Source of the DNA: a virus | Reading direction: 5' to 3' (one strand) | DNA: 64,000 bases | Virus record (IMG/VR): IMGVR_UViG_3300043449_002688 | Span: 32,001-96,000 of that record | In this document: positions 1 to 64,000 of the stretch, piece by piece | Numbering within the stretch: position 1 is the first letter of the stretch | Layout of the letters: each line of letters opens with the position of its first letter | Program-made: the position numbers and the translations under genes | The notes under the pieces: model-generated | Seen by the model: the letters and a program-made list of their open reading frames with translations, nothing else | The model's database searches: none | What the model was told of the DNA's origin: nothing

Positions 1-401
1 TTTTTATGAATAGAAATTGAACCGTCTCCCAAATAACTGCCTAAGATATATTGTTCTGAATCGCCTAAATATTCTGGAGAAAATGAACTTTTTTTATCAT
101 TAACATTTCCTAGTATAAAATGTTTTTTTGTAAGATCCCCAGCTTTTACCCAACCTAAATTTGTTAATATTTTATGATCAGAAGTGCAAGAAAAGGTGGA
201 ATTTGAACACCTTACTTTTACCATATTATCTTTTTTTTCTCTTTTCCACGTATTAGTTATTGTTTTATATTCAAATTTTTTTTCTATTTCGTTAAAAGAT
301 AAAACTTTAGGAAGAGGTTTGCCTTTAATAAAATTATTATGCAATGTGCTTATTCTTATTGGGCCTTTTTCTGTTGCTATTTTTGTATCATAAGGAAAGC
401 A
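1..401 (-). mobile_element. Intein (N-terminal part) with LAGLIDADG endonuclease, inserted in helicase Walker B
   Basis: After WDE: CFPYDTKIATEKG (block A), CTSDHKILTNLGW (block B TxxH), ILGSYLGDGSI (LAGLIDADG block C). Confidence 0.88.
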
Positions 402-1088
402 TTCGTCCCATATTAAAACGTCTGTTTTGGTTAAATTATTCCATTGCTCTGAACCTTCTTCAACTCTTACTAAAGCTTGAGCTGTAGCAACAGTAAACAA
501 TTTGTCTATCTCTTTTTTACCATCACCATACTTACCAATATATTTTTTACCAAAAAGTTTAATAAATTCTTTGTAAAGTTGATCTGTAATTGAGGCAGAT
601 GGCGTAGCAATTATTGTTTTAAGGCCTAATCTTTTACAGAGTTCATAAATTATCCGACTTTTGCCTGAACCTGTAGGCAATTCAATTGCTCCATGACGCG
701 CTTTTATAAGCTCTTCAACTGCTTCGCTTTGATAATCTCTTAAGAGTTTAGGTTGAGATGCCCAAGGAATTAGTTTACCTTCATCCAATTTATTTAAATT
801 ATTGGTTAAATCCCAGTGAAATCTATTTTGTAAATCTTTATAAAGACCAGAATAAGTATATGGGTTGCCGGAATCATCATAAAACAACAAACATTTTTGC
901 ATTTCAGACTTAAGTTGATCAAGCCTTTGATTAAAGCTATCTGGATCTGAATTTGCCCAACGATAATTTTGTTTTAATTTTTTAATTTGATAATCAACGC
1001 CGCGATCTCTAAATGTAAGAAAATTTTTTACTTCTTCTGAATCAGAAGGAAGATAAATCTTTGAAAAATCCATAAAAGACAATTTCAT
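1..1088 (-). CDS. Superfamily 2 (UvsW/Res-like DExH) helicase with intein, truncated by window edge
   Basis: Manual translation from ATG at 1088: MKLSFMDFSK...LRDYQSEAV (Q motif)...ELPTGSGKS (Walker A)...VLIWDE (Walker B), then intein sequence; ORF open to position 1; absent from the supplied ORF track. Confidence 0.9.
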   Translation of the reverse strand, partial: MKLSFMDFSKIYLPSDSEEVKNFLTFRDRGVDYQIKKLKQNYRWANSDPDSFNQRLDQLKSEMQKCLLFYDDSGNPYTYSGLYKDLQNRFHWDLTNNLNKLDEGKLIPWASQPKLLRDYQSEAVEELIKARHGAIELPTGSGKSRIIYELCKRLGLKTIIATPSASITDQLYKEFIKLFGKKYIGKYGDGKKEIDKLFTVATAQALVRVEEGSEQWNNLTKTDVLIWDECFPYDTKIATEKGPIRISTLHNNFIKGKPLPKVLSFNEIEKKFEYKTITNTWKREKKDNMVKVRCSNSTFSCTSDHKILTNLGWVKAGDLTKKHFILGNVNDKKSSFSPEYLGDSEQYILGSYLGDGSISIHK

Positions 1089-1188
1089 ACCCCGATTGTC
1101 TCAAATTTTACATGTAAATGCAATAATTTATTGATGTTTTATTAATGTTTTTAAATAAAAATTGCCGGCGGCGTCTGTTTACGTATTA

Positions 1189-1278
1189 AATATGTCACCT
1201 TAGTAAACTAATAACATTCTGTAGTAATTACATTCAATATTACTAACGTAGTTAAATAGATTACTAAAGTGACATATT
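1189..1278. repeat. Nested imperfect inverted repeat in a divergent intergenic region (candidate origin or operator)
   Basis: 1189-1210 AATATGTCACCTTAGTAAACTA vs 1257-1278 TAGATTACTAAAGTGACATATT (20/22 complementary); inner TAGTAAT 1222-1228 / ATTACTA 1239-1245. Confidence 0.7.
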
Positions 1279-1293
1279 CTTTCCTTTTACAGG

Positions 1294-2169
1294 ATGATTA
1301 TCCAGAAACAGCTCGCGCCCGACAAAAAAATATGTTACTGTTTAAATATGAGAACAATTAAAATAGCTAAAAAAGCGATATTTGATATATCGCATTATGA
1401 CGATAGGCATATAAAACGATCTGACTGGGAAAACCCTCCAAACTTTAGTAATCTCAAAAAAGCAAAAGATGTTTTTAAAACAAAAAAACACATTAATTAC
1501 CAGAAGTTATATACATTGCTTATAGCTAGAAGTAATGAATTAAAAGGTGATACTAAAGTTTCAAACGAAAATGTTGCTAAAATTTTAAAAATTTCAGTTA
1601 GACAAGTAATTAGATGTTTTCAGTTTTTAGAAAAACATAGGTTGATTTCTTCTATTAAAAAATGTTATAATTTCAATGGAAAATACAAGACAGTTAGAAT
1701 TATAAGGGTTTGGCTTACTTATTATAAGCACAAGTGTCGTCCAACCTATGAAAAAGTGTTTAAAAATGATATTCGTCCAGGCAAAGAAAAAGACGAACAA
1801 ATTTCTAGAAAAATTCCATTAAAGTTTAGGGTTTGGGGTAACTTTGTACCTAAAGCTCCTTGTAAATTTAAAAAAGAATTTGTTCCAATGAAAAAAATGG
1901 ACTACAGTTGGTTAAATTTAACAAAGCAAGGTTATATCAACAACGATATGAATATTGCTATTAACCAAATAGAAACAATAGCTTCTGACGTTAACATGAG
2001 AAAAAACATTTATAGTATTGTTGGGTACAATAAAGATTTTCTTATTTATAAAAACACCGGAATTAAGAAATCTGATAAATACAAAAAGAATTTTTCAGTA
2101 AAAGAAGAAACAAAATTTTTAAAGCAAAAATTTGAGCACTGGAGGGAAAATGGGCCTATTTCAAACTAA
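1294..2169 (+). CDS. Winged-HTH protein, phage replication-initiator-like
   Basis: LYTLLI...VSNENVAKILKISVRQVIRCFQFLEKHRLI resembles HTH_36-type initiator N-domain; very basic; true start may be ATG 1348. Confidence 0.55.
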   Translation: MIIQKQLAPDKKICYCLNMRTIKIAKKAIFDISHYDDRHIKRSDWENPPNFSNLKKAKDVFKTKKHINYQKLYTLLIARSNELKGDTKVSNENVAKILKISVRQVIRCFQFLEKHRLISSIKKCYNFNGKYKTVRIIRVWLTYYKHKCRPTYEKVFKNDIRPGKEKDEQISRKIPLKFRVWGNFVPKAPCKFKKEFVPMKKMDYSWLNLTKQGYINNDMNIAINQIETIASDVNMRKNIYSIVGYNKDFLIYKNTGIKKSDKYKKNFSVKEETKFLKQKFEHWRENGPISN

Positions 2170-3925
2170 TAAACCTAAATCAGCTTCAAAGGTAATGATT
2201 CCATCAAGCCAAAAACTTGAGAACGAAGTTTTAACAACATTAAACCATATTGCTGAAATGGTAGGGGTTACATTAGGCCCAGGCGGAAAACAAGTTCTTA
2301 TTGAAAGACCAGAAATTGGAATGAAGCCTATTATGACTAAAGATGGAGTTACAGTTATTAAACATCTTGGTTATGAAGAAGCTACAAAACAGCTTATTCT
2401 TGAGGCAGCTAGAGATGCAGCTATTCGAACAGCAAACGAAGCTGGAGATGGAACAACAACTGCTACTATTCTTTCTAATAGTATTGCTCAAGCAGCAGCT
2501 TCGGTAGTAAAAGCAAACCCAAAACTCAGTCCTCAAAAAATAGTAAGGGAAATGCAAAAACTGGTTCCATATCTTACAAAAAAAATTGAATCTTACAAAA
2601 TTGATGTAGATGGCGAAAATTACGATGACGTTTTACTTAAAGTAGCTACGCTTTCTGCTAACGGAGATTCAGAGCTTGCTTCATCTATCGTCAAAGGTCT
2701 TGATTTAGTTGGAGAAGAAGGAGATATGACAATTGTTGAATCTCAAGGTCCAAGCAAATATGAAATTAATCGCATCAATGGATATACTGTTGAAAGAGGA
2801 TATGAAGAATCTTGTCGTAATTTTGCTAATGGCTTTATCAATGATAAAAGCGGAACAATGGTTGTTCTTGAAAAACCAATTTTTATTTTATACGATGGCA
2901 TTTTAAATGACATGTCTCAAGTTTTTGAACCTCTTACTCGCTTAAACGAACATTTTAATGAAATTAAATCTGATTCTAAAAATGTTGTAATTGTTGCTCA
3001 TGGTTTTTCTGAAATAGTGTTAGGCGATTTGCATACGAATTGGAATCATCCTCAAACTACAATTAAAATGTATCCAATGTTGACGCCAGAAAGAGCTATT
3101 CAGAATTGGAGGACTAATTTCCTTTATGATCTTCAGGCTTATACTGGAACTCCTGTTTTTAACCCAATAGATAAACCTATCGTAGATATGGACCCTCAAA
3201 TTTTGGTAGAAAATAATCGCGTTACTAGAGTAGAAGTATCTCGATACAAATCAATGATTTTTGCAAACGAAGATCAAGAAGCTATTTCAATTAGAGTAGA
3301 GGAATTGCGACTACAAAAACAAAATCCAGAATCAGAATATGAACTAAATGATCTTAATGTTCGTATTGGAAAGCTAACCTCTGGTATCGTTCGCTTAATT
3401 ATTTCTGGCCCATCTGCTGGCGAAACCAGAGAAAAAAGAGATAGAGCAGATGACGCATGGATGGCGATTAAGGGAGCAATTAATTATGGAGCTGTTCCTG
3501 GCGGTGGGTATGTATTAGTACGTTTAGCTGCAGACTTATCAGTAACCTCATCTAAGATGCCGATTGGAACAACAAGATATGCTACTGAAATTTTATCTTT
3601 AGCATTATTAGCGCCAGTAGAAACTCTTTATAGAAATTATGGCTATAATGAAGAAGAAATTGGCCAACAAATAACAGCCATCTTAAATAATGATTCCCAG
3701 GCTTTTGATGTTTCTGAACAAGAATGGGTAGATAAACATAGCCTTTTAGACTCGCTACCAGCGGTAGTAGAAGCAGTAAGGAACAGTATTTCTATTGCAT
3801 CATTGCTTGGCACTGTTGGAGGTATTGTAGCTTTTAAAAGGGACTATGATTCAGATAAACAAGAAGAAAAGCTTGTTAGACAATTTGAAACGAGTATTGG
3901 TGAAAGAGGAAGCTTAAGGGAATAA
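2150..3925 (+). CDS. groEL: Chaperonin GroEL (phage-encoded)
   Basis: TLGPGG, TKDGVTV, AGDGTTTAT, GAVPGGG motifs; GGAGG before ATG 2150. Confidence 0.95.
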   Translation: MGLFQTNKPKSASKVMIPSSQKLENEVLTTLNHIAEMVGVTLGPGGKQVLIERPEIGMKPIMTKDGVTVIKHLGYEEATKQLILEAARDAAIRTANEAGDGTTTATILSNSIAQAAASVVKANPKLSPQKIVREMQKLVPYLTKKIESYKIDVDGENYDDVLLKVATLSANGDSELASSIVKGLDLVGEEGDMTIVESQGPSKYEINRINGYTVERGYEESCRNFANGFINDKSGTMVVLEKPIFILYDGILNDMSQVFEPLTRLNEHFNEIKSDSKNVVIVAHGFSEIVLGDLHTNWNHPQTTIKMYPMLTPERAIQNWRTNFLYDLQAYTGTPVFNPIDKPIVDMDPQILVENNRVTRVEVSRYKSMIFANEDQEAISIRVEELRLQKQNPESEYELNDLNVRIGKLTSGIVRLIISGPSAGETREKRDRADDAWMAIKGAINYGAVPGGGYVLVRLAADLSVTSSKMPIGTTRYATEILSLALLAPVETLYRNYGYNEEEIGQQITAILNNDSQAFDVSEQEWVDKHSLLDSLPAVVEAVRNSISIASLLGTVGGIVAFKRDYDSDKQEEKLVRQFETSIGERGSLRE

Positions 3926-3927
3926 AA

Positions 3928-4188
3928 ATGGCTTGGTTTTCTTATAAGTGCAAAGAACATGGAATTTTTACAAAATCTTTAGAAAAAAGAGAAAAAACTG
4001 TTTTATGCCCTATTTGCAATCAAAATAGTGTAGCAATTATCAAATCTGGTACAATATCAGTAGTAGAAAAGCTTGATAATGGTGCCATGTCTAGATCTGT
4101 TGAAAGATTGCACAATATTGAAGAAATAATGAACGATAGAGCAGACAACCATGATAAAAAAATGGGAATAACTGAAGAGGAAGATTAA
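3928..4188 (+). CDS. FmdB-like zinc-ribbon protein
   Basis: YKCKEHG...CPIC. Confidence 0.6.
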   Translation: MAWFSYKCKEHGIFTKSLEKREKTVLCPICNQNSVAIIKSGTISVVEKLDNGAMSRSVERLHNIEEIMNDRADNHDKKMGITEEED

Positions 4189-5963
4189 TGTCTTCATATA
4201 GACTAAGCTATATTGAAATAGAAGGATTTCGATCTTTCTTTGAAAGGCAAAGAATAGAATTTCCAGAAAAAGGCATGATTTTAATTTCTGGAAAATATAA
4301 AGGAAATCTTGTTTCTTCTGGAGCAGGAAAATCATCTATTGTAGAAGCTATCGCGTTTGCCTTAGATATATGTGATATTCCCGCTACTGAATTAAAATGT
4401 TGGCATTCAAAATCTTTGTACGTTAAATTAGGAATAACAAACGGAATCGATCTTATTGAAATAGAAAGAACCCCTAAGCTTAATTTAATCATAAATGGTA
4501 GCTCATGGTCAGAACTTTCTCTTGGGGCAAAAGAAAAACTTTACTCTTTACTAGGATTAAGCCCAGAAATCCTTTCTCAAGTATCTTATCGTCAACAAAG
4601 AGAAAAAGGCGTTTTTTTAAATTCAACAGACTCTGAGTTAAAAAAATTCTTAACCAAAACCTTAAAATTAGAACAAATTGAATCGGAAGCTGAATCTTTT
4701 AATAAAAAAGCTACTAATCTTAAAAACAATATCGAAATGTTAAAAAGAGATATCGATAATTTGGAAAGCTTTTTAGCTTCTTCTATTGTTACCGACGAAG
4801 AAATTAATCAAGCTAAAATTTCTTTAGATTTATGTATTGAAAAGCTAAACAGCTTGAATGAACCAAACAGCTTGTTATTTCAAAATGAAATTAATCAATT
4901 AAATTTAGATTTATTTGAAGTACAAAAAAATATTATAAATATTTCTAAAGAAATTGAAAAAATAGAAGATTTAAAAAATAAAATTTTGTTGATAAAAAAC
5001 GAAAATTCTCAGCTTAGAGATCAAATCGTGCTTGGCAATTCTGAGCTTAATAAGCTTAAAAGTAATATTTGTCATACTTGCGAAAGACCTTTTAACGGAG
5101 AAAATCATTCTCATATTGCCGCAGCAAAAGAAACTCAAGTTAACGATATGATAGCTAAAATGAGATTTAACTTAGAGTATATCAAAAACGCAGAAAACGT
5201 ACTAATATCTTTAGATTCTCTAAAATTGCAAAAAGATTCTTATCATAAAAAACAAAATGAGCTAAATTTAAAAAAACATGAAATTACCCTAAAATTAGGG
5301 CAAGCTAATGCTCCATTAGATTTAGCGCTTCAGGCAAAAAATTTTGCGCAATCAAATTACAATACCTTGTTATCTAAAAAGCAAGCTTATGATAATATTG
5401 TTTCTAAAATACAGCTTGCAAAAACACAGTTAAATAAAGAAGAAAAAGATTATTTGATTAATTTTTACTGCGGAAAGACTATAGGCAAAAGCGGATTCTT
5501 GGCTTTTATTTTTGAAGAAACTTTGGTTGGCATTCAAAATCGATCAAACGAAATAATAAAACATATTCCTAATATTGAATCTTTTAATCTTGAAATATCT
5601 ACTACAAAAACTACAAAAACTACAAAAACTACAAAAGAAGAAATTAAAAAAACTATCTTAAAAAATGGTTTTGAGGTATCCTTTAAGAGTCTTTCTGGAG
5701 GTCAACAAGCCGCTATGGAGCTTTGTACCGATTTAGCTGTAGCAAAAGAAATAAAACAAAAGGCTGGGGCTGGAATTGGCTGGATTATGTTGGACGAAGC
5801 AATGGACGGATTGGGATCTGTAGAAAAACAAGCAGCTTTAGAAATAATAAAAGACAAATTTGATGGCCAAATTTTTATTATTGATCATTCTACAGAAATT
5901 AAAGAAGCTTTTACTCAAGTTATTGAGGTAGAATACGATGGAAAATTCTCAAAAATTGCTTAG
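4188..5963 (+). CDS. SbcC/Rad50/gp46-like SMC-family ATPase
   Basis: IEGFRSF, SGAGKSS Walker A, coiled coil with CHTC zinc hook, LSGGQ signature, LDEAMDGL Walker B/D-loop, IDH. Confidence 0.92.
   Translation: MSSYRLSYIEIEGFRSFFERQRIEFPEKGMILISGKYKGNLVSSGAGKSSIVEAIAFALDICDIPATELKCWHSKSLYVKLGITNGIDLIEIERTPKLNLIINGSSWSELSLGAKEKLYSLLGLSPEILSQVSYRQQREKGVFLNSTDSELKKFLTKTLKLEQIESEAESFNKKATNLKNNIEMLKRDIDNLESFLASSIVTDEEINQAKISLDLCIEKLNSLNEPNSLLFQNEINQLNLDLFEVQKNIINISKEIEKIEDLKNKILLIKNENSQLRDQIVLGNSELNKLKSNICHTCERPFNGENHSHIAAAKETQVNDMIAKMRFNLEYIKNAENVLISLDSLKLQKDSYHKKQNELNLKKHEITLKLGQANAPLDLALQAKNFAQSNYNTLLSKKQAYDNIVSKIQLAKTQLNKEEKDYLINFYCGKTIGKSGFLAFIFEETLVGIQNRSNEIIKHIPNIESFNLEISTTKTTKTTKTTKEEIKKTILKNGFEVSFKSLSGGQQAAMELCTDLAVAKEIKQKAGAGIGWIMLDEAMDGLGSVEKQAALEIIKDKFDGQIFIIDHSTEIKEAFTQVIEVEYDGKFSKIA
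5601..5636 (+). repeat. Perfect in-frame tandem repeat (ACTACAAAA)x4 encoding (TTK)4
   Basis: Read directly in sequence. Confidence 0.9.
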
Positions 5964-6369
5964 ATTTAGCTTAAAAGATACAGCTCCATCCGAAGCTTTA
6001 GTTGAATATTTCGATAACTTATATTGGAATAGCTCTTTATATATGTGCCTTGTAAATAACAAAGATAATTCTCCTGGATTATATTTAGAAAAAACTAAAA
6101 ATTATGAAAAAATTATTAGAGTTTTTACTGGAGTAGAAGAAGCTTCTATATATGCAGAAATTGTAGCTGAAAAAGAATCATTGCCGCTTGAATCAGTAAA
6201 AAAATGGGAAATTAAATTTTATGATCTTATAGAATATCTTAATAAGGTTAGTAAAAAATATAAAGAAAATAATAAAACTGTAATTAAAGTTGTTGCATCT
6301 GGAGTTTACGAAGAAAAACTAGTAGAATTAGATGTGTTGTGGACTGACATCGAAAAGTTTATTAATTAG
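5938..6369 (+). CDS. Hypothetical protein
   Basis: ORF packed in operon. Confidence 0.7.
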   Translation: MENSQKLLRFSLKDTAPSEALVEYFDNLYWNSSLYMCLVNNKDNSPGLYLEKTKNYEKIIRVFTGVEEASIYAEIVAEKESLPLESVKKWEIKFYDLIEYLNKVSKKYKENNKTVIKVVASGVYEEKLVELDVLWTDIEKFIN

Positions 6370-6378
6370 AGGGTTTTT

Positions 6379-6603
6379 ATGAAAGCTATGGTTTTAAAAA
6401 ATGATTTTTCTAAGCAATTACAAGATACAAATACAAGTATTTTAGATTTAACTAATCAAATTAAGGCTTTAGAAGTTAAGCGTGAACAATTAAAAGGCGC
6501 TGTATATGCTTTAGAAACTTTAATTAACCTTGAATCAGAGTCAGTTACAGAAAATGCAGAAAAAACAGAACCAACTAATTTTGAGCTAAAAAAAAAGAAA
6601 TAA
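6379..6603 (+). CDS. Hypothetical coiled-coil protein
   Basis: GAGG RBS; heptad pattern. Confidence 0.7.
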   Translation: MKAMVLKNDFSKQLQDTNTSILDLTNQIKALEVKREQLKGAVYALETLINLESESVTENAEKTEPTNFELKKKK

Positions 6604-6622
6604 CCATTGAAGGAGATATTTT

Positions 6623-6934
6623 ATGGGAAGAAAAAAAGGAAGCTCTGCACCTAAAACACCATTTGAAAAATTGGTTGCAAAACTTAAAGAAGTCGATCCG
6701 TATTTTGTTGAATCAATCTATTCTTCCAAAGATGAAGATCTTAATTCAAAATTTGGCTCGCTTGCTAAGCAAATGACTGAAATTGAAAATGCCCGTGACA
6801 ATGACGACGATCTTAAGGCTAAAAAAGAAGAACTTAAGGTTTTAAATGAAACTTACACAGAACCGCTTAAAGCAATTAAAATGAAAAGAAAATTTATCTA
6901 TAAAGTTTTAGAAGAAAGAGGAAAAGTTCCATAA
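6623..6934 (+). CDS. Hypothetical coiled-coil protein
   Basis: AAGGAG RBS. Confidence 0.75.
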   Translation: MGRKKGSSAPKTPFEKLVAKLKEVDPYFVESIYSSKDEDLNSKFGSLAKQMTEIENARDNDDDLKAKKEELKVLNETYTEPLKAIKMKRKFIYKVLEERGKVP

Positions 6935-7513
6935 GTGAAAATACTTGGCTTAGACGTTAGCACTAAAACAGGGTACGCCGTTATGGAAAGCGACGTACTC
7001 ATAGAATATGGACTTCTTAAGTCAGATGCAATTGTATCTGACGAATTAGAAGACTTTTTAATGCTAAAAAGAGCTGAAATTGCATCAAATAAAATTTTAC
7101 AGCTTATTGAAAAACATAAGCCTGATTTTATTTTTTGCGAACAAACAAATGCTGGAAAGTTTCGCGGAAGTCAAAAACAATTAGAATTCATTCATTGCAA
7201 ACTTTTAACAGAAATATTAAACATTAAAATGTCAAAAAAATTTTTTTATGTAGATACATCAAAATGGAGATCAAAATTAGGCGTAAAACTTTCTAAGGAA
7301 CAAAAGAAACATAATAAAAATGTTAAAATTGGAACTTCTAAAGGAAAGATTACACCTAAACATCTTGTTGTTTCTTGGGTAAATGAAAAGTTTAATTTAA
7401 AAATGTTAAAAAAAGATCACGATATTTGCGATGCAATAGCTATTTGCGTTTTTGGTAAACAGGCTACGACTTCAGTTCAAAAATATGACCTAGATAATAT
7501 ACTTAAAAATTAA
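6935..7513 (+). CDS. ruvC: RuvC-like Holliday junction resolvase
   Basis: MKILGLDVSTKTGYA, IFCEQ, DHDICDAIAI acidic catalytic pattern. Confidence 0.85.
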   Translation: MKILGLDVSTKTGYAVMESDVLIEYGLLKSDAIVSDELEDFLMLKRAEIASNKILQLIEKHKPDFIFCEQTNAGKFRGSQKQLEFIHCKLLTEILNIKMSKKFFYVDTSKWRSKLGVKLSKEQKKHNKNVKIGTSKGKITPKHLVVSWVNEKFNLKMLKKDHDICDAIAICVFGKQATTSVQKYDLDNILKN

Positions 7514-7531
7514 ATAACAGCAGGAGTTCTT

Positions 7532-8494
7532 ATGGCTTTGTTAGACACCAGAGAAGTTTATAAGCCTTTTAAGTATCCTCAATTTGAGGAAATTCATAGA
7601 AAATTATATACAAGTTTTTGGCATCCAGATGAAATCTCTCTTAGCGAAGATTTAACGGATTTTAACTTTAAACTTACGGATAACGAAAAAGAGATCGTTT
7701 CTCGTATTTTAAAAAACTTTGTTCAATCTGAAATCCATGTAGGATGTTTTTGGGGAGACTTTGTGTCTTCTTGGTTTAAGCATCCAGAAATTCAAAACAC
7801 ATCTAGATACATTTCTGGTAACGAAACTATACATGCAGTTGCTTATGATTTACTAAACGCGACTCTTGGACTAGAAGAATACGATAAGCTTAAACAAGAT
7901 AAAAAGCTTTATGCCAGAATTGAAATGCTTTCTAAGAAAAAAGCTAAAACTAAAGAAGATATATTAAAACAAATATTTACAATGTCAGTAATGGGAGAAG
8001 GGGTTTGTTTATTTTCTTCTTTTATTACACTGTTTGCTTTTACAAAAAAGAACATTTTAAGAGGATTAGGCCAAATTATTAGCTGGAGCACTTTAGATGA
8101 GCAACTTCATTCTGAAGTAGGTGTTATTCTTTTTAATATTTTAAAAAAAGAATATGATTTATTTGATGAAAAAATGAAAGATGAGCTTTATAAGATAGCA
8201 GAAGAAATTGTAGAAATGGAAATGAGCCTTATTGATAGGGTTTTTGAAGATGCAACTACAGATGTTGTTTCAAAAGAAGCTATTAAAAATTATATTCACA
8301 ATAAAGCTAATAAACAGTTAAAAAAAGTTGGATTAAATAAAAAATTTAAAGTAGATAAAGAACTTTTGAAAGAAACAGATTTTTTTGATATTATGATTAA
8401 CGGAGAATCTGTAGTAGACTTTTTTGCCAATAGAGAAACTAATTACTCTAAAGGTCTTTTAATTTTTGATGATAAGATTTGGAGTAACAAATGA
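7532..8494 (+). CDS. nrdB: Class I ribonucleotide reductase beta subunit
   Basis: YKPFKYP, FWHPDE, ETIHAVAY, EGVCLFSSF, DEQLH, DFF...TNYSK. Confidence 0.95.
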   Translation: MALLDTREVYKPFKYPQFEEIHRKLYTSFWHPDEISLSEDLTDFNFKLTDNEKEIVSRILKNFVQSEIHVGCFWGDFVSSWFKHPEIQNTSRYISGNETIHAVAYDLLNATLGLEEYDKLKQDKKLYARIEMLSKKKAKTKEDILKQIFTMSVMGEGVCLFSSFITLFAFTKKNILRGLGQIISWSTLDEQLHSEVGVILFNILKKEYDLFDEKMKDELYKIAEEIVEMEMSLIDRVFEDATTDVVSKEAIKNYIHNKANKQLKKVGLNKKFKVDKELLKETDFFDIMINGESVVDFFANRETNYSKGLLIFDDKIWSNK

Positions 8495-10221
8495 CAGTTT
8501 TAGAAATCTTAAAACAAAAAGATGAAGCACCAGAATGGTTAACAGAAGAATCATTAAAAATGCTTGAAGGCGGATACCTACAAAAAGGTGAAACTCCTAA
8601 AGATGCATACAAAAGGGTTTCTAAAGTTATATCTTCAGATCTTAATAAGCCAGAACTTGAATCTGTTTTTTTTGAAATGATTTGGAAAAATTGGCTTTGC
8701 CCTGCTTCTCCAGTGTTAGCCAATTCAGGAACAAAAAACCTACAAATTTCTTGTTTTTCTGGAACCCCATTAGACGACACATATGACATCATGAGACACA
8801 TCCAGGAAATGGTTATGTTAACAAAATACGGCGGTGGAGTTGGCAGCTCATTTTTGTCTCTTAGACCAAAAGGAAGCGCAATTTCTAGGGGCGGATATAG
8901 CGACGGAATTGTTCCTTTTTTAAAAACATTAGAGTCTGCCATAGACGGAACTAGACAAGGAGCTACTAGACGCGGTGCCGTTGCTTCATATTTACCTTTA
9001 AACCATGGTGATATTGAAGAATTTTTAGATATTCGCAAGCCTACGGGAGATTTAAACCGAAGGTGCTTAACAAAATCCTTTCATAACGCTGTTATAATTG
9101 ATAATGAAACAATGGAAAGAATTAATAACGAAAATGGGAAAGAACGTGCTCTTTGGAATAAATTGATGACCAACAGGGTTGAAACTGGTGAACCATATGT
9201 AATGTTTACAGACAATTCAAATACAAATTGTCCAAATGTTTACAGAAACCGAATTACTCAAAGTAATCTTTGCTCAGAAATTATGGCCCCTGTTACCGAA
9301 AAAGAAACCTTTGTCTGTTGTTTATCTTCTATTAACGCAGCAAAATATAATGAATGGAAAAATTGGAAATGTCAAAAAACAGGCAAAACTTTTATTGAAC
9401 TTTGTATCTATTTTTTAGATGGGGTTTTAACTGGGTTTATTAAAAGTGCCTCTCAGCTTCCAGGATTAGAAAATGCCGTAAGATTTGCTGAAAATCATAG
9501 ACTTTTAGGATTAGGCGTTTTAGGCTGGCATACTTTATTGCAAGCTGAAAATATCGCTTTTGAAAGTTTTGAAGCAATGACTTTAAATGCAAGCTTTTTC
9601 CAAAGCATGAGAAAACTTGCCGATAAAGCTAGTATAGACTTAGCTAAAGAATATGGCGAATGTAAAGAAACGGCAGGCACTGGAAGAAGAAATACAGCTA
9701 CCCTAGCTATTGCCCCTACCATGTCAAATTCTGTGCTTTCTGGCGGGGTTTCGCAAGGAATTGAGCCTATTACAGCCAATCTTTTTGTTCAAAAAGGAGC
9801 TAAAGGTAATTTTATTAAAAAGAATCCTGCTTTATTAGCTAAACTACTAGAGCTTGGAAAAGATACATCAGAAGTATGGGAACAAATTAATCAAGACAGA
9901 GGATCTGTAAAAAATTTAAAATTTTTGTCTCAAACTGAGAAAGAAGTTTTTGCTACAGCAAGAGAAATTAATCAATATGCAATTATTAGGCAGGCTGCTC
10001 AAAGACAAAAATGGATAGATCAGGCTCAAAGTATTAATTTGTTTTTTAGCCTGCCTCAGTCTAAAAATGATATAGTAAAAGCAGCCAAATACATTAATGA
10101 AGTTCATATAGAAGCTTGGAAATCTGGCATTAAAAGCCTATATTACCTTAAAACAGAAAGCCCAATTAAAGGCGAAAGCGTTTATAAAGAAGCTAGCGAA
10201 TGTAAAGCTTGTGAGGCTTAA
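8491..10221 (+). CDS. nrdA: Class I ribonucleotide reductase alpha subunit (compact, no ATP cone)
   Basis: ASPVLAN, ISCF, GGGVG, SNLCSEI, APTMSNS, KSLYYL, C-terminal CKACEA. Confidence 0.95.
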   Translation: MTVLEILKQKDEAPEWLTEESLKMLEGGYLQKGETPKDAYKRVSKVISSDLNKPELESVFFEMIWKNWLCPASPVLANSGTKNLQISCFSGTPLDDTYDIMRHIQEMVMLTKYGGGVGSSFLSLRPKGSAISRGGYSDGIVPFLKTLESAIDGTRQGATRRGAVASYLPLNHGDIEEFLDIRKPTGDLNRRCLTKSFHNAVIIDNETMERINNENGKERALWNKLMTNRVETGEPYVMFTDNSNTNCPNVYRNRITQSNLCSEIMAPVTEKETFVCCLSSINAAKYNEWKNWKCQKTGKTFIELCIYFLDGVLTGFIKSASQLPGLENAVRFAENHRLLGLGVLGWHTLLQAENIAFESFEAMTLNASFFQSMRKLADKASIDLAKEYGECKETAGTGRRNTATLAIAPTMSNSVLSGGVSQGIEPITANLFVQKGAKGNFIKKNPALLAKLLELGKDTSEVWEQINQDRGSVKNLKFLSQTEKEVFATAREINQYAIIRQAAQRQKWIDQAQSINLFFSLPQSKNDIVKAAKYINEVHIEAWKSGIKSLYYLKTESPIKGESVYKEASECKACEA

Positions 10222-10229
10222 AAAGATAT

Positions 10230-10258
10230 TTTACAATTTAAAATAATAATGCTAAGGT
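10230..10258 (+). promoter_or_regulatory. Sigma70-type extended -10 promoter candidate
   Basis: TTTACA-17 bp-TAAGGT with TG upstream of -10. Confidence 0.45.
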
Positions 10259-10264
10259 AGTATT

Positions 10265-11095
10265 ATGAATAATCTAAATAATAATTTTTTAGAAAACGAA
10301 GATTTAGAAAACGATGAAATTTACGAAGAAATCGTAGAAGAATTTCTTGAGGAAGAGCAAGAAGAAAATGAAATTCTTTCTGAAGCAGAAAAACGTATTG
10401 AGCAAGCCAATTTATATCAAGCTTTATTAAAACATGATCTTTTTGCTCCAGGTTCAGCTCGTCAAGAGATTATTGATTCAGTTAGGAAAGAATTTAAAAC
10501 TTTTATTCTTTCTAGATTAGAAACATTACTTGGCATTAAGCAAGAAAACCTAAAATTAGAAGCACCTCAAGTGCAAAATATTTTTTCAGACGAAGAAGTA
10601 TCTGCATTAAAAGCCATTGCCTCTAGGTTAGCTAAAAAAGAATCATCAGCTTCACCTTCTCCTATTATTAATCCAATTCAGAATCAACAACAGCCTGTTG
10701 TTCATCAAAAGCCTATTATTAACACCATAAACGGCAATCAAATGCCAGTTGCTGAAAAAACTACAAAAAAAATAGTAAAAAAGACTATTATTCATAAGAA
10801 AAAGGCAGATGACCACGCTACCGATTCCTTAAGATATGAACATGCTCCTGTAGCAAAAAAGACAAAAAAACGTCAAACTCAAAATATTTCTTCAGTTACA
10901 GGAGAAGATTATAGCCAAGCCGTAGTAGAAGACAATGAAGCTTTAAGACCTAGAGGAATGCCAAGCCAAGCAGAAATGGATGCCATTAATGCAAGGCAGG
11001 CGGAGATGAATTCTAGGTCAGCGTCTCCAGTTAACGGAGAAGCCGGTACAGCGGGACTTGGAGCAAAAATTGCTGCCGCTTTAATGAAATCTTAA
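10265..11095 (+). CDS. Hypothetical protein (acidic N-terminus, low-complexity C-terminus)
   Basis: 276-aa ORF in operon. Confidence 0.75.
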   Translation: MNNLNNNFLENEDLENDEIYEEIVEEFLEEEQEENEILSEAEKRIEQANLYQALLKHDLFAPGSARQEIIDSVRKEFKTFILSRLETLLGIKQENLKLEAPQVQNIFSDEEVSALKAIASRLAKKESSASPSPIINPIQNQQQPVVHQKPIINTINGNQMPVAEKTTKKIVKKTIIHKKKADDHATDSLRYEHAPVAKKTKKRQTQNISSVTGEDYSQAVVEDNEALRPRGMPSQAEMDAINARQAEMNSRSASPVNGEAGTAGLGAKIAAALMKS

Positions 11096-11118
11096 TTTAA
11101 ATTAAAAAAGGAGATTAT

Positions 11119-11739
11119 ATGAATACTTTAGACAAAGTTTTAACACTGGAAACAAAAGTTACAGATATGCAATCTGCATTAGGAAATTTTCAAGTACAAG
11201 CTCAACAAGTTATTCAAATTTTAAATGCTAATATGCAAAAACAAGATTTAGTAGTTAACAGGCTTATGTCTATTGAACAAAGTTTTGCTGCTATGGCAAA
11301 AACTATGAATGCTATTGTACAAGAGTTAGAAGAAACTAAAGTTTTAAATTCCTCAAGCGTTATGAAACGAATTCGAACAATGGACGAAAGTGCAGAAAAA
11401 GCGCGAGTTAGTGCAATGCTTGAGCATAAAGCTATTCAAAAGGCTGAAGTTATTACTGAAAACTCTATGCTAGTAACTTCTCAAATAATTAAAAAACAAG
11501 ATGGTCAAACAGAGGTCGTTGCCGAATATCGAGTTTTTGAGCTTTCTTCGCCAATGCATGATAAAGAAGTCGTACAAAAATTTATCGGCAAATCAGTTGG
11601 TGATGTTGTAGAAATTACAACAAGTGATGCAACCCTTTGTACTACAATACTTGAAGCATACGATCATGTTCAAATGAGTAATCAAGAGCAGTTTTTTGAT
11701 GAAAATAATACTATTGAAACCGAAACTTCAGTAGGGTAA
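11119..11739 (+). CDS. Hypothetical protein; coiled coil plus possible GreA-C/FKBP-like domain
   Basis: GGAG RBS; FIGKSVGDVVEIT resembles GKKVGD motif. Confidence 0.5.
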   Translation: MNTLDKVLTLETKVTDMQSALGNFQVQAQQVIQILNANMQKQDLVVNRLMSIEQSFAAMAKTMNAIVQELEETKVLNSSSVMKRIRTMDESAEKARVSAMLEHKAIQKAEVITENSMLVTSQIIKKQDGQTEVVAEYRVFELSSPMHDKEVVQKFIGKSVGDVVEITTSDATLCTTILEAYDHVQMSNQEQFFDENNTIETETSVG

Positions 11740-11773
11740 TCTTAATCTATTACCTATAGTTAAGGGGTTTAAA

Positions 11774-13063
11774 ATGGCTTCAAAAAAAGAATCAAATAGT
11801 AAAGAAAAGGCGCTTGAAGGAAAATCTCTTATAAGTGCAATTGCAAAAGACATAAAATCTATTGCAAATCAAGCTGAGATTGACCCAGCTTTACTATCTT
11901 TGCCCAAATATTATGAATTTGGTGGAGGATTTAAAGAATGGCAAATGAGAAAAGTTGGCGGATATAATGCTATTAAGAAAACTTTTTTTGAAAAAGATTT
12001 AGAAAAAGATCGTGCAGCAATTGGAGAACTGAAAGATTTAAGGAAAAGATATCTTCAAGTAGAAAAAAGCCTTGAAGAAAGAGAACTTTTTCTTGAAAAA
12101 CTTAAAGAATCCGTACTTAATATTGCCCCTGTTAAACTTAAGCCGTTTCAATATGGATTAAAAAAGAAAAAGAAAACAAGCAGAGTAGTTAATGCCTTAC
12201 TTTCTGATCTTCATTTTGGCTCAGATCTTGATGAAAGGGAAACTGGGCATAAATGGGGCAAGGTAGAAGAATCAAGATGTTTTGCTAAAGTAGTAAAAAA
12301 CATTTGTAATTACAAAATGCAATATCGCCCAGAAACAAAACTAATAGTATCTATTCTTGGTGATATAATCGAAAACTCTTTACATGGAGTGTCTAGCTCA
12401 GCTCCACTTCATGAACAAGCTTGCAGAGCTATTCATTTGCTATCTCAAGGAATCGCTAGATTTTCAGAAGCATATCCAGAAGTAGAAGTTTATTTTGCTG
12501 TTGGCAATCATGGAAGAGATGTAGGTATCCATCATGGAAGAGCAACTTCTCAAAAATGGAATGCAATTGAATCAACAATTTATTATGCTGTTAAAACTGC
12601 TTGCCGACACCTTACAAACGTAAAATTTACTCAACCATTAACTCCTTGGGTTGTATATGAAGCTTGCGGACATAAGGTATATAATACCCACGGCGATACA
12701 AATTTTAATATTGGCAATCCAGGAAGTTCTGTAAACATTAAAGCAATTGAAGGTGCTGTTAATCGCTTAAATTCATCATTGAAAGATGACGAAAAGTATG
12801 CCGTAGTAGGAATAGGCCACGTCCATCTTTCTTTAAGCACACAGCTTCCAAATGGAACTTTTGTTATCATGAACGGAGCGCTAGTCCCGCCTAATTCTTA
12901 TGCACAAACATTTGGCATCATGAAATCTCCACAAAATCAAGTTATGTGGGAAACTACAGAAGAATTTGCAGTAGGAGATCAAAGGTTCGTTAACGCTAAT
13001 GGAGCAGAAAAAGATGCTACTTTAGATGAGTTTATTCGACCTTTTGAAACAATCGAAAAATAA
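11774..13063 (+). CDS. Calcineurin-like metallophosphoesterase
   Basis: SDLHFG, GDIIE, GNHG, HGD, GHVH motifs. Confidence 0.85.
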   Translation: MASKKESNSKEKALEGKSLISAIAKDIKSIANQAEIDPALLSLPKYYEFGGGFKEWQMRKVGGYNAIKKTFFEKDLEKDRAAIGELKDLRKRYLQVEKSLEERELFLEKLKESVLNIAPVKLKPFQYGLKKKKKTSRVVNALLSDLHFGSDLDERETGHKWGKVEESRCFAKVVKNICNYKMQYRPETKLIVSILGDIIENSLHGVSSSAPLHEQACRAIHLLSQGIARFSEAYPEVEVYFAVGNHGRDVGIHHGRATSQKWNAIESTIYYAVKTACRHLTNVKFTQPLTPWVVYEACGHKVYNTHGDTNFNIGNPGSSVNIKAIEGAVNRLNSSLKDDEKYAVVGIGHVHLSLSTQLPNGTFVIMNGALVPPNSYAQTFGIMKSPQNQVMWETTEEFAVGDQRFVNANGAEKDATLDEFIRPFETIEK

Positions 13064-13074
13064 CCGAGGTTTTA

Positions 13075-13404
13075 GTGGCAAAATCTAACGGCGATAGAGC
13101 AGACGGATCAGACAAGCTTAGAGTTGCAAAAAAAAGAATTGAATCTTTAAAAAGAGAAGTAGACAAGTTAAGAAAAGAATTAAATAAAGCTAGACAATTT
13201 GTTGAAGAAGCTAAAAATGTTTTAGAAGAAAAACAAATAGAATACGACGAAACGCCCAGAAAGAAAAAAAAGGAGATCTATGGCTGCGACAATTGCGGCA
13301 AAGGTGAATATGAAACCTTTAGTCTTACAGTTGCCGGAGTCGTAAAATTTTATCATACTTGCAGTTTATGCGGAAGTAGAAAAGTTGAGATTAAGAAAGA
13401 ATGA
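13075..13404 (+). CDS. Coiled-coil plus zinc-finger protein
   Basis: CDNC...CSLC; GTG start after GAGG. Confidence 0.65.
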   Translation: MAKSNGDRADGSDKLRVAKKRIESLKREVDKLRKELNKARQFVEEAKNVLEEKQIEYDETPRKKKKEIYGCDNCGKGEYETFSLTVAGVVKFYHTCSLCGSRKVEIKKE

Positions 13405-13781
13405 AACTATGGTTTGCTTCAAATGAAAACATACATACAATTGAAGTTGTCTTTCAAATAGAAACAACAAAGGCAGATTTACAGCATGTTCAATATGAAG
13501 CAAATAAAGCTGTTGAAAAACAAAAATCTATTACTGCTGCAATTCAAGTTTTAAAAAGAAATTTAAAATTTTTAAAAACCGAAGCAGAAATAGTAAGTAT
13601 TAATCAGTATAAAAAAACCATATATCAACTTTCTGGCCTTTATCAAGAACAACTTAGTATTTTGTATGATATCTCGGAATATAAAAAAGAAATTAATTTT
13701 TTGTTAGAAAAAATTCAAATGCTAGAATTTAAAAAAGAACAGGTTAAATTCAGGCTTTTGGAGTTTAAAAAAAATGAATAA
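13401..13781 (+). CDS. Hypothetical coiled-coil protein
   Basis: ATGA overlap with upstream gene. Confidence 0.7.
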   Translation: MKLWFASNENIHTIEVVFQIETTKADLQHVQYEANKAVEKQKSITAAIQVLKRNLKFLKTEAEIVSINQYKKTIYQLSGLYQEQLSILYDISEYKKEINFLLEKIQMLEFKKEQVKFRLLEFKKNE

Positions 13782-14001
13782 AATTGAACTTATTGAAAAA
13801 ATCAAAAATGATGACGATTTTATTAATTTGTTAAAATATAACAACAGTTTAAAAAACCTATTATCTGAACATCCCACAGGAGTATCTGATTCAGTTATAT
13901 GCAAAGCGCTTTGTATATCTCAAGCCGAGCTTGACGAAGCCCTTAGATCTGCTATAATGAAATTCAAAGAAAGTGTTGGGATTACCGATGACGAAATTTA
14001 A
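13774..14001 (+). CDS. Small HTH (sigma region 4-like) protein
   Basis: GVSDSVICKALCISQAELDEALRSAIMKFK. Confidence 0.5.
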   Translation: MNKIELIEKIKNDDDFINLLKYNNSLKNLLSEHPTGVSDSVICKALCISQAELDEALRSAIMKFKESVGITDDEI

Positions 14002-16090
14002 ACAGCTAATCAATCCTCATTCTCATTCAGATTACAGTTTAGACGGTGCAGCAACAGTTTCTCAAATAGTTGAAAGAAATAAACAACTTGGCGCTTCATA
14101 TGTAACCTTAACAGAACATGGAAACATGAATTCTGCTATGGAGTTATATAAGACAGCAAAGCAAAAAGGCATTACCCCCATTCTTGGGATGGAAGCTTAT
14201 CTAATCAACCCTTGGCACAATGAATATGTAGAAATTTATCGAAAAGCTATTTCTTCTGGAGTATTGCAAATAAGAGAAAAAAACCCAGAAGCTATTGAAA
14301 ATGCCATTCAAAAAAAGGCAATGAATCATTATTTACATATTACTGTCCATTTTAAGGACGCTTGGGCTTATCAATATTTTTGTAAAATTTCCCCAAAAAT
14401 GTGGTCTCGTTCTATTAAAAAATACAGCGAAGAAAAACCATTGATTACAATGGAAGAATTAGAAGCCGCCGCAGGCCATATTACTATTGGCTCTAGCTGT
14501 ATGAAGGGTCCAGTTCAATACTTTATGTTGCCATCAAAAGATGGACTGATCCCTCCTCAGCCAGAAAAATCAAAATACATGTATGAATGGCTGAAAAGAA
14601 TTGCAGGAAAAGAAAGTTTTTTCGTAGAAGTTTTTCCTCATCAAGTTACACATGAATGGCAAAAACCAGAAAAAGATTATTCTGGTCGAATCATTAAAGA
14701 AGGCTATTTTAAAGCCCACGAATGCACCTGTCATGCTCCAAACGGAGATTACCAAAAACCTCTTAATGAGTGGGTTATACATTTAGCAGAATCAAACAAG
14801 GATAAGGCCATTATTTCTTTAGATTCTCATTATGCGACAAAAAATCAAAAAGTTATCCAAGATGCAAGGCTTGGAAATGGCGATGAAAATTGGAGATTTT
14901 ATAATTATTATCACATAATGTCCACAGAAGAAGCCGCTGAAGTTTTAAGAAAAACGCTTGGCATTAATGATAGAAAAATTGAAGAATGGGTTGAAAACTC
15001 ATATGATTGGGCTTCAAATTTTGATTCTTTTAAGCTAGAAACTTCTGAAACACGATGGATTTTAGCTGGAGATTCAGACCGATTTATGAATAGGTTAAAA
15101 TCAACTATTGATAAATGGGGAAGGATGGATTGGTCAAATCAAGAAATGGTTGACCGACTTAAACATGAAATTCAAGTTTTAGCTCATAATAAAAAGCTTA
15201 ACCTTTTGGCTTACTTTGAAACGATAGAAGATGTTGCTAATTTTTGCAGAGAAAATGGCGTATTAATGAACGTTCGAGGCTCTGCAGGCGGGTCACTATT
15301 GCTTTATTTAATTGGGGTTAGCGGCATTAACCCAATGAAACATGACCTTTCTTTTGGACGATTTTTGACTGAAGGAAGAATTGAAGCAAATACTCTTCCT
15401 GATGTTGATATGGACGTTTCAGATCAAGAAAAAGTTATTGAATACTTAAAAAGTAAGTATGGAGATGGCATTTGCAGGCTCTCAACTGATTTATTGCTTC
15501 GAATTAAATCTTCAATTAAAGATGCAGAAAGATCTATATTAGGTAAGGTCAGAAAAGAAACTGAAGATCTTTGTAAAAAACTGCCCTCTACTCCACAAGG
15601 AACCGAAGATATTGCATTTATTTTTGGGTTTAATGACAAAAATACTGGCGAACATATTCCTGGCATTTTTGATAAAAATTTTGCATTACAAAAATATGCA
15701 GAGGATAATGCTGAGATTTGGAATGTAGTAAAAGAAATGCTTGGAATCCAACGCAATAAAAGTTCGCATGCTTGTTACGTTGGCGAAACCCTAATCTTAA
15801 TTTACGAAGACAACCAAGTAAAAGAAAAAAGGATAGATGCATGCGACGGAAAAACAGTATTTACAGGCCAAGGCTCGATAGCCAAAGCAAAATTAATAAA
15901 CCAGGGGAAGAAAAAAGTAAAAAAATACACACTAGAGAACGGAAAAACTTTAGTTGTAACTCCAGATCATTTGATGTTAACGAAAAAAGGCTGGATGACA
16001 ATAGAGCAAGTTTTTCAAGAGGGAGAGGGCCTAATATCACTATCGAAGACTGTAGACGGGCTGCTGAAGAAAGAAAAGGAAAGTGTTTAA
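13988..16090 (+). CDS. dnaE: DNA polymerase III alpha, N-terminal half fused to split-intein N fragment
   Basis: PHP HSHSDYS, TEHG, DSHY; RGSAGGS; PDVDMD catalytic motif; ends NKSSHA|CYVGETLI...TPDH...stop. Confidence 0.95.
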   Translation: MTKFKQLINPHSHSDYSLDGAATVSQIVERNKQLGASYVTLTEHGNMNSAMELYKTAKQKGITPILGMEAYLINPWHNEYVEIYRKAISSGVLQIREKNPEAIENAIQKKAMNHYLHITVHFKDAWAYQYFCKISPKMWSRSIKKYSEEKPLITMEELEAAAGHITIGSSCMKGPVQYFMLPSKDGLIPPQPEKSKYMYEWLKRIAGKESFFVEVFPHQVTHEWQKPEKDYSGRIIKEGYFKAHECTCHAPNGDYQKPLNEWVIHLAESNKDKAIISLDSHYATKNQKVIQDARLGNGDENWRFYNYYHIMSTEEAAEVLRKTLGINDRKIEEWVENSYDWASNFDSFKLETSETRWILAGDSDRFMNRLKSTIDKWGRMDWSNQEMVDRLKHEIQVLAHNKKLNLLAYFETIEDVANFCRENGVLMNVRGSAGGSLLLYLIGVSGINPMKHDLSFGRFLTEGRIEANTLPDVDMDVSDQEKVIEYLKSKYGDGICRLSTDLLLRIKSSIKDAERSILGKVRKETEDLCKKLPSTPQGTEDIAFIFGFNDKNTGEHIPGIFDKNFALQKYAEDNAEIWNVVKEMLGIQRNKSSHACYVGETLILIYEDNQVKEKRIDACDGKTVFTGQGSIAKAKLINQGKKKVKKYTLENGKTLVVTPDHLMLTKKGWMTIEQVFQEGEGLISLSKTVDGLLKKEKESV
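15773..16087 (+). mobile_element. Split intein N fragment (IntN, 105 aa)
   Basis: Block A CYVGETLI; block B LVVTPDHLMLTKKGW; stop codon with no blocks F/G. Confidence 0.9.
15787..15798 (+). promoter_or_regulatory. Late-promoter-like motif embedded in IntN coding sequence
   Basis: AACCCTAATCTT matches the motif upstream of structural genes; about 42 nt before ATG 15841. Confidence 0.55.
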
Positions 16091-16920
16091 GCGAGGAATA
16101 TAAAGGATTAAAATACCCACTTAAATGGCAATGTGATCATGGGCATTTATGGATATCAAATTTTCATAATATAAAATATTCAAAAACTTGGTGTCCATCT
16201 TGTTTTAAAAATAAAACTCGCCATAGGTTAACTTTTAGTTTTGAAAAAGTTAAAACAATTTGTTTATCAAAAGGATTTGAAATCATTTCTAAGGAATATA
16301 AAAATAGCTTAGAACAAATTGAAGTCAAACATATACCTTGCCAAACATCTTTTAAAACTACCTTTCATAATATTACGCATAAAAAAGTTTGTCCAGAATG
16401 CTCTTTAAGAAAAAGAGCCGATATAATAGAAGCTGAAAATTTAGTTAAAGTAAAAGAAGGAAAAATAATAGGTTTTGCTAAAAAATCTAAAAATAATTCA
16501 ACATGGGAATGCGCTAAAGGCCATCAATGGAGAACCACTTGGAGTAATATTAAAAAAGGTTCTTGGTGTCCTTTTTGTGCAGGTAAAAAAAGTATTTCTT
16601 CAATACATAAACAAGCTGTTGCTAAATTATATCAACATAAAAGATGGGATGCTGAAAAAGGATATCAGACTACAATCGAATTAGAAGATATCGTAAATGC
16701 ATTAAAGTCTAAATGTGTTTATTGTGACAATAATGCTACCAATGTAGATCGTAAAAACTCAAATTTAGGGCATTTAAAAGAAAATTGTGTTCCATGTTGT
16801 GGAAGATGTAATAGAGTCAAAAATAATTGTATTTCTTATGAAACCATGCTAAAAATAGGCAAGATATTAAAAGAAGAGGAACAAAATGAAGATAATAAAA
16901 GCGGAGGAGCTGGGTTATGA
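15841..16920 (+). CDS. Free-standing homing endonuclease-like protein (3 Zn-ribbon repeats plus C-terminal HNH-type nuclease)
   Basis: WQCDHGHLW..WCPSC, KHIPC..VCPEC, WECAKGHQW..WCPFC; CVYC..VDRKNSNLGHLKENCVPCCGRCNRVK; AAGGA 7 nt before ATG 15841 (start uncertain). Confidence 0.8.
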   Translation: MRRKNSIYRPRLDSQSKINKPGEEKSKKIHTRERKNFSCNSRSFDVNEKRLDDNRASFSRGRGPNITIEDCRRAAEERKGKCLSEEYKGLKYPLKWQCDHGHLWISNFHNIKYSKTWCPSCFKNKTRHRLTFSFEKVKTICLSKGFEIISKEYKNSLEQIEVKHIPCQTSFKTTFHNITHKKVCPECSLRKRADIIEAENLVKVKEGKIIGFAKKSKNNSTWECAKGHQWRTTWSNIKKGSWCPFCAGKKSISSIHKQAVAKLYQHKRWDAEKGYQTTIELEDIVNALKSKCVYCDNNATNVDRKNSNLGHLKENCVPCCGRCNRVKNNCISYETMLKIGKILKEEEQNEDNKSGGAGL

Positions 16921-16993
16921 GCAAGTTTATGACTTATCAGTTTTTCACGAAGATCACAGTTTTGTTCTTGAAACTGGCAATGTAACGCACAAT
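16886..16993 (+). mobile_element. Split intein C fragment (IntC, 36 aa)
   Basis: Block F VYDLSV..HSF; block G THN followed by Cys+1. Confidence 0.92.
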
Positions 16994-18841
16994 TGCGGAT
17001 TTATTATTTGCGATAAGCCAGTAACTGACTATATGCCTGTTATTAAAATAAATAACGAATGGGTCACAGGCTTTTCTCCAAAGTCAGTTGAAGCAGCAGG
17101 CGGCGTTAAATTTGACTTATTGGGCCTTAATACATTAAGAGACATTCAAATTTGCCTGGATTCTATTAGAAAACGAACAAATGAGAATCTAGATCCATGG
17201 AATTTGCCTTATGACGAAAAAGTTTGGGATATTTTTATAAAAGGCGATGTTGATGGAGTTTTTCAATTTGATACACCAACAATTCGTCCATATGTCATAA
17301 AAACAAAGCCAAAGACCATTGATGAACTTGCTGCGCTAACGGCTCTTGGCAGACCTGGAACGCTAGATGCCCCTGCAGGAGACTCTACGGCAAGGACATT
17401 AGCAGAGCTTTATGTTGACAGAGCAAACGGCGAACCTGTTCAGTATTTGCATTCTGATCTTGAACCTATTTTAAAGCAAACTTATGGAATTCAATTGTTT
17501 CAAGAACAAACAATTAAAATTTTTACATCAATAGGCGGAATGTCTGATGCAGAAGCCGATGAGGTTCGTAGAGGTATAGGCAAAAAGAATAAAGCAGTTC
17601 TTGATATAGCTGCAGAAAAACTTAAGATTGCCTGCTTAAAAAGAGGATGGACCGAAGAACAAGTTGCCGTATTAATTCAACAAATTGAAGCATCTGCTAA
17701 CTATTCTTTTAACAAATCACATGCAGTTTCATATGCTTATGTAGCTTACGCTTGCATGTATTTAAAAACAAAATACAAGCTTGATTGGTGGAAAGCCATT
17801 CTTTCTAATGCTACAAAAGATGAACTTGCTACTAAATTTTGGAAAAACGTACAAGAATTTACCACACTTCCAGATATTAATATTTCTACAGATGATTATG
17901 AAATAGTTGAAAACAAAATCGTAGCGCCTTTTTCAATCCTTAGCGGTGGGGTTGGTGAAAAAGCTTATGAAAGTTTAATGAAAAATAAACCTTATAAAAA
18001 TCTTGAGCACTTTGTTTCTTGTCATTTTCCTACAAAAGAAGAAGAAGATCGCAAGAAAGCCTTGAAAAAGAATGGTATTGATTTAGAAAAAAATGTAAGA
18101 AAATCAGCAGTAACTGCAGCTATAGCTAGAAAATTAATTGCTGGGGGCGTTTTAGATTCATTATTCGAGCCAAATATGTTAATTGAAGAAAAATTGTTTC
18201 AATTTGAACAAGTTAGAGGTCAAATTAAAGGCAAAAAGCCAGAAAAAGTGCCAGATGAATATGTTGGAGTATCTACTTTAGGTAAATACTTATTAAGAAA
18301 AGAGCTTATTCAAATCCATTCTGACGATTTAAGAGAAATAATGCTCCCTAGCCGACATGGTAAAAAACTACCTTGCAGAATTGGAAATGAATATGAGTCT
18401 TGGTTTTCTCAAGATGGGGTAATTGTACTTGATGGAAATCAAATACAATGGTTTAGAAAATACTTTGATTTAGGCGTTTCTATAGAAACTTTAGTTCAAA
18501 AATTTGACAGTCTACTTCAAAATAAAGACCCTTATCAAATTTCTGTTCCTAGTCAAATAGGACACAATGAAAGGTATTTCCAGGCAATAGGTTATGTTGT
18601 AGGCGAAAAAGCTTTTCCTTACAAAAATAAAACCAAACAAGCAACTAGATTAGTTATTGATTTTAATGGATATTTTACTGAAGAAATGATGTGGCCAGAG
18701 CAAGACGAAGACCAAGCGGAAATGGGCTTTAAAAGCCTTCCCGTATTGGCAATATTTGGATTAAATAAAAAAGGAATTTATTTAAAAAAGGTTTTAAAAC
18801 TCTTGAGCGAAACTGACTTAGAAAAGTACAACATGACTTGA
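16886..18841 (+). CDS. dnaE: Split-intein C fragment fused to DNA polymerase III alpha, C-terminal half
   Basis: GAGGA RBS; MKIIKAEELGYEQVYDLSV...FVLETGNVTHN|CGFII; then KFDLLGL, GVFQF, RPG, QEQ, YSFNKSHA. Confidence 0.95.
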   Translation: MKIIKAEELGYEQVYDLSVFHEDHSFVLETGNVTHNCGFIICDKPVTDYMPVIKINNEWVTGFSPKSVEAAGGVKFDLLGLNTLRDIQICLDSIRKRTNENLDPWNLPYDEKVWDIFIKGDVDGVFQFDTPTIRPYVIKTKPKTIDELAALTALGRPGTLDAPAGDSTARTLAELYVDRANGEPVQYLHSDLEPILKQTYGIQLFQEQTIKIFTSIGGMSDAEADEVRRGIGKKNKAVLDIAAEKLKIACLKRGWTEEQVAVLIQQIEASANYSFNKSHAVSYAYVAYACMYLKTKYKLDWWKAILSNATKDELATKFWKNVQEFTTLPDINISTDDYEIVENKIVAPFSILSGGVGEKAYESLMKNKPYKNLEHFVSCHFPTKEEEDRKKALKKNGIDLEKNVRKSAVTAAIARKLIAGGVLDSLFEPNMLIEEKLFQFEQVRGQIKGKKPEKVPDEYVGVSTLGKYLLRKELIQIHSDDLREIMLPSRHGKKLPCRIGNEYESWFSQDGVIVLDGNQIQWFRKYFDLGVSIETLVQKFDSLLQNKDPYQISVPSQIGHNERYFQAIGYVVGEKAFPYKNKTKQATRLVIDFNGYFTEEMMWPEQDEDQAEMGFKSLPVLAIFGLNKKGIYLKKVLKLLSETDLEKYNMT

Positions 18842-18882
18842 TAATTTACATTTAATATATTAAAATTAATTTAGGAGTAAAT

Positions 18883-19602
18883 ATGAATAAACTTAAAGAA
18901 ATGCTTAATGAAATCAAAGAACAAAAAGCTATGTTGGCCGTTAACCCAGAAGATGTAGACCCTCGCATTCGAAACACTTTTGAAGGCGAATTGCGCAATG
19001 CAACAGAACGCTTAAAAGAATTAGAAGAAGCTTATAAAAATGCTGTTATGGAACATACTGTAGTTATTGTCGTTAAAGGCTCTGAAGCAGAAGAATTTGC
19101 TTCTGTAGCAAAAGAAGCGGCTGTAGCTTTAGATTATAAATTCATTTTAAGTGACATTGTAACGGCTCTTAGAGAAAGAAATGCTCCAGAACCATACGAT
19201 ACAAATACTCATTTTTTGTTATTGGATGAATTAAATAAAATTAAACTAAAGTATAATATGGTAAGATTGCCAATTCCGCAAGTAAATGGATACAATGACA
19301 ATGTTTATGGCTCAGATCTTTATACTGCAATCGATATTTTATTTGAAAAAAATTATGGAGAAGGACTGTATTCTGCCGTTGTACGCAGAGAAATTGGAAA
19401 AATTGCTTTAAGCGGTGAATTTCAAGGCAAAAAACTGCCAGTGTTTTTATACAATCATTCCGGTAAAGTTGATGTAAATTTTTTACCAATTCCAGTTAGT
19501 GTTATTGAAATTAATGAAAAGATGGACAAAGAAAAAGTTTTAGGTAAAATTAAAGAACTAAGAAGCGTTATTAATGGAAACAAAAAAGAAGGCCAAGAAT
19601 AA
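18883..19602 (+). CDS. Hypothetical protein
   Basis: AGGAG RBS; 239 aa. Confidence 0.75.
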   Translation: MNKLKEMLNEIKEQKAMLAVNPEDVDPRIRNTFEGELRNATERLKELEEAYKNAVMEHTVVIVVKGSEAEEFASVAKEAAVALDYKFILSDIVTALRERNAPEPYDTNTHFLLLDELNKIKLKYNMVRLPIPQVNGYNDNVYGSDLYTAIDILFEKNYGEGLYSAVVRREIGKIALSGEFQGKKLPVFLYNHSGKVDVNFLPIPVSVIEINEKMDKEKVLGKIKELRSVINGNKKEGQE

Positions 19603-19619
19603 GGCTAAAAGGAGAAAAT

Positions 19620-20681
19620 ATGAATAACGTACAAATTGGAAAAGCAAATTACGAAAAAAATGCTACTGGATTTGGTGGAGGCTTGTCTTGGTTTTATATC
19701 GAAGACAATAAACCTAACGTATATCGAGTTTTACCACCGCTAAAATCTTTGGCTCCAGCAGGTAAAATTGCTAAGTATTATCGAGTACATCGCGGTATTC
19801 GAGGCACTGATAAAAGACAAAAACCTTTTATGTGTATTGAAGAATCTGATTATAAAACAAAAGTAATTACTCAACATTGCCCAATTTGCGACCATGTTCG
19901 AGATCTAGAAAAAAATCTTGAAAGCGCAAGACTTTCTGGAGCTACTAAAGAACAGCTTATGGAAGTTCGAAAAAATACCATTTTTCCACTACAAAGTGAA
20001 GGTAAATATTATCTGAACGTAGTAAACCAAGAAGGTAAAATGGGCGTTTTATCAGTTGGTTCTAAAATGTTTGCCGGATTTACTGCTTTGGCAAAAGAAA
20101 TGGAATCAAAAGGATTTGATGTCACTGGAATGCAAGGAATTTATCTTAATTTCAAAAAGACAACAGCATTTAAGGGCGACAAAAACGCTGTACTTGCTGT
20201 AGAGCCGTACTTGGCTCCATCAGGGGATGGATCTTTTAGATATGTAACCCATGATCTTACTCAAGATGTGATTAATCGCTTAGACAAAGAAACAGCAGAT
20301 CTTGGCAATTTGTTTAGGGTTTTGTCTTCAGAGCAAATCGCTACCATTATGTCTTACGAGGGTGAAGCTAGAGCTAAGCTGATGGACACTTACTTTGATG
20401 CACCAGAAAAAGTTCAAGCTCAAAGCGTAGACGCCACAGTTCCTGGCACTAACGCTACCTTAGTAAGTAATGTTGTAGCTTCTCCAAGTGGAGGCTTTCA
20501 ATTGAATACACCATCTTTGCCGCCACAAGAACCTGTTGTGCCAAACAATAATGTTGGAGCTTTTTCAGGCACAATGACTTCTGCTCCTCAAGGAATGGGT
20601 CAAACTGTAGCTTCAGCTATGGTTAAGCCTATGGGTCAATTAAGCGATGATGAATTTTTAAGCATGATGCAGAAAAAGTGA
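19620..20681 (+). CDS. Single-stranded DNA-binding protein, T4 gp32-like
   Basis: YRVLPP, H..C...CPIC zinc site, YYLNVV, low-complexity tail ending SDDEFL; replication context. Confidence 0.7.
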   Translation: MNNVQIGKANYEKNATGFGGGLSWFYIEDNKPNVYRVLPPLKSLAPAGKIAKYYRVHRGIRGTDKRQKPFMCIEESDYKTKVITQHCPICDHVRDLEKNLESARLSGATKEQLMEVRKNTIFPLQSEGKYYLNVVNQEGKMGVLSVGSKMFAGFTALAKEMESKGFDVTGMQGIYLNFKKTTAFKGDKNAVLAVEPYLAPSGDGSFRYVTHDLTQDVINRLDKETADLGNLFRVLSSEQIATIMSYEGEARAKLMDTYFDAPEKVQAQSVDATVPGTNATLVSNVVASPSGGFQLNTPSLPPQEPVVPNNNVGAFSGTMTSAPQGMGQTVASAMVKPMGQLSDDEFLSMMQKK

Positions 20682-20688
20682 GATTATT

Positions 20689-21249
20689 ATGAATAATCTT
20701 TCTGAACCAAGAGTTTTGAGAGTGCCTCGCGGCACTCCAAATAAGCCTCCATTAGAACTTAACATGGAGCTTCTTGATACTGCAGAGAAAAGATTGCATG
20801 AAGTAAGGTTAGCCAATCCTGCTATGTCTAAAGACTTAGAAGGGCTTTTTAACGAAGCAGCTAACCTTGCTACTAAATATCTTGCTTGGATTAAATATGA
20901 AATTTTGCAAGCAGAAAAAAATTACTCATTAGATAGGGCTACAGTCATTTTAGAAAAACTTCCAGAAGAAGCGCTTAAATTAAAAGAAAAAGGCATTAAA
21001 ATAAATGAAGATTACAGAGAAGCTTTAATTATTAGAGATGAGGCTTGCGCTAAATCTTTAGATATATTAAACTCACTTAAAGCTGTGCAAGCTTTATTAG
21101 AGGCTTGTTCTGAAACTTTTATTAGAGCGCATTATTCTTCTAGAAACAAAGAAAAAGAACTAGCCCCTACTCCTAATTTTAATGGAATTGTAGGGCAAAC
21201 TTTTGAAGTGCCACAGGCCAATTTTATGGGTAAAATCGGAGGAAAGTAA
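20689..21249 (+). CDS. Helical protein, possible UvsY-like recombination mediator
   Basis: Lies between SSB and RecA; helical pattern. Confidence 0.35.
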   Translation: MNNLSEPRVLRVPRGTPNKPPLELNMELLDTAEKRLHEVRLANPAMSKDLEGLFNEAANLATKYLAWIKYEILQAEKNYSLDRATVILEKLPEEALKLKEKGIKINEDYREALIIRDEACAKSLDILNSLKAVQALLEACSETFIRAHYSSRNKEKELAPTPNFNGIVGQTFEVPQANFMGKIGGK

Positions 21250-22331
21250 TGAACAAATTTTTGTCTAAATTAAGAAAACTAGAAGGCGCGGTTGATTTTA
21301 GCGTAGGTAACAGCAAAATGCTCGATACACTAAAATGCCCAAGCCCTTCCGTTAACTGGGCATTTGCTACACCAGGATATGGCATTCCTTATGGCTCTTC
21401 CATGCTTTTGTATGGCCCACCAAAAGGCGGCAAATCTATTATTACTAATGCTTTTATTGGCCAACTTCATGCCGACGACCCAGAAGCAATTGCAATTAAA
21501 TTTGATACAGAAATGAGAGGCGCTTTTCAAACAAATGGCGCGTCTTTACAAAAATGGGGAATTGATCCAGAACGATTTATTTCTTATGATGTAAATCAGC
21601 CAGAACTAATTTTTGATAGAATTAATACAGAAATTGATGCTCTTTGTCAAGAAGGAGCAAAAATTAAACTGGTTATTATTGACTCTTTGTCTAATATTGT
21701 TGGGCGAAGAACTCAAAATGCAACATCTGTTTTAACTCAACAAATTGGCGACCAAGCATTAACTCTTAAAGATGGACTAATGCAAATTCTTCCAACTTTA
21801 AGAAAACATGGTATTTGCCTTATTGCTACGGCACATGTTCGAGCTGAAATGGACATGAAAGAACAAATGAGAGGCAAAACCGTAAAAATGCATGCTTCAT
21901 GGGCAACAAAGCATATGTTTGAATTGTTTTGTTATGTAGAACCTAATAGATCTAAAGACGGAAGAGTAAGCTTAGGCGGAGAAGAGTTTACAGATAAAGA
22001 AACTTTGGATTTTATGGATAAAGCTCAAAAAACTGGCCATAAAATTCGATTTAGAGTAGAAGAAAGCTCTTTTGGTTTTGCAGGAAGAACAGCAGAATTT
22101 ACTTTAGATTACAATGAAGGTATTACCAATAAATACGAAGAAGTATTTACCCTTGGGGTTAATTATAAAATTATTGAACGCCCAAATAATGTAACTTATA
22201 AGTATGGGGAAAATCAATACCGAGGGCTTCCTGGCATTCTAACGGCCTTACGAGAAAATCCAGAATTACAAAAAGAAATTTTGGAAAAAGTTATGGCTAA
22301 AGATAGAGATATTTTGAATGCGACAGTCTAA
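21249..22331 (+). CDS. recA: RecA/UvsX-like recombinase
   Basis: GIPYG..LLYGPPKGGKS, FDTE, VIIDSL. Confidence 0.88.
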   Translation: MNKFLSKLRKLEGAVDFSVGNSKMLDTLKCPSPSVNWAFATPGYGIPYGSSMLLYGPPKGGKSIITNAFIGQLHADDPEAIAIKFDTEMRGAFQTNGASLQKWGIDPERFISYDVNQPELIFDRINTEIDALCQEGAKIKLVIIDSLSNIVGRRTQNATSVLTQQIGDQALTLKDGLMQILPTLRKHGICLIATAHVRAEMDMKEQMRGKTVKMHASWATKHMFELFCYVEPNRSKDGRVSLGGEEFTDKETLDFMDKAQKTGHKIRFRVEESSFGFAGRTAEFTLDYNEGITNKYEEVFTLGVNYKIIERPNNVTYKYGENQYRGLPGILTALRENPELQKEILEKVMAKDRDILNATV

Positions 22332-23338
22332 TGGCTTCAAGAAATAAAATTATAGAAATATTGCAAGAAAATGGCCTGGATTTCAAAGAGAAGTCCAGGA
22401 CTTTTGTTGGCATCCCTTGTCCTATGTGCGGAAGGGAAGATAAATTTTCTATTTTAAAAGCAAATGGACATACTATTTGCTATAGAGGCTCTTGCGATTA
22501 TGGCAAAAAAAGCTTTGTTGGATTTATTCAAGCGCTTTTAGGTGTTTCTACTGAAGAAGCAATAGAAAAACTTAAGGGTGAAAAAGATGAATTTAAAGGA
22601 ATTTTAGATTCAGGTTTGATTTTAGACTTTGAAATAAAAGATCCTTTTGAGATAAAAGACGAAATTGAATCAGATCTTTTGTCTGAGCTAGAAGCAAAAA
22701 CTTACCCAGAATGGTATATGATACCTGTTGTTTCTTTAGAAGCAAAAGAAGGTATGGATTATTTAGAAAGTCGCGGTATTACAAAAGAAATTGCCCAAAA
22801 ATTAGAAATATATTATTCTTCTTTTTATAAAAGAGTATATTTTCCTATAAAAATTAATGGAATTTTTTACGGATATCAAGGTCGGGCTATTAAAAAAGTT
22901 AGCGATAAAGATAGAGTTAGGAATAACGAAGGATTTCGGCGTGACACTTTAGTTATGTTTGCCGATAATTTATTAACGTGCAAAGATGCAATCTTGGCAG
23001 AAGGTCCTGTAGATGCAATAAAATTTGACCTAGTAGGCGGATATGTTGCTACCATGGGAAAAGAAATCACAGAAAAGCAATTGCAAATTATATTAAATTA
23101 TAATCCAGACAGAATATTTCTTGCCTTAGATGACGATGCATCTTACGAAATGATGTTATTGATCGATAAAATTCCCAAGCCAATTTATAAAATAGAAGTT
23201 CCAGAATCTTGCAAACAAAGATGCAAAATCTTAGGTAAAAAAGCAGATTTTGGAGAATGCACGTTTGAAGAAGCAAAAGAAGCAAAAGAAAATGCAAAAC
23301 TTTTAAAAAAAGAATCTTTATTATTGTATTTAAAGTAA
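22331..23338 (+). CDS. DNA primase (zinc finger plus TOPRIM)
   Basis: CPMC...CYRGSC, YLESRGI, AEGPVDA, LALDDD. Confidence 0.88.
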   Translation: MASRNKIIEILQENGLDFKEKSRTFVGIPCPMCGREDKFSILKANGHTICYRGSCDYGKKSFVGFIQALLGVSTEEAIEKLKGEKDEFKGILDSGLILDFEIKDPFEIKDEIESDLLSELEAKTYPEWYMIPVVSLEAKEGMDYLESRGITKEIAQKLEIYYSSFYKRVYFPIKINGIFYGYQGRAIKKVSDKDRVRNNEGFRRDTLVMFADNLLTCKDAILAEGPVDAIKFDLVGGYVATMGKEITEKQLQIILNYNPDRIFLALDDDASYEMMLLIDKIPKPIYKIEVPESCKQRCKILGKKADFGECTFEEAKEAKENAKLLKKESLLLYLK

Positions 23339-23375
23339 AACACTGGAATAATAAAGCATACCGTTCGGAGTCCAA

Positions 23376-25034
23376 ATGTCTGCTGAAGAAAAACAAGATT
23401 ATTTTGTTATAGATCAGCCAGCAATGCTTGCAATTATTGGACATTGTTTGTCTGATTTGCAGTTTTTAAGAAATTGCGCTAAAAATTTAACAAAAAGCCA
23501 TATCGAACATCCTATTCTTGCAGATTTATATGATTACATTTCAGGATATTATAAGCAATTTGAATGCGCTCCTACAGTTAATGAAGTAGAAAGCCATTTG
23601 TTTGCAAAGTATCCCGATAAAATATCTTACGATAAATATAGACTTGCTTTACATGAATCTGTAGCTAAAAGAGAAAATTTTTCAAAAAAAATGCTTACAA
23701 CTAGGATTTCTGGTTGGCTAAAACTTATTACCATGAAAAAAGGGTTAGTTCAAACAGCCCATCTTTTTAATGGCAATAAATATGATCAAGCTGAAAGAGA
23801 GCTTTCTCAATTAGCAGTAAAGCTAAGAGAAGCTAAATTTGAAGAAGAAACTAGAGCAAATCTTTCTAATATTCGAGATAGACTTGATAAGCTTGCCTTG
23901 CAAAAAGGCGAGGCTTGTACTTTAGGAAATGCAGAATTTGATAATGCTGTATTAGAAGGCTCAAAACTTACTGGACCTACAGTCTCTCTAAGCGACTTAA
24001 AAACGCAAACAAGCGGCTGTTTGTTACCTGGAGAAATTACCATGGTTCTTGGTCCATCAAACTCAGGTAAAACCACTGCTCTAGCGACAATTGTAGTTTC
24101 AAATATAGCTATTGGCAAAAAAGTTTGCATAGTAAGCCATGAAGAAAGCGAAGATAAAATGGCTATTAAGCTATTTCAATCTTTTACAGAGCTTACTGGC
24201 GAAGAAATGTCATATTACAATAGCAGTAAATTTGAAAACGCAGAAAAAACATGGAAACACTTGGCAGAAAAAAATCTGTTTACGTATGAATGGATTAAAC
24301 CTGGAAGAATGTTTTGTGAAGATGTCATAGATATGATCTCTAATGAACATGAAAAACAAGTAGTTGAAACCGGCAAAGGATTCGATCTTGTTCTTGTTGA
24401 TTATCCTGCAAAAACAAAAAGCCGTGATTATGGAAAAAATAAAAACGATTGGGATGAAAAAGAGTACGTTTACGAACAATATCGGCTTTTAGCAAGAAAG
24501 TATCAATTTCATTGTATAACTCCAGTTCAAACAAACCGAGAAGGATTTAGAGCAAATAAAGACGGGGCGCAAATGCTAGACATGGACAATGCTGCAAGCG
24601 GTTTCGGAATCATGACCCTTGCTGACATTGTAATTTCTATCAACAGAAGTTACAACGACGTTTCTTTGTTTGTCGTCAAATTCTTTATAGCAAAATCTCG
24701 TCAAGGTCCAAATAAAAAGACCTTTATATCAGAAACTAGGTATGATCTTGGCCGAACTCATGGTGTAGGCTATGGATGCTTTGTAGCTCCTCCAGTAGAT
24801 GCAAATAAAATAGATGACAATTACATTACACATCATTTAAGTGCTACAGGAAGGCCCAAAACTAAAGCATTAATTGATAGATTAGCAGAACGAAATGCTA
24901 ATCTAATTCTTGAAAATATCCCTTCGGCAAAGGGCAGTGTGCCAATTCAAGAAATATCGTTAAAGCAAAATTTACAATCTGCTAAAAATTTAGCAGAAAT
25001 TAAAGTAGATTCTAAAGGAAATCCAATAACTTAG
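23376..25034 (+). CDS. DnaB-like replicative helicase
   Basis: GPSNSGKT, SHEE, LVDY, QTNR, AKSR. Confidence 0.88.
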   Translation: MSAEEKQDYFVIDQPAMLAIIGHCLSDLQFLRNCAKNLTKSHIEHPILADLYDYISGYYKQFECAPTVNEVESHLFAKYPDKISYDKYRLALHESVAKRENFSKKMLTTRISGWLKLITMKKGLVQTAHLFNGNKYDQAERELSQLAVKLREAKFEEETRANLSNIRDRLDKLALQKGEACTLGNAEFDNAVLEGSKLTGPTVSLSDLKTQTSGCLLPGEITMVLGPSNSGKTTALATIVVSNIAIGKKVCIVSHEESEDKMAIKLFQSFTELTGEEMSYYNSSKFENAEKTWKHLAEKNLFTYEWIKPGRMFCEDVIDMISNEHEKQVVETGKGFDLVLVDYPAKTKSRDYGKNKNDWDEKEYVYEQYRLLARKYQFHCITPVQTNREGFRANKDGAQMLDMDNAASGFGIMTLADIVISINRSYNDVSLFVVKFFIAKSRQGPNKKTFISETRYDLGRTHGVGYGCFVAPPVDANKIDDNYITHHLSATGRPKTKALIDRLAERNANLILENIPSAKGSVPIQEISLKQNLQSAKNLAEIKVDSKGNPIT

Positions 25035-25042
25035 AGGTAATT

Positions 25043-25546
25043 ATGCCACAGATTATTAAACTTTTAATGGCAGCAATTGTATTAGTAGCAGTTTCTTTTA
25101 TGGTAGGTCGCCATAATGCTCCAGTTAAAACTGTAACAAAAGTTGAAGAAAAAATAGTAGTAAAAGAAGTAATTAAATGGAAAGAAAAAAAAGTTAAAGA
25201 TGAAAACAAAAATAAAGAAACGGTTATTGTAGAAACAGTGTATCCAGATGGTACAATTAAAAGAGAAACCAGAATAATCGATAAAGGAACTATTAAGGTA
25301 GCAGTAGAAAAAGAAGGCTCTAAATCTTCCGAAAAAACAACTACTGTTTCTAAAGAACAGCTTCAAGTGTCGGACAATAAACAGTGGAATGTTTCTGTAC
25401 TTGCTGGAACGGATAAATTAAGTTATAATGATTTAAAACTAGACTATGGACTTCATGTTCAAAAAACCATTCTTGGTCCTTTTTCTTTAGGAGCGTTTGG
25501 ATTAACTAATGGGTCGGTAGGCTTAAGTGTCGGAGGGTCTTTCTAA
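25043..25546 (+). CDS. Membrane-anchored protein with C-terminal amphipathic beta strands ending in Phe
   Basis: N-terminal TM helix; C-terminal WNVSVLAG..YGLHVQK..FSLGAFG..VGLSVGGSF. Confidence 0.6.
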   Translation: MPQIIKLLMAAIVLVAVSFMVGRHNAPVKTVTKVEEKIVVKEVIKWKEKKVKDENKNKETVIVETVYPDGTIKRETRIIDKGTIKVAVEKEGSKSSEKTTTVSKEQLQVSDNKQWNVSVLAGTDKLSYNDLKLDYGLHVQKTILGPFSLGAFGLTNGSVGLSVGGSF

Positions 25547-26355
25547 TGGTTAAAAAAATTACGGTAAGCACTACCAAAATCCTTGTTTTAATGTCTTTTA
25601 TTTTCAGTTTAGCTGTCCTTTCCCCATTTCTTTATCGAATGGCGCTTAGAGGTTTTTTAACGTCTAAAGTTGTAAAAATGGAAGTTCATGTTAATAATCG
25701 AGCGCTTGGCGGCGGGACTGGGTTTTATGTTAAGGGGAAAAGTGGGAAAACCTATATTTTAACCAACAGGCATATCTGCGACATACCTGAATCTGCTGTG
25801 TTAAAGTTAATTCCAAAATCAGGAAAAGATAAAAATCGTCCTATAAAAGCGAAAATTATAGAGGTTTCTAATAAAAGCGATTTGTGCTTAATTGAATCTC
25901 CCGACAATACTAACGGCCTTACAGTAGGCGATAGTTTAGAATTAGGAGATTTAATTCATTATGCTGGCTACCCCAGATTACAACCTCTTACGATGGATAC
26001 AGGAGAAGCAGTAGGCTATAATTTTATTGGCGTTTTTGTAGGCTTTATTGGCGAACAAGTTAGCGAAAAGCAATGTAAAGCAAATAAAGATATGCAAATA
26101 AGAGAAATTGTAGCTCCTTTTATTAAAAAAACTGATTCTGGAAATGAAGATTTATTTTTTATTAAACGAAAAGTTTGTATTCAATTTGCCAATTCATTAG
26201 TAACAACATTTACAATTTATCCAGGAGCTTCTGGAAGTCCAATTGTTAACTGGAAAGGCGATTTAGTGAGCGTAGTATATGCTGGCCCAGCAAATGGAGG
26301 CTGGGGTTGGGGAGTTTCGCTTTCTCAAATTAAAGAATTTTTGCTACAGAGGTAA
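25546..26355 (+). CDS. Trypsin-like serine protease, membrane-anchored
   Basis: GTGF, LTNRHIC, DLCLI, PGASGSP. Confidence 0.88.
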   Translation: MVKKITVSTTKILVLMSFIFSLAVLSPFLYRMALRGFLTSKVVKMEVHVNNRALGGGTGFYVKGKSGKTYILTNRHICDIPESAVLKLIPKSGKDKNRPIKAKIIEVSNKSDLCLIESPDNTNGLTVGDSLELGDLIHYAGYPRLQPLTMDTGEAVGYNFIGVFVGFIGEQVSEKQCKANKDMQIREIVAPFIKKTDSGNEDLFFIKRKVCIQFANSLVTTFTIYPGASGSPIVNWKGDLVSVVYAGPANGGWGWGVSLSQIKEFLLQR

Positions 26356-26357
26356 AA

Positions 26358-27071
26358 ATGGGCAGAACTATTATTGCTATAAGCGGCTGGGCTAAATCAG
26401 GAAAAGATACTTTAGCTAATTTTTTAATTAAAGAAAAAAACGCCAAAAGACTAGCCTTTGCTGATTCTTTAAAAGAAATGGTAGCTGCCCAATACAATAT
26501 TCCATTAGAATGGACGCATGATCAGTTAAAAAAAGAAATCCCTTTAAGGGGAATGCCAGTTGAACCTAAAGATTCTTTTTCAAAAATGATAGCTAAATTT
26601 ATGTATAAAGAATTTAGAACTTGGACAGGGCAAACGCCTTCTGGATATTGTTTTTTTGATCACGATTTAGGGCATATTACTCCTGATGGTATTTTTTATG
26701 GAATTGCAAAGGGCGAGAAATTAAAACTTTTTTGGACACCTCGTGCCTTGTGCATACTTGAAGGGTCTGTTAAAAGAACAGCTAATTCAGAATATTGGGT
26801 CAAAAAAGCTATAGAGAAAGCAGATAAAAACGGCCTTTTCGTTATTTCTGATCTTAGATATCAATCTGAAATTTACTCAATTAAAACTTCTATGTCTGAA
26901 GAAGATACGTTAGTGACTGTTAGAGTTAATAGATTTGAAAAAACTCAATCAAATGATCCGTCAGAAAGAGATTTAGATAATGCTGAATTTGATCACGTTA
27001 TTAAAAATGATGGCACTTTAGAAGAATATATGTTAAAAATTAACAATATGCTTAAAGAAAGAGGGCTATAA
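26358..27071 (+). CDS. Deoxynucleoside monophosphate kinase
   Basis: ISGWAKSGKDT, FADSLK, ISDLRYQSE, NDGT. Confidence 0.85.
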   Translation: MGRTIIAISGWAKSGKDTLANFLIKEKNAKRLAFADSLKEMVAAQYNIPLEWTHDQLKKEIPLRGMPVEPKDSFSKMIAKFMYKEFRTWTGQTPSGYCFFDHDLGHITPDGIFYGIAKGEKLKLFWTPRALCILEGSVKRTANSEYWVKKAIEKADKNGLFVISDLRYQSEIYSIKTSMSEEDTLVTVRVNRFEKTQSNDPSERDLDNAEFDHVIKNDGTLEEYMLKINNMLKERGL

Positions 27072-27283
27072 TGGACAAAAAAGCTGTTGTTGCAAAACAT
27101 CCAAGAATTAAAACAGGTTTTGTTGTAGATATCTTTTTTGGCAAAGAAATTGTCGAAAGCCTTTCTTTTGCGCGAAAAAATTCAAAAGAAGATAATTTAA
27201 AAGATTTGTTTAAATGGTTGCAAAATATTAAAAGTTTTGGAGAAATAAATGTTTACGTACCAAATGGTTCAAATTTATCTTGA
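27071..27283 (+). CDS. Hypothetical protein
   Basis: TAATG overlap with upstream gene. Confidence 0.6.
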   Translation: MDKKAVVAKHPRIKTGFVVDIFFGKEIVESLSFARKNSKEDNLKDLFKWLQNIKSFGEINVYVPNGSNLS

Positions 27284-27473
27284 ACAAGCTTTTAAAGATT
27301 TGGATTTAGCAAGATCAGCTATGTGGGAAGCTGTCCAAAATACTAATATGGCAAAAGATGCAATAGTTGAAGCAAAAGTTGCAGATGCTCGTGCTCATAT
27401 TAAAGATTTAGTTGCTAGATTAGATGAAATGAATGTACAAATTCAAAATATTAAAAATAAATCAAACGAATAA
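27249..27473 (+). CDS. Hypothetical protein
   Basis: GGAG RBS; helical. Confidence 0.6.
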   Translation: MFTYQMVQIYLEQAFKDLDLARSAMWEAVQNTNMAKDAIVEAKVADARAHIKDLVARLDEMNVQIQNIKNKSNE

Positions 27474-27785
27474 TTAATCTACATGAACGTATTCAACATC
27501 TTCTTTGTCGCACCACTTGCAAAACCTTCTATGTCTATTAAATAACAAAATAACGCTCCAAACGTGATAGCAAGCTTCTTGTTTTTCAAAAAGCTTCTTT
27601 TGAAGATCAGTAAATTTTTTACCTTCTTCAATTGACATGTTTGAACCTTTTTTCTTTAATTCTTTTAGCTCTTTTAAAATCTCAGATACTTCAGATTGCT
27701 CCCAAGAAGTTAAACTGTGTTCTTGGCTATCATTACAATCCCAATCTTCTTCGCTTCCCCACATATCAATCAAGTTTTTTGTCAT
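27474..27785 (-). CDS. Hypothetical protein with C/H cluster
   Basis: Likely start MTKNLIDMW at 27785; CYHVW..CKWC. Confidence 0.55.
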   Translation of the reverse strand: MTKNLIDMWGSEEDWDCNDSQEHSLTSWEQSEVSEILKELKELKKKGSNMSIEEGKKFTDLQKKLFEKQEACYHVWSVILLFNRHRRFCKWCDKEDVEYVHVD

Positions 27786-28212
27786 ATTTACCGTCCCATA
27801 TATTAGGATTGCATGGAGGCTTTGTTGAAGGTATAAAAACTCTTTTATTTGATTTTGGTGGATATATTTGAAAATGGACCCAAGACCCACATCCATTTGT
27901 CCACCTGATATCTTCAATCCAAAGTCCAGCATCTTTTATAATTTCTAAATTATTTATAACCCATTTAGCAAAATCTCCAGAGTCGTTATCATCTATATCT
28001 ATAGCTGCCCCTTTATAATGCCAAGAGGTAGGCGACCCACCTTTTGGTGCATCCTGCGGTCTCCTATACCCATCATTTACCTTCATTGGTTTGCCATAAG
28101 CAGATCTAACTATATTTATTCTTTGTAAAAGAATTTGCAAATTTTTTTGAATTTCTTCAGAAAGATCTTCTAATTTAGCTCTATTCATTAAAATTTCTTT
28201 CATTATTATCAT
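27766..28212 (-). CDS. Peptidase M15 family endolysin
   Basis: VNDGYR, SWHYKGAAIDI, WVHFQ; preceded by late motif. Confidence 0.8.
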   Translation of the reverse strand: MIIMKEILMNRAKLEDLSEEIQKNLQILLQRINIVRSAYGKPMKVNDGYRRPQDAPKGGSPTSWHYKGAAIDIDDNDSGDFAKWVINNLEIIKDAGLWIEDIRWTNGCGSWVHFQIYPPKSNKRVFIPSTKPPCNPNIWDGKYDKKLD

Positions 28213-28244
28213 AAAACACCTTTAATAACAAATATTTACAAAAA

Positions 28245-28256
28245 AGATTAGGATTA
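28245..28256 (-). promoter_or_regulatory. Late-promoter-like motif
   Basis: TAATCCTAATCT upstream of endolysin. Confidence 0.6.
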
Positions 28257-28258
28257 TA

Positions 28259-28287
28259 TTGATTTAATAAAAAAACATTGATAGACT
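28259..28287 (+). promoter_or_regulatory. Sigma70-type extended -10 promoter candidate
   Basis: TTGATT-17 bp-TAGACT with TG upstream of -10. Confidence 0.5.
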
Positions 28288-28303
28288 GAACAATAGAGGT
28301 TTT

Positions 28304-28534
28304 ATGCGTATCATATTTTTAGCACTTATTTTGTTCTTCTATTCTCCTAATGCTATTTCCTGCGAAATAGATATAGATATTTTACAAGGAAAAACCTTAA
28401 AAGAATCTATTGTTGTTATTCGTATTAACGAAAAAAGATATGAAAAAACTTTAAAAATAGATAAAACAACTGAAAGTCAAATTTTTGATTGGGCAGAAAA
28501 AACTTTTAGCGAGGAATGTAATGAAGCACTTTAA
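28304..28534 (+). CDS. Small protein with signal peptide
   Basis: Hydrophobic N-terminus; GAGG RBS. Confidence 0.6.
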   Translation: MRIIFLALILFFYSPNAISCEIDIDILQGKTLKESIVVIRINEKRYEKTLKIDKTTESQIFDWAEKTFSEECNEAL

Positions 28535-28988
28535 GGTATTAAAACATCCAAACCCAAAACTAAAACAAGTAGCAGAACCTGTTGAAACTTTTAATGAAGA
28601 ACTTAAGAATACCGTACTAAGGATGATTAATACGGTAAAAAAAGAAGGCGGGATTGGCCTTGCCGGTAATCAAGTAGGCGTATTGCAGCGTATCATTATT
28701 ATCGATACCCTTAAGGCTGATAAATCTAGAGGTTTTTTTGGAGCTTTAATAAATCCTACTATTGTTTCAAAAGCTCTTGATAAAACTGTTTACCCTGAAG
28801 GATGTTTAAGTTTTCCTAATGCTCAATATTGGGTTGAAAGAAACAATGCTATTGTAGTAAAGTTTCAAAATGTTATGGGAGCAGTTCAAGAAAGGGAATT
28901 TAAGGGCATCACGTCAATTTGTATTCAGCATGAAATAGATCATTTAAATGGTGTTACTTTTGATACCAAAGCTCAAATTTTATTGTGA
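28521..28988 (+). CDS. def: Peptide deformylase
   Basis: GIGLAGNQ, EGCLS, QHEIDHLNG. Confidence 0.95.
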   Translation: MKHFKVLKHPNPKLKQVAEPVETFNEELKNTVLRMINTVKKEGGIGLAGNQVGVLQRIIIIDTLKADKSRGFFGALINPTIVSKALDKTVYPEGCLSFPNAQYWVERNNAIVVKFQNVMGAVQEREFKGITSICIQHEIDHLNGVTFDTKAQILL

Positions 28989-28994
28989 GTAAAA

Positions 28995-29771
28995 ATGAAA
29001 TACGACAAAAACTTTGTTTTAAATATGAAAAAAGCAGGTAAACTTGCTGCGAAAGTTTTAAATGAAGTGGTTCGTCATGCAAAAAAAGGTGTTACCACTA
29101 ACGAATTAGATCAAATTGCATACGAACATACTCTTTCTCTTGGCGCAGAAGCAGCATGCCTTGGGTATAAAGGTTATCCAAAAACCATATGTACTTCTAT
29201 TAATGATATTCTTTGCCATGGCGTTCCTGATGACACAAAATTAAAAGACGGAGATATAATTAATATTGATGTAACAATTAGATTACCTTCAGGTCATCAT
29301 GGCGATACTTCTATAACTGTTTATATTGATGGAGAAGAAGCGGATTCCGATAAGACACAAAAGCTTGAATTAATATCTTTAGCAAAACAAGCAAGAGATG
29401 CAGGAATTGCGGCTGTAAGGCCAAAAGGTACGGTAGGCGATATTGGATTTATGACATATAACGCTATTAATAAGTATAAAGGAAAATATGCTGCTGCTGC
29501 AGATATTGGTGGACATGGAATTGGCAAAAAATTTCATGATCATCCTTTTGTACCGCCGACTGGCACTTGGGGAGATGGCTTTATTCTTAGGCCCTGGACA
29601 TGCATTACAGTTGAGCCAATAGTAGTTGATGGCAATCCTGCCTATTCGTCTCATAAGATTGAAAACTCAGAGATAGTGTTATTTAAAACATTAAGCGGTA
29701 AAAATGCTTGCCAATTTGAGCACACTGTATTAGTAACTGACGTAGGTTATGAAATTTTAACTTTGGAGTAA
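28995..29771 (+). CDS. map: Methionine aminopeptidase type I
   Basis: CTSINDILCHGVP, INIDVT, HGDTS, GHGIG..FH, TVEP, QFEHT. Confidence 0.95.
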   Translation: MKYDKNFVLNMKKAGKLAAKVLNEVVRHAKKGVTTNELDQIAYEHTLSLGAEAACLGYKGYPKTICTSINDILCHGVPDDTKLKDGDIINIDVTIRLPSGHHGDTSITVYIDGEEADSDKTQKLELISLAKQARDAGIAAVRPKGTVGDIGFMTYNAINKYKGKYAAAADIGGHGIGKKFHDHPFVPPTGTWGDGFILRPWTCITVEPIVVDGNPAYSSHKIENSEIVLFKTLSGKNACQFEHTVLVTDVGYEILTLE

Positions 29772-29773
29772 TT

Positions 29774-30334
29774 ATGAATCCAAATATTGTATCTTTTTTT
29801 TCAAAAGCATTATCTTCATACGAATACCATTTAAGAACTTTAGTTGATCCTTCTATAGAAAGATATGTATATGATGGCGTTCATTGCCCAACAGGAAAAT
29901 ATAAATATTATATCATAGGCACACCAGCAATATTCTCTATTTTAACAAAGCATTTAACTATTAGGTTAGAAATGAGAGATACGATTCATTTAGACAATCA
30001 TTTGAAAAATCACACTCATTTTATTGGAATGTTTGTGTATCATGAAGATTCAGACAGAATCCATGTTTCCGCTTGCAGAGATTTTAAAACTGGGGATAGA
30101 GCAGCAACTGTTGTTTCAGATGAAATTAACGATTTTGTATATAAGGCGAATCTTTTGTACGGCAACTCTCCGGTTCAATTGCCGTTAGGTTTTTCTCAAA
30201 AAAACTTTAACGATGAACAGCCATCAAAGCCTGTAAAAACTTCTAAATGTGATTGCGGAGCTTTTGTTTTAGGTTATAAAGATTCAGACGATTATGCACA
30301 TTCTAGATGGTGCAGTGCCTTAAATAAAGGCTAA
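29774..30334 (+). CDS. Hypothetical protein with C-terminal CDCG..HSRWC motif
   Basis: ORF in operon. Confidence 0.65.
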   Translation: MNPNIVSFFSKALSSYEYHLRTLVDPSIERYVYDGVHCPTGKYKYYIIGTPAIFSILTKHLTIRLEMRDTIHLDNHLKNHTHFIGMFVYHEDSDRIHVSACRDFKTGDRAATVVSDEINDFVYKANLLYGNSPVQLPLGFSQKNFNDEQPSKPVKTSKCDCGAFVLGYKDSDDYAHSRWCSALNKG

Positions 30335-30606
30335 AAAGTCCAGATGACCTTAACTGTAGGGTCATCTTTTGCTTTTACAACTAAAGAAAAATTATTGTTA
30401 ATGCCAATAGAAGCTTCTTGAGCCACAGCAGCTCCAATAATTGGAGCTGCAATTTTTACTACGGCATAATCTATCTTCTTTTCAATTTTTCTTTTAGCTT
30501 GTTCTAATTCTTGCACAAATTCAGGGTTATATGCATAGTATGCTGGCGTAACCTTTTCGCAAAGGCCATTAATACAAGCTGCAACAATACCTATTTCTAA
30601 GATCAT
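30331..30606 (-). CDS. Hypothetical membrane/secreted protein
   Basis: ATGA overlap; hydrophobic segments; ends VIWTF. Confidence 0.55.
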   Translation of the reverse strand: MILEIGIVAACINGLCEKVTPAYYAYNPEFVQELEQAKRKIEKKIDYAVVKIAAPIIGAAVAQEASIGINNNFSLVVKAKDDPTVKVIWTF

Positions 30607-31259
30607 TTAGCTTTCCTTGTAAGAATAAATGCAGTTGCTTTTGCGGTAGACTGAGATGTTCCACTAAGAGTAACACCAAATCCAGTTTGATCTTCTCCAT
30701 TCAAAGTAACATCCACAATCTTGCCTTTGTTGGAGGATTTATGATAAACCCCTGCTAACCCATTTCCTACAACTACAATTCGTTTGTCTAAGCAAGCTGG
30801 ATAATAGTTGCATTTTTTATTTAAATCAAAAGACTCGTTGCCTGCTGCCACAACAATAATAGTTCCAGAATCTAATAGTTTTTTTAAAAGCTGATATTCT
30901 TTTGCCCATATTACATTGCCACCAGCAGAAATATTTAAAATATCTGGTTTATCTTTTGCAATTTCAGCTAAAGCATTCATGTAAGATTTAAAATTCCCAT
31001 CTTTGCTTTTTTTAGAAAAACCTTTATAAATGTTTATACAATAATCTATTTTTTTTGGAGTATTTTCAATAATTAATCCAACAACATTTGTGCCATGTTC
31101 AGAATTTTCCCATAATTTTTCATTAGTAAAATTTTTTGTTTTGCAAATTTTTTTATTATGCATATGCTTAGAGCTAATTCCGCTGTCCAAAACAGCAACT
31201 TGAATTTTTGCAAAACAAACAACAGGCATTAAAACAAATAATGATATTGATTTAATCAT
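30603..31259 (-). CDS. Subtilisin-like (S8) serine protease with signal peptide
   Basis: VAVLDSG, HGTNV, AAGNE, SGTSQST. Confidence 0.88.
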   Translation of the reverse strand: MIKSISLFVLMPVVCFAKIQVAVLDSGISSKHMHNKKICKTKNFTNEKLWENSEHGTNVVGLIIENTPKKIDYCINIYKGFSKKSKDGNFKSYMNALAEIAKDKPDILNISAGGNVIWAKEYQLLKKLLDSGTIIVVAAGNESFDLNKKCNYYPACLDKRIVVVGNGLAGVYHKSSNKGKIVDVTLNGEDQTGFGVTLSGTSQSTAKATAFILTRKAK

Positions 31260-31337
31260 ACTTAAAGAATACCACTTTGTTGACTTTAAATCAAATAAAT
31301 GGTCTAATATTAATACAACCCAAGGAAGGAGGGTAAA

Positions 31338-31730
31338 ATGTTCTCATCAGAGCTGTCTGCAAAAGAGCTAAAAGATATAACTAATATTTTAGAAAACCTT
31401 AAAGCTATTGGAATTGTTAGCGATTATGATATAACAAAAGGAAGTGTTAGTATTTGCGACACTTTTTCGGCCATCAGAAGGATGGAACGGCATGCCTTTA
31501 ATGCCTTTAAATTAGCTTTTCCGGATTCTATTATTAGAAAAACTGCCATAGATTTTTATTTAGCAAGCTTAATGAACAATAATCTCAAAATGGGACTAGA
31601 TAAAAATTCTATTATTTTAAGCATGTTACTCTCTTTAGAAAAAGAGAATCAAAATCAGTTTAAAGATCTTTCCAAAATACTAGTTAAAGAGTTTTCTCAT
31701 TACAATTTTGAAAAAATAAAACTTCAATGA
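31338..31730 (+). CDS. Hypothetical protein
   Basis: GGAGG RBS. Confidence 0.65.
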   Translation: MFSSELSAKELKDITNILENLKAIGIVSDYDITKGSVSICDTFSAIRRMERHAFNAFKLAFPDSIIRKTAIDFYLASLMNNNLKMGLDKNSIILSMLLSLEKENQNQFKDLSKILVKEFSHYNFEKIKLQ

Positions 31731-31739
31731 ATTTTTTAC

Positions 31740-31768
31740 TTGTATTAAAATAAAAACAATGCTATCCT
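31740..31768 (+). promoter_or_regulatory. Sigma70-type extended -10 promoter candidate
   Basis: TTGTAT-17 bp-TATCCT with TG upstream of -10. Confidence 0.45.
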
Positions 31769-31785
31769 TATTTTAAGGAGGCATT

Positions 31786-32052
31786 ATGGCTAAAATTAAT
31801 GTTATTTCTGATTCGCTGGGAAATGAATTTTATCAAGCTACTGCTAATCATGAAACTTTCGGTAAACTAAATGAAGTAAAGTTTCAAAGCAAAAAAAGCA
31901 AAGAAATAATAGATTTTTTGGTTCAATATAATGTAGAAAAATGTGAAGCTGAAAGAGCAATCGATCTTCTTGACATTGAAGGTCATAATGCTGCTATTTT
32001 TGGAGTCCTTGGTACTCTTATTTTGACTAAATACGAAGGCCAATCCCAGTGA
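31786..32052 (+). CDS. Hypothetical protein
   Basis: AAGGAGG RBS. Confidence 0.7.
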   Translation: MAKINVISDSLGNEFYQATANHETFGKLNEVKFQSKKSKEIIDFLVQYNVEKCEAERAIDLLDIEGHNAAIFGVLGTLILTKYEGQSQ

Positions 32053-32240
32053 TTCAAAATAAGATGCTGTTTCTAAGCATTGGGTTGTTTGTTCTTTTAG
32101 CAGACTTTATGCTAACAATAGCAATATTAACTTTGCTTAAAACTCCTAATAATTTAATTATTCCAATTGCTATTTTTGGAAATATTGGCGCTATAATTTT
32201 ATTGTATCACAAAACAAAAAACGGAGGATCAAATGAATAA
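32049..32240 (+). CDS. Small two-TM membrane protein
   Basis: Two hydrophobic helices; GTGA overlap. Confidence 0.6.
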   Translation: MIQNKMLFLSIGLFVLLADFMLTIAILTLLKTPNNLIIPIAIFGNIGAIILLYHKTKNGGSNE

Positions 32241-32565
32241 ATTTATGGATTTTGACGAAGAAGAAGTGGTTTTGCCGGTAGGAAAAGCAATGAGCGCAGT
32301 AAGTGTAAATGCGGCAAAAGCAAATGATTTGGTAACAGAAAGCAAAAATGTAATGCCTACTGTTAAATCGCAAGATTTGGTTTCATTAGCTGAAATGGAA
32401 CGAATGCATATTATGAATGTATTAAATCATACAAATGGCAATAAATCAGAAGCTGCCAAAATTTTAGGTATTACGATTAAATCAGTTTATAATAAACTGC
32501 ATGAATATGAAAGCGCTGGGCATGCGCTTGGCGTTGCTGCTATTAATGCTAAATCAAGCAAATAA
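32233..32565 (+). CDS. Stand-alone Fis/NtrC-type HTH_8 DNA-binding protein
   Basis: SLAEMERMHIMNVLNHTNGNKSEAAKILGITIKSVYNKL. Confidence 0.8.
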   Translation: MNKFMDFDEEEVVLPVGKAMSAVSVNAAKANDLVTESKNVMPTVKSQDLVSLAEMERMHIMNVLNHTNGNKSEAAKILGITIKSVYNKLHEYESAGHALGVAAINAKSSK

Positions 32566-32575
32566 GTTTTAACAT

Positions 32576-32620
32576 AAAGCCTATACTAGCAAAAATAACG
32601 CAGTATAGGCTTTTGCTTTT
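32576..32620. terminator. Intrinsic terminator between convergent genes
   Basis: AAAGCCTATACT...AGTATAGGCTTT hairpin with T tract. Confidence 0.7.
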
Positions 32621-32627
32621 TAATCAA

Positions 32628-35321
32628 TTATTCTACAGGTCCAAGTCTTATCGCTACACCAGTTCTAGCATTTACAGTAAGAACGCCAGTAGTAACTTTT
32701 ACGTAAACTCTTAACTGTTCCGTTCCGTTAAAATCTATAGTCCCTAAAGTGTTTAACCCTAAAGTAAAGTTAGAAGCAACCGACTGAACAACCCTTTCTG
32801 TATTGGTTATAATTGTGCCATCTTTATATAAAGCTACATAGTTGAGAGAGTTGTTGTTTGTAGATGTCGCTGAACAATTAAAAAATACAGCGTATTTACC
32901 TGCGGCTGGAGTTACAACGAAATCGGTTATTTGCTGATAAGTATTTGTTGCAGTAGTTGCGAAAGCCGTTGTTGCGCTTGCATTATAGTTTGAGATACCA
33001 GCAGCTTGAGCAACTTCCACAGAAAAAGGAGAATACATACCTTTTTGAGTAGAGTTGTCTTGTAAAATCAAAGATGAAACAGATTCTGAACTTAAAATTC
33101 CAATTGTTGTTCCATCAAAATACTTTAAAGTAATTGGGCTTGGAGTTCTGTTATAAATTTCATAATTAGTTCCAATATCTAAAGTTGTTGAATCAGGAAA
33201 AACTACGCTAAAGTTTGCAGCAGTTCCAGTTAAAAAGTGAACGCTAGAAGAAGAATTGGATAAATTTAAAGTGCCGCTATTTGTTACCGTAGTAAATGTA
33301 GGAGTTGTAACCAAAATCTTTTTAACAGATTTATTTATACTTGTTATATTAAAGTTATTTAAATTTAAACTTCCAGACATTGAACGAGTACCGTCCAATT
33401 TTAAGAAAGTTAAATCTTCTGCAATTCTAGAACTTGCTTCTGCAGAAACTGCAGTAGCTAAGCTAGAATCAGCAGAAATTCTAGCAGATGTTTCACTTGA
33501 AATTTTTGAATCTAAACTTGAATCAGCAGAAATTCTTGAAGAAACTTCAGTCGAAACAGATGCAGAGATATCAGCTATAGAATAACCATTTATCGTATTA
33601 ACATTTGTAATATTGTTAGAGTTCATGTTTAAATGGCCGCCCATTGGACGAGTACCATCAATTAAAAGATACTGAGTGTGGTCGTCATTTCCTAGGCCAG
33701 AAAGGTTAGCATGATCTCCGTTAAATACTGAAGCTGAAACTTGCCTATCGGCTCCCCAACGAATATCTAAGACAGATTTCATTGCTGCTTTAGGTGTGTT
33801 GGTGTAAGCAGAAGAAGTTTCATAAAACAAAAGATATAAAAGCTTCATTTCTTGAGCAGGAAGATCGCCAAAGCTAATTTTATCCCATGTACCATTTGCT
33901 TTAGCATCATCTAAATCAGAAAACTCAGCTTGACCAAGCAAAGCTATTACTGGTTCCTCTACATTTGTTGTAGCAAAAATATAACTAACTAAATATTTTC
34001 CATCAGCAGAAGCATCTTCTAAAGACCAAACCCCTGCTGTATTTTTATTGTATTGCGCCCTAACAGTGCCTTGGGACATAGGAAATTCTGTAGCTGTAGC
34101 TCTTTTCCATTCTGAGCCAACTCTATAAACTACAGGAATATTTGCAATTGGACTTAAAATTTGTTGAAACGGAGCAGAAGGCGAGGCGCTATTAGTAATA
34201 TTTACGGTTATGTCTTCGTCTCTGATTTGCATATCCGTAAGAGCTATTTGTGTATCAGAATCCGCAGTCCCATCCCCAGCTATATCAAAAGTAATTGATG
34301 CGCCAGAGCTAATCTGAGTGCCGCGAGTTGTATGTAAATAAGAATGCGTTGTACCGTCCATAGTAATTCCATGACGTTCTTCTCCAAATGCCACAGCTTG
34401 ATTGTCAGTAGAATTCCAATGGATAAAAGCAGTATAAGCAACTCCTGTTAAAAGAGCTGGATTAAAGGTTGTATAATAATCTAAAGCTCCGCTTGTATTG
34501 ATATATAAAAAATAATTTCCAGAAATATCGGGGATTTGTTTGGTCAAAGTAGTGGTAATTGTTTGTTTTACCCCTGAAGTATATATATCAAAGCTAGTAA
34601 TTGCTGGAGCAATAGAAAAAGTTCTTGTACTTTCATCAAAAGAAATAATAGACTGAGTTCGATCTGCGTGTCCAGTAGGTTCTTTCATGTCAACAAGAAC
34701 CGTCTTGTCTACTTTTTGATTTATTTCAGATTCAAGGCTAGAATCTGCGGCAAGACGTACTGATTCTTCCGTAGAAATACGAGTAGTTAAGCTAGAATCA
34801 GCAGAAACTCTAGCAGATGTTTCAGTAGAAAGGTCTAAAGTTAAACTTGCATCAGCAGAAGCTCTAGCAGATGTTTCAGTAGAAATTTTAGTATCAAGTG
34901 AACTATCTGCAGATACTCGTGCAGATGTTTCAGAAGAAATTAAAATAGAAACACTTGAGTCAGAAAAAATACGACTAGATTCTTCTGTAGAAATACGAGT
35001 AGTTAAACTAGAGTCGGCAGAAATTCGTGTAGATTCTTCTGCAGAGATTGCAGAAGCTAACGAGCTGTCCGAAGAGATCCTAACGGATTCTTCTGCAGAA
35101 ATTGCCGTAGCTAAACTTTCATCTGAAGAAACTCGTGCAGATGTTTCAGACGAAAGATCCATGCTAGTTTGGCCATTCAAAGCATGCCATTCGCCATTTT
35201 CATATCCATAAAATTTATCCGTTGTTTCATCGTAATAAATTTCACCATTTTGAGGATTAGAAGGGGCAGAAGTTGGTTTTAGCACCAACGATTTTGATAT
35301 TTTAAAACTATTTTTGCTCAT
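32628..35321 (-). CDS. Tail fibre-like virion protein with 18-residue coiled-coil repeats
   Basis: E-x-x-x-R-x-x-(A/S)D-x-x-L repeats; HANLSGLGNDDHTQYL; N-terminal PSNPQNGEIYYD. Confidence 0.7.
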   Translation of the reverse strand: MSKNSFKISKSLVLKPTSAPSNPQNGEIYYDETTDKFYGYENGEWHALNGQTSMDLSSETSARVSSDESLATAISAEESVRISSDSSLASAISAEESTRISADSSLTTRISTEESSRIFSDSSVSILISSETSARVSADSSLDTKISTETSARASADASLTLDLSTETSARVSADSSLTTRISTEESVRLAADSSLESEINQKVDKTVLVDMKEPTGHADRTQSIISFDESTRTFSIAPAITSFDIYTSGVKQTITTTLTKQIPDISGNYFLYINTSGALDYYTTFNPALLTGVAYTAFIHWNSTDNQAVAFGEERHGITMDGTTHSYLHTTRGTQISSGASITFDIAGDGTADSDTQIALTDMQIRDEDITVNITNSASPSAPFQQILSPIANIPVVYRVGSEWKRATATEFPMSQGTVRAQYNKNTAGVWSLEDASADGKYLVSYIFATTNVEEPVIALLGQAEFSDLDDAKANGTWDKISFGDLPAQEMKLLYLLFYETSSAYTNTPKAAMKSVLDIRWGADRQVSASVFNGDHANLSGLGNDDHTQYLLIDGTRPMGGHLNMNSNNITNVNTINGYSIADISASVSTEVSSRISADSSLDSKISSETSARISADSSLATAVSAEASSRIAEDLTFLKLDGTRSMSGSLNLNNFNITSINKSVKKILVTTPTFTTVTNSGTLNLSNSSSSVHFLTGTAANFSVVFPDSTTLDIGTNYEIYNRTPSPITLKYFDGTTIGILSSESVSSLILQDNSTQKGMYSPFSVEVAQAAGISNYNASATTAFATTATNTYQQITDFVVTPAAGKYAVFFNCSATSTNNNSLNYVALYKDGTIITNTERVVQSVASNFTLGLNTLGTIDFNGTEQLRVYVKVTTGVLTVNARTGVAIRLGPVE

Positions 35322-35359
35322 ATAATTCCTTTTTCACTATCCAAAGGCTTTATTAAAAA

Positions 35360-35371
35360 AGATTAGGGTTA
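35360..35371 (-). promoter_or_regulatory. Late-promoter-like motif
   Basis: TAACCCTAATCT upstream of ATG 35321. Confidence 0.65.
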
Positions 35372-35429
35372 TTAATAATATAACACTGTTTTTTTGTAAA
35401 TTAAAGATACCGTAAAATAAATATAACAA

Positions 35430-35460
35430 TAAAAAGGGCCTAAACTTTCGTTTAGACCCT
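35430..35460 (-). terminator. Intrinsic terminator
   Basis: - strand AGGGTCTAAAC-GAAA-GTTTAGGCCCT-TTTT. Confidence 0.75.
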
Positions 35461-35487
35461 GGAAAAGCTTAATAATTTTTTATTTTA

Positions 35488-38400
35488 TTAAGCCAAGAAC
35501 TTTTTCACATCAGCTCGCATTGTAGCCGTAGTAGCGCCAGAAGTATATTTTACTTCTACGTTAGCTCCGTTAACCGCTGCAGTAAACGAAATTCCAAGAT
35601 CTGCACTATCGGCAAAGGTATCTACAACAGTAACGTCTGTACCGTTTGTAGCTACACGAAGAGTACCGATACGAACAGCACCAGCAGAATCTTTCATTTT
35701 GTAAGTAATTTCAACACCTTCTACGCTTGCATGTGCAAAAGTAAAGCTTGAAATAACTGCATTAGTTTGGCTGGCTGAAAGAGAAACACCATGAATGTAT
35801 TCTTCTTCAACAAAACCTGTTTTAGAGGCTTGCTTAGCCCGCTTAACAGAGTTTTGACCTGCCAACATAATGTCACTAGAAACGCCTTCGATATCGTTTC
35901 CGTTAACATCAAGATCTCCGCCAAGTTGAGGAGCCGCATCGTCAACGACAGCATTTAGCTTGCCATCCAACTGTTCTTGAACGTTTGAGTCAAGGCCAGT
36001 AAGGTAGCCAAGTTCAGTAGCCGTAACTGTAGAAGCAATTACTACTCCGCTTGCATCGCTAACAAGAGCTTTGCTGGCAGTAAGAGCTGCCATCTTAGAG
36101 AAGGCAATGCCTGCGCTAGCAGAAACTTGCGTATTAGTAATCCCACCATCAGCAACTTTAACACCCGTTCCTGATTTAGAAAGTGTAGAACCGTCAAGCT
36201 TTAAGCTAAGTTGAGCTGCAGAAGCTCCCGAATCGCTTGTACCATCAACAGTAAGATGTAAGCCTGAAGAAGTATAAAGATCGATACCAATTTCATCGGT
36301 AGGAAGTTCTTTAATACCTGCGCCAACCATTACGTTGAGAGTATTGCCATCCCACTGCAAGCCTGTACCTGCATTAGTAGCACCAGGACCACCAAATTCT
36401 ACCCACTCTGTTCCGTTGTAATCGTAAGAATGGCCAAAATGCGAAGAATTGTCATTATCAACATAAACCGCTTGGTTATTAACTGGAGCAGTAAAGCTGT
36501 AAACAATCGCACCGACTGTAGCATTAGTGATTTCTGCAATTTGATCGTCTTTACCAAGCAAACCACCTTGGGCAGCACCAATGTTAAGGTACATGCTGAC
36601 ACCAAAACGGTCGCCAATAGCTACTGGACGATCAAACAAATCTATCCAAGTAGATCCGCTCCAATAAAGAGCGTGTCCTGCTTTTCCAGACCAATCGCCT
36701 GTAGGAGAAACGCCGACAATGTAAACCGCTTTTGTAACAGGAATTCCAGGAGGAGTAGACAAGCTATCGTCATACAAGTTTGGATCTGCAATAGGTCGCA
36801 ACCAAACTGCACCACTAATCAATGCATCAACATAAGATTTGCGAACAGCATCGCCATCATTAACTGGAGCTGCTAGGTTGATAGGAAGATAACTTCCACC
36901 AAAATTTAAATCTCCAGTCATCGTGTCGCCAGCTTTGCTGACTTTAGTGCTAATATCAGAAGCTAAGCTTGCTTCAGCAGATTGAGCACGAGATGTTTCA
37001 GAAGAAACTTTAGTATCAAGTGAGCTATCAGCAGATACTCTTGCAGATGCCTCAGAAGAAATGCTAGTTGCCAGCGAAGACTCTGCAGCTTGAGCACGAG
37101 ATACTTCAGTAGAAAGGTCAGAAACTGTAGAAGAAATTGCAGAAGCTAATGAACTGTCAGCAGAAGTACGTACAGATACTTCAGTAGAAAGATCTCCAGC
37201 TACGTTAGCAATTGATCCAGCAAGTGAGCTATCAGCAGAAGTAAGTGCAGATACTTCAGTAGAAATTTTAGCATCTAAACTTGCATCAGCAGAAATTCTT
37301 GCAGAAGCTTCTGCAGAAACTGCAGCAGTTGCTTCAGTAGAAATTAAAGTAGCTAATGAACTTTCAGCAGATAAAGCACGAGATGTTTCAGTAGAAACTT
37401 TGCTATCTAAACTTGCATCAGCAGAGACTCTTGCAGATTCTTCTGAAGAAACGGCAGTAGTTAAACTAGACTCTGCAGCAGAAGCACGAGATGTTTCAGT
37501 AGAAATTTTAGTATCAAGTGAACTATCTGCAGATACTCGTGCAGATGTTTCAGAAGAAACGGCAGTAGTTAAACTAGACTCTGCAGCAGAAGCACGAGAC
37601 GTTTCAGCAGAAACTTTAGAATCTAAGCTTGCATCGGCAGATACTCTTGCAGAAGTTTCAGCAGAAGCCGCAGTAGCTAAGCTAGATTCCGCAGCAGAAG
37701 CACGAGATGTTTCAGTAGAAATTTTAGTATCAAGCGAGCTGTCTGCAGCGATTCGTGCAGATGCTTCAGAAGAAACAGAAGTAGAAACTAAAGTAGCAAG
37801 TGAGCTGTCTGCAGAAGCTCTAACGCTTTCTTCTGTAGAAATGCGAGTAGTTAAGCTAGAGTCAGCAGAAACTCGTGCAGATTCTTCTGCAGAGATCATA
37901 GTAGCTAAGCTTTCGTCTGCAAAAAGTCGTGTAGAAGCTTCAGAAGAAATTTCGCTTGAAAATTTTGTTTCCAAACTTTCATCAGCAAAAATACGATTAG
38001 AAGTTTCCGCAGAAAGTTTAGTACCTAAGCTTTCATCTGCAGAAATTCGTGCAGAGGCTTCAGCAGAAACTGCAGCAGTTGCTTCACTTGAAATAAGAGA
38101 AGCAAGAGAAGCTTCACCTGAAACTCGCGCAGATGCTTCAGCAGAAACTGCAGTAGCTAAGCTAGATTCTGCAGAAGAAGCACGAGATGTTTCAGTAGAA
38201 ATTTTGCTATCTAAACTTGAATCAGCAGAAACTCTAGTAGATGTTTCGCTTGAAACTTTAGAATCAAGTGAAGATTCCGCAGCAGATGCGCGAGAAGTTT
38301 CCGCAGAAATTTTAGTATCAAGTGAACTATCAGCAGCAATTCGTGCAGATGCTTCAGAAGAAATCTCACCACTTACATAGGCTTTAACAGCAGATACTGA

Positions 38401-38604
38401 TGGCGCTTTATCTGTTTCATTTCCAGATAAAGTATTTACAACGGTATTCAACCCAACTTCTTCAAATTGAGCGTTCGTAACATTGTACATGTAATACTTA
38501 GCTGTAACAGTGTTATAATAAATATAACCAGCCTGTGGATTAGAAGGGGCAGAAGCAAGTTTACCGATTTGCAACGCTCCCGAAATTTTGAAAATATTGT
38601 TCAT
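35488..38604 (-). CDS. Long tail fibre-like virion protein with about 25 18-residue coiled-coil repeats
   Basis: SAETSRASAAESSLATA/VSADSSLDTKI repeats; GDTMTGDL, DAVRKSYVD, PQLGGDLDVNG motifs common in phage fibres. Confidence 0.75.
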   Translation of the reverse strand: MNNIFKISGALQIGKLASAPSNPQAGYIYYNTVTAKYYMYNVTNAQFEEVGLNTVVNTLSGNETDKAPSVSAVKAYVSGEISSEASARIAADSSLDTKISAETSRASAAESSLDSKVSSETSTRVSADSSLDSKISTETSRASSAESSLATAVSAEASARVSGEASLASLISSEATAAVSAEASARISADESLGTKLSAETSNRIFADESLETKFSSEISSEASTRLFADESLATMISAEESARVSADSSLTTRISTEESVRASADSSLATLVSTSVSSEASARIAADSSLDTKISTETSRASAAESSLATAASAETSARVSADASLDSKVSAETSRASAAESSLTTAVSSETSARVSADSSLDTKISTETSRASAAESSLTTAVSSEESARVSADASLDSKVSTETSRALSAESSLATLISTEATAAVSAEASARISADASLDAKISTEVSALTSADSSLAGSIANVAGDLSTEVSVRTSADSSLASAISSTVSDLSTEVSRAQAAESSLATSISSEASARVSADSSLDTKVSSETSRAQSAEASLASDISTKVSKAGDTMTGDLNFGGSYLPINLAAPVNDGDAVRKSYVDALISGAVWLRPIADPNLYDDSLSTPPGIPVTKAVYIVGVSPTGDWSGKAGHALYWSGSTWIDLFDRPVAIGDRFGVSMYLNIGAAQGGLLGKDDQIAEITNATVGAIVYSFTAPVNNQAVYVDNDNSSHFGHSYDYNGTEWVEFGGPGATNAGTGLQWDGNTLNVMVGAGIKELPTDEIGIDLYTSSGLHLTVDGTSDSGASAAQLSLKLDGSTLSKSGTGVKVADGGITNTQVSASAGIAFSKMAALTASKALVSDASGVVIASTVTATELGYLTGLDSNVQEQLDGKLNAVVDDAAPQLGGDLDVNGNDIEGVSSDIMLAGQNSVKRAKQASKTGFVEEEYIHGVSLSASQTNAVISSFTFAHASVEGVEITYKMKDSAGAVRIGTLRVATNGTDVTVVDTFADSADLGISFTAAVNGANVEVKYTSGATTATMRADVKKFLA

Positions 38605-38685
38605 TTCGATCTCCTTAGTTCAAAGCCAATAGGCTGTCTTTTTTAATTTACAAATTAAAATACAGATTAACTGTTTATGTTCAAT

Positions 38686-38697
38686 AGATTAGGGTTA
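38686..38697 (-). promoter_or_regulatory. Late-promoter-like motif
   Basis: TAACCCTAATCT upstream of ATG 38604. Confidence 0.65.
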
Positions 38698-40527
38698 TTA
38701 AGACCATTTTCTGGCAGAAAATTTAAAAATTCCGTTTGCGCCAGTTAAAGTAGAAGTATAAACTATTTCTACGTTTAATCCGGAAACTTGAGCTTGAAAA
38801 TTTACGCCTGAAAAAGCTGTTTCGGTATAATCGTCGTTAAATCCGACATTTGTACCGTCATTTGTTATAAGAAAGCGTCCAACTCGATAAATACCGCTTT
38901 TTTGTAAAGAATATTCAACAATTACAAAGCGATGCAAAGATTTATTAAAAGAAATTAAACTTTGCCAAGAGCTTTGATCGTCATTAACTAATAAAGGCAA
39001 ACTTAAAACTTCATATTTTAAAAGCCCTAACCCAAGTTCTTTTTCGCCAGAATCCCAAGTTAAGTCAGCATCGCCAGCCAAAGCGTCTAAGTTATTGAAT
39101 TGTATAGAAGAATTTGGCCCTGAAGCACCTGTAGCTCCAGCTCCAATTGCGTTTTGAATTATGCTTGATTGAGTTATAGGCTCAATAGTTCCGCCAACAT
39201 TTGAAAGCAAAACTTGCCCTAACTGTATAGAATTAGGAGCATATGGCGCTTTTAAGGTTGTAGAATCGGCTGTAGCCGGAAGAATATTTAAAGTTAAAGG
39301 TATTTCATTATCTAAATTAGCTGCTCCTGGAACTAACGAAACTGAATACCATCTAGAAAAACCGTCTAAAATTAAAGTGTTAGGCGCAGTAAAGGTAGAA
39401 AGTAAAGTCACGCCTGAGTAATCAAAAATTTCGCCAGTATTCCAATTAATTTTAGCCCCATCAAAAGATACATCTAAGTTTTTGACAGACAAAGATCTTT
39501 GAGTTTGATCAATCGCAATTTTATTTGCTGGAGTAATAAAAGTAAATTCAGTAAAACCAGATGGAGTAAGAGCTTTTTCAGCTAAAATTCTAAGCTGTCC
39601 TTCTTTGTCTTTCCAATCCGTTGCCCCAATAATGGAAAGATTTTCTACCGAAATTCCTTCTCCTAAAGATTTAATTTGATTTTCAGACAATTTATCGCCA
39701 GTACAAAGAATAAGATCTGTGCCAGTATTTGTTGCAATAACAAAAGAATCTAAAGGAAGGCTAGTTTCAATTGGTACGTTTAGCGGCGTTAGAGTTTGAA
39801 TAGTGTTAGTTCTATTTAGAACAACGTAAAGAATTTCATTTGCGTCAATAGTATAGGCTGAAGCTTCAATTTTATTTGCCGCTAAAGGCAAACCAGGAAT
39901 GTTAACGTAAGAATCATTTTCAAAGATTAAATTATTGTTTTGATAAAAAACTTTTCCGTCGCCAACAAGTTTTAAATTAAAATTTTGATTATCGTATCCT
40001 CGAACAAAAGTATCTAAAGATCCTTTGTCTCCAGAAATTAACGGCAATCTGTTATTGATAATAACAGTAGTTCCAATACAGCGAGCTAAAATAAGTCTGT
40101 CTGAATTAAAAGTTAAAGCATTAATGTTAGAAATAGCAGGAGTTAAAGTAGTCGGAGTAGCCGTTCTGTTTACGTCTACATAAACTACTTCCCCATCTAA
40201 AAGAGTGAAAGTGTTTGGTTCAATTTTATTAGAAGTTTTAGGTAAGCCTGGAAGCTGTATATAGGCGTCTTGAGAAAAAGATAATTCACTTGCAGGATTA
40301 TTAAGAGTATTATCCCAAACCCCGCCTTCTGTTAATAGAGCATTTTTATCTTGAAAAGGTAAAGTTGATTCACCAATAACTGTCCAAGTTGGTGCTGAGT
40401 TAATGCAAAGTTTTAGTGCATTAATCGAAGTATTATAATAAATTTCGCCAACTTTTCCAGTAGCAGGATCTGCATTAAGCTTTGGGTAAAGCCTAATCAT
40501 TTCAAAATGTTTCGATGGGTTTGACAT
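38698..40527 (-). CDS. Virion structural/fibre-associated protein
   Basis: Shares N-terminal GEIYYN and C-terminal module with neighbours; internal duplication. Confidence 0.6.
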   Translation of the reverse strand: MSNPSKHFEMIRLYPKLNADPATGKVGEIYYNTSINALKLCINSAPTWTVIGESTLPFQDKNALLTEGGVWDNTLNNPASELSFSQDAYIQLPGLPKTSNKIEPNTFTLLDGEVVYVDVNRTATPTTLTPAISNINALTFNSDRLILARCIGTTVIINNRLPLISGDKGSLDTFVRGYDNQNFNLKLVGDGKVFYQNNNLIFENDSYVNIPGLPLAANKIEASAYTIDANEILYVVLNRTNTIQTLTPLNVPIETSLPLDSFVIATNTGTDLILCTGDKLSENQIKSLGEGISVENLSIIGATDWKDKEGQLRILAEKALTPSGFTEFTFITPANKIAIDQTQRSLSVKNLDVSFDGAKINWNTGEIFDYSGVTLLSTFTAPNTLILDGFSRWYSVSLVPGAANLDNEIPLTLNILPATADSTTLKAPYAPNSIQLGQVLLSNVGGTIEPITQSSIIQNAIGAGATGASGPNSSIQFNNLDALAGDADLTWDSGEKELGLGLLKYEVLSLPLLVNDDQSSWQSLISFNKSLHRFVIVEYSLQKSGIYRVGRFLITNDGTNVGFNDDYTETAFSGVNFQAQVSGLNVEIVYTSTLTGANGIFKFSARKWS

Positions 40528-40554
40528 AATAGTTCCTATATTTAATTAGTTTTA

Positions 40555-40566
40555 AGATTAGGGTTA
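40555..40566 (-). promoter_or_regulatory. Late-promoter-like motif
   Basis: TAACCCTAATCT upstream of ATG 40527. Confidence 0.65.
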
Positions 40567-40572
40567 AACACA

Positions 40573-41712
40573 CTAATCATTTGTTGCTACTGTAATGGTT
40601 TTTGAGCCAGCAACTCCAGGGTTGCCATTTATGCCATCGAAGGCTGCCACTCCTCCATTAACATTGGCTCCTTTAATTCCTCCAATGCCGCCCTCTCCCC
40701 GATTTACTAAAATATTTGATAAAGATATAAATTGATAGCGAGTTTTGATTTCGATCTTCCCACCACTGCCGCCAGAGCCACCACCGCCGCCGCCGCCTCC
40801 GCCGCCAACGCCAACATTGCCAAATTTACCAGCATTACCGCCATTCCCGCCATTAAATCCATTTTGTCCTGAAAAATTAAAAATACCGTTACCAAAAACA
40901 ACTCTTGATTTAAGATACATAGCAAGCCCATGTTTTCCTCTCATTCCACCACCACCGCCGCCGCCCATACCAAGACCGCGATATGTTGGAAAATAATTCT
41001 CATAATTCCCAGGACCTGCACCCCCGCCGCTACCGCCGCCATCTCCACCTCGGCCTTTTATCATTCCAGTTATTATGCTTCCAGATGTAGTAAAGCTTAC
41101 GGATGTTCCATTAGCTCCAGCTCCTTTAGTAAAATTACCTGTACCTCCAGAAATATTACCGCCAGTATTAGAAGTAGTTGGATAACCATTTCCGTTATTA
41201 AAACCGCCATCTCCGTTAATACCGCCAGTAGTCGTATCGGAACCTTCTCCCCCGCCACCACCACCGCCGAATCCATTAGTTCCGGCTCCACCTGTACCAA
41301 CGAAAGCAATATTGTCTGTTCCACCTTTTCCTCCTGCTCCGCCCAATGGCTGAGCAATAGAGTAAGAAACAGTAAAATTCGGAGGATATAAGCTATTAGA
41401 AGGAAAAGCCGTTGTTTTAGACCAAGTTCCAGCCAAACTAACAGTTTGTTGTACTGCTAAGTCAGAAATTTGCCCAATCACAGTGCCTTCGTTTGTAAAT
41501 TTATCTCGACATCCAACAATTACAGGTGTCCTGTTATTTATATTACTTGGATCGTCTACCTTTAATGTTCCACCAGCATTTATAGTTATATTACGATAAT
41601 CGTAAATTGTACCTGGAGTTAAAAGTACAGTTTGCCCGCTATTAACAACTAAATCACCGCCTGTACCAAAAGGCCATCTTGTATTTTGAAAATTAGCAAA
41701 AGGAACCATCAT
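40573..41712 (-). CDS. Glycine-rich virion protein
   Basis: Multiple poly-Gly tracts typical of tail-tip proteins. Confidence 0.7.
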   Translation of the reverse strand: MMVPFANFQNTRWPFGTGGDLVVNSGQTVLLTPGTIYDYRNITINAGGTLKVDDPSNINNRTPVIVGCRDKFTNEGTVIGQISDLAVQQTVSLAGTWSKTTAFPSNSLYPPNFTVSYSIAQPLGGAGGKGGTDNIAFVGTGGAGTNGFGGGGGGGEGSDTTTGGINGDGGFNNGNGYPTTSNTGGNISGGTGNFTKGAGANGTSVSFTTSGSIITGMIKGRGGDGGGSGGGAGPGNYENYFPTYRGLGMGGGGGGGMRGKHGLAMYLKSRVVFGNGIFNFSGQNGFNGGNGGNAGKFGNVGVGGGGGGGGGGSGGSGGKIEIKTRYQFISLSNILVNRGEGGIGGIKGANVNGGVAAFDGINGNPGVAGSKTITVATND

Positions 41713-41714
41713 AA

Positions 41715-42059
41715 TTATGCCATTCCATCTACTACAGTTACATAAGTTTTGTTGTTAATTCTAATAAAAGTATAAATATTTTCCTTACCAGAATTAATTG
41801 CATTAACATAATAAGCTGATACTAAAGTAGGAAAATCAACTGTTATTGTGCTAGCAGAAGTATTTTTGATAGCCAAAATAATCATTTGCCCTTCAATTAA
41901 ATTAGCAAAAGTATAAGTTTTATTGGCGTTAATTTCATTGTAAAAAATAGTATTAACGTCCCAGTCTATAACCGTTCCAGTCTCTAAGTTAGTTGGAACT
42001 TTATAAGCATTATTTACATCTCTGCCTAATGCATTTGTATCGCCAGCAATTTTTGGCAT
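41715..42059 (-). CDS. Small beta-rich structural protein
   Basis: GGAG RBS; within structural operon. Confidence 0.6.
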   Translation of the reverse strand: MPKIAGDTNALGRDVNNAYKVPTNLETGTVIDWDVNTIFYNEINANKTYTFANLIEGQMIILAIKNTSASTITVDFPTLVSAYYVNAINSGKENIYTFIRINNKTYVTVVDGMA

Positions 42060-42068
42060 AAATACTCC

Positions 42069-45000
42069 TTAATCTTCAAATAAGCTGTCTACGTCAGCGT
42101 TATCAGTATAGCCATTAACATAATTAATGGCAGTTCTTTGCTGAGCCGTTAAAACGCCCTTAAACCAAGACTCATAAATACGGCAATTATTTGCTTCGAC
42201 TCTAATACCAGTAACATTTGCTGCCGAAATAAAGGTAGAACCATCAGCAAAAATAGAAGTAAATTTACTAAGTCCAGTTGTAGATTTATAGCTTATAAAT
42301 GCTCCACCTAAAAGTATATTTAAAGCATTTTCTAATACTGGATTGCCACTTCCAGCTTGAAAAGCAATAGCGCTTAAAGTTGATGCAATTTTATTTCCAT
42401 CAACTGCATTAATCATAAAAGAATTGTCGGCATTTGTATCGCTAGAAATTCTAGCCAAACGGTTTCTACCTGTTGCACCACCATAATTTGTAAATGCCCC
42501 GCCGACATAAATATTGTTGCTTGAATCAGCAGCAATAGTTCGAACAGAGCCATTAAATTTGTTATCATAAGTATTAACAGGCGTAAGAGAAATTAGATCT
42601 AAGGCAGTAAAGTAACTTCGAGTAGAAACTCCACCAAAGTTAGTAAAATCTCCGCCAATTAAAAGTTTATTATCAGCTATTTTCAAAGACCTAATTGTAT
42701 TATTAACTGCCCCCACTAATGAAGGTTGTTCTGTAGAAAAGGTTCCATCACTTTTAAGAGCCAACAGCTTGCTATTGTTGGCAGCTCTATAATTAGTAAA
42801 ATCTCCACCAATAAAAAGATCAGAGCTAGGACTAGTTGTTTTAGTTAAAATAGAAAAAATAGAATTATTAAAAGCGCCTTCGCTAGAAAAACTATAAGTT
42901 GTTGACAAAACAGAACCAATATTACCAGCATTAACATGAATAAAGCTTTGAGCCATCGAAGTAGTGATAGAAGAATTGGCCTGTATTCTTGTAGTAAAAA
43001 TAGTTCTTAAACTATTTCCTAAAATTAAATATCTTAATCCATTTGTATCGCTAATAATTAAATTATCGGTCGAAACATCTCTGCTAATTCTATCAGGAGA
43101 TGAAAAAGTAGCCGTTCCAAGTCCAGGAATATTATCTACCAAATTTCCATCTTGCCAAGAGCTTTGTCCATTGCCCGCCAACCAACCAGCAACTCCAGTT
43201 CCACTAGCAGGTACGGTTACTGTCCTAATCCGATTGTTAGTTTTGTCGGCTACATATAGAGTGCTTTCGTTTTGGCTTAAGCAAACATCGTAAGGGCCAT
43301 TAAATTGATAAATAGGGGCAGTAGAGCCTCCATTTGTATAACCAGAGGTACTCCCAGCAAGCAAACTAACTGTGCTAGTAGCTGCAGTAGCTCCAATTAA
43401 TATTCTTCTAATTCGATTATTAAATGTATCAGCAATATATAGCTTAGCATTTGCAGAATCTATACAAATTCCATAAGGTTCCTTAAAGGTAGCAACGTTC
43501 CCTGCTCCATCGGCATATACAACACTTCCAGTTCCTGCAATCAAACTAGTTGTTGTAGTTCCATCAGTTGGAACTTTTCTAATTCTATGGTTTGCTGTAT
43601 CAGCGACATATAAATTAGTGTTAGTTGAATCTATACAAATACCACTAGCAAAATTAAATCTTGCAGAAGAACCTATGCCTTCTTGATATGTAGGTGAATT
43701 TGTTACACCAGGTGCTCGTCCGGCCAAAGTAGAAACAACGCCGGAAGAAATAATTACCTTTCTAATAACACTATTTCCTGAATCGGCAACATATAAGTTA
43801 GTTCCGGTAGAATCTATACAAATGTCCCAAATATCGCCAAATCTTGCAGAAGATCCGGTAGCATTTATATAATCAATAGCTCCAATTTCTCCAGCTAAAA
43901 CAGAGCAGGTTCCATATTTTGTCATTTTTAAAATAGCATTTGGTGTTGCAATAAATAAAGATCCGTCTACCGGACTTCTAATTGCTTTTCTAATAGTGTT
44001 ATTTACAGTGCTAAAGCTATCGGGATATATATGAGTAAATCTTCCGCCGACATAAGCAGTTCCATCGCTCAATGTAGAAATTGCATTAATAATATTGCTA
44101 GGAGTAAGTTGTATGCCTGCTGCAGTAGTAGTTATAAATGGTTTTATTTTATAAGATACGCTAGCATTAAATGTGCTATTAGGAACACCTGTAGTAGAAA
44201 TTTTAATTAAATAATCTGATGCATTTATACCGTTATAATTAGTAAAATCTCCACCAACTAAAATATTATTTGTTGAGTCCAAAGCTAGTTTAGTAACTTG
44301 GCCATTTAATTTATTATCTACCGCATTTTGGCAAAATACTGTATCTAAAGTACCGTTTGCGTTAAATTTAACTAAAAAACTTCTTCCAATTGTGCCGTTG
44401 TAATCAGTAAAAGATCCGCCAACTACAACTGAACCATCTAATAAAGGCAAAATATCGTTTACTGTTCCATTTGCAAATTTATTACTAATAGAAGAATTAG
44501 CATTGTAAGTAGTCATTAAATCCACTGCAGGCCGATCTTCAGAATCAACAACATTTATAAACACGTTTCTGACTTTAGCTCGTTTACCTCCATTCATGTG
44601 AATAGCATTTCCAGTCCAATCAGATGCTGTAATAATAGAAAAATCTTTTAATTCTGCATTTTCTTGCAATTCAAAACTACCACCATTTAGCAAAGTTATG
44701 GCAGTTTTTTTGCCTCGACCTAAAATAGTAATATTTGGTCCTACAGTTATTTTTTCGTCAATATTAAAAGGTTGTGCAGGATCTTTCACTAAAAGAATAA
44801 CGCCGCCGCCAACTCCGTTTAGGTTTGCAATCGCAGTTTTTAATCCCAATTGGCTTTCAACGAAATATTCAGGAATAGGAGTAATGCCATCGGTTAATAC
44901 AGCGCCAAGAGGCGATTCAGTATTTGCAGGCCAAGTAATTCCATGTGGAATCCAATGAATACTAGAGCCGCTTCTGTAAGCCACAGGAATATAATAAGTA

Positions 45001-45524
45001 GTAGATGTACTGCCATTAACTGGACTTACCAACTGAGGCATTCCGCCAGTTGTTGAATTTATTTTTCTTAAAGTTTTACCGAAAACACTAGAATTGCCGC
45101 CTACGCCATTTTCAATAATTATATTGTTAGATGTTAAATTTGCTGGATCAATTTCTAAATAAATCAATTCATTATCGGCTAAACTAATTGAATTAAATTC
45201 CGTGGTAGTATTTGCAGTTCCACCAATCATTTGCAAAGAAATTTTTCTATGCGTAGCATGGTCTGTTTGAAGAATATCAACAACCATATTAATACCAACG
45301 CCTAATTTAATATTACCTAAAGCATCCCAATTAACTGAACCAGTAGATCTTAAAAAGAAATTTTGCCTTCTTAAAAGATCGGCAGTAACTTTTAAAAGCT
45401 GTTCTGTAACTCTAAGCGCTGAGTCGTGAATAGGGGAATCCAACAAAGGTGAGGGAGTATCCATAGAAATTTCAGAAAGCTTAGTGCTGCCAATATTTGT
45501 TGGAGTTGGATTTTTATAACTCAT
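42069..45524 (-). CDS. Tail-associated protein with beta-helix, delta-60-like and NHL beta-propeller repeats
   Basis: VGGxFTxY repeats flanking LYVADxxNxxIR NHL repeats. Confidence 0.75.
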   Translation of the reverse strand: MSYKNPTPTNIGSTKLSEISMDTPSPLLDSPIHDSALRVTEQLLKVTADLLRRQNFFLRSTGSVNWDALGNIKLGVGINMVVDILQTDHATHRKISLQMIGGTANTTTEFNSISLADNELIYLEIDPANLTSNNIIIENGVGGNSSVFGKTLRKINSTTGGMPQLVSPVNGSTSTTYYIPVAYRSGSSIHWIPHGITWPANTESPLGAVLTDGITPIPEYFVESQLGLKTAIANLNGVGGGVILLVKDPAQPFNIDEKITVGPNITILGRGKKTAITLLNGGSFELQENAELKDFSIITASDWTGNAIHMNGGKRAKVRNVFINVVDSEDRPAVDLMTTYNANSSISNKFANGTVNDILPLLDGSVVVGGSFTDYNGTIGRSFLVKFNANGTLDTVFCQNAVDNKLNGQVTKLALDSTNNILVGGDFTNYNGINASDYLIKISTTGVPNSTFNASVSYKIKPFITTTAAGIQLTPSNIINAISTLSDGTAYVGGRFTHIYPDSFSTVNNTIRKAIRSPVDGSLFIATPNAILKMTKYGTCSVLAGEIGAIDYINATGSSARFGDIWDICIDSTGTNLYVADSGNSVIRKVIISSGVVSTLAGRAPGVTNSPTYQEGIGSSARFNFASGICIDSTNTNLYVADTANHRIRKVPTDGTTTTSLIAGTGSVVYADGAGNVATFKEPYGICIDSANAKLYIADTFNNRIRRILIGATAATSTVSLLAGSTSGYTNGGSTAPIYQFNGPYDVCLSQNESTLYVADKTNNRIRTVTVPASGTGVAGWLAGNGQSSWQDGNLVDNIPGLGTATFSSPDRISRDVSTDNLIISDTNGLRYLILGNSLRTIFTTRIQANSSITTSMAQSFIHVNAGNIGSVLSTTYSFSSEGAFNNSIFSILTKTTSPSSDLFIGGDFTNYRAANNSKLLALKSDGTFSTEQPSLVGAVNNTIRSLKIADNKLLIGGDFTNFGGVSTRSYFTALDLISLTPVNTYDNKFNGSVRTIAADSSNNIYVGGAFTNYGGATGRNRLARISSDTNADNSFMINAVDGNKIASTLSAIAFQAGSGNPVLENALNILLGGAFISYKSTTGLSKFTSIFADGSTFISAANVTGIRVEANNCRIYESWFKGVLTAQQRTAINYVNGYTDNADVDSLFED

Positions 45525-45709
45525 TATTCTTCCCTCTTACCACATTTACATTTTTTATTTTGACAAAAATTTAATTCTTTTTTAGGTTCAGTATTTAATA
45601 TTAAACTAGGAATTGAACGTAAAGCCTCTAGCTCTTTAATTCTTAAATCTTTTAATTCTAAAAGTTTTGTTAATTCAACTATTTGTTCTCTTAAAAGATG
45701 CTCATTCAT
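45524..45709 (-). CDS. Hypothetical protein
   Basis: TAATG overlap with next gene. Confidence 0.55.
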   Translation of the reverse strand: MNEHLLREQIVELTKLLELKDLRIKELEALRSIPSLILNTEPKKELNFCQNKKCKCGKREE

Positions 45710-45712
45710 AGA

Positions 45713-46360
45713 TTAACCCCATTTTTTTAGTAAATAAGTAAAGGTTATCAATTCGTTTTCTAAGTCAGAGGTATATTGCAGTTCTACTGTTCCAGCGTTA
45801 ATCACAGGAGTAATCCATACATTAACATCATTTCCAATTTCCATAAATTCATGGTCGTAACTTAACCCTAAGTTACCATCGTTTAATATATTCATACTTC
45901 CGGCTCTTTTACGAACTTCACCGCTACCTCTTTTTATTGTGTATTCTAATTTAGAATAATAAGAAGTGTTTCCGATAAAAGTTATTGCAGGCGTAGGGGT
46001 CGTTTGGCCATCTACTAGATTAACAGTTATAGTATTTTCTTTATAAGCTTCCCAGATTCCATTAATTCTTTGTAGAATATTTGAACTAATGCCATCAAAA
46101 GAAAGACAGATATCTCCGTCTTTTACGTTTTTATAAACAAGTTGCCAATTAGCATTTGTAATGGCAGGAACTGAATTAAAATTTGAAGTAACGCATCTCC
46201 AGATAGAATTAGAATATTCTACTGTTTTATCTGGGGTATAAGTTTCAGTTGAAGACCAACTTGAGACGTTTCCTGCTGAGGAAAACACAACTAAAGACCT
46301 TAAATGGTCGGGCAAAGCCCCTATCCCAAGCGATAAAGCTTCCGTTTTTTGTACAGCCAT
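45713..46360 (-). CDS. Virion protein with CBM5/12-like motif and shared C-terminal module
   Basis: WSSTETYTPDKTVEYSNSIWRC; likely start MAVQK at 46360. Confidence 0.55.
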   Translation of the reverse strand: MAVQKTEALSLGIGALPDHLRSLVVFSSAGNVSSWSSTETYTPDKTVEYSNSIWRCVTSNFNSVPAITNANWQLVYKNVKDGDICLSFDGISSNILQRINGIWEAYKENTITVNLVDGQTTPTPAITFIGNTSYYSKLEYTIKRGSGEVRKRAGSMNILNDGNLGLSYDHEFMEIGNDVNVWITPVINAGTVELQYTSDLENELITFTYLLKKWG

Positions 46361-46381
46361 AAATAACCCTCTATGCAAAAA

Positions 46382-46393
46382 AGATTAGGATTT
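46382..46393 (-). promoter_or_regulatory. Late-promoter-like motif
   Basis: AAATCCTAATCT upstream of ATG 46360. Confidence 0.55.
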
Positions 46394-46463
46394 CATATAA
46401 TTAATCGATTTTATTTGAAATTATCAAAAAAATATTTTACAATTTAATAAATACGGAGGAAGA

Positions 46464-47072
46464 ATGCTAACGGCAATTGGCGATGTAATGCGAAAATGTT
46501 ACGAAAAAGGCTGGATTACTACCAGAGATGGGAATGTAAGTCTGCGAAAAAAGGGAAGTAATTTCCTTTACATTACTCCATCCGGCGTAAGAAAAAATAA
46601 GATTGAAGTTGAAAATATTGTAAAAATAAAAATTGAAAACAACAAATTAGTTATACCTGACGGTAAAACTCCATCAGGCGAACTTCACATGCATTGGCTT
46701 TTACAGTCTGTAAATAATACACAAACCAGAGCAGTTTTGCATGTTCACGCCACAAATATCGTAGCGGCAATGTATGCGGGCTGGAGCTTAATGGAAATTG
46801 CTATGTTTTTTCCAGAAGTTAATAGATACACCAAAGTTGGACCAAATGTGCCTGCTTTACCTGCAACTTCAAAAGAATTAGGGGATGCTACTTTTCAAGC
46901 AATGACCCAATTTAATCCTACAGATTCAAGTATATCTATTACTTATGATATAGTTGGTCAGGCTTATCACGGCGTATGTGCGATAGCTAGACATCCTTGG
47001 GAAGCTTACGAACATGTAGAAAGATTAGATCATATTTGTGAAATAGTATTAAAAAGTGGAGTTAAGCCGTGA
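46464..47072 (+). CDS. Class II aldolase/adducin family (MtnB/FucA-like)
   Basis: GNVS, ITPSG, PSGELHMH, HVH, HGV. Confidence 0.85.
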   Translation: MLTAIGDVMRKCYEKGWITTRDGNVSLRKKGSNFLYITPSGVRKNKIEVENIVKIKIENNKLVIPDGKTPSGELHMHWLLQSVNNTQTRAVLHVHATNIVAAMYAGWSLMEIAMFFPEVNRYTKVGPNVPALPATSKELGDATFQAMTQFNPTDSSISITYDIVGQAYHGVCAIARHPWEAYEHVERLDHICEIVLKSGVKP

Positions 47073-47542
47073 AAAAAGCCATTGGATTAAGCTTTGCTAT
47101 ACATTTAATGGTATTTTTATTTTTGGGATTAGAGTTCTCTAAAAAAGAATTACAGCAGCAAATTCCTGAAAATAATACAAAACCTGATTTGGTCGTCGAA
47201 GTAGTGGAAAAGCCTAAAAGCTCTGAATCGAAATCAGAAACAAATATTATCAGTAACGATGAAGTTCCTATTCCAAAAAAAGATTCTGAAGATAGTTCCT
47301 GCGATTCTTATTATGGCGGAATTGGTATTTCTCAAGACTATAGAACAGGAATGCTAACAGAAATTTTTAATGGTTATGCTGCCGAACGAGCTGGACTTTT
47401 AGTTGGAGATATAGTTAGGTCGGTTACAGGCGAAGAGATTCGCGGTGAAGTTGGAACTGTTTTAGAGTTAAAAGTCTACAGAAACGATCAAGTTTTTTCT
47501 TTAAGTTTGACAAGAGAAAAAATTTGCTATAACAATATCTAA
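47069..47542 (+). CDS. Membrane-anchored PDZ-domain protein
   Basis: N-terminal TM SxxxH; YGGIGI, AERAGLLVGDIV, RGEVGT. Confidence 0.75.
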   Translation: MKKAIGLSFAIHLMVFLFLGLEFSKKELQQQIPENNTKPDLVVEVVEKPKSSESKSETNIISNDEVPIPKKDSEDSSCDSYYGGIGISQDYRTGMLTEIFNGYAAERAGLLVGDIVRSVTGEEIRGEVGTVLELKVYRNDQVFSLSLTREKICYNNI

Positions 47543-47553
47543 AAGAGGATTTT

Positions 47554-47835
47554 ATGCATAAAAATGGGGATAGAGTAGAACTTTGCCAAACTATTGTTGG
47601 AAAATATAGTGATGGTAAATATAAAATTAGGCTTGGAACGAATGTTTTTGTTGATGCAGAAGAAAAAGATTTACTGCCTATTGTAAAGAAAAAAGGAACT
47701 GATTTAGCAAAACCAACAGCAATCATTACAGTTGGGGTAATGGGGCTGTTTAGCTCTTTATATTTTGAATCTTTTGAGCCTGTACTTATTTTTGCACTAA
47801 TAGTGTTATACATAGCGTCTATTTCTAAAAAATAG
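47554..47835 (+). CDS. Hypothetical membrane protein
   Basis: GAGG RBS; two C-terminal TMs. Confidence 0.6.
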   Translation: MHKNGDRVELCQTIVGKYSDGKYKIRLGTNVFVDAEEKDLLPIVKKKGTDLAKPTAIITVGVMGLFSSLYFESFEPVLIFALIVLYIASISKK

Positions 47836-47860
47836 TTAATACCACGATTAAGGTAATTTA

Positions 47861-48088
47861 ATGAAGCGAAGCGAAATGGTCCAAGCAATTGCGAGTCAGA
47901 TTATTATTGTTTTAAATGACAATTTTGATGATATTAATGTAGATTGGCAAAAAGCTACAGATATGGCTGATCATATGCTTCGTAATTTAGAGCTGCAAAA
48001 AATCATTATACCTCCTCCTGTCCATTCTTTAACCGTTAACGGCATTTCTCTTAATGGAAAAAATATTTGGGAGCCTGAAGACCTCTAA
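47861..48088 (+). CDS. Hypothetical protein (MKRSEM family; paralog-like to 48954-49163)
   Basis: MKRSEMV...PP...WEPE. Confidence 0.6.
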   Translation: MKRSEMVQAIASQIIIVLNDNFDDINVDWQKATDMADHMLRNLELQKIIIPPPVHSLTVNGISLNGKNIWEPEDL

Positions 48089-48099
48089 AAGGAGGCTAT

Positions 48100-48957
48100 A
48101 TGCCTAAGCTTGAGCTTGTTAAAGATAGTGGGATTAAAACCGTCAATATGACTGGCGCTAACTGGAGCGAACTAATTGTCGAATCTTTTAAAAAAAGTGG
48201 TTTTGCAGTTATAACAAATCATGGCATTGATATGCAAAAGGTCAACGACCTTTATGATCAATGGAAAGTTTTCTTTGATTCTGATAAAAAATATGATAAA
48301 AAAACTGTTGATGGAGTTAAAGGATTTTTTCCTTTTAAAAGTGAAAATGCAAAAGGAAATCCAGTTAAAGATTTGAAAGAATTTTACCACGCTTTTTATC
48401 CTTTTAAAAATTTACCAGATGGCATTAGTGAATACTTAACTTTTAACGTAACAGAAGATTTACTTGGTATCGCAAGGCACATTTTATTTATTCTTCAACC
48501 TCATATACCAAAACATCTAGTTGATATTCAAAACGAACCTTTACATAAAATGGCTAGAGGTTCAAATAGCACTTTGCTTAGAATTCTACATTATCCGCCA
48601 GTAATTGAAATGGAAAAAGGAGCTGTTCGAGCCGCCGCCCATGAAGATATTAATTTAATTACTCTGCTTCCTTCTGCAACTCAACCAGGACTAGAGGTAT
48701 TAGATTTGGAAGGTAATTGGCATAAGGTGGAATGTGATCCTGGTTCAATTGTAATTAATGTCGGAGATATGCTGCAGGAAGCCAGCGGAGGGCTTTTTAA
48801 AAGCACAACTCACAGGGTAGTTAATCCAAGTTCAGAAAATATTTCTAGATATTCCATGCCGCTATTTGTCCATCCTAAGCCAAATTCTGTTTTAAGTAAA
48901 AAATATACTGCTGACCAATACCTCAATGAAAGACTAAAGGAAATTGGACTAAAATGA
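48100..48957 (+). CDS. 2OG-Fe(II) oxygenase, isopenicillin N synthase family
   Basis: GFAVITNHG, LLRILHYP, HEDINLITL, GDML, STTHRV, RYS. Confidence 0.9.
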   Translation: MPKLELVKDSGIKTVNMTGANWSELIVESFKKSGFAVITNHGIDMQKVNDLYDQWKVFFDSDKKYDKKTVDGVKGFFPFKSENAKGNPVKDLKEFYHAFYPFKNLPDGISEYLTFNVTEDLLGIARHILFILQPHIPKHLVDIQNEPLHKMARGSNSTLLRILHYPPVIEMEKGAVRAAAHEDINLITLLPSATQPGLEVLDLEGNWHKVECDPGSIVINVGDMLQEASGGLFKSTTHRVVNPSSENISRYSMPLFVHPKPNSVLSKKYTADQYLNERLKEIGLK

Positions 48958-49163
48958 AAAAAAGCGAAATGGTCAAAATCATTGAAAAAGTAATTAAAAG
49001 TAATGAATTTAGTGTAAGCAAAAAATTAGGTTTTATTAAAAAAAGATCGGATGTAGCTTTAGATATTTTAAAAGCTATAGAAGCTGCTGGAATGCTACCT
49101 CCGACTAAAGCTTTAACGAAAGATAATAAAGAAGTTCTTGTAGCCGTTTGGGAAAAAGAATAA
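48954..49163 (+). CDS. Hypothetical protein (MKKSEM family)
   Basis: MKKSEMV...GMLPP...WEKE. Confidence 0.6.
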   Translation: MKKSEMVKIIEKVIKSNEFSVSKKLGFIKKRSDVALDILKAIEAAGMLPPTKALTKDNKEVLVAVWEKE

Positions 49164-49171
49164 AGGATCAT

Positions 49172-49309
49172 ATGAATTTATTAAAATATTTAAGTGCTGT
49201 AGCTTTTACTGGAATTATTGCTTATTTTTTTGTTTTACTAGTTCTTGGTATTGGATGGAGTTTTTCTTATAGCTGCTTCTGTTTAAGGAGTTTAAATGAG
49301 CGTAATTAA
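49172..49309 (+). CDS. Small membrane protein (45 aa, not in ORF track)
   Basis: AAGGA RBS; MNLLKYLSAVAFTGIIAYFFVLLVLGIGW. Confidence 0.4.
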   Translation: MNLLKYLSAVAFTGIIAYFFVLLVLGIGWSFSYSCFCLRSLNERN

Positions 49310-49499
49310 AAAACCAAAGCCCCTAAAACTTGTTAATCCTGCTTTTGGGGAAGGGCAAAAACTGTGCGTGAAACAATATGATACAGGCTATTACGTTTAT
49401 TTGAATTATCAAGAAATTCCTTTTAATGATTTGGATGCTGTGATAGACTGGTTAAACCAAGTACGGGAGTGGTCAAAGGCAGGGAAGCCTAATAATTAA
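49296..49499 (+). CDS. Hypothetical protein
   Basis: AAGGAG RBS. Confidence 0.6.
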   Translation: MSVIKKPKPLKLVNPAFGEGQKLCVKQYDTGYYVYLNYQEIPFNDLDAVIDWLNQVREWSKAGKPNN

Positions 49500-49523
49500 C
49501 CTTAACCCTTGAAAGGGGTTTTT

Positions 49524-50051
49524 ATGGTTAAAATTATTGTTATCCTCATTCTGAGCTTTTTGACTACATCTTGTGGCCAGCTTTTAAATCAAGATCCGCG
49601 AAGATTTACTTCACTTGATCCTACATTTAAACCTCAACTAGAAGTATTTGAATCTTTGTATGGCAGACCTGTTTACGATATTGCCATTGGGTTTGCAGAC
49701 CTTCAAGAGCCTAAAGTAGGTCTCTGTATTCAATGGTCTAGCGGCCATTGGGAAATTCATATTGATAAAAAATATTGGGCTAGAGCAACTCCAGAAGCAA
49801 GATTGGGACTTGTTTTGCATGAACTTGGCCATTGTGTCCTAAAAAGAGACCATGTTTCTAAGCGAAAATATTACGAAGGACAGCATGTACTTGGAGAAAT
49901 CCCAGTTAGCCTAATGTATCCTTATAATTTTTATTCTTATAGCTTTTCAGAACTTGAATCTTATTATCTAAAAGAATTGTTTAATCCATCAAGTTCTGGT
50001 AAATTTGAAGATAATGTTACTCAAAAAACTTATGAGTGCGATGAACATTAA
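49524..50051 (+). CDS. Lipoprotein with zinc metalloprotease motif
   Basis: Lipobox LTTSC; HELGHCVLKRDH; SLM Met-turn. Confidence 0.75.
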   Translation: MVKIIVILILSFLTTSCGQLLNQDPRRFTSLDPTFKPQLEVFESLYGRPVYDIAIGFADLQEPKVGLCIQWSSGHWEIHIDKKYWARATPEARLGLVLHELGHCVLKRDHVSKRKYYEGQHVLGEIPVSLMYPYNFYSYSFSELESYYLKELFNPSSSGKFEDNVTQKTYECDEH

Positions 50052-50065
50052 TATAAGAGGGTAGA

Positions 50066-50320
50066 ATGAAACAACTGTTTTTAACCATAACCGCATTAAT
50101 TGTTTTTTATCTTTGGTCTTTAAATTCTATAATGAAAACAGCTACTATGACTATTAATTCTCAAAATTACACCATGATAGAAATTGCAAAAAATTCTTAT
50201 TCAGCAGGATGCTTAACAGAAAGGTTTCCGCAAGAAAGCAGAGAAAATCAGGTTATTCGTTGTAAAGTTTTTGCTAAACATTATTCAGATCAAATTAAAC
50301 AAATTATGGGAATGGAATAA
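50066..50320 (+). CDS. Hypothetical membrane-anchored protein
   Basis: GAGG RBS; N-terminal TM. Confidence 0.6.
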   Translation: MKQLFLTITALIVFYLWSLNSIMKTATMTINSQNYTMIEIAKNSYSAGCLTERFPQESRENQVIRCKVFAKHYSDQIKQIMGME

Positions 50321-50321
50321 T

Positions 50322-50834
50322 ATGACTTTTAATGAATTCGCTCAACAATATCGCCCAGCGATGGTTAAGTTTGCAAACTCTTATAATCTTTCACAGTTTG
50401 AAAAAGATGAAGTTATTCAAAAAGGGCTAATTCATTTAATGTTTAATTGGCAAAAAGTTGATCTTAATAAAAATTTAAATGCATTATGCAAAACAGTAGT
50501 CATGCATCATGTAAAAATGGAAACAAGAGGTAGTCGGTCAAAATATTTTGATTCCCAGATTTATATTGACCAAGAATATGGCGAAGATGAATTAACTTTT
50601 GAAATCCCAACTGAAGCAACTCAAGAAGAAGACGTTGAATCTCAGCAGGTAAACAAAAACCTTAATAAGGCTTTAGGAAAAATGTCAAAAGACTACCCTG
50701 AGCATGTTACTGTTATTAGGCAAACTCTTGAAGGAAAACCTTTAGTTGATATTGCAAAAGACTTAAAAATGGAATATGATAAGACTAAAGATCTTTTAAG
50801 ATATGGCATAGTTGTTTTAAAAAAACAAAAATAA
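50322..50834 (+). CDS. ECF-type sigma-70 family factor
   Basis: Region 2-like EKDEVIQKGLI; region 4 HTH EGKPLVDIAKDLKMEYDKTKDLLRYG. Confidence 0.7.
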   Translation: MTFNEFAQQYRPAMVKFANSYNLSQFEKDEVIQKGLIHLMFNWQKVDLNKNLNALCKTVVMHHVKMETRGSRSKYFDSQIYIDQEYGEDELTFEIPTEATQEEDVESQQVNKNLNKALGKMSKDYPEHVTVIRQTLEGKPLVDIAKDLKMEYDKTKDLLRYGIVVLKKQK

Positions 50835-50859
50835 CTAAGCTTTTTTTTGAATTTAGTGC

Positions 50860-50932
50860 TGGGTTGTAGCCAAGTTGGTAAGGCAGCACACTGTTAATGT
50901 GCCCACCGCAGGTTCGAATCCTGCCAGCCCAG
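50860..50932 (+). tRNA. tRNA-Asn (GTT), CCA not encoded
   Basis: Acceptor TGGGTTG/CAGCCCA, D-arm GCC/GGC with TGG, anticodon arm GCACA-CTGTTAA-TGTGC, T-arm GCAGG-TTCGAAT-CCTGC, discriminator G. Confidence 0.95.
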
Positions 50933-50966
50933 CAGTAAATTCACTGTTTTTAAAAGAAAGTTTAAT

Positions 50967-51344
50967 ATGCTTGTAAGAGCAAAAACTTTAGCACAAAAAA
51001 TCAGTCAAAAATCTGACCATCCTGCATTTAAAATGGGAGCTTGTGTTTATTACAAAAACCATATTTTATCGGCAGGGTTTAACAGCTCTAAGACTCACCC
51101 TTTAGTTAAACATTATTCCCCATACAAAACCCTTCATGCAGAAATGCATGCTATCATAAGAGCTGGCTTAAATAATGTAAAAGGTACAAGCATAGTCGTA
51201 TATCGTTCTTTAAAATCAGGACAAATGGCAATGGCAAGACCTTGCCCAATTTGTTTGAAAATAATGAAACAATATGGGATAATGAGTGTAACTTATACTA
51301 CAGAAAATGGATGGAAAACAGAGTTTGTTAACGAAATGGAATAA
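50967..51344 (+). CDS. Cytidine/dCMP deaminase-like zinc protein
   Basis: HAE and PCPIC motifs. Confidence 0.8.
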   Translation: MLVRAKTLAQKISQKSDHPAFKMGACVYYKNHILSAGFNSSKTHPLVKHYSPYKTLHAEMHAIIRAGLNNVKGTSIVVYRSLKSGQMAMARPCPICLKIMKQYGIMSVTYTTENGWKTEFVNEME

Positions 51345-51353
51345 GGAGTTTTT

Positions 51354-51722
51354 ATGAAAAAGAAACTGTCTCTAAAACATAAATGTCAAAAATTGGTTCT
51401 TGCACTTAAAGCAAAAGTTTACCAATGGACAGGGCTTTATCTAGCCCAAGAAGAAGAAAGACGAATGCTTCGTAGCTCATTTTTTTGGAAACAATTTAAT
51501 TCATTTCCTCCTAAAAATAATTTGACAGATAAAGAAAAACAAGATTTTGTAGTTGCTGTTTGGAAAGCCCACAGAGGATTCCATCAACTAAGCAAGCTTT
51601 ATGTTTTAGAAATCTTGGTACGAGCAAAAGCTAAGAAGCTTACCAAAAATGTTAATCATAAGCTTAGTAAACTTGTGCGTAAGGTTAGTAAATTGGTCAA
51701 GCAATTGGTGAGGAAAAAGTGA
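51354..51722 (+). CDS. Hypothetical basic protein
   Basis: AAGGAG RBS. Confidence 0.65.
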   Translation: MKKKLSLKHKCQKLVLALKAKVYQWTGLYLAQEEERRMLRSSFFWKQFNSFPPKNNLTDKEKQDFVVAVWKAHRGFHQLSKLYVLEILVRAKAKKLTKNVNHKLSKLVRKVSKLVKQLVRKK

Positions 51723-51943
51723 AAAATAAAGTTCGGCCATTTGGTCATGTATTGCTTGATCTAGAAAAAATTATGCTTGAAATGACGGATCAGCATGACC
51801 TTCAATGGGGCGATATTTTAAATTTAGTTCGAGGATATTTAGAAGTTCATTGTCCGGAAGCTAGAGAAGAATATACTGCTGGTGGACATCCTGAATTTTA
51901 TTATGGGCCAGCTAAAAATGAGGTAAAAAATGACGTTGAATAA
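51719..51943 (+). CDS. Hypothetical protein
   Basis: GTGA overlap; GAGG RBS. Confidence 0.65.
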   Translation: MKNKVRPFGHVLLDLEKIMLEMTDQHDLQWGDILNLVRGYLEVHCPEAREEYTAGGHPEFYYGPAKNEVKNDVE

Positions 51944-52133
51944 AGCTAGAGCTATTTTTATTGGTTCAGTATTTACTGGCCTAATTTTAGGTGGAGTGTT
52001 AAGTAATTGGAGTTCTACCTACGCTTACGCTTACTTCTTTGGCGTTTTAAGCGGCACAGGTGGAAGTTTAGCTTATTTAATTTACATCATGGAAATGATG
52101 GATTCTAAAAGAAAATCATTAAATACAAAATAA
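51930..52133 (+). CDS. Small two-TM membrane protein
   Basis: GAGG RBS; two hydrophobic helices. Confidence 0.6.
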   Translation: MTLNKARAIFIGSVFTGLILGGVLSNWSSTYAYAYFFGVLSGTGGSLAYLIYIMEMMDSKRKSLNTK

Positions 52134-52135
52134 AG

Positions 52136-52180
52136 AAAACAAAACCCCAAAATCGTCCTGAAATTGGGGTTTTTGTTTTT
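52136..52180. terminator. Bidirectional intrinsic terminator
   Basis: AAAACCCCAA...TTGGGGTTTT with A/T tracts between convergent genes. Confidence 0.75.
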
Positions 52181-55100
52181 AAGATGGAGAGCCTATTGCT
52201 TGCCAGTCCATACCAATAGCCCATTCAACTGATGCGCTTGGTGCTCCGTAGACAGCTAAGACAACATTTGTGCCTTGGATACCAAAAGCTGCGGCGTAAT
52301 TATATCCATCGCCAGTGCAACCATTGATAACAGAAACCGGAGAACCTGCGGCATAAACAACTCCTCCAGTCATATAGAACGTCCCTTCCAGGACAAAACT
52401 AGATACTCCTAAAGTGCCATCACTGCGACGAGCAACAGCATTTATGCGAATTCGATAAGCTTGACCTTCTGCTAATGCAATAGCAGATCCAGTAATTATT
52501 GTGGCAGAATCGCCAATTACTGTCTGCGCAGCAGTAGCTCTTTTCCAAGCTGAATTTGGATAAGAAGAATGAGATTTAACGGCATCAAGACCAGACCAAA
52601 CTTCTTTTGGTTTATTAGTTTCTTTACCTATAACAAAGCCTTGGTCAGTCGAACCTTCATTGAAAATTCCGCCAATGCCGCTGCTACCATTAATTTCTAA
52701 AGAACCTCTAATAATCTCGGCAGTTTCACCTGTGCTTGCATTTGCAGCAGTAATTTGAACAGGTCTATTAGGTGAATTTAATATAGTAGCGCCAACATTG
52801 TAAGCTGATTGTAATGAAGCATCGCCTGCTTTTGCTGCAACTGCTGAACCGTAGCTAGATTGAACCCTAAACCTCATTCGAGTATTAGGCGGAAGAGTTC
52901 TAATTAATTTAATTTTAGCTTTTGGTCCACCAAAAGTTTCTCGATAATCAATTCCGGCATGTCTAATGCCATCGTTAACTATTACTAGAAGCTCTTCGCC
53001 CATAAGCTCAATTTCGCCGCTTTGCTTGTACGTAGAATGAGTAGGCCAAACTACATAGCCAGCGCCAAACACTTGAGTTCTTTTGTTCGGAGGCAAGACG
53101 AGTTCGGTGCCTGTAGTTGTACCGTTTCCACCAGGAATTTCTGGCGAAGAAACAGAGCTAACCGAACGAGACACTCCGCCAACAATTGCCCCTTGATAAA
53201 CGGTATCGCTAACTGCAAAAGTACCAAATATTATATGAATAATCGCTGAGTTAGACCCAAAATCTCCCCCAGGCATTTGTTCACTGCTTTCAGCAAAAAG
53301 ATCATTAGTATTATTAGTTCCATGTAAAACCCAAGCAAGAGCAGTAGGATTATTAATGTCAGTGCCTTTCCAAATATACTCGCCTGATTTAATTACTCCA
53401 GTTCCATTAAATGTTATTTGCTGCAAATAAACATTTTCATCATAAATAGGTCGGTTAAGCACAGTATCAACATAACCGACTTGACGATCTTCTTTTCTTA
53501 AAGCAAGGGTTAAATTATCTTGATCTTCAATAAATCTATTAACTCTTTCATAAGTTATAGAACTTCCAATATAAACGCCAACGCCAATAGGCTCGTTTAC
53601 AATTACAGTTCTAGTAGAAAGAACAGATTTGACCGTATAATAAACAAGATTTTCATCAATTAAAATATCATTTACTTGGAATCCTTTTTCTGGACCATCA
53701 GTAACGGTAATCATTCTAGTTTGAGAATGCAAAAAACTTACTGTTAACTCTTTTACAAATGCAGTTTCGCCGCTACCGCTTGTTGAATAATTTGGGACAG
53801 TAGATCCTTCATTAGCGGCACCAATGTAAGTTAAAATATTACTGTTAACCGTATCGCTAATTTGCCTTACTTCACCAGCTTCAATTTCTAGCCCTCTAAA
53901 ATATACTTTAGATTTATTTTGACTATCTCTACGAACAGCAATCCAATAAACATCTGCTGTTACATCTACCAAACTATGTTTTTTGACATAAAGCTTATCA
54001 TAAATGCCTTTGCAGTAAACTATTGGCCCAGACTTGGCAGGTCGAATAATATCATTAGGCGCTTGGCCATTTTCAAGCTCTAAAACTACCTGTGAAGTAG
54101 TAATGGTTTTAATGCGAAGCCATTTGCTTTCATCTTCATCTTGCCATTTAATCCAATCTCCAGGCTCTAACAAAACCTCATTCTTATCTGTCAAAGCAGT
54201 TGGTGTAGAGAAAATTTGGCCGCCGACAGTTGAATAAACAGCTCCGTTTGAGGCTAAAATATTTCTTTCAAGTTTAGCAAAAAGGACTTCACCATCTTGA
54301 AGATAAGCAGTACCTGTAGTATTAACATTAAAGCGATCTGCTAAAGGACTAACGTCAGGGTCTTCATTTATGCTAACCATTGTTGCAGATTGCGGAATAA
54401 CAAATCCAATTTCTCCAATAATTCCTTTAATTAGAATATCGCCTGTCCATTCAACCGGACCAGAATATGGATTATCTAAAAATCTAGAATATACCTGATT
54501 AATTCCTGTAGGGTTTTCGTAATCAGGTATAGGACCACCAAAGGCAGTGTTTACATCGCCCGCAGTTAATTTATAAATTTTATTTGTTAATGCTACAACA
54601 GTAACATTATCATAAGTTCTTATTAAAGGAGAAAGAGACGAGTTTCCATAAATTGTAATAACTTGTCCTTGTCCATTAATAACATTATGCTCAGTAAATG
54701 TTTCTATAATAACTTCTTTTAAAGTATGATCATAGGTAATTTCTTTAACCAAAACTGGATCTAAAACAGTTGCTGTAGCAATTATAGCATCAAAAGATAA
54801 AGAGCCAGATGCAGGATCTAAAGGCGGTAAAGTATCAGGACCAAGAACGTAAGTAAAATCTCCACCACCGATAATCAAACCTTTTACGTTTTCTGCATTA
54901 TAATCTGTTTGATTTGCACCAGAAACAGAAACAACCGTTTCAAATAAAATAGGCTCAATGCTTGCAGAATTTAAATTAATTACTAGGGGAGCATTGTTAG
55001 CAAGAGTTACAACAATTTCTCTTTGAGAAGTTATAAGATCAATCGTAAACATGCCGTTGAGTTCGTCTTCGGTAACTCCAGTTGCAGACAAGCCTTTTAT

Positions 55101-56930
55101 CATTACCATTTCGCTAAATGTAGCAGCAAGGCTTCCGTTTTGGGCTGGGTTACTTGAAATTTCAATTTCAGTAGTAGAGTTTATTTGAACTACAATTGCA
55201 TCAATATCAGCATTTTTAATCTTCATGCCAACTTTTAAAGTTGAAGTATCAGAAACAGTTACTACCCGACTGCTGGAAGTATAAGTTACAGCTAAGCTTT
55301 GAGGAGCAACAAAAACATGTTCTTTTGCTTCGATTTTTAATTGATTAGAAGAATATGGAACACAACTGCTAATAACGTAAAACGGAGAATGAGGCTCTCT
55401 TAAAGAACCGTCAAGACTTGCCGCAGCGCTTGTTGCAGAAGTTGTACCGCTAAGATAAAGTCCAGTAGCGAAAGTAAATTGTGTAATAACGCCGCCAACT
55501 TTAGCAACGCTAAGAACTTGATGAACGCCATTTGGAGCTTTTGAACCTGTAATAGCAAGGCCAGTTACTTCTACCCAATCCCCAACTTTATAAGGATGAG
55601 CAGTGCTTGTTGTTACAGTTACTAAACTGTAGAGATTAGTAGTTGCAGTAGATTTTATATCAAAAGTCCAAGAAGAAATAATTGTGCTATTTGAGCTGCT
55701 AAATGCTTTTCTTGAAAGTATTCCATATTTGTTTGGACTAAAATCAAAATTATCTAAAGTCCAATCGACCGCTAAAGGCTGATATACTCGTCTTACTTGA
55801 AGAGTTTCAGGATGAATAAAAGCAGCAGAAGTAAGGGAATTGATAACTAATTGAGAGTTATTATATGAAACAAGAGTAGCTTTAGTTCCAGAAGTTAATC
55901 CTTTAACATAAAGCTCACCAATTCTAATACTAGGATCAGCAACAACTGATTGGAATTTACCAGTGCTAGGAACGCTAGTTTCTAATATAAGGTTATAAGA
56001 AATTTCTCCAGCGCCAGTAAATACTGAGCCAGCAGTATCCCACCAAGTATTAAAACTATTTGGAGCATTTCCAGTAAACTTAGAATTTACATACCAGTAA
56101 TCTGAGCCATCAATTTCTTTAAATCGGCTCATTACTGCGTCCATCCATTGCTTAAAATTAGTGATAGCAAAATCACCATAATTAAACGCATCAGGAGATG
56201 CAGACATTCCAACTGTTAAAGGATTTGAATTAAGTGTACCATCAGTATTAACCCACTCTCTTCTTGGATTAATACCGTTTTGCGTATTATTATAGTTACC
56301 CCAATTAAAAGTATTTTGAGGATTAGGGTTAGAACCTCCGCTGCCTAAACGGAATAAAGAAGGGACAGCTTTTGTAGCCCATTCAAATTGATTTGCTCCG
56401 TTGATTTTAACAGTATAAAGAGGTAAGTTAGTTCCAAAACCATTTGAAGTAATTACAAAACGATAATCTAAAATTTTACCAATTGGTACTGATCTTTGAA
56501 ACTCTAATCCTTGCGAAGGAGACCAACCTGCTGTTTGATCTACTGTTGCGGTATCGGTAATGCGACGATAATCAAGGGCAACGTAGTTTACTACTCCAGG
56601 CTGAAAAGAACCGATAACTTTAGAGTTTGTTGCAGCATTTAAAACTTCTGAAGATAATCCTGGAGGGGTAATTAAGATAGTTCCTGATTCAGTAGCAGAA
56701 GAATGTAAAACAACTGAATCAGCTACCTTAATACTAATATTTTGAGCAGTAGTAACAACTTGAGGAATTATTAAATCAAACCCTCTAACTAGATAAGGTT
56801 GATTAATTCCAGTAAAAAGTCCTCTTAATAAAGAGTCAAAATCATATGAAGTTGCTGACTCAATTGATCTTAAATGGGGAATATCAAATCGCATTCCTGA
56901 ATAAGCGTTTAACCGTCTACCTACTGCCAT
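52179..56930 (-). CDS. Large virion structural protein (baseplate/tail-associated)
   Basis: 1583 aa, beta-rich; VTVTTSTAHPYKVGDWVEVTG-type modules; late motif upstream. Confidence 0.6.
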   Translation of the reverse strand: MAVGRRLNAYSGMRFDIPHLRSIESATSYDFDSLLRGLFTGINQPYLVRGFDLIIPQVVTTAQNISIKVADSVVLHSSATESGTILITPPGLSSEVLNAATNSKVIGSFQPGVVNYVALDYRRITDTATVDQTAGWSPSQGLEFQRSVPIGKILDYRFVITSNGFGTNLPLYTVKINGANQFEWATKAVPSLFRLGSGGSNPNPQNTFNWGNYNNTQNGINPRREWVNTDGTLNSNPLTVGMSASPDAFNYGDFAITNFKQWMDAVMSRFKEIDGSDYWYVNSKFTGNAPNSFNTWWDTAGSVFTGAGEISYNLILETSVPSTGKFQSVVADPSIRIGELYVKGLTSGTKATLVSYNNSQLVINSLTSAAFIHPETLQVRRVYQPLAVDWTLDNFDFSPNKYGILSRKAFSSSNSTIISSWTFDIKSTATTNLYSLVTVTTSTAHPYKVGDWVEVTGLAITGSKAPNGVHQVLSVAKVGGVITQFTFATGLYLSGTTSATSAAASLDGSLREPHSPFYVISSCVPYSSNQLKIEAKEHVFVAPQSLAVTYTSSSRVVTVSDTSTLKVGMKIKNADIDAIVVQINSTTEIEISSNPAQNGSLAATFSEMVMIKGLSATGVTEDELNGMFTIDLITSQREIVVTLANNAPLVINLNSASIEPILFETVVSVSGANQTDYNAENVKGLIIGGGDFTYVLGPDTLPPLDPASGSLSFDAIIATATVLDPVLVKEITYDHTLKEVIIETFTEHNVINGQGQVITIYGNSSLSPLIRTYDNVTVVALTNKIYKLTAGDVNTAFGGPIPDYENPTGINQVYSRFLDNPYSGPVEWTGDILIKGIIGEIGFVIPQSATMVSINEDPDVSPLADRFNVNTTGTAYLQDGEVLFAKLERNILASNGAVYSTVGGQIFSTPTALTDKNEVLLEPGDWIKWQDEDESKWLRIKTITTSQVVLELENGQAPNDIIRPAKSGPIVYCKGIYDKLYVKKHSLVDVTADVYWIAVRRDSQNKSKVYFRGLEIEAGEVRQISDTVNSNILTYIGAANEGSTVPNYSTSGSGETAFVKELTVSFLHSQTRMITVTDGPEKGFQVNDILIDENLVYYTVKSVLSTRTVIVNEPIGVGVYIGSSITYERVNRFIEDQDNLTLALRKEDRQVGYVDTVLNRPIYDENVYLQQITFNGTGVIKSGEYIWKGTDINNPTALAWVLHGTNNTNDLFAESSEQMPGGDFGSNSAIIHIIFGTFAVSDTVYQGAIVGGVSRSVSSVSSPEIPGGNGTTTGTELVLPPNKRTQVFGAGYVVWPTHSTYKQSGEIELMGEELLVIVNDGIRHAGIDYRETFGGPKAKIKLIRTLPPNTRMRFRVQSSYGSAVAAKAGDASLQSAYNVGATILNSPNRPVQITAANASTGETAEIIRGSLEINGSSGIGGIFNEGSTDQGFVIGKETNKPKEVWSGLDAVKSHSSYPNSAWKRATAAQTVIGDSATIITGSAIALAEGQAYRIRINAVARRSDGTLGVSSFVLEGTFYMTGGVVYAAGSPVSVINGCTGDGYNYAAAFGIQGTNVVLAVYGAPSASVEWAIGMDWQAIGSPS

Positions 56931-56958
56931 AACATCTCCAATTTATTGAATATCTTAA

Positions 56959-56970
56959 AGATTAGGGTTA
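56959..56970 (-). promoter_or_regulatory. Late-promoter-like motif
   Basis: TAACCCTAATCT upstream of ATG 56930. Confidence 0.65.
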
Positions 56971-57426
56971 TTATATTGTTAATCCAGGAGTAACTAAAAT
57001 TCCATCAAAATTAAGATTTACTTGAACTATACCTTTTGCCGCAATATTTAAGCTGTACGATCCAACTTTACAATATTCGCAAGAAACTACCAAATTTGAA
57101 GTATCTCTATCGTAAATATCAAAAGCTAAATATTTAGACGCGGCCATTAAATTTTCTCCAGCCCCACCTTGTCTCATAGGGACCAAACCTAATGATTCAG
57201 GAGTTGTTCCTTTAGGCAAATATATAGTTAAATTGCCTCGAACCTGCGAAGGTCCGGCAGATTGGGCTATTTCTGCAGGCAACGGACTATCTACTGTATA
57301 AATAGCTTTTTGTCCTTGAGTAACAGTATAAGAAAAAGAAGAAGCATACCCGATAACTTTGCTGTTCCCATCTTCATACCTAACTTTAAGTAAAAGACTT
57401 GCTGCTGTATGCAATAAAGATTTCAT
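56971..57426 (-). CDS. Tail tube-like protein
   Basis: 151 aa beta-rich; IGYASSFSYT..IYTVDSPLPAEI pattern; structural context. Confidence 0.45.
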   Translation of the reverse strand: MKSLLHTAASLLLKVRYEDGNSKVIGYASSFSYTVTQGQKAIYTVDSPLPAEIAQSAGPSQVRGNLTIYLPKGTTPESLGLVPMRQGGAGENLMAASKYLAFDIYDRDTSNLVVSCEYCKVGSYSLNIAAKGIVQVNLNFDGILVTPGLTI

Positions 57427-57666
57427 TTATGTATTTCCTGTAATATTTGCAAAATAAAAAACTTTAAAATCTTTTATGCCATATTTTTTAGCAGAATAAT
57501 TAATCATTTTCATTTTAGTTAAAAACCTTAAATGGATGCTGCTGGTCTCTTTTTGTTTCCAACTTTTATCTTCTACTAAATAAATATCTTGAAGAACTTC
57601 TAAATAATCATATAAAGTTTTTTCAACCATTAAATTGGCTTGAATTTGCATTTCTTTAGTAGACAT
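57427..57666 (-). CDS. Hypothetical protein
   Basis: TAATG overlap. Confidence 0.55.
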   Translation of the reverse strand: MSTKEMQIQANLMVEKTLYDYLEVLQDIYLVEDKSWKQKETSSIHLRFLTKMKMINYSAKKYGIKDFKVFYFANITGNT

Positions 57667-59900
57667 TAGCTTTCACCCCAAATATTAACTTTATCGCTTA
57701 CTGGAGGATTATCAATATCAGAACCTAATCCCATATTGCCAAGATTTTTATCAGAAGGATAAATTATAATTATCTCTAAGCGAATCCCAACCGCAACAAT
57801 AGAGCGAATTAATTCTTCCGCAAAAATTCTACCATCTGCGGTTCCAGTTAAATATACTCCATAATCAGTCCCATCTTCTTGAGGCTGGTAAGCTTTTGAA
57901 TCGCTTAAAACAGTTACATCTGATAAAGAATCGTGACTATATTTAAAAGAATATGAAGGATCAAGAACTAAAGTTGTAAGAGCGTTTTCTATAACAGGAA
58001 TACAAGTGCCAGAAGTTTCATAAGCAGTTGCAGAAGGAAATTTTGTAAATGTAAAAACATTGGTAGAAGGAGTTCCAATAACAGTCCAACTTCCGTTGAA
58101 GTTAACGGTGTTTGAAATTAAAATATTTTCTCCGGCAATAGCGCCATGAGAGCCTATTGTGGTGACAGTAACAGTATTTCCTACTTGAGAAATAGTTGAA
58201 ATATCTACAGGCGTTAAATTAGAAATACTTTGCGCATTTAAATATGTTACTGGACCTTCTTGAGTTTCTTTATTTAAATCAAAAAGCAAATATCCTCCTT
58301 CCGAAGGAAAATTTCCTTCTGCTAAAAGAGTAGTTTTAATTTGCCCACCTATAATTTTTTCCCTAATTGTACCGTAAAAACTAGTTAAAGTATAAGGCGC
58401 TGCAGGATCTATAATATAAGGTCCAGGAAAAGGAGTATCAGGATTATCTTCCGGCATGTTAGCGACATTTACAGAAACTATTTCGTCTGAAATAATTCTA
58501 TTCCATTGATCAACAACTCCGGTTAGTCCATGCGGCTCAAGGCAAACTACAGTGGTGTACCCATTTTCTCTAAAAATATAATCAATAGGAGTTGAGTTTA
58601 AAGTTCCACCAAAACCCGCTGCATCGCTACCGTTTTGTTTATAACGAACAACTCTATCATTTACGATTTGTATTTTATTTTCAATTTCAGTTGTAGAACC
58701 CCAACTTCCATTAAATTCACCTTTACCGTACAAAAAATGTAAATGGGAAGCTCCAATCAAAGCTCGCTTAACAACTTTAGTTGTTGCTGGCATATAAACT
58801 TTTAATAATTTTGAGGTAGGTTCCCAAGCTAATGCATATCTGGCCTGAGAATAAGGAGTATTTTTTCTTGGTAAAAAGAATTTTAAATCATCAAAACTGC
58901 TTTGAGTTACTCTAAATCTATAATCGTTTGATTCAGGAGGGTCTATATCGGGAGCTGAAGATTTCAGCGCAGTAAAATCTGGTATTTCTATCTCAAAATA
59001 TCCTGCATTACTGGCTACTGTACTTAAAGGTGGAAATCCTGATGTAGAAGGTGGAGCAATTTTTGTAACTTCAAAAGTCCCTTCAATGCCATAGCTTTGA
59101 AAACCTTGGCCATAAATCATAACATTATCGCCAACAAAAGCTTGATCTAACTTAGGTTTTGGTCCAGATATCCAACGAAATCTATAAGTCGAACCTACGT
59201 TTCGAGTAATTTCCCAAACTGTAGTATTGCCTTCTTCTAAAAAAGTATCTCTTATGATAGGGAATTCTAATTGATTTTGAATTCTGCCGCCAAGAATTTG
59301 TATATAAGAATATGGGCCTTTGGCTCCGCCATAAATGCGAACATATTCTAATCCTGATTCTGGGTCAATAATAACTTCTGCGTACCCATTTAACCCAAAG
59401 CTTCTGATAAAGTTAGTAATAACATTTGCCAATTCTGGGGCAGTTGCCTGTTGAATGTTTTCAAATTCTGCTTCAGAAATAACTAATGTGAGGATTTGAT
59501 CATTTTCTAATGCAAAAGTTAAATCATCTCCATCAGCTAATTGATATGGACCTGCAATACTAGAAGTGCAATGCGCTCTAACGGCTTCATCTCCGTAAAA
59601 AGTGCTTAAAATTGCATGAATTGATTCGGTAATTTGTTTTTGGGCGTTTACTTGTATGCCCATTTGCTTAAAGGCTAGATCTTCCATCCCAAGCTCTGGT
59701 GGTCTAACAATACCAAGAGCTGACATGTTTTTATCTAAATAAACGCCAGAAGAGGCAGTTATAGTTAATTGGTCGTTAACGGCAATGGAAAGCTGTTCTT
59801 GTTTTTCAGCTTCATCAGCAAGAGCGCCAAGAATAGCATCGAAATTTTCCCCTTGAATAAAGGGGCTAATAAACTGTCTAAGAAACGCCTTTTTGTCCAT
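57666..59900 (-). CDS. Baseplate wedge-like structural protein
   Basis: N-terminal ASSGVYLD..LGIVRP..D..F and C-terminal IVAVGIRL typical of wedge proteins. Confidence 0.55.
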   Translation of the reverse strand: MDKKAFLRQFISPFIQGENFDAILGALADEAEKQEQLSIAVNDQLTITASSGVYLDKNMSALGIVRPPELGMEDLAFKQMGIQVNAQKQITESIHAILSTFYGDEAVRAHCTSSIAGPYQLADGDDLTFALENDQILTLVISEAEFENIQQATAPELANVITNFIRSFGLNGYAEVIIDPESGLEYVRIYGGAKGPYSYIQILGGRIQNQLEFPIIRDTFLEEGNTTVWEITRNVGSTYRFRWISGPKPKLDQAFVGDNVMIYGQGFQSYGIEGTFEVTKIAPPSTSGFPPLSTVASNAGYFEIEIPDFTALKSSAPDIDPPESNDYRFRVTQSSFDDLKFFLPRKNTPYSQARYALAWEPTSKLLKVYMPATTKVVKRALIGASHLHFLYGKGEFNGSWGSTTEIENKIQIVNDRVVRYKQNGSDAAGFGGTLNSTPIDYIFRENGYTTVVCLEPHGLTGVVDQWNRIISDEIVSVNVANMPEDNPDTPFPGPYIIDPAAPYTLTSFYGTIREKIIGGQIKTTLLAEGNFPSEGGYLLFDLNKETQEGPVTYLNAQSISNLTPVDISTISQVGNTVTVTTIGSHGAIAGENILISNTVNFNGSWTVIGTPSTNVFTFTKFPSATAYETSGTCIPVIENALTTLVLDPSYSFKYSHDSLSDVTVLSDSKAYQPQEDGTDYGVYLTGTADGRIFAEELIRSIVAVGIRLEIIIIYPSDKNLGNMGLGSDIDNPPVSDKVNIWGES

Positions 59901-59910
59901 TATTTCAATA

Positions 59911-59921
59911 AGATTAGGCTA
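59911..59921 (-). promoter_or_regulatory. Late-promoter-like motif
   Basis: TAGCCTAATCT upstream of ATG 59900. Confidence 0.55.
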
Positions 59922-60143
59922 TTAAAATCTAACCTTTGCAGCTAGTTTGGCAAAATAAACTCGTGCTTCTAAAGAGAATTTAGAGTCTACAGCAAGCAGA
60001 ATTAAAGCCTTGTCTAGGCTTAAGTTATGTTTATGCCTGTAAGCTTCAACTACAGCCCTCAAGTTCTTTTCCATTTCTAAGCCAATTTCACCGAATTTTG
60101 TTATTTTTTGCTGCTCCACTACGGGACACTGTAATTTGTTCAT
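59922..60143 (-). CDS. Hypothetical protein
   Basis: ORF in operon. Confidence 0.55.
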   Translation of the reverse strand: MNKLQCPVVEQQKITKFGEIGLEMEKNLRAVVEAYRHKHNLSLDKALILLAVDSKFSLEARVYFAKLAAKVRF

Positions 60144-60280
60144 TCTTCTTCCACCTTAATATACCCAATTTCTTCAGAAATCATAACAATTTTAAGTAAT
60201 TCCGACTCTTGCTCGACTAAAGAAGAAATAACTTCATTGCCAACTGAAGTAATTAAAAGCTCGACTTGCTCTTTAGTCAT
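60140..60280 (-). CDS. Small acidic protein (46 aa, not in ORF track)
   Basis: MTKEQVELLITSVGNEV...KVEEE; ATGA overlaps at both ends. Confidence 0.5.
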   Translation of the reverse strand: MTKEQVELLITSVGNEVISSLVEQESELLKIVMISEEIGYIKVEEE

Positions 60281-60513
60281 GTATTTTCCTTTGCTTGGTT
60301 TAATTTTTCTTCTAAGTCTTTAACAATTTTTCTTAATTGGACAATTTCTTCAATTAGAGCACAATATAAATGGGCGTCATTATCGACCAAATTTGTATAT
60401 CTTGTAACCGTTACTTGAAATGTGCTATCTTTAGCTAAGATAACTTCATCGAAAAAATTTGGTTTTGCAGGAACAACAAAAGTGGTTTTATTTTCTGTTT
60501 TTGGATCTTCCAC
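60277..60513 (-). CDS. Hypothetical coiled-coil protein
   Basis: GAGG RBS; GTG start. Confidence 0.55.
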   Translation of the reverse strand: MEDPKTENKTTFVVPAKPNFFDEVILAKDSTFQVTVTRYTNLVDNDAHLYCALIEEIVQLRKIVKDLEEKLNQAKENT

Positions 60514-60530
60514 AATTACCTCAAAAAGTT

Positions 60531-60595
60531 AAAAACGTAGGGAACAAGTTTGTTAGAATTCCGTCTTTTTAAATTAACCTGTCCCCTACATTTTT
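60531..60595 (-). terminator. 20-bp hairpin (terminator or small RNA)
   Basis: - strand AAAAAUGUAGGGGACAGGUU / AACUUGUUCCCUACGUUUUU; the three non-Watson-Crick pairs are G-U on the - strand. Confidence 0.55.
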
Positions 60596-60606
60596 GTTAA
60601 TTGTAA

Positions 60607-60780
60607 TTAATTTAAAAGAAAAGCCAATTTCATCATTACAGCTATAAATACTGGGGAAGTAAAGGCTATTATTGCTGATGAGACAACAAAATTTGCAATA
60701 TCTGTTTCTGGCTCAGAAATATATTCATTACCTTCTTTGTCCACAAAAATATAGTCTTCTTTGCAGTATTCTTTAAACAT
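60607..60780 (-). CDS. Small protein with C-terminal TM (57 aa, not in ORF track)
   Basis: AAGG RBS; MFKEYCKEDYIFVDKEGNEY...LAFLLN. Confidence 0.5.
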   Translation of the reverse strand: MFKEYCKEDYIFVDKEGNEYISEPETDIANFVVSSAIIAFTSPVFIAVMMKLAFLLN

Positions 60781-60856
60781 AAAAACCTTTCTGTTTAAAA
60801 GGTACTTATTTAGTGTAGCTTATATTTTTATAAAAACAACAAAAAATAAATAAAAG

Positions 60857-60931
60857 CGCGGCAAATAACGGTTAACGGTCCTTTTACTCTTATATGGGTT
60901 GAAGGTTCACCAAATTTTACGTTACTGCCGC
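60857..60931 (-). ncRNA. Putative small structured RNA (RNA-C, about 75 nt)
   Basis: Closing stem GCGGCAG/TTGCCGC plus TAACG/CGTTA; same spacer and trailer as RNA-A/B. Confidence 0.4.
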
Positions 60932-60951
60932 AAAAATAATATTAACAAAAG

Positions 60952-61107
60952 TGTGGTAGGCAGGGCGCGATTCCTGCTCTAATCGTCATTAGTCAACCGC
61001 ATCGGAACGTCTCCGAGTCTAGGTTAGCGTGTCTCCAGTGGCGGTTCAATTTATTGTTTATAACTGGCTGCCGCCCCAGTCACCACAGCTTTCCACGCCG
61101 CTACCAC
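60952..61107 (-). ncRNA. tRNA-like structured ncRNA (RNA-B, about 156 nt)
   Basis: 7-bp GTGGTAG/CTACCAC stem; GGCGTGGAA...GACACGC; T-arm-like GCAGG-AATCGCGC-CCTGC; several internal hairpins. Confidence 0.75.
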
Positions 61108-61126
61108 AAAATAATATTAGCTAAAG

Positions 61127-61319
61127 CGAGACCAGCCAGACGCGACCCTGGCTACGAGCGTACTGAGGTTCAACAGCTACCAGGGACGTATCCCATGCAA
61201 GTGATTACCCTCGTCTTCGGCTCCGAGTATTGTCTTCTCTCTGCGTGTCCCAGAGTGAGCAGCTAACGCATCTCCTGACGAATTCTGTTCACCACTCAGC
61301 GACTTCACGCCTTGGTCTC
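61127..61319 (-). ncRNA. tRNA-like structured ncRNA (RNA-A, about 193 nt)
   Basis: 7-bp GAGACCA/TGGTCTC stem; GGCGTGAA...GACACGC; T-arm-like GCCAG-GGTCGCGT-CTGGC; GGGA-TACG-TCCC hairpin. Confidence 0.75.
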
Positions 61320-61331
61320 AAGAATAAACTA

Positions 61332-62294
61332 TCACAATCTGCTACCATTTTCAAGAGCAGTATTACTACTAACTTGAACAACAACAGCTTTTTCTCTAAA
61401 TTCTCTAATATTGCTTGCGCCTACATAAGTAAAAGCACTTCGAATTCCGCCTTCAATGTCTTGCATTACATCTTTAACAGTAGAGGTAACTTTAACATGC
61501 CCAGAAACACCTTCTGCCGTTCTCCAGTCAGCCAATTTATTTTGAACAGCATAAGATTCTTGGGAAGCACTGCCCCTATATGTTTTATGTCCATTGATAT
61601 TAGGTGCAGCAGATTCTTCTGTTTGGGCAAGCATTTTGCCTACCATTACAGCTTCAGCTCCTGCGGCTAAAGCCTTTACTACATCGCCTGCAGACTTGAT
61701 TCCGCCATCAGCAATAACGTAATGCACTTTAGCGCATTCTTTTACGGCACTAAATTGCGGCATCCCTACGCCAGTTTTAATTCTAGTAGTACAAGCCGCT
61801 CCAGGACCAATTCCAACCTTAAAAGCAGTAATGTTATACCCTTTGCTGCGTTTCAAAAATTCTTCTACGGAAGAAGCGGTAGCAAAATTGCCTACAATTA
61901 ATTCTACGTCATAACGATCTAATAGCCATTTTGCTTGATCTACAACCTGTTGTTGTGCCCCATGAGCTACATCAATAATAAAACGATAAGCTCCACTAAC
62001 TGCTAAAGCAGCGGCTCGCTCTCGCTCTAATTCTCCCATACCGATTGATACCCAAGTTTCTTTAGGAGAGTTTTTATATAAATTTATGTTTTCTTTAATA
62101 TCGGCAAAACGATGAAGGCAGCCCACACCTCCGGCATTTGTCATAGCATGAGCCATATTAGGTCCAGTAACAGAATCCATATTGGCTGAGATTACTGGTA
62201 TTTTTAAACCAAAACTACTAACGTCTACATCTTTTCTTGAGTTTATTTCTGAAAACTGTGGCAAAATTAGAACATCATCATAGGTCAAAAGCAT
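61332..62294 (-). CDS. guaB: IMP dehydrogenase / GMP reductase family protein without CBS domains (IMPDH vs GMPR unresolved)
   Basis: TYDDVLILP, SANMDSVT, IDVAHG, KVGIGPGAACTTR, IADGGI, YRGSAS. Confidence 0.85.
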   Translation of the reverse strand: MLLTYDDVLILPQFSEINSRKDVDVSSFGLKIPVISANMDSVTGPNMAHAMTNAGGVGCLHRFADIKENINLYKNSPKETWVSIGMGELERERAAALAVSGAYRFIIDVAHGAQQQVVDQAKWLLDRYDVELIVGNFATASSVEEFLKRSKGYNITAFKVGIGPGAACTTRIKTGVGMPQFSAVKECAKVHYVIADGGIKSAGDVVKALAAGAEAVMVGKMLAQTEESAAPNINGHKTYRGSASQESYAVQNKLADWRTAEGVSGHVKVTSTVKDVMQDIEGGIRSAFTYVGASNIREFREKAVVVQVSSNTALENGSRL

Positions 62295-62345
62295 TGAAGC
62301 TCCAATGAGGTTAGGTTTGGTTAAAAAGTCAAAGAACTGTTTTTA

Positions 62346-63500
62346 TTATTTCACTGAGGTCATTGCATTTTCAATCAAAACTTCATACTTGGAAATATTT
62401 TCAGGATTGTTTATCATATATCTGTAAGCAAATTCTCGTGACTTCTTAAGATACTTTTCATTTGGATGCTCAACGCTATCAAAATGCTTAGCAATATAAT
62501 TTATATGCTCTACAGCAATAACGGAATTGTTTTCTGGATAATACCAGCCTAAATCTTTCATCATAGGGCTGTTGTGAACTACAGGCCAGCCAAGCCAAGC
62601 AGCATCAAGATAAAGATAATTTAATTCGCAACCATTTTGATGGCAAAGTAAAATATCTACGTGTTTATACAGTGACCAAACAACTGGATATCGTGCTTCG
62701 AATGTCATCTTTTTGGCTTTATAAATATCTAGCCCAATAGCAAAGTTAATTAGGTCTTTTTTCTTTTTAACTTCTGCTGCACCAAATACTTTCATGTCGC
62801 CAACTGATTCAGGATATTTTCTGTATAATAATTCCGCAGTAATGATAGGAACTGAGCAAGTTTTAACCATATTTAGGTTGGGCTCCATAGTTGCTATTTT
62901 CTTTGCTTGAACCCCATTTGGCGCATAAACTCCATTGTAATCTGAGTTTTCTTTTTTTAAGACTTCAACGTGATGTTGGATAAACCTTGGGTCCCAGATA
63001 TATGGTCCTTCTAAAACTGGACAATCAAACATTGCTTCAAAAAAGTAACGATCTCGATCATAAAAATGGCCGCTCATCCAAATAGCGCTCAAATGAGGGT
63101 TTCTTGAATAAATCCCACTAGTAGGAAGATTAAATAACATAACCTCGTTAAACATATTAAGTTCTGCTCCAAGAACTTGCTTAACGATTTTTTTACCTTT
63201 GCTTTTAAAGTGAGCATATTCATCTAAATGTAAACTGCCATGACAAACTACAATTAGATCGCACTTTTCTTCAATCTCTTCTAATGGAATTATGTAATCA
63301 GCGTAAGGCTCCCAAGACGTATTTTTAAAACTTTCTTTTGTTACGTTGGGATGGGCATTGATGATATATGCATTGTTGACGTTTTTACATTTAGAATACA
63401 TTTCTCTAAGCAAAATAACATTTTGCCTAATGCCATTGCTAAATAACGAATCTTCTTTAGGGTTTTTAATAATTATTGTAATGCCAACATTATATTTCAT
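62346..63500 (-). CDS. DUF2827-like (GT-B glycosyltransferase-like) protein
   Basis: SLFSNGIRQN, PYIWDP, EPNLNMVK, HQ..CELNYLYLD..WLGWPVVHNS...GWYY. Confidence 0.7.
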   Translation of the reverse strand: MKYNVGITIIIKNPKEDSLFSNGIRQNVILLREMYSKCKNVNNAYIINAHPNVTKESFKNTSWEPYADYIIPLEEIEEKCDLIVVCHGSLHLDEYAHFKSKGKKIVKQVLGAELNMFNEVMLFNLPTSGIYSRNPHLSAIWMSGHFYDRDRYFFEAMFDCPVLEGPYIWDPRFIQHHVEVLKKENSDYNGVYAPNGVQAKKIATMEPNLNMVKTCSVPIITAELLYRKYPESVGDMKVFGAAEVKKKKDLINFAIGLDIYKAKKMTFEARYPVVWSLYKHVDILLCHQNGCELNYLYLDAAWLGWPVVHNSPMMKDLGWYYPENNSVIAVEHINYIAKHFDSVEHPNEKYLKKSREFAYRYMINNPENISKYEVLIENAMTSVK

Positions 63501-63670
63501 TTTGCCGCCTTAGATTGTGTTTATTTATAATTAATATACTTGCAAAAAGACTTAAAATCAAGTTTAATTGTCTTTAATGAGAATATCTAAAATTGATACA
63601 TTTGTAAAAAATACTTGATTATTTTTGTTAGTATGATATTCTATGTTTGTACCTAACCAAAGGAGCTTTT

Positions 63671-63907
63671 ATGTTTAAGGCAATGGAAGATCTAATTGAA
63701 GAAGGTAAAACTGTTGATTTGCGCCTTCGCCCTTCTTATCGTCTTGGTTTCCTTAAAGGTGCAACTATGGTTACAAAAATTCAGCTTGAAACTCTTATGG
63801 AGAAAATCCAAAGAGGTGACAGCAAAGAAAGCCTTGAAAGATATGTGACTTCTATTTTGGCTGATTTGGCTAGGACTGAAGAAGCTGTAGAAAAAATGGG
63901 TTCTTAA
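63671..63907 (+). CDS. Hypothetical protein
   Basis: AGGAG RBS before ATG 63671. Confidence 0.65.
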   Translation: MFKAMEDLIEEGKTVDLRLRPSYRLGFLKGATMVTKIQLETLMEKIQRGDSKESLERYVTSILADLARTEEAVEKMGS

Positions 63908-63919
63908 AAAGGAGCATGT

Positions 63920-64000
63920 ATGTCACGTATAAAATGTGCCGTATGCAATAAAAACCCAGTTAAAACTAAAATTTCTAAGCACTGGAAAACAAATAAGATT
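63920..64000 (+). CDS. Partial hypothetical protein (CxxC), runs off window
   Basis: AAGGAG RBS; MSRIKCAVCNKNP. Confidence 0.5.
   Translation, partial: MSRIKCAVCNKNPVKTKISKHWKTNKI

Follow-up and report, generated by a model that had tools for sequence, protein, structure and literature searches.

A phage dnaE gene in two pieces, with a predicted split intein and an overlapping HNH-type homing-endonuclease gene

Dassa et al. 2009 (PMC2677866) described fractured genes with split inteins in metagenomes of oceans and lakes. Three of their loci (DnaE-1, DnaE-2 and DnaE-3) are fractured dnaE genes whose split inteins occupy sites other than the cyanobacterial one. In these fractured genes the halves are adjacent on one strand in a phage-like context, each ending or starting with an intein half, and a homing-endonuclease gene lies between the two, its 3′ end overlapping the C-intein ORF by 6–69 bp. 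A non-coding spacer of 27–51 nt with a hairpin separates N-intein and endonuclease, and phage late-promoter elements have been proposed before the endonuclease gene. The endonucleases are GIY-YIG or Vsr-like (EDxHD), and HNH enzymes were stated not to have been seen fracturing genes (PMC2677866). The split DnaE inteins of cyanobacteria (Ssp, Npu) instead sit between FAEY and CFNKSH, with the two halves at distant loci. A third comparison is with described inteins that hold an out-of-frame ORF: these are contiguous, and a nuclease ORF of beta-beta-alpha-metal type is read from the same DNA in a frame differing from that of the intein, within the former endonuclease region and outside the splicing blocks. 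Their authors propose that a free-standing endonuclease invaded the intein and could later shift into frame.

Here we describe a dnaE that consists of two adjacent ORFs in a 155-kb IMG/VR genome of a large uncultured phage. The genome is estimated to be 96% complete, and the fractured copy was the single dnaE found. Judging from its sequence, it encodes a replicative DNA polymerase in two pieces that should be joinable by a naturally split intein. All elements of the split dnaE, as first read, were confirmed in the window (the whole 64,000-nt stretch of DNA analysed, to which coordinates refer):

13988–16090, + strand: DnaE-N ORF, ATG at 13988, stop TAA at 16088–16090
13988–15772, + strand: DnaE N-extein, 595 aa, PHP domain and the beginning of the polymerase core with its PDVDMD aspartates
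15773–16087, + strand: N-intein, 105 aa, Cys1 and block B TPDH, followed by the stop TAA
15787–15798, + strand: promoter-like 12-mer AACCCTAATCTT in intein block A, where it encodes ETLIL; the endonuclease ATG follows 42 nt downstream
15829–15843, + strand, −1 frame: likely endonuclease start, AAGGA at 15829–15833, 7-nt spacer, ATG at 15841–15843
15841–16920, + strand: homing-endonuclease ORF, in the −1 frame with respect to the two dnaE halves; a start at 15841 would give 359 aa
16036–16599, + strand: DNA-binding part of the endonuclease, three helix plus treble-clef zinc-ribbon modules (Pfam DUF4379, E = 1.6e-8; DUF723, E = 1.5e-3; PHROG 681 and 559)
16600–16917, + strand: catalytic part of the endonuclease, PacI-like HNH (beta-beta-alpha-metal) domain with CxxC...CxxC, D-R, G-H and N motifs
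16875–16888, + strand: Shine–Dalgarno (SD) sequence AGAGGA (16875–16880) and ATG (16886) of the C-terminal dnaE gene, within the 3′ end of the endonuclease ORF
16886–18841, + strand: DnaE-C ORF, with its own SD and ATG
16886–16993, + strand: C-intein, 36 aa, block F VYDLSVFHEDHSF and block G THN, followed by Cys+1
16994–18841, + strand: DnaE C-extein, 615 aa, rest of the polymerase core, third catalytic Asp (KFDLLGL), fingers and HhH; Cys+1 at 16994–16996, stop at 18839–18841

The likeness to the genes of Dassa et al. 2009 is close. The dnaE halves are adjacent on one strand in a phage-like context, each carries an intein half at the break, the site is not the cyanobacterial one, and the endonuclease ORF (15841–16920) lies between those of the two halves (13988–16090 and 16886–18841), all on the + strand; its 3′ overlap with the C-intein ORF is 35 nt (16886–16920). 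As in those genes, a promoter-like element precedes it. Unlike theirs, the endonuclease is neither GIY-YIG nor Vsr-like, combining instead a zinc ribbon (DUF4379/DUF723) with a PacI-like HNH domain, and there is no non-coding spacer: the conserved endonuclease domain begins at 16036, before the N-intein stop at 16088. No hairpin was predicted here (z +0.65). The original prediction had recognized the fractured-gene layout with a free-standing, intervening endonuclease; the layout stands, whereas ‘intervening’ does not, as the endonuclease ORF overlaps the N-intein ORF by 250 nt. The arrangement is known in kind; the HNH-type endonuclease and the overlap with the N-intein set it apart from the published description.

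Both exteins carried the expected polymerase domains. The N-extein matched Pfam PHP (E = 1.4e-27), DNA_pol3_alpha (E = 4.3e-32, profile positions 19–215 of 260) and PHROG 405 (DNA polymerase), and its start at 13988 agrees with the N-termini of relatives (MGKFKQLNNPHSHS in the relative L003). In the C-extein, DNA_pol3_alpha resumed at profile positions 212–260 of 260, followed by DNA_pol3_finger (E = 9e-36) and HHH_6. Alignment to Taq Pol III alpha assigned the PDxD aspartates to the N half and KxDxLGL to the C half; the complete catalytic triad is present in neither piece on its own.

The relative L003, 66% identical (likewise 66% between the N-extein and its residues 1–600), has one uninterrupted 1199-aa DnaE that reads ...RNKGSHA-CGY... 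at the exact split point and thus represents an empty site. The insertion site aligns to the boundary between A576 and A577 of Taq Pol III alpha (VHA-AGV), and the predicted ligation junction, SSHA-CGF, matches both sequences. As first proposed, the site differs from the cyanobacterial one: it lies between HA and CG, with the third catalytic Asp about 40 residues further on, and the FNKSH region is uninterrupted (NYSFNKSHAVSY, intact within DnaE-C).

The intein halves had been read as a 105-aa N-intein with Cys1 and TPDH before the DnaE-N stop, and a 36-aa C-intein, with its own ribosome-binding site and ATG, ending in HN before Cys; both were found as described. The Cys1 codon (TGT, 15773–15775) directly follows ...SSHA and its column was invariant in 11 same-site homologues; within TPDH the T was invariant and P, D and H nearly so (at least 90%), and further columns of the N-intein were conserved as well. 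The C-intein was 54–61% identical to those of four other loci, with H35, N36 and C37 invariant across all five. Compared with known inteins, both pieces matched solved structures: the N-intein those of gp41-1 and the Npu and Ssp DnaE inteins, and the C-intein the Ssp and Npu DnaE C-inteins (gp41-1, E = 3.6e-4; cyanobacterial DnaE inteins, E = 2e-3 to 4e-2). Pfam matches of the N-intein to Intein_splicing and Vint were weak, the scores of Pfam intein models on these short pieces falling under the cut-off. As in Ssp and Npu, the host protein is DnaE, the intein is of class 1 with Cys1 and Cys+1, the 36-aa C-intein starts MxK(I/V), and the split is at the endonuclease-insertion loop; sequence similarity to them is detectable. 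Unlike in these systems, the halves are adjacent and an endonuclease gene is present. The charge polarity of this copy (N-intein +4, C-intein −5) is that of gp41-1 (10.1101/546465), unlike that of the cyanobacterial split DnaE inteins, and is not conserved across the allele family.

Structure prediction suggests that the two pieces assemble into one HINT fold. The predicted N-intein–C-intein complex scored an ipSAE of 0.70 against 0.01 for the best control, docking runs shared at least 87% of contacts, and partner pLDDT was at least 69; of 80 solved complexes, 58 attained the ipSAE mark used, as did 2 of 110 mismatched pairs. As similar complexes have already been solved, this score indicates likeness and is not proof. 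By its motifs the element is a canonical class 1 split intein, with the catalytic set of Cys1, TPDH, block F and HN before Cys intact, and very probably it is functional in trans-splicing. The polymerase halves might instead form a non-covalent complex held together by the intein pieces, or dnaE might be decaying while the host polymerase is used. Splicing of the halves is a prediction, and some split proteins work without ligation, but we consider both variants very improbable: every splicing residue is kept and conserved across diverged loci, both exteins retain full domain sets and catalytic aspartates, and split loci that lack the homing endonuclease (HEN), such as L149, still have intact intein halves. 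Decay would moreover affect the sole dnaE of a nearly complete genome.

The same dnaE site carries a homologous intein in about 19 metagenomic protein clusters. The forms comprise contiguous inteins, mini-inteins, in-frame fusions of N-intein and endonuclease, split inteins without endonuclease, and the present overlapped form. Contiguous inteins are found in P0052 and P0059, of which P0052 retains an endonuclease remnant; five clusters (P0043, P0048–P0051) and locus L151 encode N-intein and endonuclease as one in-frame ORF; and L083 (46% GC) and L006 (64% GC) have the endonuclease in the −1 frame, so the present layout is conserved in other phages. The endonuclease end also overlaps the C-intein start elsewhere, as ATGA in L083 and GTGA in L151.

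These alleles bear on whether an unbroken HNH-containing intein has been misassembled or misread, so that it only seems to have a stop and changes of frame. The contiguous inteins at this site and the element length of 1221 nt, a multiple of three, would suit such errors. Against them, two separate frame changes would be required; this −1-frame layout recurs in independent assemblies that differ in sample of origin and in GC content (L083, L006 and the N-terminus of P0002); and DnaE-C has an SD of its own and an ATG at precisely the position at which split C-inteins start (MKI...). Correcting any single base could not join the ORFs, because homology to the N-intein and homology to the endonuclease share nucleotides. 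We therefore give errors almost no credence and retain a split intein with an overlapping endonuclease gene.

The endonuclease appears to have been kept intact, in favour of which we count its full-length homologues (P0002–P0006, 50–54% identical over full length), a confident AlphaFold2 model with three repeated modules (mean pLDDT 86.6) and a structural match to PacI. The best Foldseek match of the catalytic domain was the PacI HNH restriction endonuclease (3ldy_A; E = 1.1e-4, probability 1.00, target TM 0.59), and PHROG matches were to HNH, endonuclease VII and endonuclease families; Pfam HNH gave no match on the C-terminal 106 aa. Like PacI (PDB 3ldy), this domain is predicted to be a small zinc-stabilised beta-beta-alpha-metal nuclease; unlike PacI, to which it is 16% identical, the phage protein adds three zinc-ribbon modules and would belong to a homing element, not a restriction–modification system. 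Residues C227, C230, R239, H246, N250, C255, C258 and N259 were invariant (motif D-R...G-H...N...C-N). Where the classical HNH motif has its first His, this protein has Arg (D-R), which makes nuclease competence uncertain.

As in inteins with an out-of-frame ORF, a nuclease of this type is read in a frame differing from that of the intein, from the same DNA; unlike in these, the intein here is genuinely in two pieces, and blocks A–B of its splicing domain are themselves overprinted by the second ORF. The −1 frame stayed open between 15772 and 16920 and had no stop anywhere in the N-intein, with 0 stops in 110 codons from Cys1 against 4–6 in homologous N-inteins without a −1-frame endonuclease. 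This was the sole stop-free −1-frame run of at least 88 codons among 2119 such runs in the long ORFs of the window. The frame over the N-intein was uniquely open in L083 too, and closed in L149 and L151, which lack an endonuclease in that frame.

We lean towards translation of the endonuclease from the ATG at 15841, with transcription from an internal promoter. This ATG is formed by the Ala-Cys codons of the intein A-C-D-G motif, and the equivalent position reads ATG in L083 (with AAAGGA 9 nt upstream) and GTG in L006, and P0002 begins there with ‘MRW’. Conservation of ATG or GTG here is by itself weak evidence, as it follows almost automatically from the conserved Cys codon (A/E-C-D/N motif), and in L006 there is no SD before that GTG and a better-placed GTG lies farther downstream. 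The 12-mer at 15787 is, from its position, a putative promoter. It had nine matches with at most one mismatch in the window against 0.69 expected, a 13-fold enrichment; six of the nine lay 24–80 nt upstream of the SD and ATG of − strand genes, and its 10-nt core had this sole + strand copy in the whole 155-kb genome.

A programmed −1 frameshift near the end of the N-intein, giving a DnaE-N–N-intein–endonuclease fusion, or a non-canonical start such as ATC at 16036, seems an unlikely substitute. There is no in-frame ATG, GTG or TTG between 15841 and the conserved domain at 16036, a strong SD-like run (AGGGAGAGGG) lies 6 nt before that ATC, and the in-frame alleles indicate that fusion is tolerated in the family. 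Yet no X XXY YYZ slippery heptamer was seen at the junction when read by eye, and, as the last N-intein strand and the beginning of the endonuclease domain share nucleotides, a shift placed so late as to spare the former would sacrifice the latter. Either route also leaves unexplained the promoter-like motif and a −1 frame that is open for 65–88 codons upstream in an AT-rich genome.

Together, these observations make it likely that the locus combines a fractured dnaE, trans-splicing and an overprinting mobile homing cassette. Two polypeptides, DnaE-N with N-intein and C-intein with DnaE-C, would be made; the intein halves would associate into a HINT fold and splice in trans, ligating ...RNKSSHA to CGFIICDK... 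to give one Pol III alpha of roughly 1210 aa. The element between and over the halves would be a homing cassette. Its zinc-ribbon and PacI-like HNH enzyme presumably cleaves dnaE alleles that lack the intein at this position, leading to the entire cassette being copied into them. The endonuclease would most likely be expressed in the −1 frame from its own signals inside the N-intein coding sequence (the 12-mer at 15787, AAGGA and the ATG at 15841), overprinting that ORF.

We offer more tentatively, as a possibility we rate somewhat below even, a joint reading of the allele family. The overprinted endonuclease, with its promoter and ribosome-binding site in intein block A and nearby codons, may be conserved and functional, and the family may record transitions both ways: a free-standing, out-of-frame HNH endonuclease becoming an in-frame intein domain through an indel, and a split intein re-fusing into a cis-splicing mini-intein, P0052 keeping an endonuclease remnant. 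The in-frame forms constitute one clade nested beside the out-of-frame forms. If true, this would be direct natural evidence for how inteins gain endonuclease domains, and gene fracture would be reversible.

Natural split inteins are the main protein-ligation tools, and new orthogonal pairs are in demand; with pieces of 105 and 36 aa, Cys1 and Cys+1, this pair, predicted to splice, has a convenient format. Dual coding of this sort, in which a second gene with its own putative expression signals is read in another frame over a catalytic splicing domain and two sets of constraints act on the same DNA, is unusual. One site in dnaE holds every stage, from empty through contiguous, mini, N-intein–endonuclease fusion and overlapped free-standing endonuclease to HEN-less split, so that comparison can test how split inteins and the endonuclease domains of inteins arose, a question long argued over.

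One dnaE, showing up as two matches, is present in the source record, an IMG/VR virus of 154,801 bases (CheckV completeness 96%) of which the window, with a GC content of ~33%, takes up bases 32001–96000. The parts of the locus are:

13988 (ATG) to 16088–16090 (TAA), + strand: DnaE-N ORF, the upstream half (ORF listing and direct reading)
15773–16087, + strand: N-intein, the last 105 residues of DnaE-N, with Cys first and TPDH present
15772–16920, + strand: open middle ORF in the -1 frame relative to both dnaE halves, a putative endonuclease
16886 (ATG, with AGAGGA before it), + strand: start of the DnaE-C ORF, the downstream half (ORF listing and direct reading)
First 36 residues of DnaE-C, + strand: C-intein, with THN at its end, then Cys at 16994–16996

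The first 595 residues of DnaE-N are the N-terminal part of Pol III alpha, with Pfam matches to PHP (E = 1.4e-27) and to DNA_pol3_alpha (E = 4.3e-32), the latter stopping at profile position 215 of 260; in DnaE-C this profile restarts at position 212 of 260 and is followed by finger and HHH_6 domains. These readings confirm the original observation of a dnaE split by a 105-residue N-intein (Cys1, TPDH) and a stop, with a second half that has its own ribosome-binding site and ATG and opens with a 36-residue C-intein ending in HN before a Cys. DnaE-C retains an unbroken FNKSH, the motif interrupted by the cyanobacterial split DnaE intein, so the insertion site is, as had been claimed, a different one. 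The 4.9-kb region had no blastn match among 50,697 phage records.

An empty version of the site was found in L003, a 157-kb IMG/VR contig with an uninterrupted 1199-residue DnaE (66% identical). Its sequence there, ...RNKGSHA-CGYLITD..., corresponds exactly in position to ...RNKSSHA [intein] CGFIICD... of the window, bearing out HA-CG as the intact motif at the junction. The predicted trans-splicing product would carry the junction peptide ...SSHACGFIICDK. Alignment to Taq Pol III alpha placed the site between A576 and A577 (VHA/AGV), downstream of the PDxD aspartates and ~40 residues upstream of the KxDxLGL aspartate. Because it lies between these motifs, the catalytic triad is divided between two gene products, and from this division we infer that ligation would be required for polymerase activity.

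Comparison with known split inteins gave matches for both pieces: the N-intein, present once in the genome, matched the solved gp41-1 intein (E = 3.6e-4) and the Npu and Ssp DnaE inteins, while the C-intein matched the Ssp and Npu C-inteins along its full length. Both also matched the Pfam intein model, each below the model cut-off. Predicted docking of the two pieces, each with 10 extein residues and supplied as an alignment, gave an ipSAE of 0.70 (best control, 0.01), a mark attained by 58 of 80 solved complexes and 2 of 110 mismatched pairs; contact agreement between runs was at least 87% and partner pLDDT at least 69. As split-intein complexes have already been solved, the predicted docking indicates resemblance to them rather than binding. 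Net charges in the window copy were +4 for the N-intein and -5 for the C-intein, the type of polarity of gp41-1 (10.1101/546465). Reversed charge as a family trait was rejected, as this polarity is absent from the related loci L083, L149, L006 and L151 and was already known for gp41-1. A second intein of this phage is contiguous and interrupts an 850-residue SF2 helicase (ResIII/DEAD and Helicase_C); it combines an Intein_splicing domain with a LAGLIDADG_2 endonuclease:

3–1088, - strand, onward to G000:C1:30536–33088; also DNA locus L152:737–3289: intein-bearing helicase

The middle ORF, single-copy in the genome, matched PHROG endonuclease, HNH and endonuclease VII families, and its conserved part (from 16036) contains DUF4379 and DUF723 treble-clef zinc ribbons; Pfam gave no HNH match on the nuclease domain. 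Full-length homologues were 50–54% identical. An AlphaFold2 model from a 12-sequence alignment (mean pLDDT 86.6, pTM 0.43) has three repeated helix and zinc-ribbon modules followed by a C-terminal domain, and its top structural match was the HNH restriction enzyme PacI (3ldy_A, E = 1.1e-4, target TM 0.59). Two CxxC pairs, R239, H246, N250 and N259 are invariant; the classical D-H reads D-R, for which reason nuclease competence is only putative. Two of the three zinc-ribbon modules are lost from the endonuclease of L006, where the DnaE-N ORF (L006:4714–5626) has no stop after the N-intein and reads on for ~120 codons, in a different frame, across the endonuclease region.

The endonuclease had been predicted to be free-standing between the halves. 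It is indeed a separate ORF in the -1 frame, but its domain begins before the N-intein stop, and the nucleotides that code GLISL, the final N-intein strand, also code NITIE, the opening residues of the endonuclease domain. Among the -1-frame stop-free runs in the window's long ORFs (n = 2119, mean 8 codons), the only one of at least 88 codons is that over the N-intein, the next being 60; in L083, 81 codons are open versus a next-longest run of 51. Over the 110 codons from Cys1, the -1 frame is free of stops in the window and in L006 and has a single one in L083, which precedes the L083 ATG; L149 and L151, both lacking an endonuclease in that frame, have 6 and 4, respectively. In the +1 frame of the window there are 19.

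The candidate start, ATG 15841, arises from the Ala-Cys codons of the intein A-C-D-G motif, with AAGGA 7 nt before it, and no in-frame ATG, GTG or TTG lies between it and 16036. At the same motif L083 has an ATG (AAAGGA 9 nt upstream) and L006 a GTG, and the metagenomic relative P0002 begins ‘MRW’ at the same alignment column. Since such a start is a near-automatic consequence of the conserved Cys codon, ATG 15841 itself carries little weight; the real evidence for the putative start is the open frame with its Shine–Dalgarno sequence. No slippery heptamer for frameshifting was seen by eye, and no RNA hairpin beyond chance was detected at the endonuclease 5′ end (z +0.65).

A promoter-like motif lies in the same stretch. 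With up to one mismatch, its 12-mer occurs 9 times in the window (0.69 expected), 6 copies being 24–80 nt upstream of a Shine–Dalgarno sequence and ATG of - strand genes. Across the whole genome the 10-nt core has 9 copies, 8 on the - strand; the sole + strand copy is in the N-intein, 42 nt ahead of ATG 15841.

15787–15798, + strand: 12-mer AACCCTAATCTT, inside intein block A (ETLIL)
28244, 35359, 38685, 40554, 46381 and 56958, - strand: AA(C/T)CCTAATCT(T/A), 24–80 nt upstream of gene starts
1822 and 56319, - strand: AA(C/T)CCTAATCT(T/A), inside ORFs

This motif is probably a phage promoter for the - strand gene block, and we infer that block A may contain a dedicated promoter, probably late, for the endonuclease. 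A transcript from there would include the endonuclease ATG and exclude the dnaE-N start, which could keep expression of the two overlapping frames apart in time.

Exhaustive HMMER searching with a query of the N-intein and 30 extein residues returned 19 clusters at E ≤ 1e-10, each aligned through the same junction R.K..HA/C; a word-index protein search limited to the N-intein region returned only the query itself. DNA-level layouts were read at L149, L151, L083 and L006, and the other forms from proteins:

ORF stopping soon after the N-intein: e.g. P0034, P0035, P0037, P0040–P0042, P0044, P0046, P0047
N-intein in frame with the same endonuclease, ending ...(V/I)DP: P0043, P0048–P0051
Contiguous mini-intein in which a short vestige of the endonuclease persists: P0052
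Long contiguous intein whose central part differs: P0059 (E = 2.6e-7)
N-intein joined to a long endonuclease of another kind: P0036
DNA locus L149: split, without endonuclease, 36-nt gap
DNA locus L151: N-intein and endonuclease fused in frame, GTGA overlap onto the C-intein ORF
DNA loci L083 (46% GC) and L006 (64% GC): endonuclease in the -1 frame, like the window

Independent assemblies that differ greatly in base composition share this architecture, which rules out an assembly artefact and argues for horizontal spread of the allele. No cellular dnaE carrying it was seen in a genome-contig profile search with the C-intein alignment, which found only RtcB inteins of Rubrobacteraceae MAGs; in one RtcB RNA ligase from such a MAG (L153:785–3340) the C-terminal blocks of the contiguous intein are 69% identical to the window C-intein over 26 residues.

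In some relatives dnaE is broken into at least three pieces. One such product, P0046, is a middle piece of 290 residues that opens with the C-intein belonging to a different split intein (at GRG/SAGG) and closes with a window-type N-intein; the N-terminus of P0036 is likewise a foreign C-intein. In P0034 and P0042, DnaE-N ends in a window-type N-intein and a second, contiguous, endonuclease-containing intein lies farther upstream, in the PHP region and ahead of the polymerase core, respectively. The dnaE fragments P0039, P0045, P0049 and P0052 open with MKIK/MKVK... shortly before GWL..RFGDH.AQIS, suggesting that phage dnaE also breaks recurrently at a point upstream of the HA/CG intein.

In a small maximum-likelihood tree of the shared part of the endonuclease (14 rows, midpoint root only), the in-frame fused forms were a single clade (100/99) adjoining the out-of-frame L083 and L006 (85/80 and 86/84), and the window endonuclease paired with P0002 (87/86). 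Tentatively, this agrees with a free-standing endonuclease that began out of frame and was later brought into frame; P0052 looks like a split form re-fused by deletion, again tentatively.

Comparison with the fractured genes defined by Dassa et al. 2009 (PMC2677866) makes the window locus a member of this kind, and the original interpretation is supported. That study described split inteins in three dnaE loci, each at a site of its own and none at the cyanobacterial one; the window site, also non-cyanobacterial, may be among them. Its endonucleases were GIY-YIG or Vsr-like, HNH being stated as unseen in fracturing genes; their genes followed a 27–51-nt spacer, often with a hairpin, had putative T4 late-promoter elements, and overlapped the C-intein by 6–69 bp at their 3′ ends. 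The window endonuclease, in contrast, is of another, HNH-type family, and its 5′ arrangement is overlapped. The basic phenomenon is already known; what is new, as read from these sequences, is the putative HNH-type endonuclease, its apparent overprinting on a splicing domain with embedded candidate expression signals, and the full series of forms taken by the allele.

Follow-up and report, generated by a model that had tools for sequence, protein, structure and literature searches.

Layout of the dnaE locus

The window, a stretch of 64,000 nucleotides, comes from a phage whose whole genome comprises 155 kb at 34% GC. Its dnaE is a "fractured gene", in which each of two ORFs contains one half of a split intein, with an endonuclease ORF lying between them. 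The two adjacent ORFs of the host gene lie on the same (plus) strand. The first (13973-16090) encodes the DnaE N-extein (13973-15772), with PHP and Pol III alpha NTPase domains recognised by Pfam (PHP E=1.4e-27; DNA_pol3_alpha E=4.2e-32) and with the end ...KSSHA, followed by IntN, the N-terminal intein half (15773-16090, 105 aa plus stop, Cys1 at 15773, block B TPDH). The second (16886-18841) starts at ATG 16886 with IntC, the C-terminal half (16886-16993, 36 aa, ...VTHN), and continues into the C-extein (16994-18841), which holds the end of the NTPase domain, the finger (Pfam DNA_pol3_finger E=9.3e-36) and the HhH region.

The joined exteins (600 + 615 aa) are colinear from end to end with the uninterrupted DnaE proteins P0049 and P0050 (1207 and 1211 aa; 83-85% identity). 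The SSHA|CGFI junction is gap-free in the intein-less alleles, for which L097 provides the DNA, and this sets the boundaries of IntN and IntC. Intein signature residues are present in both halves (CYVGETLIL...TPDH in IntN; ...VTHN in IntC, then Cys+1 of CGFIICD) and are common to four loci. A phmmer search gave the gp41-1 intein (E=3.6e-4) and DnaE inteins as the solved chains closest to IntN. The two polypeptides are presumably joined by protein trans-splicing into the polymerase.

Between the intein halves lies the homing endonuclease ORF (15841-16920, plus strand), which comprises 359 codons and a stop and is read in the -1 frame with respect to IntN. This frame (frame 1) is uninterrupted between 15760 and the terminating codon at 16918-16920, and the ORF overlaps the ATG of IntC at 16886, and thus the start of that ORF, by 35 nt, as a sequence-only reading of this DNA had also reported. 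All other features which that reading had described were found in their places as well. The ORF begins with a leader of 65 codons (15841-16035) overprinted on IntN codons 23-88. Three helix-plus-treble-clef Zn-ribbon modules of the DUF4379/DUF723 type follow (16036-16599), presumably the DNA-binding part, and then a nuclease domain of the HNH or endonuclease VII-like (His-Me finger) kind (16600-16917).

Similarity searches place the first recognisable domain of the protein at about position 16036: in tblastn, matches to endonucleases of T5-like phages begin at residue 1 of a query that starts there, and in almost all of 150 profile hits the homologous module begins at residue 63-67. The Zn-ribbon part matches Pfam DUF4379 in three stretches (E=1.6e-8) and the PHROG endonuclease families 681 and 559 (E about 2e-20), and its modules are modelled with a pLDDT of 71-89. 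Annotated homing endonucleases of T5-like phages have the same N-terminal helix-plus-Zn-ribbon modules, at 25-30% identity. For the nuclease domain, matches were obtained with PHROG 1035 (endonuclease VII, E=3.5e-9) and PHROG 3118 (HNH, E=2e-3). The Pfam HNH and Endonuclease_7 models did not match the protein even at E up to 10; DUF4379 and DUF723 were the only Pfam matches. A Foldseek search with the predicted structure returned as its top and sole significant match the HNH enzyme PacI (3ldy_A, E=1.9e-4, prob 1.00, TM 0.57 on target), at 16% sequence identity. As in PacI and other Zn-stabilised HNH nucleases, the model has the beta-beta-alpha-metal fold with two CxxC pairs; the usual first histidine of HNH nucleases is replaced by D-R, here and in all homologues. 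The motif residues (CxxC, DR, N, H, CxxCN) are unchanged in six endonuclease homologues (invariant: C292, C295, D303, R304, N308, H311, N315, C320, C323, N324), and zinc ligands and nuclease motif are retained among homologues that are 47-53% identical. The modelled domain is thus of the HNH type, with conserved zinc-binding and catalytic residues.

Comparison of two related loci, L094 and L096, bears on the mobility of the unit. They differ at 32 positions in 184 nt of the N-extein (~17%), and then at only 2 in the next 1443 nt, a stretch made up of 108 extein nucleotides together with IntN, the endonuclease, IntC and C-extein sequence. As read from this alignment, the mosaic shows that the unit was recently transferred as a whole, along with a co-conversion tract. 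If the unit is mobile, the nuclease must be made.

A probable start codon inside the intein

The sequence-only reading had pointed out that the endonuclease ORF has no ATG, GTG or TTG near its first domain. This is borne out by the in-frame candidates, which are only TTG 15772, ATG 15841 and ATG 16846. ATG 15841 is preceded at a distance of 7 nt by the Shine-Dalgarno-like AAGGA (15829-15833), and 249 nt separate it from the last base of the IntN stop codon (16088-16090), in agreement with the two distances given earlier (7 nt and about 250 nt). The anti-SD duplex energy at this ATG is -5.4 kcal/mol, against a median of -5.75 for ORF starts of the genome; 7% of random positions reach the same value.

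The same layout is found in four colinear loci (the window, L001, L002 and L094). Their IntN sequences have diverged to 52-60% identity, with identical codons at 27-58% of the conserved residues. The ATG is conserved in all four, where it is formed by xxA+TGC at IntN codons 23-24; the joint chance of a wobble A at this site in four loci is 0.015. The ribosome binding site in front of it is more variable: apart from the window, only L002 has a good one (-5.8), that of L001 is weak (-3.3), and L094 has none (+0.3). L001 has an extra ATG (6001) just before the first zinc knuckle, and the protein sequences of the called products P0003 and P0005 begin at the position aligned with it, the start that gene callers preferred.

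From the ATG to the domain (67 codons), the -1 frame is free of stops in the window and in the three relatives. Resampling of synonymous codons would lead one to expect 5.8, 1.8, 4.0 and 4.1 stops, respectively (P = 4e-4, 0.13, 0.007 and 0.0024), and the +1 frame contains 12, 4, 7 and 10. The open run of 110 codons over IntN is the longest in the -1 frame of the window's genes, which is interrupted by one stop per 9 codons on average; the runner-up measures 60. Downstream of the ATG, 0 of 49 codons before AA, AG or GA end in T, whereas T is the last base of 36 of 141 codons in harmless contexts (P = 9e-6). Upstream of the ATG, 4 of 20 codons in the risky contexts end in T (P = 0.006 against the 0 of 49), and -1-frame stops lie one codon (L001) and eight codons (L002) ahead of it. 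These codon counts mark a footprint of stop avoidance that is specific to the stretch starting at the conserved ATG.

The codon composition carries a related signal. With 13% of its codons ending in T, IntN of the window ranks near the bottom of 3477 sliding windows of the genome (mean 43%, sd 7%), and the minimum of 11% starts 30 nt further on within the same stretch; the share is 41% in the non-overlapped part of the endonuclease and 50% in IntC. In 4 of 4 loci it is lower in IntN than in the endonuclease part. However, T-ending codons are also depleted in the harmless contexts of the window (28% vs 57%), so part of the composition signal has another cause. A permutation of codons confined to IntN deprives the open frame of its significance (P = 0.10-0.31); this procedure removes the very signal under test.

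The 65-residue leader has no family match. It is predicted to be disordered, with a pLDDT of 26-42 for residues 1-49 and 52 for residues 51-60, and in the model it lies outside the folded protein. Two polymorphisms distinguish L094 from L095 and L096 in the overlap, both silent in IntN and both altering the leader. The leader would thus be unstructured and free in sequence apart from staying stop-free, and the folded endonuclease would begin at about 16036.

Other ways of expressing the ORF, or of not expressing it, have to be weighed against this start. The strongest SD-like sequence of the region, AGGGAGAGGG at 16020-16029 (-8.5 kcal/mol, a value that 0.7% of random positions attain), precedes ATC 16036, and translation might begin on this near-cognate codon at the folded domain, which would make the upstream frame irrelevant. 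A codon that can serve as a start under table 11 occupies the aligned position in all four loci (TTG, CTG and CTG in the relatives), with SD energies of -4.9 at the TTG of L001 and -5.4 at the CTG of L094. However, the stop-free frame and the 0 of 49 risky codons from the conserved ATG onwards are left unexplained by such a start, AGGGAGAGGG is not conserved in the relatives, and L002 lacks an SD there (-0.9). L094 uses GTC, giving CTG, though GTA, GTG or GTT would provide a canonical start, and L002 uses AGC instead of AGT; these choices speak against selection for a good start codon at this place. We thus regard it as an improbable main start; ATC 16036 may be a minor second one in the window.

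With the endonuclease in the -1 frame of IntN, programmed -1 frameshifting or transcriptional slippage on A runs could in principle yield a DnaE-N-IntN-endonuclease fusion. The window offers A6 and A7 runs (15911-15916 and 15919-15925, including A AAA AAA) as well as GTT TTT CAA at 16010, which the sequence-only reading had put forward as an alternative. The latter proposal does not hold: the site is not a canonical heptamer, the relatives read GCG TAC GAA (L001), GTG TTC GAA and GTA TTT CAA, and a shift there would leave 170 nt of open -1 frame upstream without explanation. An alignment of the four loci shows no conserved slippery heptamer at any position, the open frame begins at the conserved ATG and not at a slip site, and a fusion would put the 294-residue domain on some 700 residues of polymerase fragment and consume IntN. 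A fusion of this kind is very unlikely. We think just as little of the idea that the gene is a decaying, unexpressed remnant which has lost its start. It would fit the missing canonical start near the domain and the failure of the Pfam HNH models, but has to contend with the invariant zinc ligands and nuclease motif, the confidently predicted fold with its match to PacI, the recent transfer indicated by the L094/L096 mosaic, and the coexistence of intein-less alleles. The conserved ATG and the stop-free -1 frame that begins there in four diverged loci agree with the original proposal of an endonuclease start within IntN, and ATG 15841 is, on this comparative evidence, probably the main start of the endonuclease.

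The late-gene motif and the proposed mode of expression

A copy of a motif that the sequence-only reading had likened to one before the structural genes lies upstream of this start. The likeness is confirmed by the genome, in which AAnCCTAATCTT is a real, strand-specific signal associated with virion and lysis genes. Its 9-mer core CCTAATCTT occurs 23 times (about one copy per strand is expected), 20 of them on the minus strand, and 18 copies occupy intergenic sites at a distance of 9-82 nt upstream of minus-strand genes, among them those for a virion protein and an endolysin. The 12-mer AACCCTAATCTT is present four times in the window. Three of these copies are intergenic and upstream of minus-strand genes; the fourth (15787-15798, plus strand) is written in the intein codons for E-T-L-I-L (GAA ACC CTA ATC TTA), with 42 nt between it and ATG 15841, the spacing noted before. 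A candidate reader of CCTAATCTT is encoded by a sigma-factor-like gene at 50271-50834 (plus strand), whose product matches PHROG 1740 (RNA polymerase sigma factor, E=1.1e-9) and, weakly and below the family cut-off, Sigma70_r2 (20 bits).

Whether the intein copy functions is harder to judge. The overprinted start may be real and the motif a coincidence or relic, in which case the endonuclease would be translated only from read-through dnaE mRNA, without a promoter of its own. About one sense-strand copy of the 9-mer is expected per genome by chance, and another copy, in a coding region at genome position 32625, looks incidental. Scored against the consensus of the window's phage, the motif is kept in only one or two of the three relatives (L001 11/12, L094 10/12, L002 8/12, where it has been lost), and the match in L001 could reflect residual common ancestry (codon identity 43%). 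The 5 copies of CCTAAYCT in 32 kb of the L001 phage do not differ significantly from expectation (1.5; up to 6 in shuffles). A stem of 7-8 bp (15765-15771 / 15838-15844, CGCAUGC/GCAUGCG), which would hide the AUG in read-through RNA, forms part of the minimum-energy folds predicted for the window and L002; these folds are no stabler than those of shuffled sequence (z = +0.4 for the window, +0.8 for L002), and the stem is absent in L001. Seven free-standing endonuclease genes of T4 lack a promoter of their own (PMC2988022), and on this view the present gene would resemble the promoter-less seg/mob cassettes of that phage. Against a coincidence speaks that the copy matches the full AAnCCTAATCTT consensus at all 11 informative positions, on the strand of the endonuclease and at a typical distance; the chance of a copy 9-82 nt upstream of ATG 15841 is ~5e-4, from composition and for the core alone. 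It is written in three consecutive rare codons (ACC 9.8%, CTA 8.3%, ATC 10%) where stop avoidance imposes nothing, a codon choice with a chance of ~4e-4 given the amino acids. In addition, no other copy occurs in the plus-strand replication block of 26 kb, and the syntenic 19-kb block of an intein-less relative contains none. Taking these points together, we give the intein copy close to an even chance of being a working promoter with late timing, while a motif without function above a real start is a serious contender, if somewhat below even.

Our overall account, an overprinted endonuclease start combined with a late promoter inside the intein of a fractured dnaE, appears reasonably likely; the anatomy of the locus, the conserved ATG, the selected open frame and the mobility of the unit are its firm parts. 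The endonuclease gene would have no intergenic leader, its ribosome binding site, ATG 15841 and first 65 codons being overprinted on IntN in the -1 frame. Late transcription could start within the intein, roughly at 15800-15806, from the motif in the codons of intein block A, and such a transcript would bear the endonuclease ribosome binding site at its 5' end, without the dnaE frame upstream. Ribosomes engaged on DnaE-N and IntN in read-through mRNA of the early or middle period would cross the internal start and could keep endonuclease levels low. Because the expression signals are intein codons, neither endonuclease nor intein could be deleted or replaced without damage to the other. That promoter, ribosome binding site, start and leader are all held in splicing-domain codons as an indivisible unit, with a sigma-dependent late start and suppression by ribosomes, is a doubtful proposition when taken in its entirety. 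In this reading the endonuclease might also repress itself as I-TevI does, since only 14 nt lie between the putative promoter and the left half of the homing site, which is retained. If true, regulation would be achieved here by dual-use coding sequence and nothing else.

Comparison with known systems

The general layout is already known, and the overprinted start together with the late motif in the intein is a new twist. Fractured genes, in which a free-standing homing endonuclease gene lies between the halves of a split intein, were described in a set with three DnaE loci and the gp41-1 intein among its members (Dassa 2009, PMC2677866). The present locus resembles them in that an essential replication gene is divided into two adjacent IntN and IntC ORFs with the endonuclease gene between, and gp41-1 is the solved chain most similar to IntN. 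The 3' end of the endonuclease gene overlaps the IntC start by 6-69 bp in those loci; the corresponding overlap measures 35 nt in the window and 4 nt in its relatives. Their endonucleases are GIY-YIG or Vsr-like, with the HNH type only predicted, whereas the one described here is HNH-like. In the Dassa loci, the endonuclease gene is preceded by an untranslated leader between the genes, with hairpins and the T4-type late-promoter element TATAAATA. The present gene lacks such a leader: its ribosome binding site, start and first 65 codons overlie the IntN splicing domain, and the promoter-like motif is AAnCCTAATCTT and lies in intein codons.

Control by a late promoter and a hairpin over the ribosome binding site is known in T-even phages for I-TevI, I-TevII, I-TevIII, segB and mobE of Aeh1, which lies in a split nrdA (PMC2988022). 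The endonuclease gene of our locus likewise sits within an early/middle unit of a gene of nucleotide or DNA metabolism, and a putative late-type promoter directly upstream could give a short late transcript that frees the ribosome binding site. In contrast to T-even phages, the motif is not the T4 late promoter TATAAATA, and early repression would come from ribosomes reading the overlapping IntN frame instead of from a hairpin. Like the present endonuclease gene, mobE divides its host gene into two ORFs, but it does so without an intein.

Actinobacteriophage inteins with an endonuclease VII-like homing endonuclease in frame 3 have been read as a free-standing endonuclease gene invading an intein (bioRxiv 10.1101/2025.01.02.630785); start sites and promoters are not discussed there. 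The similarity consists in an out-of-frame ORF of the endonuclease VII/HNH superfamily on the same strand of an intein, which is easily missed by annotation. Assignment to this class was considered and rejected, as a split intein with an ORF over 250 nt of its splicing half does not fit. In the actinobacteriophage type the intein is contiguous and the ORF lies outside the splicing domain, whereas here the intein is split by the stop at 16088-16090 and ~200-250 nt of the splicing domain are dual-coding.

The interrupted dnaE locus and its relatives

The source virus record comprises 154,801 bp (34% GC, ~96% complete), and the window represents its bases 32001-96000. Three overlapping plus-strand ORFs were found at 13973-18841. 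The first (13973-16090, frame 2) encodes the N-terminal part of DnaE with PHP and Pol III alpha domains and carries at its C-terminal end IntN, the N-terminal half of a split intein (105 residues starting with the Cys at 15773, HA|CYVGETLIL...TPDH...), to which the gp41-1 and DnaE inteins are the most similar among solved chains. The second is the endonuclease ORF (15772/15841-16920), which lies in frame 1, i.e. -1 with respect to IntN, and encodes DUF4379/DUF723 zinc-ribbon modules and a C-terminal nuclease domain. The third (16886-18841, frame 2) opens with the C-terminal intein half, the 36-residue IntC (...VTHN|CGF), and continues into the remainder of DnaE. When joined, the exteins (the DnaE parts) align end to end with the uninterrupted DnaE of close relatives (83-85% identity, gapless at SSHA|CGFI); the DNA of one syntenic intein-less relative is L097. 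Since the intein halves flank the endonuclease ORF and the exteins are colinear with uninterrupted DnaE, the locus is, judged from its sequence, a fractured dnaE as described by Dassa et al. 2009 (PMC2677866), with an HNH-type endonuclease. No paralogues of the endonuclease or the intein were found elsewhere in the genome.

All coordinates of the sequence-only reading proved correct when the motif, the ATG, the AAGGA and the IntC overlap were rechecked on the sequence. The ATG at 15841 is preceded by AAGGA at 15829-15833, 7 nt upstream, and by a copy of the late-gene motif discussed below at 15787-15798, 42 nt ahead; the endonuclease ORF overlaps IntC by 35 nt; and there is no canonical start near the first recognisable domain, the only in-frame candidates being TTG 15772, ATG 15841 and ATG 16846. 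The 3' end of the ORF differs among the loci: in two relatives (L001, 6765-6768; L002, 1202-1205) it overlaps the IntC start by the 4 nt ATGA, while the window (16886-16920) has lost the ATGA stop and the ORF runs 35 nt into IntC, giving an acidic, glycine-rich tail EEEQNEDNKSGGAGL.

The comparison drew on three more loci that carry this element: L001 (with its extensions L092 and L093; from a 173-kb contig, 58% GC), L002 (a 5-kb contig) and L094, to which the variants L095 and L096 belong. From the first intein codon on into the endonuclease, all three run colinear with the window and show no indels, at an IntN identity of 52-60%. A DNA search of the phage collection and a protein pattern scan of viral contigs using a single protein gave no match. 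Alignment-based scans of viral and metagenome contigs yielded ~90 loci, all of them distant Zn-ribbon repeat proteins and none with the intein, and a profile search of 1.8 billion proteins was dominated by multi-repeat Zn-ribbon proteins and brought in no family members other than P0002, P0005 and P0006. A second intein is found in the DnaE C-exteins of two relatives at or near an FNKSH site that is free of an intein in the window DnaE; it is contiguous in L002 (~2100-2500, FN|CIGGDQLIQ...VAHN|CSHS) and begins ...FNKS IDGDTIL in L001 (~7900-8012).

The nuclease domain of the endonuclease matches PHROG endonuclease VII (E=3.5e-9) and PHROG HNH (E=2e-3), and the HNH enzyme PacI is the top and only significant Foldseek match of the AlphaFold model (E=1.9e-4). 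The homologous part begins at ~16036: in tblastn, a query starting there is matched by T5-like phage endonucleases from its residue 1 onward, and almost all of the best 150 profile matches start at profile positions 63-67. Catalytic and zinc residues are invariant across the endonuclease homologues.

The reading frame that overlaps IntN

A shared ATG, an open frame, the avoidance of T at wobble positions, the codon composition and an apparently unconstrained leader make it probable that translation of the -1 frame starts at or near the conserved ATG, and the proposal of the sequence-only reading that the endonuclease ORF begins inside IntN is supported. The ATG is present in 4/4 loci, where the wobble A of IntN codon 23 and a conserved Cys codon, TGC, together form it (GCA TGC, GCA TGC, GAA TGC and CAA TGC); the joint chance of that wobble A in the four loci is 0.015. 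Over the 67 codons from the ATG to the domain start, the -1 frame is free of stops in all four loci, against 5.8, 1.8, 4.0 and 4.1 expected stops (P = 4e-4, 0.13, 0.007 and 0.0024 for the window, L001, L002 and L094) when synonymous codons are resampled according to the codon usage of the respective genome. Over these codons, the +1 frame contains 12, 4, 7 and 10 stops. Upstream of the ATG, stops interrupt the -1 frame of L001 (one) and L002 (three), matching the chance expectation.

A control that is independent of background usage exploits the fact that a -1 stop requires a wobble T before a codon beginning with AA, AG or GA. Pooled over the four loci, none of the 49 such risky positions downstream of the ATG has a T, compared to 36 of 141 harmless contexts in the same stretch (P = 9e-6) and to 4 of 20 risky positions upstream of the ATG (P = 0.006). 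T-ending codons make up 13% of the window IntN, which is among the lowest values of 3477 sliding genome windows (mean 43%, sd 7%); the genome minimum of 11% begins 30 nt further along the same IntN stretch, and the values elsewhere in the unit are ordinary (41% in the non-overlapped part of the endonuclease, 50% in IntC). As T-wobble is also depleted in harmless contexts (28% vs 57% in the window), part of the composition signal has another cause. A permutation of synonymous codons within IntN alone (P = 0.10-0.31) was judged uninformative because it preserves the T-wobble depletion, which is the signal itself, and the context test was used instead. The longest open run of the -1 frame in the window lies over IntN (110 codons; the next has 60). 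The leader, i.e. the first 65 endonuclease codons (15841-16035), has no family match, its residues 1-49 are predicted to be disordered (pLDDT <50), and the two polymorphisms within the overlap change residues of the leader but none of IntN; the leader sequence thus looks unconstrained.

The Shine-Dalgarno (SD) sequence at ATG 15841 is typical (-5.4 kcal/mol vs a genome median of -5.75; -5.8 in L002), but the conserved ATG of L001 has a weak one and that of L094 none. A further ATG (6001) is found in L001 ahead of the first zinc knuckle, and this aligned position is also where the called products P0003 and P0005 start. Within the IntN codons of the window, in the stretch 16020-16036 (+), the SD-like AGGGAGAGGG (-8.5 kcal/mol), one of the strongest elements of this kind in the genome, lies 6 nt ahead of ATC 16036, the exact first codon of the folded part of the endonuclease. 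A shorter second isoform from this ATC is possible, and AGGGAGAGGG may act as a second start or a ribosome pause site. We ascribe the inconsistent starts set by gene callers (products of 359, 348 and 255-256 aa) to the dual-coding overlap.

Other ways of producing the endonuclease fit the four loci less well. Initiation at the Cys1 codon (TTG 15772 in the window, ATG 466 in L094) would have to proceed without an SD sequence (-0.4 and -2.4) and in a frame that is closed in L001 and L002, and termination-reinitiation at the IntN stop would find no start codon near 16090 in the window. The alternative put forward in the sequence-only reading, a programmed -1 frameshift from IntN, was abandoned: no slippery site is conserved across the four loci, and such a mechanism would need neither the conserved ATG nor the open frame upstream of the slip. 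Still another reading takes the locus as one contiguous intein with two sequencing frameshifts or assembly errors; however, four independent assemblies share the frames, and this reading also fails on the frame of IntC relative to IntN, which differs between L001 and the window.

The late-gene motif and its copy in the intein

The 9-mer CCTAATCTT has 23 copies in the genome vs ~1 expected per strand. Twenty of them are on the minus strand, and 18 are intergenic, 9-82 nt upstream of minus-strand genes; genes downstream of motif copies include a virion structural protein and an endolysin. AA is preferred 2-3 nt ahead of the core. The motif is oriented like the genes it precedes, as an intergenic copy on the plus strand lies ahead of a plus-strand ORF. 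With at most one mismatch, AAYCCTAATCTT is matched 22 times in reverse and 3 times in forward orientation; the reversed control gives 6 and 3. The only literature matches to the 9-mer were unrelated primers. It is reasonable to regard the motif as a putative late promoter, or at least as a candidate late-gene control element. Candidate readers are a 187-aa sigma-like protein (50271-50834, +; PHROG 1740 RNA polymerase sigma factor, E=1e-9; weak Sigma70_r2) and the product of a second weak Sigma70_r2 match outside the window (genome 29949-30092, -).

Three copies lie just 9 nt before a start codon (window 59910-59921, -, genome 91910; genome 135319, -, and 139257, -), two of them without an SD sequence; if the motif is a promoter, the mRNAs from these copies would be leaderless or nearly so. 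The copy AGGCCTAATCTT at 622-633 (+; genome 32622) is antisense within a minus-strand gene (3-1088) that runs off the window start, has no close downstream plus-strand ORF and is probably incidental.

The intein copy matches at all informative positions, is on the endonuclease strand at a typical distance to the ATG, and has no second copy beside it in the 26 kb of the plus-strand replication block; the syntenic block of the intein-less relative (19 kb) is free of copies. The chance of the core landing 9-82 nt upstream of ATG 15841 is ~5e-4 by base composition, and that of the codons ACC CTA ATC TTR given the amino acids ETLIL is ~4e-4. Three rare codons in the copy occupy positions free of the stop-avoidance constraint. 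Against a function, ~1 sense-strand copy per genome is expected by chance, and another coding-region copy looks incidental. Of the late promoter that the sequence-only reading proposed in the intein DNA, the exact copy of the virion/lysis-gene motif stands, but conservation is mixed, with 11/12 positions kept in L001, 10/12 in L094 and 8/12 in L002; the agreement in L001 could reflect shared ancestry. CCTAAYCT occurs 5 times vs 1.5 expected over 32 kb of the L001 phage, and although all four non-intein copies are on the minus strand, this enrichment is not significant. A hairpin that would sequester the ribosome binding site and AUG in read-through RNA is present in the minimum-energy fold, yet it is no more stable than in shuffled sequences, which also weakens the case. 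Sigma-70-type promoters and intrinsic terminators showed no excess over shuffles in 15400-17200. We thus hold a promoter function of the intein copy to be possible, with somewhat less than even confidence.

Mobility and comparison with known systems

L094 and its variant L096 show 32 differences (29 synonymous) in 184 nt of the N-extein (L094 175-358) and only 2 in the next 1443 nt (L094 359-1801), which comprise the last 108 nt of the N-extein, IntN, the endonuclease, IntC and the start of the C-extein. This sharp mosaic looks like what recent homing is expected to leave behind, the co-conversion tract extending over at least 108 nt. In L001, T-ending codons account for 29% of the endonuclease gene (5947-6764) vs 10% of the polymerase extein (3857-5653), so the gene is as yet unadapted to its GC-rich host and the element seems to have been acquired recently from a genome richer in AT. 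The mosaic, the codon mismatch and the existence of intein-less alleles suggest that the endonuclease is produced and functional. The invariance of catalytic and zinc residues and the transfer mosaic make it unlikely that the gene is dead.

Split inteins with a free-standing endonuclease gene between their halves are regarded as evolutionary intermediates toward both split and bifunctional inteins. Here, intein and endonuclease share ~200 nt of dual-coding DNA, and the fate of the nuclease gene is thus physically tied to the splicing element. If the embedded motif is a working promoter, conserved intein block-A codons can encode a phage-specific late signal, and the timing logic of T4 I-TevI and mobE would have been reinvented independently in an unrelated phage group. 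For practical purposes, the locus offers a compact split intein at a new dnaE site (HA|CG) and an HNH enzyme that is a candidate rare cutter and whose natural target is defined, and the wobble-T test is a simple means to detect translated overlapping frames.

The general layout is that of the fractured genes of Dassa et al., which include three DnaE loci, have 3' overlaps of 6-69 bp and carry T4-type late-promoter hairpins in untranslated leaders (PMC2677866). Late-promoter control is established for endonuclease genes within earlier units, namely I-TevI to III, segB and Aeh1 mobE (PMC2988022). Particular to the present locus are the HNH-type enzyme in a fractured gene, the 65-codon leader overprinted on the splicing domain, with a selection footprint that can be quantified and is conserved across four diverged loci, and the fact that codons of intein block A spell out a copy of a late motif of non-T4 type.
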